DNA of 22,789 nucleotides from Candidatus Thorarchaeota archaeon (GCA_046758445.1 JBHIAE010000045.1:1-22789), one strand, 5' to 3'; shown: positions 1 through 22,789, numbered from the stretch's first letter. Numbers and translations: made by a program. Notes: generated from the sequence alone by a model not told the origin.

Positions 1-477
1 GAGCTGCTTGGAGGAACGCTCTACTATGCCTTCATGATGGTGGTCATAGGAATCCTCTGGTTCTATGTTCCGGCTGATGGTAACCTAGCCAATGCTACTC
101 CACTGGCACTCATTGTCTTTGGCTGTCTGGCTGGCGGCGACGGTTTCGCTGATGTGATCGGGCGCAAATTTGGTGGTGACAGGAAGTTCGGTATTGGCGG
201 TGCTGAGAAGACACTTGCCGGCGTGATCGGGATGTTCATTGGATCATTCCTATTCAGCTTCATCCTAGTATTCCTGTTCTCGATTGAAGTGACTGCCTTC
301 AGCGTCGTAGATTTGATTCTACCAATTGTGGTTGTGAGTATTGTAGCTACGATTGTAGAGGCAATAACACCCAAGGGCCTTGACAATCTGACCATTTCCA
401 TTGCAGCTATCGTGATGGTGGTGATCCTACCCTATACCGGACTGTTCTGGCCGTATCCACCTTTCAGTCTGTTCTAG
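1..477 (+). CDS. CTP-dependent prenol kinase (dolichol/phytol kinase, SEC59/VTE5-like), 5'-truncated by window edge
   Basis: Frame is open from base 1 (ELLGGTLYYAF..., resembling phytol-kinase ELLxGPLYY). Motifs GDGFADVIGRKFG, KTLAG and GLDNLTI; multiple hydrophobic helices. Confidence 0.8.
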   Translation, partial: ELLGGTLYYAFMMVVIGILWFYVPADGNLANATPLALIVFGCLAGGDGFADVIGRKFGGDRKFGIGGAEKTLAGVIGMFIGSFLFSFILVFLFSIEVTAFSVVDLILPIVVVSIVATIVEAITPKGLDNLTISIAAIVMVVILPYTGLFWPYPPFSLF

Positions 478-482
478 GCTTC

Positions 483-1313
483 GTGGTGTGCTCATTGACC
501 CAAGACCTGACGGTCATCAAGCTTGGCGGCTCACTGCTGACCGACAAGAAGAAGCCCTACACCTATAGGAAGAAGGTTCTGGAGTCAGTGGCTCGTGAGA
601 TTGGAGAATGTCTTGAGGAGGGCCTGATTCAGTCTTTGATACTGATGCACGGCGTCGGTTCGTATGGCCATCCGCCCGTTCTTGAACACAATCTCCACAA
701 GGGCTTCCTGGGTCCAGAGCAACTTCTACCACTTTCAAGGACGCAGGAGAGTGTCGCCGAACTCCGTCATATCATTGTTAGAGAGCTTCAGAACGCCGGA
801 ATTCCCGTGTGTCTGATGTATCCATCATCGATGATAGTTTCTGAGAAGATGAGGATGACGAACTACTTTCTGGAGCCCCTGAAGGGTTTTGCCTCAGTAG
901 GGATGGTTCCCCTATTGGGTGGCGACATCCTCATCGATTCTGCTATGGGCTGGAGTGTTGGAAGTGGAGACCAACTAGCAGTTATCATCTCAAAGGAGTT
1001 AGGAGCCAAGAGGTTGATCTTTGCATCTGATGTGGCGGGCATCTACGAAGAAGATCCCAAGATCACTCCAGACGCCTCACTCATTGAGAAAGTCAACCTC
1101 AATGAATTGGAGGTGACTCTAGAGAGAATGGGTAAGTCTGGAGCTGTTGATGCGAGTGGAGCAATGAAAGGCAAACTTAGCTCCATTGCACCAGCTAAGT
1201 CGCAGATTGAGAAAGGCCTGGAAGTGGGACTGCTCTCTATGATGGAATACGGCAATCTGAAGGCGTTCTTGAAAGGAGAACAAGTTCCCTCGACGCGTGT
1301 TGTTGTTGAGTAG
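483..1313 (+). CDS. ipk: Isopentenyl phosphate kinase (amino-acid kinase fold)
   Basis: VIKLGGSLLTDK, HGVGSYGHP with the IPK-diagnostic His, SGDQL, SDVAGIY, DASGAMKGK. Confidence 0.88.
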   Translation: MVCSLTQDLTVIKLGGSLLTDKKKPYTYRKKVLESVAREIGECLEEGLIQSLILMHGVGSYGHPPVLEHNLHKGFLGPEQLLPLSRTQESVAELRHIIVRELQNAGIPVCLMYPSSMIVSEKMRMTNYFLEPLKGFASVGMVPLLGGDILIDSAMGWSVGSGDQLAVIISKELGAKRLIFASDVAGIYEEDPKITPDASLIEKVNLNELEVTLERMGKSGAVDASGAMKGKLSSIAPAKSQIEKGLEVGLLSMMEYGNLKAFLKGEQVPSTRVVVE

Positions 1314-1329
1314 AAGCGTATCTGGGGCC

Positions 1330-2559
1330 CTAAGTCCCAGGACGCTCTTTTCTTTCAATCTGGCTAAAGTAGATTTCTAGCAGCTTTCTCGTGTGTTCTC
1401 TGAGATCATACCGGTCCTCAGCCGTTCTTCTTGCGTTCTTTCCAAGTCTTGTCTGCAATTCCACGTCCGAAAGAAGCGCTTTGACAGCATAGACCAGTTC
1501 GTTGACATTTCCAGGGCTTACCATAAGGCCGTCGTGCTGGTGTGTGACAATCTCAGCTGGGCCATAGACATCTGTTGTTATCACTGGAACTCCGCAGGCC
1601 ATGGCCTCTATGATTGAGAGTCCGAACGGCTCTCTCCTTGAAGGATAAAGGAAGACTCTACTCTTGTTGATCAATTCTGGAACCCTCTCAGTTTCCACTA
1701 CGCCCAGATACTCAACCATACCTGAAACTCCCGCTTCGTCAAATTCCTCGAACAGTGTTGTCCTGTAAGATCCATCTCCTGTCATCAACATCTTGAGATC
1801 TGGGAAGAACTCTCTGAGTCGATAGAGCATCTCGGGGAACAGATCAACGGCCTTCATAGTTTCCAGCCGACCTAGAAAGGCTATGTCCCACTGTTTCTCG
1901 ATTTTGTATTGAGGACTGAAGACAGAGAGGTCTACTGCATTCTGGAGCGTAACTACCCTATCAGCTAGATTCCTAGGAGATAGATGCTCTCTCAGACTTT
2001 CTGCTACATTCTCACTCACAGCGAGAACCAAGTCAAAGGGCATATGCGACACAAACTGCTCAAAATCAGTGGTGTTGATTCCATTTGGAAGGACAAGCGG
2101 CTTGGGCAGACCGTGGATGGATACAACTGCTGGAATGCTCTCAAACTCCGGTTGAAACTGGAGAACCTCTAATACCCGATTGAAAACGACATAGGTGCTG
2201 TGGGCATGTATCACATCTGGCTTGACGCTACGCAGTAGCCTACCTAGTTGTTCTACCAACATTGACACAGCTTCATCCAAATCCTTTGGCATGAACAACC
2301 GTTCAGCGGCTTCGTGCCTCTCGTCCTCAGGCAATGCGTAGAACTCCCACTTGCGGGCCTCCAACAGATTGCCGGGTAGATGAAAGAGCTTGTAGTACGA
2401 ACGAACCACTGTGTCCGGGGAATCACGAGCGGGTGACTGAGTGACTACTAGTGACTCATGGCCTCGAGAAACGAGTTCCGCTGATAGGTAATGTAGTATC
2501 GCCTCATATCCACCAAGACCGGCAGGATTAAGGCTGTCACAGAGATGCAGGATTCTCAT
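1330..2559 (-). CDS. Glycosyltransferase family 4 (GT-B)
   Basis: N-terminal MRILHL...GGYE, PDVIHAH, FLGRL...K, and the E-x7-E motif EPFGLSIIEAMACGVPVI. Confidence 0.9.
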   Translation of the reverse strand: MRILHLCDSLNPAGLGGYEAILHYLSAELVSRGHESLVVTQSPARDSPDTVVRSYYKLFHLPGNLLEARKWEFYALPEDERHEAAERLFMPKDLDEAVSMLVEQLGRLLRSVKPDVIHAHSTYVVFNRVLEVLQFQPEFESIPAVVSIHGLPKPLVLPNGINTTDFEQFVSHMPFDLVLAVSENVAESLREHLSPRNLADRVVTLQNAVDLSVFSPQYKIEKQWDIAFLGRLETMKAVDLFPEMLYRLREFFPDLKMLMTGDGSYRTTLFEEFDEAGVSGMVEYLGVVETERVPELINKSRVFLYPSRREPFGLSIIEAMACGVPVITTDVYGPAEIVTHQHDGLMVSPGNVNELVYAVKALLSDVELQTRLGKNARRTAEDRYDLREHTRKLLEIYFSQIERKERPGT

Positions 2560-2633
2560 TCGAAGCTCCTGTCGTCAGTACCTGAGGCACCTAATCTATC
2601 TAGCTCAAGAGTGCCAACACGAGGCGTTAGAAC

Positions 2634-3707
2634 TTGAATCATCCTGCGCTGGTCGACCTACCGGACAACCTACGAGACCGTGATGTGTTCCATGACAAGG
2701 CAGGAAGAGTCTACGTCGCCCTAGGATACATCCAGCCCAAGGATCGAATTCTCTCATTCATCAAGTATGTGCCAGATGTAGAAGGCACATGGCAGGCTGA
2801 TGGTGTTAGATACACCAGGGTGTTCTGGGGCGGTGGGGTTTCAGCGACAAAAGGCATGGAGATAGTCCGCTCTGACTACCTAGTTCACGACGAACACTTT
2901 GGAACAGAACTCCTCGAGGTTCCGAGGGATGATGTCGCAAAATACTTCAGTCCAGAGCTCAGACTGAAGGAGATCATCGAAAAGGGTCAGAATGACAGAC
3001 TGGAGGGGGTTGTGGCACGAATGGCCACGACACTTCATGAGAGTCTGGAGATTCCTCTAGAGATGCTTGGAGTCACTGGGAGCATAGTCTGGAAGGCCCA
3101 TGATCCAAGCTATTCAGACATAAACATGAACATCTATGGGTTCGAAACCTCATGGCATCTTCAAGAAGGGTACGACAAGGTCGCAGAACTCAATGATCAC
3201 ATGCGTTTGCGTCAGATGTCGGAGTGGGAGAGGACCATGTCCAGGGTCGTAGAGCGAATCCCAGTGCTGCCTATAGATGACATGAGAAGGCTATTCACCA
3301 GGCGTAAGGGCCTCTATTGCGACGACCTAAGTATAGGTGTCATGCCAATTCTCCTTCCCGACGAAGCTCCAATCACACATGGCAGTGAGTCATACACCAC
3401 TGTGACACCTGCGCCTGTCCGTGTCGAAATGGAGATCACTGGTGACCAATACGGTCTGTTTCTCCCTGCTCTCTACGAGGGTCAGTCTAAAGCTCTCGAT
3501 GTCATCGGTGGCGAGCATGTTTCCAGGATAATGGTATATGAAGGCTCATTCAGGGGGCTCATCCAGCATGGGGACACTGTGGAGGTATCGGGCATCATTC
3601 AGAGAGTCACTCCCAAGGCCCCGAAAGACGAAGTCTTCTATCAACTGATGGTCGGTTCGAAGGTAGGAGCCGGTAGAGAGTTCATTCGACTCATCAGCGA
3701 GAACTAG
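2634..3707 (+). CDS. COG1665-like Pol-beta-superfamily nucleotidyltransferase (degenerate DxD)
   Basis: N-terminal LRDRD; GVTGSIVW...SDINMNIYG; C-terminal beta-rich (OB-like) segment ...VEVSGIIQRV. Co-linear with the 3704..4783 protein. Confidence 0.75.
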   Translation: MNHPALVDLPDNLRDRDVFHDKAGRVYVALGYIQPKDRILSFIKYVPDVEGTWQADGVRYTRVFWGGGVSATKGMEIVRSDYLVHDEHFGTELLEVPRDDVAKYFSPELRLKEIIEKGQNDRLEGVVARMATTLHESLEIPLEMLGVTGSIVWKAHDPSYSDINMNIYGFETSWHLQEGYDKVAELNDHMRLRQMSEWERTMSRVVERIPVLPIDDMRRLFTRRKGLYCDDLSIGVMPILLPDEAPITHGSESYTTVTPAPVRVEMEITGDQYGLFLPALYEGQSKALDVIGGEHVSRIMVYEGSFRGLIQHGDTVEVSGIIQRVTPKAPKDEVFYQLMVGSKVGAGREFIRLISEN

Positions 3708-4783
3708 AATTCAACTGCGCCTAGCGTCTTAATGACATTGGCCTCCCACCCAGGGACGTAGCTTATCGCTATCTGATCATACTCCGTTCTTCTTCGTTCC
3801 ACATGCTCAAGGACGCCTGAAACCAGTACTTCTTCATCCTTGAAGGCCATCATTCGGAATTGTTCGATGTAGTTGAGAACTCTTGACGGTGATGCACTCG
3901 TATCGCCATCCAGCACTTCGAGGGTCTCAATCCCATACTCACTTGGCATGTAATAACCATCGTCATGATCTGTGATCCTCGCCCTGACAGTGATTCGATC
4001 TCCCGGAGTCATTGCTGCATCCTCGGCCAAGTTGTCTATCTCATTAAATCTACGAATGGGCTCAAACTCTACCTTGAGAAATGGCTGACGTGCACCCGGG
4101 AGTATTCCGTAGATGCCTTTCCGACGATGGTGGGCAATGATCTCCTCCCGCGTTATCGCAGTAAAAGGCGAGGGCTTCTCTAGGAACTGTTCCACCTCGA
4201 CGATGAACTCATTGGCTAGATATCCATCGGGTTCATCATACCATTCAAGCAGATATGATCGAAGCCTCTCGTACGTCTTCTTCCCGAAAACAGTGATGTC
4301 TAAATCAGAGAACTGCGGATGGTAGATTCCGGCAAGAAGGCTACCGAATATCCCAAGATCAGACTCTCTGATTGGTGTATTGTCTTTGAGATAGTCTATG
4401 AGCTCGACCAGCAGGTTTGCCAGGAGATCATCCGGTGGAGAGGCAAGCATCTCTTTCAGACTTCTATCGCTTCTAAGCTCTCTCTTGATGTCAGGATGTT
4501 TCACTCCGACAAGAGTGGTATCAAGAGGAGGATAATGAACTTGAAACTGAGGATATCTTTCGTTCACAAATTCGACACCTTCAGATCCGTAGAACTTGCA
4601 GTAGCCCTTCCTTCGTATCCTTCGTTCCAACAGAGTATCGGACTTGAAGATGTACATGGGTACGTACTCAGGATCGCAGACATATCCTGCATTAGGATGC
4701 CAGTAGCCATAGACACGAAAGAAGATACCTGGTTCGGTAAGTATCAAATCGCGGTCTCTGAGAGTAGTAGATTGTTCAGGCAT
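3704..4783 (-). CDS. COG1665-like Pol-beta-superfamily nucleotidyltransferase
   Basis: LRDRD; GIFGSLLAG...SDLDITVFG (intact GS-DxD); C-terminal VRARITD...VLVSGVLEHV. Confidence 0.8.
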   Translation of the reverse strand: MPEQSTTLRDRDLILTEPGIFFRVYGYWHPNAGYVCDPEYVPMYIFKSDTLLERRIRRKGYCKFYGSEGVEFVNERYPQFQVHYPPLDTTLVGVKHPDIKRELRSDRSLKEMLASPPDDLLANLLVELIDYLKDNTPIRESDLGIFGSLLAGIYHPQFSDLDITVFGKKTYERLRSYLLEWYDEPDGYLANEFIVEVEQFLEKPSPFTAITREEIIAHHRRKGIYGILPGARQPFLKVEFEPIRRFNEIDNLAEDAAMTPGDRITVRARITDHDDGYYMPSEYGIETLEVLDGDTSASPSRVLNYIEQFRMMAFKDEEVLVSGVLEHVERRRTEYDQIAISYVPGWEANVIKTLGAVEF

Positions 4784-4790
4784 TATCGCA

Positions 4791-4896
4791 ACCGTTCATT
4801 GTTAGTTGGACAATCTTGGACACCGAAGCACTGCCCACCCAGGAAACGGCACTGGGCTCGACTCCGTGAGGTATGTTCTGTGTCAGGTCGACCTCA
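4791..4896 (-). ncRNA. Candidate structured RNA, copy A (unassigned family; possibly the leader of the nucleotidyltransferase gene)
   Basis: Stems TGAGG/CCTCA, CGGAGT/GCTTCG and GCCCAG/CTGGGT covary with copy B. G-U pairs form only on the minus strand. TATA-like box lies 28 nt upstream. Confidence 0.65.
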
Positions 4897-4917
4897 CTGA
4901 GATGTCCTGGGCTTGAG

Positions 4918-4928
4918 CATATAAGCAC
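4918..4928 (-). promoter_or_regulatory. TATA-like box GTGCTTATATG for copy A
   Basis: Conserved with GTGCTTTTATA at 9833-9843. The first T is 28 nt from TGAGG in both copies. Confidence 0.55.
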
Positions 4929-5048
4929 CTGTACAACTTTGTCCAAGCTTTTGGCAGCTGTTAGCAACCCTGTCCGTCGAGATATGCCATTCAAGCCCGA
5001 TGATAATCTTTCCTTTCAACAACCAGACTCATTAGGAAATACAACCTA

Positions 5049-6119
5049 ATGGTACCCGTGTCGTCCGGAAGGTCGTATGTGAAAACGAAGGCCGGCGATG
5101 GCGAGAGGGCTAGAAGAGCCCTCCTTGAGGCCAAACTCCTAGATACAGAGTACAAGATAGTGGACGAGGCCCAGGACCTGTATTTTCCACTATCGAGGAA
5201 GGTAACCAAGGCCAAACTGAAGAAGATTCTTGATGACATAGACTTTGAAACCGGCAAGAGAGAGTTTGTGTCAGCGAGTATTGGCCCAAAGACGCTTTCC
5301 GATGCCCTTGAGGGACTACTGCCTGACGACCTACACGAGTATCTGCCGAGAGCCTATGACCTCATTGGAGATATCGCTGTACTTGAGATACCCGATGAGC
5401 TTGTTGACTTCGGCAGACAGATTGGTTCAGCCTTTCAGTCACTGCACAAGAACTTCTCAACAGTCTTAGGCAAGAGGGGAGCAATCTCGGGGACGACGAG
5501 AGTACGCCAATACGACCTTCTGGCAGGTCAGAGAAAGACCAAGACTATACACACGGAGTATGGCTGCAATATTGCAGTTGACATGGCAAAGGCGTACTTC
5601 AGCCCGAGGCTCCTTGAGGAGCACAATAGGATAGCAGACCTCGTCGTCGATGACGAAACAGTAGTTGATATGTTCACAGGTGTGGGTCCGTTCGCCCTTC
5701 ATATTGCAAGGCGACACAGGGCTAAGGTCTATGCCATTGACGTCAACCCAGATGCAATTGACCTGCTCAGAGAGAGCATGGAGCTCAATCGATTCATCGG
5801 AGAAATCATCCCTATTCTTGGAGATGCACATGATTATGTTCAGAGCAGTTTCGATGGTGATGTCGATCGTGTGATAATGAACCATCCGGCTGGGGCCTTT
5901 GAATTCGTCAAGGATGCCTGCAGGGCTCTGAGGGTGGGAGGGATCATGCATTACTATGATTTTGCAGGCGGGGATGACCCAGAGAGCAGCTTTCAGAAGA
6001 AGATTGAGGGCCTTGTGAGTGAAACTGGCAGAGGAGTCGAAACTGTTCAATTAGTTCGAAGGGTTCGTGATAGCGCTCCCTACGAATACCAGATGGTTGC
6101 AGATCTAGTCATTCGCTGA
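5049..6119 (+). CDS. trm5: tRNA (guanine37-N1) methyltransferase, Trm5 family
   Basis: YDLIGDIAV, HTEYGC, YFSPRL, DMFTGVGPF, IDVNPDA, RVIMNHP; N-terminal D1 domain present. Confidence 0.88.
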   Translation: MVPVSSGRSYVKTKAGDGERARRALLEAKLLDTEYKIVDEAQDLYFPLSRKVTKAKLKKILDDIDFETGKREFVSASIGPKTLSDALEGLLPDDLHEYLPRAYDLIGDIAVLEIPDELVDFGRQIGSAFQSLHKNFSTVLGKRGAISGTTRVRQYDLLAGQRKTKTIHTEYGCNIAVDMAKAYFSPRLLEEHNRIADLVVDDETVVDMFTGVGPFALHIARRHRAKVYAIDVNPDAIDLLRESMELNRFIGEIIPILGDAHDYVQSSFDGDVDRVIMNHPAGAFEFVKDACRALRVGGIMHYYDFAGGDDPESSFQKKIEGLVSETGRGVETVQLVRRVRDSAPYEYQMVADLVIR

Positions 6120-6534
6120 CGAAGAGGAGCACACACTCGATTACAGCGTCTGGATTCTTCAGTTTCTCTATGAAAGAGCGATCCAGGTCTGAAGCAGCCT
6201 TGTCAGCCTGGACCATCAACGTTCGTCCACACACAAAGGAGCTCTTCCGAGCTACCATACTGACAGGGTCTGAGTACGTGAGTCTTGGGTCACCTCGTCC
6301 CCTGATTTCTTCTGTTTTCTCCTCCACAGTAAGCCTCAGAGCAATGCTTGTCTTCTGGGATGCAGCAAGTGCCTTTATGGTAGAGTTCAGGGCCGCCAAT
6401 GTCTGCTCTGCTCGAACGCCGACAATACATGTACCTCTCCTAGTGAGACTAGCCTCTGATGTGATTTCAACGGTATTCCCATGTTCGCCGATGACATTCT
6501 CGTGGCCGAATGCTCTGAAATGCACTGTGTGCAT
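6109..6534 (-). CDS. DUF371 family protein
   Basis: GHENV..H..T.EIT....LT.RG.CIVGV, MVARKSSFVCGRTL and ADKAASDLDR match the DUF371 pattern. Confidence 0.85.
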   Translation of the reverse strand: MHTVHFRAFGHENVIGEHGNTVEITSEASLTRRGTCIVGVRAEQTLAALNSTIKALAASQKTSIALRLTVEEKTEEIRGRGDPRLTYSDPVSMVARKSSFVCGRTLMVQADKAASDLDRSFIEKLKNPDAVIECVLLFVSE

Positions 6535-6593
6535 GATTCTTGCATTGCGCTCAACGCTTTTATCAATGCATGTCTTCTTCTCCGATGATTGTG

Positions 6594-7277
6594 ATGCGTG
6601 ACAGCTCCTTCGAGAGGCAGATTGAAACCCTTGCTCAGAGTCTACGCCGAAGAGGATATCTCAGGAGCGAGAGTGTTGAGCGAGCGCTCAGAACGGTCCC
6701 CAGAGAGGAGTTTGTGTTGCCAGGGTCCCGAAAACAGGCATATCGAGATTCACCATTATCTATAGGTCTTGGCCAGACCATATCGGCTCCCCATATGTGC
6801 GTCATAATGTGCGAAGGATTAAGGCTTGAGGAGGGACACACAGTTCTAGAGGTCGGTGCTGGGTCGGGCTACCATGCTGCTCTATGTGCCGAGGTTGTCG
6901 CACCGAAGGGGTCGTCCAATCCTGGTCATGTGTATACGATTGAGATAGTCAAAGGACTGATTGACTTTGCAGAAGAGAATCTCAAAAGGTCTGGTTATGC
7001 CGACAGAGTGACTGTGATACATGGTGATGGCGGAAAAGGGCTTCCCGAGCACGCTCCCTTTGACAGAATGCTTGTTGCTGCTGCTGCCCCCGATATACCT
7101 CCTCCGTTGGTCAATCAGCTTAAGCCAGGCGGAATCCTTCTGATTCCTGTAGGGTCCCGAGGCTTCTATCAAGAGCTGATGATGGTCGAAAAGGACCAAG
7201 ACTCCAACGTGACGAAGAGACGTTGGGGCGGTGTGGCGTTTGTACCGCTGACGGGCGAATATGGTCACGGTCGTTGA
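6594..7277 (+). CDS. pcm: Protein-L-isoaspartate O-methyltransferase
   Basis: VPREEF, AYRDSPL.IG.GQTISAPHM, VLEVGAGSGY, APFDRM, QLKPGG.L.IPVG, VAFVPL. Start moved from 6540 to ATG 6594 (6585 also possible). Confidence 0.93.
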   Translation: MRDSSFERQIETLAQSLRRRGYLRSESVERALRTVPREEFVLPGSRKQAYRDSPLSIGLGQTISAPHMCVIMCEGLRLEEGHTVLEVGAGSGYHAALCAEVVAPKGSSNPGHVYTIEIVKGLIDFAEENLKRSGYADRVTVIHGDGGKGLPEHAPFDRMLVAAAAPDIPPPLVNQLKPGGILLIPVGSRGFYQELMMVEKDQDSNVTKRRWGGVAFVPLTGEYGHGR

Positions 7278-7984
7278 GCTTCGCTGAACACGTGCAGAGG
7301 CATTACGGAGAGCCTTACAGTATCGTTGTCCTTCAGCTTGAGCTTGGTTCTTAGATTGAAGGGCGATATGACCTCCAGAATATCCTGTCCATGGTGGGTC
7401 CGTTGGGCGATGACTACAGCACCATCCACCTCTCCATTCACCTTTACGCGATAGCAGACAACATCTCCAAATGTTCGTCCTTCGAGAGTGAAGCCTGTGA
7501 CAATTAGAGGAGGAGTCTGTTTCATTCTGTTGATTGCAGTCCGTGAGTTCTCGTCGACTATCTTCACGTTGAGCGTGCCAGAGAATGGCTCAAAACCAAG
7601 GCCCTTCTTGAATCTTGATGAGTACACCTCCACGTAATATGCTCCCTCACCAAGACCATCTATCACACGCCCTTCTATGACAATCTCCTCTTCACGAGGC
7701 GCGAGAGCGAACTCCAGACCTGTCATCACTTCGCTGAGCTCTTTGACGCCCTTCTTTGTCAGCTGAATCAGCATGCCACTGACAGTGTGCACCTTGGTCA
7801 CATATCCCTCCTCGGCACAGAATGAGATTCTACGAGATGCAGTCTGTTGGCTAACACCAAGCATCTCTCCCAGTTTCTGTGTAGTCAGGATAGCTCTACT
7901 GTGGATTGCCCCCTCCCTAGCCAAAACGTAGAGTGTGAACCAAACATCAGGTGCTATCATGACAGTCAGTTCTCCAAGCTCCAC
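7265..7984 (-). CDS. ribK: CTP-dependent riboflavin kinase with N-terminal winged HTH (RbkR type)
   Basis: HTH LGEMLGVSQQTASRRI; kinase motifs GLGEGAYYV, PFSGTLN, RTHH, LEVISPFNLR. Confidence 0.92.
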   Translation of the reverse strand: MELGELTVMIAPDVWFTLYVLAREGAIHSRAILTTQKLGEMLGVSQQTASRRISFCAEEGYVTKVHTVSGMLIQLTKKGVKELSEVMTGLEFALAPREEEIVIEGRVIDGLGEGAYYVEVYSSRFKKGLGFEPFSGTLNVKIVDENSRTAINRMKQTPPLIVTGFTLEGRTFGDVVCYRVKVNGEVDGAVVIAQRTHHGQDILEVISPFNLRTKLKLKDNDTVRLSVMPLHVFSEAQRP

Positions 7985-7988
7985 CCAT

Positions 7989-8639
7989 TTATCGATTACC
8001 GCTCATTCGGTCTTCAAGACCTCTCAGCTCCCTCACGAGCTTCTCTTGCTGTATTGCTGACGTGATGCTTCCACGTGTCCGTTCGATAATTGATCTTGCA
8101 ACATCACACTTCCTTCTGAGGTCAGGTATCAGAGCATTTGGAAAGTCAAACGTCTGAATCTCATCGAAGATCTCCTCCATGAACCCCAGTAGAGTGACCG
8201 CGCGGTCGACCTTTTCTTGCCTAATCGAATCAAGCACGGCTCTCCTAAGCTCTCCCACCGTGTCAGCGAGACCAGTCAGATATGCTCTGGCTGGAATATC
8301 ATATTGCTGAGGAAGTGTGAAGACACCATCCTTCAGCAGAGACAGTAGGTTAGAGGCCTCAGCCAACTCCTGAAAAGCAACATCAAGACTCCTTGAACGG
8401 GACATGAAATCGCTGGCCTTCATCTCGGTCAGAGCATTCTGGATGATGTCCCGAGCCTCAGACAGTAGCTGAGAGGCCATCTCAAAGTTACCTCTATGGG
8501 TTTCCTTTATTGACTCACTGCACCGTCTCACCGCTGACCTTGATAACGGAAGTGTCTTCTCGCGGACTACGTCATCAGACTCGATTTCGGTTCTCAGAGG
8601 TTCAAGTATCTCAGATAGCTTCATGGCTGTCGCCATCAC
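7989..8639 (-). CDS. Translin/TRAX-family (archaeal C3PO-like) RNase
   Basis: D.VRE...LSR, FQELAEA, YLTGLADTVGELRR, LRRKCDVARSIIERT. Confidence 0.85.
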   Translation of the reverse strand: MMATAMKLSEILEPLRTEIESDDVVREKTLPLSRSAVRRCSESIKETHRGNFEMASQLLSEARDIIQNALTEMKASDFMSRSRSLDVAFQELAEASNLLSLLKDGVFTLPQQYDIPARAYLTGLADTVGELRRAVLDSIRQEKVDRAVTLLGFMEEIFDEIQTFDFPNALIPDLRRKCDVARSIIERTRGSITSAIQQEKLVRELRGLEDRMSGNR

Positions 8640-8644
8640 CTCGT

Positions 8645-9610
8645 CTACTGTATCTTCTTTATTACTTTGCTACGTGACAGAAGTACTACTCTGCTCTTGA
8701 TCTGCTCGTCTTGTACATAGTAGCCTGTTAGGGCAGACAGCTTCTCAGAGAAAGCACGAATCTCCCGGTGTGATGGTGCACTCGATTGACTCAATCGGCT
8801 CCTAGATGAACCAAGGTGCATGTAGCCTTTTACCTCAATGAAGTCTGGCTCACCCTTCAGAATCGTTCTCGCATAGGAGCGCGGCTTGTGCATGTTCTGA
8901 CTGGCAACCATTGTAAGACGATTCACCCGACGACAGGAGAGCGACTGGAGCAGCTCTTGCGACTCGTTGAGTCGTTTCCATCCGTCACCAATACTTGGCC
9001 TGCATAGTATGGCGTAGGTTCGCTCATCTGGCGCGGCTATTGTGATGTAAAGCTGTGTCGGGAGCGACACTTCAGAGAGAACATCTGGTTGTGTTCCATT
9101 GGTCACCAAAAAGGTCGTCATTCCCCGTTTTGTTCCTTCATCAATCAGATCACTCAGGAAAGGATATAGCGTCGGTTCGCCTGCTAAGGAGATTGCTAGG
9201 TGCCTCGGTTCTCTAGCTTCGTTGTACTTCTCCTCCTGCACCTCAGCTCCGGCTTCAGGGTTGTATCCCCCCAGAGAACGAAGATTGGCCATCATAGTTT
9301 CATCAAGCAGATCCGATGCTGACATTACGTCGTCCTCAACCAAGCTTGACTGATTCCAATCTATGCCTATGTCTGCCGGAGTCACTCGCCAACAGAAGCT
9401 ACAACTCTGAGTGCACTTATCGACTACCGGAGTCATCTGAAGACACCTATGGCTCTCGATTCCGTAGAAGCGCTCTTTGTAGCAGACATCACCATGGAGC
9501 AGACTCTTTCTCTGCCACTGGCATGCCTTGTATGCTCCACGCTCGCCCAGTAGATGATACCCCTGCCGCTTGAGCCTCTCTCTCAATTCTGTTGGCATGT
9601 TCGACCTCAA
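8645..9610 (-). CDS. tyw1: 4-demethylwyosine synthase (radical SAM)
   Basis: CYKERFYGIESHRCLQMTP, CTQSCSFC, ISLAGEPTLYP, FLVTNGT, EVKGYMHLGSSR. Confidence 0.95.
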   Translation of the reverse strand: MRSNMPTELRERLKRQGYHLLGERGAYKACQWQRKSLLHGDVCYKERFYGIESHRCLQMTPVVDKCTQSCSFCWRVTPADIGIDWNQSSLVEDDVMSASDLLDETMMANLRSLGGYNPEAGAEVQEEKYNEAREPRHLAISLAGEPTLYPFLSDLIDEGTKRGMTTFLVTNGTQPDVLSEVSLPTQLYITIAAPDERTYAILCRPSIGDGWKRLNESQELLQSLSCRRVNRLTMVASQNMHKPRSYARTILKGEPDFIEVKGYMHLGSSRSRLSQSSAPSHREIRAFSEKLSALTGYYVQDEQIKSRVVLLSRSKVIKKIQ

Positions 9611-9832
9611 TGCTGCGGTCGGTCAGACAGAGCCATGTCTTAAAGAAGTTGTTCAGGAGAATTCGCAGACTTAAAGCGTGCCCACAAGAATAGCCCTCTG
9701 TATCATACTCTAGTGAGGCTCGTGTCTGTGACCAATAATCAATGCACGGATAGGGTATCTAGCAGCAGAGAACTTGGAGAAAGTTGAACATTCATTAGAA
9801 GACTGTTGAATCAACAAGGACACTTCGGTGAT

Positions 9833-9843
9833 GTGCTTTTATA
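9833..9843 (+). promoter_or_regulatory. TATA box GTGCTTTTATA for copy B
   Basis: TTTTATA at 9837-9843. Typical archaeal spacing places the start site near 9865-9867, the base of the first stem. Confidence 0.6.
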
Positions 9844-9864
9844 CTCAGTTCCCGAACAACATCT

Positions 9865-9970
9865 TGAGGCTAACTCGACACAGTTTCAGACCTCAGGGAG
9901 TTCATCCCAGTGCCGTTTCTGGGAGGACACTACTCCCGTGTCCAAGTTTGTCCAACTTACAATAAACGGT
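9865..9970 (+). ncRNA. Candidate structured RNA, copy B (free-standing)
   Basis: Stems TGAGG(9865)/CCTCA(9891), GGGAGT(9896)/ACTCCC(9932) and TCCCAG(9905)/CTGGGA(9919). Loop GCCGTTT is complementary to 3' AAACGGT(9964). No credible plus-strand CDS follows. Confidence 0.65.
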
Positions 9971-10041
9971 AGAGCCTGTGGACTAGTTGGCAAGGGCCGA
10001 TAGAATGAAGCAGGAAGCCACAAACTTCAATCGATGGCAGT

Positions 10042-11307
10042 TCACGAGGATTTAGCAACATCCCTGTTCGAGGCGAGTTTCGTAGCGAACGATTCCTGGG
10101 CACTCCAAGACCCCGTCAGTATCCCTCTTCTTGAGAACTCGCCTAGTGTGCTGCGACTGTCTGCGTCCAGACGCCCGGGTGGCATGTTCTCGAAGGCGCT
10201 TCCCGGGAGTGGCATGAACACGTGTCCATGAACCCTTGCTCCCATCTCCGCGAGTCTCTCGCACATGTAGATGCTAGCGCTCAATTCCTCGGCGGTTTCT
10301 CCCGGAAGACCGAATATCATGTCAACGTGAGGAATGAAACCACTGTCAAGAGCTGTACGGATTGCATCTAGCCCTTCGCTAACAGAATGATGACGATTGC
10401 AGAGGTCTAGAACCCTGTCACTTGCGGACTGAAGCCCAATCTGAAGAGTTTCATTTGACACGTAGGAGCGCATTGTGTCTAGAGCCCCCTTTGTGATGAA
10501 CTCTGGTCTGACTTCTGACGGGAACGCTCCAAAGAAGACCTCCTCAAGACCATCTACCGAGGTAGTTTCCTTCAACAGCTGTTCCAGTCTGTCTAGACTC
10601 ACCTCTCGTCCTCTTCCGCCATATGATAGTGCGTTTGGAGAGAGTAGCCAAGTTCGTCTGAATCCTCTCCTCTGGACTGCTTGGTTCAGCCACCTGACGA
10701 CCGAATCTGCAGATCTGTGTCTTACCCCTCCGCCAGTCAGAAATGGTGTGCAGCAATACTTACAGGCGAAGGAACATCCTCGAGTCACCTCGATTGGACC
10801 TAGAACGTTCATATCAAGTGCGAAAGGTGGATGGTCATCTAACACCACCTTGGGAAGGCGCATTGGAATTGGATATGAGTCCACCCTCTTAGAAACGACT
10901 CCCTCAATCCCCTGAGGGTCCTTGTCATTCATCAAGTGCCAGAGCACATCGGGGAAGACCTTCTCGCCTTCTCCAACGACCACGCAATCAAACCCAGCCT
11001 CTAGGAGATCTGCGGGACGCGCACTTGCGTGAGGGCCGCCCCCTATCAATGTCACCGAGTCGCCAAATTGCTTCTTGACGCTCCTACTCTCATCAAACAC
11101 ACGCTCTGTCTGTGTGCTCATCACAGACTGAGCAACCATGACTGGGCCCTTCTCAATCGCCTTCTGAATCATACCGGCGGAAATCTCAAGGGGCGCACTG
11201 ACCTGCAGCTCTGTCAGTCGACTGTCCATCTCAACGGCGCCTAATAGGGCTGCCACGCTATACCTCGAAGATGAATGGGCTCTGAAGATGAGTTGATGCG
11301 GCCCCAA
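10042..11307 (-). CDS. B12-binding domain/radical SAM protein (TIGR04013-like)
   Basis: GGGPHAS, VVGEGE, EVTRGCSFACKYC, PSEVRPEF, IGLQSASDRVL, DMIFGLPGE, FMPLPGS. Confidence 0.85.
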   Translation of the reverse strand: MGPHQLIFRAHSSSRYSVAALLGAVEMDSRLTELQVSAPLEISAGMIQKAIEKGPVMVAQSVMSTQTERVFDESRSVKKQFGDSVTLIGGGPHASARPADLLEAGFDCVVVGEGEKVFPDVLWHLMNDKDPQGIEGVVSKRVDSYPIPMRLPKVVLDDHPPFALDMNVLGPIEVTRGCSFACKYCCTPFLTGGGVRHRSADSVVRWLNQAVQRRGFRRTWLLSPNALSYGGRGREVSLDRLEQLLKETTSVDGLEEVFFGAFPSEVRPEFITKGALDTMRSYVSNETLQIGLQSASDRVLDLCNRHHSVSEGLDAIRTALDSGFIPHVDMIFGLPGETAEELSASIYMCERLAEMGARVHGHVFMPLPGSAFENMPPGRLDADSRSTLGEFSRRGILTGSWSAQESFATKLASNRDVAKSS

Positions 11308-11321
11308 TCAATACACACGCG

Positions 11322-11915
11322 CTAGTTCTGGACGACTCGCTCGGCGATGCCGTCCTTCGTAACAGTCATGATGCGAATCTCGCCGCCTGACTGGGCATCT
11401 CTTGAGATACCAGCCTTTACAGCTGCAACAGCGATCTTCTCCGCTTCTTTGACCGTCAGACCTTCCTTGTAGTCCTTCTCCAAGACACCGAAGGCGGTCT
11501 GAGTTCCACTTCCTGCGGCAGTGAAGTCTTCAGGCATGAGTGAGCCTCCCATATCAAGAGTATAGAGTGCGGGGCCCTCATCATCAACACCAACCACGAC
11601 AGTCTGCACGTATAGTGGTGCCATTCTCTGTTGATATAGGGTGTTAGAAACCATCTTAGAGAGTGCCTTTACACTAATTGCCTTCTTCTGATTGAGCTCG
11701 TATAGCTTGATGCTCGCTTGAAGCCTGTTAACGAGCATCTGATAGTCTGACGTGAGTCCTGCAGAGGCCAACACAATAGTGTCAGACAGTTTGAACGCCT
11801 TGACTCCTTTGTCAGTAAGAATTAGCGTGCCCCAGCTGATCAGTGAGTCAGTTGCGACGACAGCTCCATCACTGCATTTTAGGCCGACGACAGTTGCACC
11901 AGTAGGAAGTGACAT
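11322..11915 (-). CDS. psmB: Proteasome subunit beta (Thr1 replaced by Ala)
   Basis: TG-ATVVGL, ATDS, AGLTSD, GSG, RDAQSGG. Start reassigned to ATG 11915, which has a GGAGG Shine-Dalgarno site at 11926-11930. Confidence 0.92.
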   Translation of the reverse strand: MSLPTGATVVGLKCSDGAVVATDSLISWGTLILTDKGVKAFKLSDTIVLASAGLTSDYQMLVNRLQASIKLYELNQKKAISVKALSKMVSNTLYQQRMAPLYVQTVVVGVDDEGPALYTLDMGGSLMPEDFTAAGSGTQTAFGVLEKDYKEGLTVKEAEKIAVAAVKAGISRDAQSGGEIRIMTVTKDGIAERVVQN

Positions 11916-11968
11916 TACAACAAGACCTCCGTTGGGTCCTTTAGTCCCGACTAGGGTCAGGTAGGTTC

Positions 11969-11977
11969 TTTTTAAAA
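11969..11977. promoter_or_regulatory. Possible bidirectional TATA (TTTTTAAAA) between divergent psmB and Nog1 genes
   Basis: AT-rich near-palindrome roughly midway between the two start codons. Confidence 0.4.
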
Positions 11978-12034
11978 CGTTTTGACCTGTTCCTTTCCTA
12001 GAAACACAATCCAAGCAGGAATTGATTACGAGAA

Positions 12035-13111
12035 ATGCAGTGGCTGAATCCCTTCACAAAGCTTCCAACCATCTTGACTGCAGAGGAAACTATCGACTTT
12101 GCGCAGAAGAAGTCAACGCGCATCAGCATGAAGAGCTCTCTAAGACTGAAGAGAGTGGAGCGCACTCGCATTCGAGAGATTACAAGACTCCAAGAGTTCA
12201 CCAAGCAGATCAAGACCAAGTTGAAACTGGCAGTGGAGGGCTTCCCGTCTGTAGACCATTTACACCCATTCTACTACGAGCTAACAGAGATACTGGTTGG
12301 TATTGATAGGCTGAAGCAGGCTCTTGGAGCCGTCTACAACTGCATTCCTCCCATAGATGTCATTGCCAACAATCATCTAGAGGCACTAAAGCTGGCAGAG
12401 GACTTTCGTCAGATGAAGAAGACCCGAAGGGCTGCCAAAGGACGAATCTCCTCGGTTGTTAGAGCGACCGCAGCCAACCTGGACTTCATAATAGAGGCCA
12501 AAGAGACCATGTCACGACTTCCAGGAGTGACGCCTGACTCGCCCACCATAGTGTGCGCAGGCTTTCCCAATGTTGGCAAGTCGACTCTTGTGAGGGCTGT
12601 GTCGACTGCAGAGCCTGAGATTGCCCACTATCCTTTCACAACCAAGAAGGTCATCGTCGGTCATCTCTCTGTTGCGAATCAAAATGTCCAGATCATCGAT
12701 ACACCAGGTATCCTGGACAGGCCCATGTCAGAGCGGAACGAGATTGAGAAGCAGGCAATTGCTGCTTTGAAGTATCTCGCACATGTCATCATATTCATGG
12801 TGGATCCCTCTGAGGCTTGCGGCTGGGGACTTGACGACCAATTCAATCTGTACGAGGAGGTTCGAAGAATGTTCCCCCTGAACCCCCTCCTTGTTGTCTT
12901 CAACAAGATAGACATTACTCCGCCAGAACAGCTTGAGAAGGCAAGAGAGAGAGTACCAGGAGCCCGTGAGATCATTGCCACAGAGGGCAAAGGTGTTAGC
13001 GAATTGATAGCCCATGCAATTGAAGAGGTGGACCTTGCTTCTGTCCAAGAGTCTGTGGATGAATTTGTCGCCTCAATCTCAAGACGAGAGCCCAGCTCCC
13101 TTGATAGTTAG
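12035..13111 (+). CDS. Nog1-family (OBG-like) GTPase
   Basis: LHPFYYEL, GFPNVGKS, YPFTTK, DTPGILDRP..ERN.IE, NKID. Confidence 0.92.
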   Translation: MQWLNPFTKLPTILTAEETIDFAQKKSTRISMKSSLRLKRVERTRIREITRLQEFTKQIKTKLKLAVEGFPSVDHLHPFYYELTEILVGIDRLKQALGAVYNCIPPIDVIANNHLEALKLAEDFRQMKKTRRAAKGRISSVVRATAANLDFIIEAKETMSRLPGVTPDSPTIVCAGFPNVGKSTLVRAVSTAEPEIAHYPFTTKKVIVGHLSVANQNVQIIDTPGILDRPMSERNEIEKQAIAALKYLAHVIIFMVDPSEACGWGLDDQFNLYEEVRRMFPLNPLLVVFNKIDITPPEQLEKARERVPGAREIIATEGKGVSELIAHAIEEVDLASVQESVDEFVASISRREPSSLDS

Positions 13112-14152
13112 TCTACCGGGTCCCTCCAGTTCGCCTTCTAGAGATACCTCAACATCTAGGACTCTCTGAGCTGCCCATAGATTGGTCTGGAGGTGCGATG
13201 TGACCTTTGTAATTCCAATCGTGCTTAGGCCATCTGCCAAGGCCAAGTATGGGACAAGCATGTCACACAGATGAGAGTCAACCGCAAATCCCGTTGAGAG
13301 CTCGGCGAGCAATTGATGAGCACATTCTGAGCCAACGTCTTCCGCAGGCTTTCCTCTCTCTCCAAGACTATCAGCACCCAGCCTTGCACCCTTGTTAGAC
13401 TCTGCCCAAATGACAATACCGCTTCCCGCTCCCAGATGCCTATCCTCATTCTTCCGATAAGACTCTCGCTCAATCACGGCCTGTTCTATCCCATTCTCTT
13501 GAAGAACAGATACTGCAGTATCAGCCTGTCGTTCTGCAACATGAGATGGGAGCCTAACACAATGAGAAACTCCCCTGACTTCTTTAAGATCGTCGAATTG
13601 GACAAGCTCGAGCGGTCTCACCTTCTCCACTGGATTGACGGAACAAGACACCTTTCCCCCTCCTCTAGGGAAGTGGCCCCTCTTTCTGGTAGCTAGCTCA
13701 ACACGAGGTCCCATCTTCTGAAGCGTATGTGCAAACACGGCACGCATATAGTCAATTGGTGGACTCCACGCAACATCAGTTCCCCCCGTCAGAGTCAACC
13801 TGATTGGATCCGGTGCCAAGGATGCTGTGGGGAGAGCAGCTTGAAGAACGAGTGAAATAGACCCAGCAGTCCCAATGTCACTACTGAACTGACCTCCTCT
13901 TCTCTCACGAGGTATGAACTCGATTTGTGTACTCCCAATCTCAAGTCCCTTTACTTTCGCGTTTACCAACTGTGCAACCACATCGATTCCTGTCATGTGT
14001 TGTTTCTTGAGGCCTGGCTTTGGCCGTTTTGCACGAATATCTCTGACTCTCACAGGGCGCATTGTAAGGGCTGACAGAGCAATCGATGTGCGTAATATCT
14101 GACCTCCGCCCTCACCACGGGAGCCATTAATCTCTATCATAGTACGAACCAT
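13079..14152 (-). CDS. rtcA: RNA 3'-terminal phosphate cyclase
   Basis: GEGGGQILR, R.KPGL..QH, GGTDVAWSPPIDY, GHFPRGGG, HLCDML, TSHLQTN. Start may be ATG 14140. Confidence 0.95.
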   Translation of the reverse strand: MVRTMIEINGSRGEGGGQILRTSIALSALTMRPVRVRDIRAKRPKPGLKKQHMTGIDVVAQLVNAKVKGLEIGSTQIEFIPRERRGGQFSSDIGTAGSISLVLQAALPTASLAPDPIRLTLTGGTDVAWSPPIDYMRAVFAHTLQKMGPRVELATRKRGHFPRGGGKVSCSVNPVEKVRPLELVQFDDLKEVRGVSHCVRLPSHVAERQADTAVSVLQENGIEQAVIERESYRKNEDRHLGAGSGIVIWAESNKGARLGADSLGERGKPAEDVGSECAHQLLAELSTGFAVDSHLCDMLVPYLALADGLSTIGITKVTSHLQTNLWAAQRVLDVEVSLEGELEGPGRLTIKGAGLSS

Positions 14153-14248
14153 GAAACCTCGGTGTGGCTTTGACAGTTAAGGACTTCCGTTTCTCATTCC
14201 ACTGCCGAAGCCTTATTACATCACACCACCCGTTCGGTTGCGGTAAAC

Positions 14249-14773
14249 ATGAGGTCTCTGTTCATTGGACGTTTCCAACCAGTCCACAAAGGACACGTCC
14301 ATACGGTCAAACAAATCATAGAGAAGGGCGAAGATGTGGTCATTGTGATCGGCAGCGCTCAGTACTCTCATACACCGCACAATCCATTCACAGGTGGAGA
14401 GAGGGTCATGTTCATGAAGCAAGCACTCATTGATGGGGGTCTTCCACTTGATCGCATTGACATAGTGCCTCTCTCAGACATCAACATTCACCCGTTGTGG
14501 GTTGGTCACTTGAGAAGCTTCGTTCCTTATTTTGACAAAGCCTACAGTCACAACTCCCTTGTGAGAAGACTACTGACTGAGGCTGGAGTCAAGGTGTACA
14601 AAACGCAGCTTCTTGAGAGAAACACCTACAGTGCCAAACACATAAGGGACCTCATTCTCTGGGACAACCCCGAGTGGGAAGTCCTGGTGCCCGATTCGGT
14701 TGCGAAGATGATAAAGAAACACAAACTGGATGAGAGGATACGGGAAGTCGGTGAGGTCACGACCAAGCGATGA
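14249..14773 (+). CDS. nadM: Nicotinamide-nucleotide adenylyltransferase
   Basis: GRFQPVHKGH, IGSAQYSHT..NPFTGGER, WEVLVP. Confidence 0.93.
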   Translation: MRSLFIGRFQPVHKGHVHTVKQIIEKGEDVVIVIGSAQYSHTPHNPFTGGERVMFMKQALIDGGLPLDRIDIVPLSDINIHPLWVGHLRSFVPYFDKAYSHNSLVRRLLTEAGVKVYKTQLLERNTYSAKHIRDLILWDNPEWEVLVPDSVAKMIKKHKLDERIREVGEVTTKR

Positions 14774-14922
14774 CAACGCACAGCAGACTTTAAATAAGGA
14801 CACAAGAGGACAGTCAGTTGGTGAACGTCAATGCTAGGTGAACACCTTCCGATTCGATGAAATACTAGTTCTCTGTCCTAGCCAGTGCTCCATATCGCAA
14901 TCAAATCACAGGAGTAGATACC

Positions 14923-16407
14923 ATGAGCAACAATGACAAGAAGGACGAGGCTAGGCAGGTAATCTTCAACATAAGCAAGGAAAAGAACTTTCCAGATTGG
15001 TACGGCGAAATCGTCAAAGTCGCTGAACTTGCAGACATCCGATATGGTGTCAAAGGGTTCACTCCCTTCCTCCCATGGAGCTATATGACCATGGACATCA
15101 TGTTCGGACTCTACGAAGACGCTCTAAGACGGAAACGTCACTTGCCCATGCTATTTCCGACTGTGATCCCTGAAAGCAACCTCAGGAAAGAGGCAGAACA
15201 CGTTGAGGGATTCACGCCTCAGGTGTTTTGGATAAAGGACATTGGCGACGGAGTAGAGCTGGAGGAAAGACTTGCTCTGAGGCCAACAAGTGAAACTGCA
15301 ATCTATCCAATGTACTCTCTCTGGATTAGAAGCTGGCGCGATATGCCTCTGAAGAGATATCAGCGATGTTCAGTCTTCAGGTCCGAAGTCAAGAGCACAC
15401 GACCTTTCCTGAGAGGCCGAGAGTTTCTCTGGATTGAGAGTCACAACGTGTTCGCGACACATGAGGAGGCATTAGCACAGGTAATGGAAGACATTGAAAC
15501 CACCAAGGAGGTCCTCACAGACGACTACAGAATTCCTGTAATGATCTTCAAGAGGACTCAGTGGGACAAGTTTCCAGGTGGGTTGAACACCTATGCAGCC
15601 GATACCTTGATACCAGATGGCAAGGTGATTCAACTTCCGTCCACACACGATCTGGGTGACAACTTCGCCAGGGCTTTTGATATCAAGTATCTCAATGAGA
15701 ACAATGAAACAGAATATGCTTGGCAAACATGCTACGGTCCGGCAGTTTCGAGAATGTATGGTGCCATGATAGCGATTCACGGCGACGACAAGGGTCTCCG
15801 GCTACCCTTCAAACTGGCTCCCTTTCAGGTTGTCATCATTCCGATAATCAAGGGAAGGAATGAGGATGCAGTTCTCAAGTACTGCAGTAAGATAGAGAAG
15901 ACCTTGGCGAAAGCAGGTCTCCGTGTCCATATGGATGACTGTGATATGACACCGGGCTGGAAGTACAACTATTGGGAGATGAAGGGCGTGCCCATCAGAA
16001 TTGAGGCTGGCTCTCGCGATATCAAGGATGAGAAAGTAGTCGTCTTCCGGCGAGACCTAATGACACGTGAGTCTGTGAAACTGAAGGACCTGAAGAAGAA
16101 GGTGAAGAGCCTTGGCAAGCAGATAGATCAGACACTCATGTCCCAAGCAGATGCGAAGTTCGAGGGTCTAGTCGTGAACGCAAACACTCTGGAAGAAGTA
16201 GCTGATGCTCTTGAGAAGAGCAAGATTGCTCGGATACCATTCTGCACTACTGAGATGGAAGGGCTTAGTTGCGCTGAGGAGCTCAAGGACAAGACTGGAG
16301 GAGAGATACGCGGCACAAGGGTTGACCTTGAGGAGAAGGCCGAGGGCGAATGTCTGCTATGCGGGGGTATCGCTCGAGAGATTGTCTACCTAGCCCGTTC
16401 GTATTGA
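14923..16407 (+). CDS. proS: Prolyl-tRNA synthetase, archaeal/eukaryotic type
   Basis: KEAEHVEGF, LRPTSET, RPFLRGREFLW, HGDDKGL.LP, WEMKGVP.RIE, C-terminal Zn-site Cys residues and terminal ARSY. Confidence 0.97.
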   Translation: MSNNDKKDEARQVIFNISKEKNFPDWYGEIVKVAELADIRYGVKGFTPFLPWSYMTMDIMFGLYEDALRRKRHLPMLFPTVIPESNLRKEAEHVEGFTPQVFWIKDIGDGVELEERLALRPTSETAIYPMYSLWIRSWRDMPLKRYQRCSVFRSEVKSTRPFLRGREFLWIESHNVFATHEEALAQVMEDIETTKEVLTDDYRIPVMIFKRTQWDKFPGGLNTYAADTLIPDGKVIQLPSTHDLGDNFARAFDIKYLNENNETEYAWQTCYGPAVSRMYGAMIAIHGDDKGLRLPFKLAPFQVVIIPIIKGRNEDAVLKYCSKIEKTLAKAGLRVHMDDCDMTPGWKYNYWEMKGVPIRIEAGSRDIKDEKVVVFRRDLMTRESVKLKDLKKKVKSLGKQIDQTLMSQADAKFEGLVVNANTLEEVADALEKSKIARIPFCTTEMEGLSCAEELKDKTGGEIRGTRVDLEEKAEGECLLCGGIAREIVYLARSY

Positions 16408-16513
16408 ATAGGTGTCTTGGTCCCTGACCCGGGACCAGACTACACCTTTTTCTAGAACACCATGCACGTATGTCTTCGATGTCACTGAATTTGAGCCAAT
16501 GGAGGGCGTTTGG

Positions 16514-17500
16514 TTGAAGGTACTGGTCCCCTATACCAAAGAGCTGGCAGACACTATACAGAACACTCTGGGAGAAAGGGCAACAGTAGTCCGTTCCGAG
16601 AGGACAGCTGGGTCCATGTTGGAACATGCCGATGATGCCGAAGTTGTGGCATCTGGTCGTGTTCCTGGAGGGTATATTCGTAACGCCAAGAACCTGAAGA
16701 TGATACAATCGCTTGGAGCCGGTATTGACAAGATTGACCGTGAAGCGGTGCTCGAACGGGGCGATATCATTGTCTGCAACAACCATGTGAATGCAGTTGA
16801 AGTGGCTGAGTACGCCATCATGCTTCTTTTCGCTGCATGTAAGAACATCATACTCAATGACAGAGAGCTCCGCAAGGGCGACTGGACCTATGGGTGGAGT
16901 GGTCCCAATCCCAATGTAGAGATCCGCAACAAGACCTGTGTAATAATAGGACTTGGCAGTGTGGGTACAGAAGTTGCCAGGCGTCTAAGAGGGTTCGGAG
17001 TCAGAATCCATGCAATAACAAAGACCGGAAAGAGTCCACAGGCCAGTCTGGTAGACAGAATAGTTGGATCACGTGACACGAAGGAAGTGATTCAAGATGC
17101 CGATTTTATCATTCTGTCACTACCTTTGACCATTGATTCGAGAGAAATGGTAGATGAGGAGTTCATCAGATGGATGAAACCATCATCAATCCTCGTCAAT
17201 ATCTCACGGGGCGAGATCATTGACGAGGCAGCTTTGTTTGATGCTCTGAAAGGGAAGCGAATTCGCGGTGCTGCACTTGATGTATGGTGGAACTATCCTC
17301 AGTGGGGAAAGGCCGAAATGAAGCCCCCCTCGGTGAACTTCCCATATCATGAGTTGGATAATCTTGTGTTATCTCCTCATCGTGCTGCCTACTCAGAGAA
17401 CATCATGAGAGATCAAATCCGCTTTGTGGGAGAGAACATCTTGAGATTCATCAATGGAGAAACGCCTCTAAACATCGTAGACATGAGGAAGGGGTACTAA
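16514..17500 (+). CDS. D-isomer-specific 2-hydroxyacid dehydrogenase
   Basis: GAGID, VAEYA, IIGLGSVG, NISRGEIIDE, AALDVW, SPHRA. Start reassigned to TTG 16514 after GGAGG at 16501. Confidence 0.9.
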   Translation: MKVLVPYTKELADTIQNTLGERATVVRSERTAGSMLEHADDAEVVASGRVPGGYIRNAKNLKMIQSLGAGIDKIDREAVLERGDIIVCNNHVNAVEVAEYAIMLLFAACKNIILNDRELRKGDWTYGWSGPNPNVEIRNKTCVIIGLGSVGTEVARRLRGFGVRIHAITKTGKSPQASLVDRIVGSRDTKEVIQDADFIILSLPLTIDSREMVDEEFIRWMKPSSILVNISRGEIIDEAALFDALKGKRIRGAALDVWWNYPQWGKAEMKPPSVNFPYHELDNLVLSPHRAAYSENIMRDQIRFVGENILRFINGETPLNIVDMRKGY

Positions 17501-17617
17501 GCGCGCCAACAATCGAATCTTGAAGGTGCTTTTCAATGTTGGAGAGTACATGAGAGAAGGAGCAGCACCCTTCTTTGGTGCATCATAGGACATCTTTCAA
17601 CATAGGGGTGACACACC

Positions 17618-19879
17618 TTGACTGAGAGTCAGGTCTTTAAGGAATCCATTACAGCAGACAAACACTACGACCCAGGGGAAACGAGAGTGAGTCTAGAGAG
17701 TCTTTCGGATATTCCAGGCGTGGGTGACAAGGTCAAGAAGACATTGATTGACCACTTCGGCAGTGAAGAAGTCGCCCTCAAGGTAGTAACAGACTCCCGT
17801 GTCGACCTTGTTTCAGCAGTACCTGGAATAGGTGGCAGGCAAGCAGTCAACATAGTGAAGGCAGCCTTCGAGGTGCAGTTCGGTGCGAGTGCTAACACCA
17901 TTCTCAGGAGCGTTGACGTGAGGAAGATATTCGATTCTGTCTTAGGCATCATCCGGGGGTATACAAACACTAGCTATGCGAGAGACAAGCTAGTTCTGTA
18001 CTTTCCTCTGCCTCCAGACAAGCTCGATGTCATTAGAGAGCGGCAGAGCTACTTCGCCAATGCCATCGGCATGTCTCTCAAGCTCACAGATGAACAGACC
18101 GAAACACTACGATCAAATCTGAGTCAAATAAGGGGCCTCTACAGAAGAATGAAGCCTCACCGACTTGAAGGACGCGTCATAATCACAAACGACGCGAAGG
18201 TGTTCGACACTCTAGTAAGCGAGGGTGTAGACAGATGGTGTCCTGTATACGTCATCTCAGAGGGTGAGAACGCAGCAGATTACGCCAAGGGGTATGATCT
18301 AGTCCTCTACATCTCACCTCTTGGAGTCTATGATGACTCTGTTGATATGCTGGACAATGTGGAGATTCTGGGCAAGGACTGGACCGTGGATGATGTCCTT
18401 CCAGAGAGGACTATAGGCTTCTACGCAAGGAACTACAGAGTCATTGATGCAGCCTCTGAGCTCGCAAAGGCCTTTGGGGGTCTGCCTATGAACGACTCGG
18501 TCAAGGGGTTCATTGAGAGTATCGACATCGATAGTCTGAAGGAGGTTGGAGATCTCCTGAAGAATCTGGACGAGGAGGGCGATCTCTCTGAGAATGTCGA
18601 TGCTGAACTTGACCGGTACAGAAGAGCGGTAAAGGCATTCCCAACGGCAATCGCTGAAACCGAGGCCTGGCTCAATGAGGAGATAAAGAACAAGATCTCA
18701 AAGAGCGAGGTGACCCTAGGAGGCCAGCAGATAATCACCATCTTACAGTCAGCAGAAATGGATGGCGTAGAAGGCAGCTCGCTGAGAAACATGCTCCCTG
18801 CAGAGATTGTAGAAACCTTCAGCAATACCACACAGGAAGGCGAAGACAAACTCGTTGAGATGCTCGGGCTCACAATGAAAGAGGCTGATTGGGTCACTGG
18901 TGTCATCAGCGAGGAGATTGCTCTCCCGGTGAAGATGGTTTCAACACAGATTAATGACCTAGAGGATAGACTGAGACGACTCTTCGCAGACCGACAGTTT
19001 GGCCTCATAAAGAAGATAGCCACTCAGCTCGACAAGCTCACTCCTGTGGTGACTGAGGCAGTACAGACCCTTCTAGAGTTCGACCTCTTCTTGGCAGTTG
19101 GTCTGTTCGGCGCGGAGTACGACCTTCGTACTCCGGACATCTCTACAGAGTACTCAGGCGTTGGGGTTCGAGGTGCAAGAAACGTTGCCCTTACAGAGAG
19201 CATGCTGAAGGGTAGGCATGGGAAGGTCCAACCCATAGACTATGCAATTGGGAAGACGCCATTCCAACCAGGCGGCACAAATGGAGAGAACTGTGCAATT
19301 CTCTCTGGCGCCAACAGTGGTGGAAAGACAACAACCATTCAGACACTTGCTCAGATCGTCACCATGGCACAAGCTGGCCTGCCGGTCCCAGCCGACAAAG
19401 CATATCTCCCCCCATTTGAGGAGGTGTATTTCTTCTACAAGAGCCGCGGTGTCGTGAGTGCTGGTGCCTTTGAAGCCACTCTGAAACAGTTCGCAGACAT
19501 AGTGACATCAGACAAGCCAAAGCTAGCATTGTTCGATGAAGTTGAAGCAATCACTGAGCCCGGCAGTGCAGCCAACGTGATTGCAGGCCTCATTGAAATC
19601 TTACAGCGCGACACAAGAAGCTGCACTGTTATCTGCAGTCACATGGCTCGTGAGATCAAGGATGTCACTGAGATTCCTGTCAGAATCGATGGAATCGAGG
19701 CACAGGGTCTTGATGAACAGCTAGAGCTTGTTGTGGACAGGACGCCCAGGTTTGGGTACCTCGCAAGAAGTACTCCCGAGCTCATTGTTGAACGTCTGAC
19801 GAAGCTGTCCAAGGGTAAGAAGAAAGAAGTCTACCAAACGATACTTGAGAACCTCACTGGGGCACGTAGTGATGCCTGA
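17618..19879 (+). CDS. Archaeal MutS5/MutS2-like ATPase with N-terminal helix-hairpin-helix motifs
   Basis: IPGVG and VPGIG HhH motifs; Walker A GANSGGKTT; AQAGLPVPA; AGAFE; Walker B LFDEVEAITEPG; SH. Confidence 0.85.
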   Translation: MTESQVFKESITADKHYDPGETRVSLESLSDIPGVGDKVKKTLIDHFGSEEVALKVVTDSRVDLVSAVPGIGGRQAVNIVKAAFEVQFGASANTILRSVDVRKIFDSVLGIIRGYTNTSYARDKLVLYFPLPPDKLDVIRERQSYFANAIGMSLKLTDEQTETLRSNLSQIRGLYRRMKPHRLEGRVIITNDAKVFDTLVSEGVDRWCPVYVISEGENAADYAKGYDLVLYISPLGVYDDSVDMLDNVEILGKDWTVDDVLPERTIGFYARNYRVIDAASELAKAFGGLPMNDSVKGFIESIDIDSLKEVGDLLKNLDEEGDLSENVDAELDRYRRAVKAFPTAIAETEAWLNEEIKNKISKSEVTLGGQQIITILQSAEMDGVEGSSLRNMLPAEIVETFSNTTQEGEDKLVEMLGLTMKEADWVTGVISEEIALPVKMVSTQINDLEDRLRRLFADRQFGLIKKIATQLDKLTPVVTEAVQTLLEFDLFLAVGLFGAEYDLRTPDISTEYSGVGVRGARNVALTESMLKGRHGKVQPIDYAIGKTPFQPGGTNGENCAILSGANSGGKTTTIQTLAQIVTMAQAGLPVPADKAYLPPFEEVYFFYKSRGVVSAGAFEATLKQFADIVTSDKPKLALFDEVEAITEPGSAANVIAGLIEILQRDTRSCTVICSHMAREIKDVTEIPVRIDGIEAQGLDEQLELVVDRTPRFGYLARSTPELIVERLTKLSKGKKKEVYQTILENLTGARSDA

Positions 19880-19925
19880 AGCACGACTTCCAAAGCAATA
19901 ATCTGCCACTACTGGAGGCCTAGTC

Positions 19926-20498
19926 TTGAAACGAGTGCTCGTTTTCGGCGATGCACACATTCCATCACGACGGGATGCTATTCCAGAGGGGTTCTATACG
20001 CATGTCGAGAACACGAGCTATGCTCTTGGCCTAGTCACAGGTGATCTTGTTCGAGAAACTGAGATGAGGGCCGCGATGCCTCAATTGCCGAAGTGCTACA
20101 TAGTCCAAGGCAATATGGACTATGGTCGTGGATACAACTTCCACGAACAGGTCACCGTTGAGGAGTTCAGCATTCTACTACTGCACGGCACACAGCTCAG
20201 ACCTCGAGGCAGTATCCGGCAGCTCTGGGAGATTGCCACGGAGGTCGGGGCAGATGTCGGAATTCATGGCCATACACACAATGCAACCATAGATCTACAC
20301 AAAGGACGGCTCTTCCTGAATCCTGGAACGGTTTCCGGTTCTACCGGAGGTTGGGCGGGAGTCAGCGATGCGAGTTTCATGGAGCTTGAGGTGACTGGTT
20401 CTGATATCACAGTCATTCTTCACTACACAGACTGGCAAGTTACCAAGAGGTCAGAAGTACGGTTTCGGAAGGAGGAAGGTCAGGTCATCCGTAACTGA
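19926..20498 (+). CDS. YfcE/MJ0936/Vps29-like metallophosphoesterase
   Basis: GDAHIP, TGDL, GNMD, LHG, GHTH, NPGT. Confidence 0.88.
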   Translation: MKRVLVFGDAHIPSRRDAIPEGFYTHVENTSYALGLVTGDLVRETEMRAAMPQLPKCYIVQGNMDYGRGYNFHEQVTVEEFSILLLHGTQLRPRGSIRQLWEIATEVGADVGIHGHTHNATIDLHKGRLFLNPGTVSGSTGGWAGVSDASFMELEVTGSDITVILHYTDWQVTKRSEVRFRKEEGQVIRN

Positions 20499-20523
20499 CG
20501 CACATCCTATGACATCCGACATG

Positions 20524-21153
20524 TCACTCGTTATTTCCCCATGGATCCGGACTTAGAAGGCGTGTATAGAGTCGAACTATGACATTCGTGCTCTCGACCA
20601 TGACAGCTTTGGTTAGCCCCAGCTTCAAATCCACAAGACTGTGCTCGGAGGGCCCCCTAGCTTCAATTGTGACTGTCGAAGTTCCCTGCTCCTCCTGTGC
20701 CATTTCTGACTTGAGAGCAGCAAGTTCTGGCATTGAGGCACGTATCTCCTCTAGCGGGTCAATATCGCGTGTGAACTTGACGCGTGCAAAGAAGAGTGCC
20801 AGTGTCTTCTTGATTGCTCTCTTCTCAGCTGATTCTGCGGATATGTCCGAAACAAGACGCAATGCTCCTGTTCGCAGCTTCTGTGAAACAATCTTCTGGA
20901 CCTTCTCAGCAAGCTCTCGGTCCTGTCCAACAGCGATACCCATACTCATCATGAGCATACGAATCCGGTCCAGAAGGACTCCAATAGTGGCTCCGTCAAG
21001 CGTCTTTGGTCTCATAGACGCACACCAATCGTAGTATGCATCGGAAATCTTACGTAGGCCCTTCCGGTGTCTGGATAGTTCTAGAAGATTCTCTGCTGGA
21101 ATTATCGGGCACCATACTGTCATTGGCCCCCAGTCGGAACCCCTGAAGCTCAT
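20524..21153 (-). CDS. Hypothetical, probably alpha-helical protein
   Basis: An ORF of ~200 aa that fills the gap with protein-like composition and no recognised motif. Start is uncertain (21156, 21153 or 21123). Confidence 0.65.
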   Translation of the reverse strand: MSFRGSDWGPMTVWCPIIPAENLLELSRHRKGLRKISDAYYDWCASMRPKTLDGATIGVLLDRIRMLMMSMGIAVGQDRELAEKVQKIVSQKLRTGALRLVSDISAESAEKRAIKKTLALFFARVKFTRDIDPLEEIRASMPELAALKSEMAQEEQGTSTVTIEARGPSEHSLVDLKLGLTKAVMVESTNVIVRLYTRLLSPDPWGNNE

Positions 21154-21252
21154 CAATGGTCGACAGGGCTGGATTCAGGTCTATTATCAGTCTATTCGTA
21201 ACATATCCCGTGCTTCTGCATATCATAGGAAACCTGGAAATTGCTCTCAATG

Positions 21253-21328
21253 GCATCTGATGCTGAAACCAATGACGAAACTTACCTTTATTGCGCGCGC
21301 CGATTACTTCTAATTGAGCATCAGATGC
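21253..21328. repeat. Pair of GCATCWGATGC palindromes forming a 12-bp inverted repeat
   Basis: GCATCTGATGCT at 21253-21264 and AGCATCAGATGC at 21317-21328. Confidence 0.75.
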
Positions 21329-21393
21329 AGAAGACTTGCATCTGCTTGTTGATGATTTGAGGGAGCATGAAGTCCCCCTAAGAACAGAAGGTT

Positions 21394-21696
21394 GTGTGGA
21401 CCTTGTCGGAGATTCAAATCACTATAGAGATTGTCGACATTCTTGGAACTGGAGAATGTTCCATCGGGCAGAAGGTCGGAGATGTCTTCAACTATCCTGA
21501 AGACCGGGGAAGGATGTGCCCCAACGCCTTACACATCCTATACCCATGGTTGCTTTCGATGCAATCTGGAGGCAGCTTCTCCTTCTTTGACGACGGTGGC
21601 GATAGCATGACTCTTGGCTGTTCCAGCTACCAACACCAAGTTGTCTACAAAGTTTCAAGAAAACGTGTAGAAGACGCAGGAAACTTGAAGACATGA
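21394..21696 (+). CDS. TIGR04076-family small Cys protein
   Basis: GECSIGQKVGD.F, MCPNA...LYP, GG, GCS...VVYKV pattern. Confidence 0.75.
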   Translation: MWTLSEIQITIEIVDILGTGECSIGQKVGDVFNYPEDRGRMCPNALHILYPWLLSMQSGGSFSFFDDGGDSMTLGCSSYQHQVVYKVSRKRVEDAGNLKT

Positions 21697-21842
21697 GTAG
21701 AGCAACAAGAATTGCGGGACTGACTCAAGCGGCATGAAAGGTTGGTCCTCAGTATCGCAGTTACTCAGAATTGCCCAATCCATAGCAATATAATCACATA
21801 TTCTAAAACGTATGGAACAAGTATTGTTTCTCAGGTGAGAAG

Positions 21843-22517
21843 ATGGAGATTACTAGACCTTATTGTTGCAACGAACTGAAAAAGAAGGACGTCATGGACT
21901 CTGTCGGCAAGAAGATTGGGCAGATTGATGAAATGACATTCACATTCGATGGAGAGCTCAAGTTTTCCCACTTCATTCTGGCTGGGCCTGTTTGGGAGGA
22001 AGTTCTTGAGGCCATCAAGCTGAAGCCTGATCAAGACCCGGTTTTCGACTCATCTGCGATTAGCAAGGTAGACAGGCATATACACCTTGAAACCACTGCA
22101 AACCGTCTCTCGACAACCTTGGAGAAAGGTGCTATTTCAGATGACGAGATTCGACTGTCAGAGCTTGAGAAGCTAGACATCATTGATAAGAATGATGTCA
22201 AGGTTGGTCGGGCAATTGATGTGGACTTTGATGTTGATGGCTGCGCTTCAATCATAGCTGGAGGAGGATTCGTTGAGGAGAAGCTCGAGGCCGTCGGGCT
22301 GAAAGACGATGTTGACGTGATAGTGCCATGTGATGTCATCGTCTCCGTGGATGACTCAATTCGGACCTCCGTATCAAGAGATGAGCTTGAAACCACACTG
22401 GATGGAATCTTGAAGGAGAAAGCAAAGGAGATTCAAGACGCAAGGGCTGCTGCGAAGCAAAGACACGATACAAGGAGAGAACGTGTCTATGCTTTTTGGC
22501 CTTACAGTTCCAAATGA
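21843..22517 (+). CDS. Tandem PRC-barrel domain protein
   Basis: Two repeats: ELKKKDVMDSVGKKIGQIDEM and ELEKLDIIDKNDVKVGRAIDV. AGGTGA Shine-Dalgarno site upstream. Confidence 0.8.
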   Translation: MEITRPYCCNELKKKDVMDSVGKKIGQIDEMTFTFDGELKFSHFILAGPVWEEVLEAIKLKPDQDPVFDSSAISKVDRHIHLETTANRLSTTLEKGAISDDEIRLSELEKLDIIDKNDVKVGRAIDVDFDVDGCASIIAGGGFVEEKLEAVGLKDDVDVIVPCDVIVSVDDSIRTSVSRDELETTLDGILKEKAKEIQDARAAAKQRHDTRRERVYAFWPYSSK

Positions 22518-22598
22518 CCTTGAACACAACTCAGAGTCCTAACAAACTGGCCACAACCGACTTAAAGAGGCGTTCAGCTCAATACGCCGCGAGGCAGA

Positions 22599-22789
22599 AT
22601 GGGCGAATTCAAGGTCGTTCTCGCAAGCGGTGCTGAGCATCTGAAACATCGGTTTGAGGAGCTAGGTTTCCAAGTCTTCTCCTCCGCATCTAACTTTGAC
22701 GATAGGCGATTCTTTCCAAACACTGATCTATATGTACGGATTGCAGAGGTCGAAGAGCTAGCGGACCAAAGAGTTGTAGTCATTCAGAG
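22599..22789 (+). CDS. prs: Ribose-phosphate pyrophosphokinase-like protein, N-terminus (runs off the window)
   Basis: My translation is MGEFKVVLASGAEHL...RRFFPNTDLYVRIAEVEELADQRVVVIQ, resembling PRPP synthetase FPDGE.YVRI...V.I.QS. Not in the ORF track. Confidence 0.6.
   Translation, partial: MGEFKVVLASGAEHLKHRFEELGFQVFSSASNFDDRRFFPNTDLYVRIAEVEELADQRVVVIQ

What the first reader, a model, noticed from the sequence alone, without database searches (positions are those of the whole stretch)
4791..9970. Candidate novel pseudoknotted ncRNA in two diverged, TATA-preceded copies (4791-4896 minus; 9865-9970 plus)
Seen: two intergenic 106-nt segments align at about 78% by hand count, and the substitutions preserve pairing. 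The outer stem is CGGAGU/GCUUCG versus GGGAGU/ACUCCC (C-G to G-C swap, G-U to G-C, U-G to U-A). The inner stem is GCCCAG/CUGGGU versus UCCCAG/CUGGGA. The 5' stem UGAGG/CCUCA is invariant. The invariant loop GCCGUUU pairs with the 3' terminal GAACGGU/AAACGGU (possible pseudoknot). GUGUC(C) can pair with the invariant loop-1 GACAC or with internal-loop GGRCA, giving a second pseudoknot or a switch. A TATA box sits exactly 28 nt before UGAGG in both copies. G-U wobbles fix the strand, and single-base indels rule out a shared reading frame. Inference: this is a transcribed, structurally selected RNA (riboswitch, ribozyme or RNP scaffold). It matches no tRNA, rRNA, SRP, RNase P, C/D, riboswitch or ribozyme consensus that I recognise.
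Basis: partly seen in the sequence, partly recalled or inferred. Interest (0 to 1): 0.9.

Follow-up and report, generated by a model that had tools for sequence, protein, structure and literature searches.

The report
Gene-less IS607 mini-transposons carrying TnpB guide RNA
The two "novel RNA" copies are real, structured and pseudoknotted. They are the guide-RNA (omegaRNA) scaffold of a TnpB-type nuclease, carried on 178- and 216-bp protein-less IS607-family mini-transposons in an Asgard archaeon, which is a new example of a known kind of element.

Summary
The two 106-nt segments are about 80% identical, share a TATA box at the same distance, and fold into a covariation-supported structure with three pseudoknot helices.

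They are not a new RNA class:
- The genome has about 16 copies. Related Thorarchaeota genomes have up to 63 or more matches, a number capped by the search.
- All 24 TnpB-linked loci examined carry the same RNA across the end of the gene (19 full-length genes of 699-763 aa plus five shorter or truncated ones), which is where omegaRNAs lie. The protein has a Cas12f/TnpB fold.
- The window copies are internal-deletion derivatives made of left end, promoter, guide-RNA scaffold and right end.
- Close relatives have empty sites with no target duplication. GG sits at both junctions and the target is (G)GG, as in IS607.
- 8.6-kb autonomous relatives encode an IS607 serine transposase.

The most likely role is to supply TnpB in trans with a guide against the unoccupied insertion site. 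Function in this genome is uncertain: both TnpB copies are N-terminally truncated and no transposase was found.

No Rfam family matches the RNA. Mobilised standalone omegaRNAs are already described in the literature. This scan has also reported the same kind of element in other Thorarchaeota genomes.

The parts
4792..4969 (-). Mini-element A, 178 bp: GG, left end, promoter, guide-RNA scaffold, right end, GG.
   Evidence: Precisely absent from congeners G010, G007, G004, G006 and G012. Empty site is ..ACAG GG TTGCGAT... Length is 178.
4926..4967 (-). Left end of A, with two TTGGAC-like subterminal repeats. These are an inverted match of the right-end GTCCAA repeats.
   Evidence: Aligns to the left end of the full-length TnpB element of G018 (L052:762..). 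Conserved in all full-size copies.
4917..4924 (-). TATA-like box TTATATGC, 27-28 nt before UGAGG.
   Evidence: Same spacing in copy B and in copies from G023. Its role as an archaeal promoter is inferred.
4792..4896 (-). OmegaRNA-like scaffold A: P1 UGAGG/CCUCA, P2 CGGAGU/GCUUCG, P3 GCCCAG/CUGGGU, plus three pseudoknot helices.
   Evidence: CM R1 scores it 109.5 bits.
4772..4791 (-). Putative guide of A, the right flank. It overlaps the ATG (4783) of the NTP_transf_2-domain gene 3704-4783.
   Evidence: Flank begins where homology among copies ends. It matches the empty site of G010 next to ..CAGGG. The 20-nt length is an assumption.
9754..9969 (+). Mini-element B, 216 bp. Same plan as A, with about 41 nt more of the left end retained upstream of the TATA box.
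   Evidence: 86-90% identical over about 209-222 nt to the copies on contigs C9 and C20 (88-91% over about 170 nt). Length is 216. Congeners have a 1-85 nt spacer at this locus in place of the 430-nt spacer here.
9837..9844 (+). TATA-like box TTTTATAC.
9865..9969 (+). OmegaRNA-like scaffold B.
   Evidence: CM R1 scores it 125 bits. All six helices are intact.
9970..9989 (+). Putative guide of B, the right flank.
   Evidence: Variable flank after AACGG. No second match in the genome with up to 3 mismatches.

Best explanation
Each window copy is a non-autonomous, protein-less derivative of an IS607-family transposon of Thorarchaeota (Asgard archaea). The parent element carries a TnpB-like RNA-guided nuclease of about 710-760 aa. 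Its guide RNA (omegaRNA or reRNA) is encoded across the end of the gene and stops at the transposon's right end.

The mini-elements keep:
- the left end with its subterminal repeats;
- a TATA promoter;
- the roughly 105-nt scaffold;
- the right end.

Transcription from the TATA box would run through the scaffold into the flanking DNA, so the flank becomes the guide. The scaffold folds into three stems locked by three long-range helices. One of these pairs a hairpin loop with the last bases before the guide, which is the pseudoknot typical of TnpB and Cas12 guide RNAs.

Loaded onto a TnpB made elsewhere in the genome, the RNA would direct cutting of the unoccupied site (..WGGG followed by the flank). 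That favours re-copying of the element by recombination. Mobility itself would come from an IS607 serine transposase acting in trans at the GG dinucleotides.

What is shown here: the element's identity, boundaries, mobility, covarying fold and link to TnpB. What is inferred: transcription, TnpB loading, cleavage and the homing role.
For: Link to TnpB:
- Copies on contigs C6 and C38 follow ORFs with the Pfam Cas12f1-like TNB domain and D-E-D motifs.
- All 24 TnpB-linked loci tested carry the RNA at the 3' end, across or just past the stop codon. They comprise 19 full-length genes of 699-763 aa from other genomes and five shorter or truncated ones.
- The AF2 model of the protein (pLDDT 78) matches Cas12f, IS607 TnpB 8iaz, ISDra2 TnpB 8h1j and Fanzor2.

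Mini-element origin:
- The 5' part of the window units aligns to the left end upstream of full-length tnpB.

Mobility:
- There are about 16 copies here.
- 23 of 36 genomes of the same taxonomic family have the RNA, with up to 63 matches each, capped by the search.
- G023 has subfamilies of near-identical copies with sharp ends and no target duplication.
- Empty sites exist for three copies.

IS607 hallmarks:
- GG lies at both junctions, the target is (G)GG, and there is no duplication. This matches PMC6188088.
- The autonomous relatives are ordered left end, IS607 TnpA (NCBIfam transpos_IS607, 175 bits against a cut-off of 110; MerR-HTH plus resolvase), a 1,800-aa ORF, TnpB, RNA.

Fold:
-. The pseudoknot next to the guide matches the principle described in PMC10097598.

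Other:
- The G-rich motif beside the left end resembles the GAGGG TAM of bacterial IS607 TnpBs (PMC11061315).
- Standalone omegaRNAs acting in trans are described in PMC10691335 and PMC10055086.
Against: - In this assembly (92.7% complete) both related TnpB genes are N-terminally truncated. C6 covers aa 191-711 and C38 covers aa 435-711 of the 711-aa form.
- No IS607 TnpA, Y1 TnpA or Cas1 was found in this assembly. The window copies may therefore have neither nuclease nor transposase now.
- Several genomes with 50 or more copies lack an intact cognate TnpB, for example G026, G028 and G022.
- The protein reaches the NCBIfam TnpB and Cas12f models only below their cut-offs, and only over its C-terminal third.
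- Some copies in this genome have lost the 3' pseudoknot (C14a, C14b, C8a).
Confidence: 0.85

Rival explanations
1. Inert relics. The identity is as above, but in this genome the two copies are dead insertions. Their RNA, if made, has no partner nuclease and no role. The fold is inherited rather than maintained.
For: - Both TnpB genes are truncated and no transposase was found in G000.
- Copies within G000 are 10-25% diverged from each other.
- Three copies have a decayed 3' pseudoknot.
- Genomes with many copies but no intact TnpB exist.
Against: - Both window copies keep all six helices and the TATA box.
- Helix P1 has changed by compensatory substitutions relative to the coding version in tnpB (UGAAUG/CAUUCA to UGAGG/CCUCA). 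This implies selection on RNA pairing after the coding constraint was lost.
- The C6 TnpB frame is open for 528 aa with the D-E-D motifs intact.
- The assembly is incomplete.
Confidence: 0.3
2. An autonomous cellular non-coding RNA (riboswitch, ribozyme or other RNP scaffold) unrelated to TnpB.
For: - Strong covariation.
- Its own promoter-like TATA box.
- No Rfam match.
Against: - The same RNA ends every TnpB-like gene of this family examined.
- Copies have no constant neighbour or orientation.
- Copy number runs from 0 to more than 60 among related genomes.
- Close relatives have empty sites.
Confidence: 0.03
3. The conserved pairing reflects DNA-level signals for the transposase (end recognition) and not an RNA fold.
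For: - The GTCCAA repeats of the right end are an inverted match of the TTGGAC repeats of the left end.
- IS607 TnpA binds subterminal repeats (PMC6188088).
- Part of the conservation is therefore probably DNA-level.
Against: - IS607 TnpA acts on double-stranded repeats and does not need intrastrand helices.
- 24 of 34 pairs covary.
- G-U cells outnumber A-C cells 123 to 44.
- The helices that covary (P2, P3, loop to 3' end, GGACA to UGUCC) are not the left-end/right-end repeat pairs.
Confidence: 0.07
4. Exapted mobile promoter or leader. The units matter to the host because their outward-reading promoter drives the adjacent gene. At copy A this is the NTP_transf_2-domain gene, which starts 8 nt after the right end.
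For: - Copy A displaced the gene's native upstream region by 178 bp.
- Copy A's TATA box now lies about 135 nt before the ATG.
Against: - Copy B and most other copies do not face a gene start.
- The insertion is absent in close relatives, so any such role is recent and local.
Confidence: 0.1

Closest known systems
Mobilised standalone (effector-less) omegaRNAs of OMEGA systems, and PATE-like minimal IS elements that encode omegaRNAs. Source: Altae-Tran et al. 2021 as summarised in PMC10691335, and Meers et al. in PMC10055086.
   Same: - Protein-less mobile units that keep the transposon ends and the guide-RNA scaffold.
- They occur alongside effector-bearing elements.
- The guide is the flanking DNA.
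- They are thought to work in trans.
   Different: - These are archaeal (Thorarchaeota) and IS607-type, not IS200/IS605-type.
- They carry an archaeal TATA promoter directly in front of the scaffold.
- They outnumber intact TnpB genes by up to about 50 to 1.
- They occur in genomes where no intact partner was found.
IS607-family TnpB with its reRNA (RAGATH-18-derived; ISFba1, PDB 8iaz; PMC11061315), and IS607 transposition (PMC6188088).
   Same: - Serine TnpA with an N-terminal MerR-like HTH.
- GG crossover, (G)GG target and no duplication.
- Subterminal repeats.
- A G-rich motif beside the left end, comparable to the GAGGG TAM.
- A TnpB fold.
   Different: - The RNA does not match RAGATH-18 or any Rfam model.
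- It overlaps the end of the ORF, whereas the ISFba1 reRNA lies wholly downstream.
- The nuclease is about 710-760 aa, against about 390 aa.
- The autonomous form is 8.6 kb and has a 1,800-aa ORF between tnpA and tnpB.
ISDra2 TnpB omegaRNA (PDB 8h1j; PMC10097598).
   Same: - The scaffold is encoded at the 3' end of tnpB.
- The bases just before the guide form a pseudoknot with an upstream segment.
- The guide lies outside the right end.
   Different: - No sequence similarity.
- Here the pseudoknot partner is a hairpin loop.
- Two further long-range helices exist.
- The transposase type differs.
aCas1-associated TnpBs of Asgard archaea (Cas1H-Asgard-1 and -2; PMC10691335).
   Same: - Asgard TnpBs.
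- A conserved T precedes a hypervariable stretch downstream of tnpB.
   Different: - The conserved GTTCACTCA motif downstream was not found.
- No Cas1 lies next to the elements.
- The neighbouring giant ORF gave no Cas1 signal by Pfam or PDB sequence search.
- Membership is not shown.

Membership tests
TnpB omegaRNA / reRNA (OMEGA guide RNA) | Encoded on the sense strand at the 3' end of tnpB and ending at the transposon's right end. | tested here: met
   All 24 TnpB-linked loci give a CM hit across or just after the stop codon. The element ends at AACGG by the empty-site comparison.
TnpB omegaRNA / reRNA (OMEGA guide RNA) | Scaffold bases next to the guide form a pseudoknot with an upstream segment. 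| tested here: met
   Loop GCCGUUU pairs with AACGGU in 94.6% of cells, with C-G to U-A changes. The principle is described in PMC10097598.
TnpB omegaRNA / reRNA (OMEGA guide RNA) | The guide is the variable DNA flanking the right end and matches the empty site next to a TAM. | tested here: met
   Flanks differ in every copy. The empty sites read WGGG followed by the flank.
TnpB omegaRNA / reRNA (OMEGA guide RNA) | The RNA is expressed, bound by TnpB, and directs DNA cleavage. | not testable with these tools
   No RNA run is listed for this DNA.
IS607-family transposon (non-autonomous derivative) | Insertion at a GG dinucleotide, GG at both termini, no target-site duplication. | tested here: met
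   Three empty-site and filled-site pairs. The flank statistics agree. Compare PMC6188088.
IS607-family transposon (non-autonomous derivative) | A related autonomous element encodes a serine TnpA with an N-terminal MerR-like HTH. | tested here: met
   L122:1719-2339 hits NCBIfam transpos_IS607 at 175.5 bits against a cut-off of 110, and Pfam HTH_17/MerR plus Resolvase. The same left-end motif lies just upstream. No such gene was found in G000 itself.
IS607-family transposon (non-autonomous derivative) | Short subterminal repeats in both ends. | tested here: met
   Two TTGGAC-like repeats in the left end and two GTCCAA repeats in the right end, in all subfamilies.
TnpB / Cas12f superfamily (the partner protein) | RuvC D-E-D triad, C-terminal zinc-ribbon TNB domain, and a TnpB/Cas12f fold. 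| tested here: met
   - Pfam PF07282 at E = 1e-15.
- Invariant D487, E596 and D689.
- Foldseek probability 1.00 to Cas12f, TnpB and Fanzor2.
- The NCBIfam guided_TnpB model is reached only below its cut-off, 60.7 against 100 bits.
Rfam RAGATH-18 (reRNA of bacterial IS607 TnpB) | Match to covariance model RF03064. | tested here: not met
   No hit on any copy of the element. The only hit is weak, 25.5 bits against a gathering score of 44.9, and lies just outside copy B at 9975-10016.
Riboswitch or cis-regulatory leader | Constant position upstream of a related set of genes. | tested here: not met
   The neighbours and orientations of the 16 copies are unrelated.
aCas1-associated Asgard TnpB groups | An adjacent Asgard Cas1, and a conserved GTTCACTCA motif after the hypervariable stretch. 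| tested here: not met
   The motif is absent within 200 nt of 21 copies. Cas1 loci carry no copy of the RNA. The giant neighbouring ORF shows no Cas1 signal by sequence. Its fold was not tested.

The most novel reading that the evidence does not exclude
The promoter-bearing mini-elements form a dispersed, heritable repertoire of guide RNAs. One TnpB uses them in trans, which would make this a transposon-borne analogue of a CRISPR array in an Asgard archaeon. Alternatively, some copies have been taken over by the host, either as RNA-guided regulators or as mobile promoters. They persist, structurally intact, even in genomes where no cognate nuclease or transposase was found.
Probability: 0.12. 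Interest if true: 0.6.

Novelty: new member of a known kind. Interest (0 to 1): 0.35.

Why it matters
It settles what this conspicuous, well-folded repeat is, so it will not be mistaken for a new riboswitch or ribozyme class.

It also yields a covariation-supported fold and a covariance model for a guide RNA that Rfam lacks.

It links that RNA to an unusually large TnpB-like nuclease family (about 710-760 aa) that is widespread in Thorarchaeota. It also gives likely TAM and target rules, (W)GGG followed by T.

For people working on OMEGA systems, this is an archaeal IS607 lineage in which guide-only units carry their own promoter and greatly outnumber the nuclease. That is useful material for testing trans use of guides and for mining new editors.

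Tried and rejected
- Rfam: no match to the element at gathering or at E-value thresholds.
- Single-sequence MFE folding is not distinctive, with z-scores of 0.1 and -1.4. Only the comparative analysis shows the structure.
- Putative guides: no second genomic match with up to 2 mismatches for any of 16 copies, so there is no sign of trans targets in the genome.
- Public runs: no RNA holder is listed. Only the hydrothermal-vent DNA samples that probably gave the assembly hold the sequence.
- Y1 TnpA (PF01797) was not found in G000, G018, G022, G023 or G028. This led away from the IS200/IS605 mechanism.
- Cas1 is present in G022, G023 and G028, but those loci hold no copy of the RNA.
- The GTTCACTCA motif of the aCas1-TnpB groups was not found.
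- The idea that the ORFs 240 aa upstream of tnpB in G018 and G023 were syntenic was rejected. They are unrelated proteins.
- The giant ORF of the autonomous element gave no Pfam, NCBIfam or PDB-sequence hit.
- A precise empty site for copy B was not obtained. Congeners lack a larger 403-bp stretch there.
- Two papers (PMC110970, PMC7307682) are not held in the library.


Full report
**1. Observation**

The two segments are as described. They align at 86 of 108 columns with four one-base gaps. Homology continues upstream through a shared TATA-like octamer at identical spacing, and then into a further conserved block. In copy B a 41-nt insertion interrupts it. Rfam gives no match at gathering thresholds.

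**2. Copy number**

- blastn and a covariance model built from 11 copies (R1) find 14-16 copies on 12 contigs of this 3.25-Mb, 113-contig assembly.
- The genes in the window mark it as archaeal: Trm5, a wyosine radical-SAM enzyme, a proteasome subunit and CTP-dependent riboflavin kinase.
- Earlier notes of this scan call the genome Thorarchaeota, an Asgard lineage. I did not test that myself.

**3. The link to TnpB**

On contigs C6, C38 and C61 the 3' half of the repeat directly follows coding sequence that ends ...YFYCEQCDKHFHSDVNAAGNIIHVQD.

- The C6 and C38 ORFs carry the Pfam Cas12f1-like TNB domain.
- Full-length homologues in related genomes are 699-763 aa. D487, E596 and D689 are invariant and the zinc-ribbon cysteines are present.
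- An AlphaFold model built from 19 homologues (pLDDT 78, pTM 0.64) matches Cas12f, IS607 TnpB (8iaz), ISDra2 TnpB (8h1j) and Fanzor2 at Foldseek probability 1.00.
- Sequence models recognise only the C-terminal third, and below the curated cut-offs.
- All 24 TnpB-linked loci tested carry the RNA across or just after the stop codon, on the sense strand. They comprise 19 full-length genes and five shorter or truncated ones. This is the defining position of an omegaRNA.

**4. What the window copies are**

The full-size gene-less units are about 178 bp (type A) or about 216-219 bp (type B), with sharp ends: 5' GG-T(T/A/G)(G/T)C..ACAGCT.. and 3' ..ACAATGAACGG.

- Their 5' block aligns to the sequence upstream of full-length tnpB in G018 and upstream of the C38 gene. 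It is therefore the transposon's left end.
- Type B simply retains more of that left end.
- The units are thus internal-deletion derivatives made of left end, promoter, guide-RNA scaffold and right end.
- All copies lie between genes, with no constant neighbour or orientation.

**5. Mobility**

- In 23 of 36 genomes of the same taxonomic family the model finds the RNA, with up to 63 matches, a number capped by the search.
- Full-length TnpB homologues number 0-14 per genome.
- In G023, twenty copies fall into subfamilies of near-identical sequence, with unrelated flanks and no target-site duplication.
- Copy A is precisely absent from five congeners. The copies on C9 and C20 are precisely absent from G007 and G010.

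The three empty sites read as follows:

| Copy | Empty site |
|---|---|
| A | ..ACAG-GG-TTGCGAT.. |
| C9 | ..AGAG-GG-TGTGGAGG.. |
| C20 | ..CTTAG-GG-CATGTC.. |

The filled sites have GG at both junctions. Across clean copies, the base before the left GG is G and the base after the right GG is T.

At the copy B locus, congeners have a 1-85 nt spacer where this genome has 430 nt. Copy B is therefore also lineage-specific. The missing stretch (9643-10045) is larger than the element itself.

**6. Which transposon family**

No Y1 transposase was found in five genomes. GG at both termini, a (G)GG target, no duplication and short subterminal repeats are the published signature of IS607-family serine transposition (PMC6188088).

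Three loci in G023 and G018 have the same order: left-end motif, a 177-206-aa protein, a 1,764-1,838-aa ORF on the other strand, the TnpB-like gene, then the RNA. The short protein has a MerR-like HTH plus a resolvase domain. The G023 protein L122:1719-2339 hits NCBIfam transpos_IS607 at 175 bits against a cut-off of 110.

The family therefore exists in three tiers:
- autonomous, about 8.6 kb;
- tnpB-only, about 2.3 kb;
- gene-less, about 0.2 kb.

The G-rich motif beside the left end resembles the GAGGG TAM measured for some bacterial IS607 TnpBs (PMC11061315).

**7. The fold**

I tested six helices.

| Helix | Pairing |
|---|---|
| P1 | UGAGG / CCUCA |
| P2 | (C/G)GGAGU / ACUCC(G/C) |
| P3 | CCCAG / CUGGG |
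| Pseudoknot 1 | P3 loop GCCGUUU with the terminal AACGGU |
| Pseudoknot 2 | P1 loop GACAC with GUGUC |
| Pseudoknot 3 | GGACA (between P3 and the 3' strand of P2) with the second UGUCC |

- On 45 sequences, 90.6% of cells pair, against 33-45% in slid controls. 24 of 34 pairs show changes on both sides, and no shuffle reached any observed measure.
- The three pseudoknot helices were not part of the model used to align the sequences.
- G-U cells outnumber A-C cells 123 to 44.
- In tnpB-linked copies P1 is formed by the codons of the RuvC-III motif (UGAAUG...CAUUCA). In the gene-less units it reads UGAGG...CCUCA. This points to selection on pairing after the coding constraint was lost, which is my inference.
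- A pseudoknot formed by the bases next to the guide is the feature reported as conserved among TnpB and Cas12 guide RNAs (PMC10097598).

**8. Function**

By analogy with IS605 and IS607 systems (PMC10055086, PMC11061315), the transcript would run into the flank. TnpB would then use that flank as a guide to cut the empty site and promote re-copying of the element. Standalone omegaRNAs are reported to work in trans (PMC10691335).

- No guide here has a second target in the genome.
- In this assembly both TnpB genes are N-terminally truncated and no transposase was found.
- Activity in this organism is therefore uncertain. Expression could not be tested.

**9. Novelty**

This is a known kind of element, in a lineage and with an RNA that no curated family covers. 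The scan reached the same conclusion earlier for look-alike elements in other Thorarchaeota genomes. I read those notes only after forming my own view.

Noticed in passing
window 9975-10016 (+), and 9643-10045: Five nt after copy B there is a weak match to Rfam RAGATH-18, the RNA of bacterial IS607 TnpBs. It scores 25.5 bits against a gathering score of 44.9. The outer helix and the GAUGAAGCAGGAA motif are kept, and the inner part is shortened. The whole 403-bp stretch is missing from congener G007, and its last 40 nt has weak repeats elsewhere. It may be a relic of a second IS607-type element.
   Followed up: partly
L122:2320-7836 (-), L123:2272-7566 (-), L124:1344-6812 (-): The autonomous 8.6-kb elements carry a 1,764-1,838-aa ORF between tnpA and tnpB. 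It has no Pfam, NCBIfam or PDB-sequence match. An earlier scan note calls it Cas1-like, which I could not confirm by sequence. Its fold was not examined.
   Followed up: partly
L052:928-3063 (+) and 18 homologues (alignment A6): The TnpB-like nuclease is nearly twice the usual size. About 480 mostly helical residues precede RuvC-I, and sequence models do not recognise them. Recurrent shorter forms starting near residue 190-220 occur in several genomes, including the C6 copy of this genome.
   Followed up: partly
window 4772-4969 and gene 3704-4783 (-): Copy A inserted 8 nt before the start codon of a nucleotidyltransferase-domain gene. This moved the gene's native upstream region 178 bp away. 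The element's own TATA box now reads into the gene.
   Followed up: no
G000 contig C38:97-1284 (L016): The first roughly 120 residues of the rearranged C38 TnpB ORF are similar to sequences on contigs C102, C37, C85 and C2. This suggests another repeated module fused to the truncated nuclease.
   Followed up: no
window 5049-11307: tRNA-modification genes cluster around the two insertions: Trm5/Tyw2-type methyltransferase (5049-6119), a wyosine-formation radical-SAM enzyme (8645-9610) and a B12-binding radical-SAM enzyme (10042-11307).
   Followed up: no
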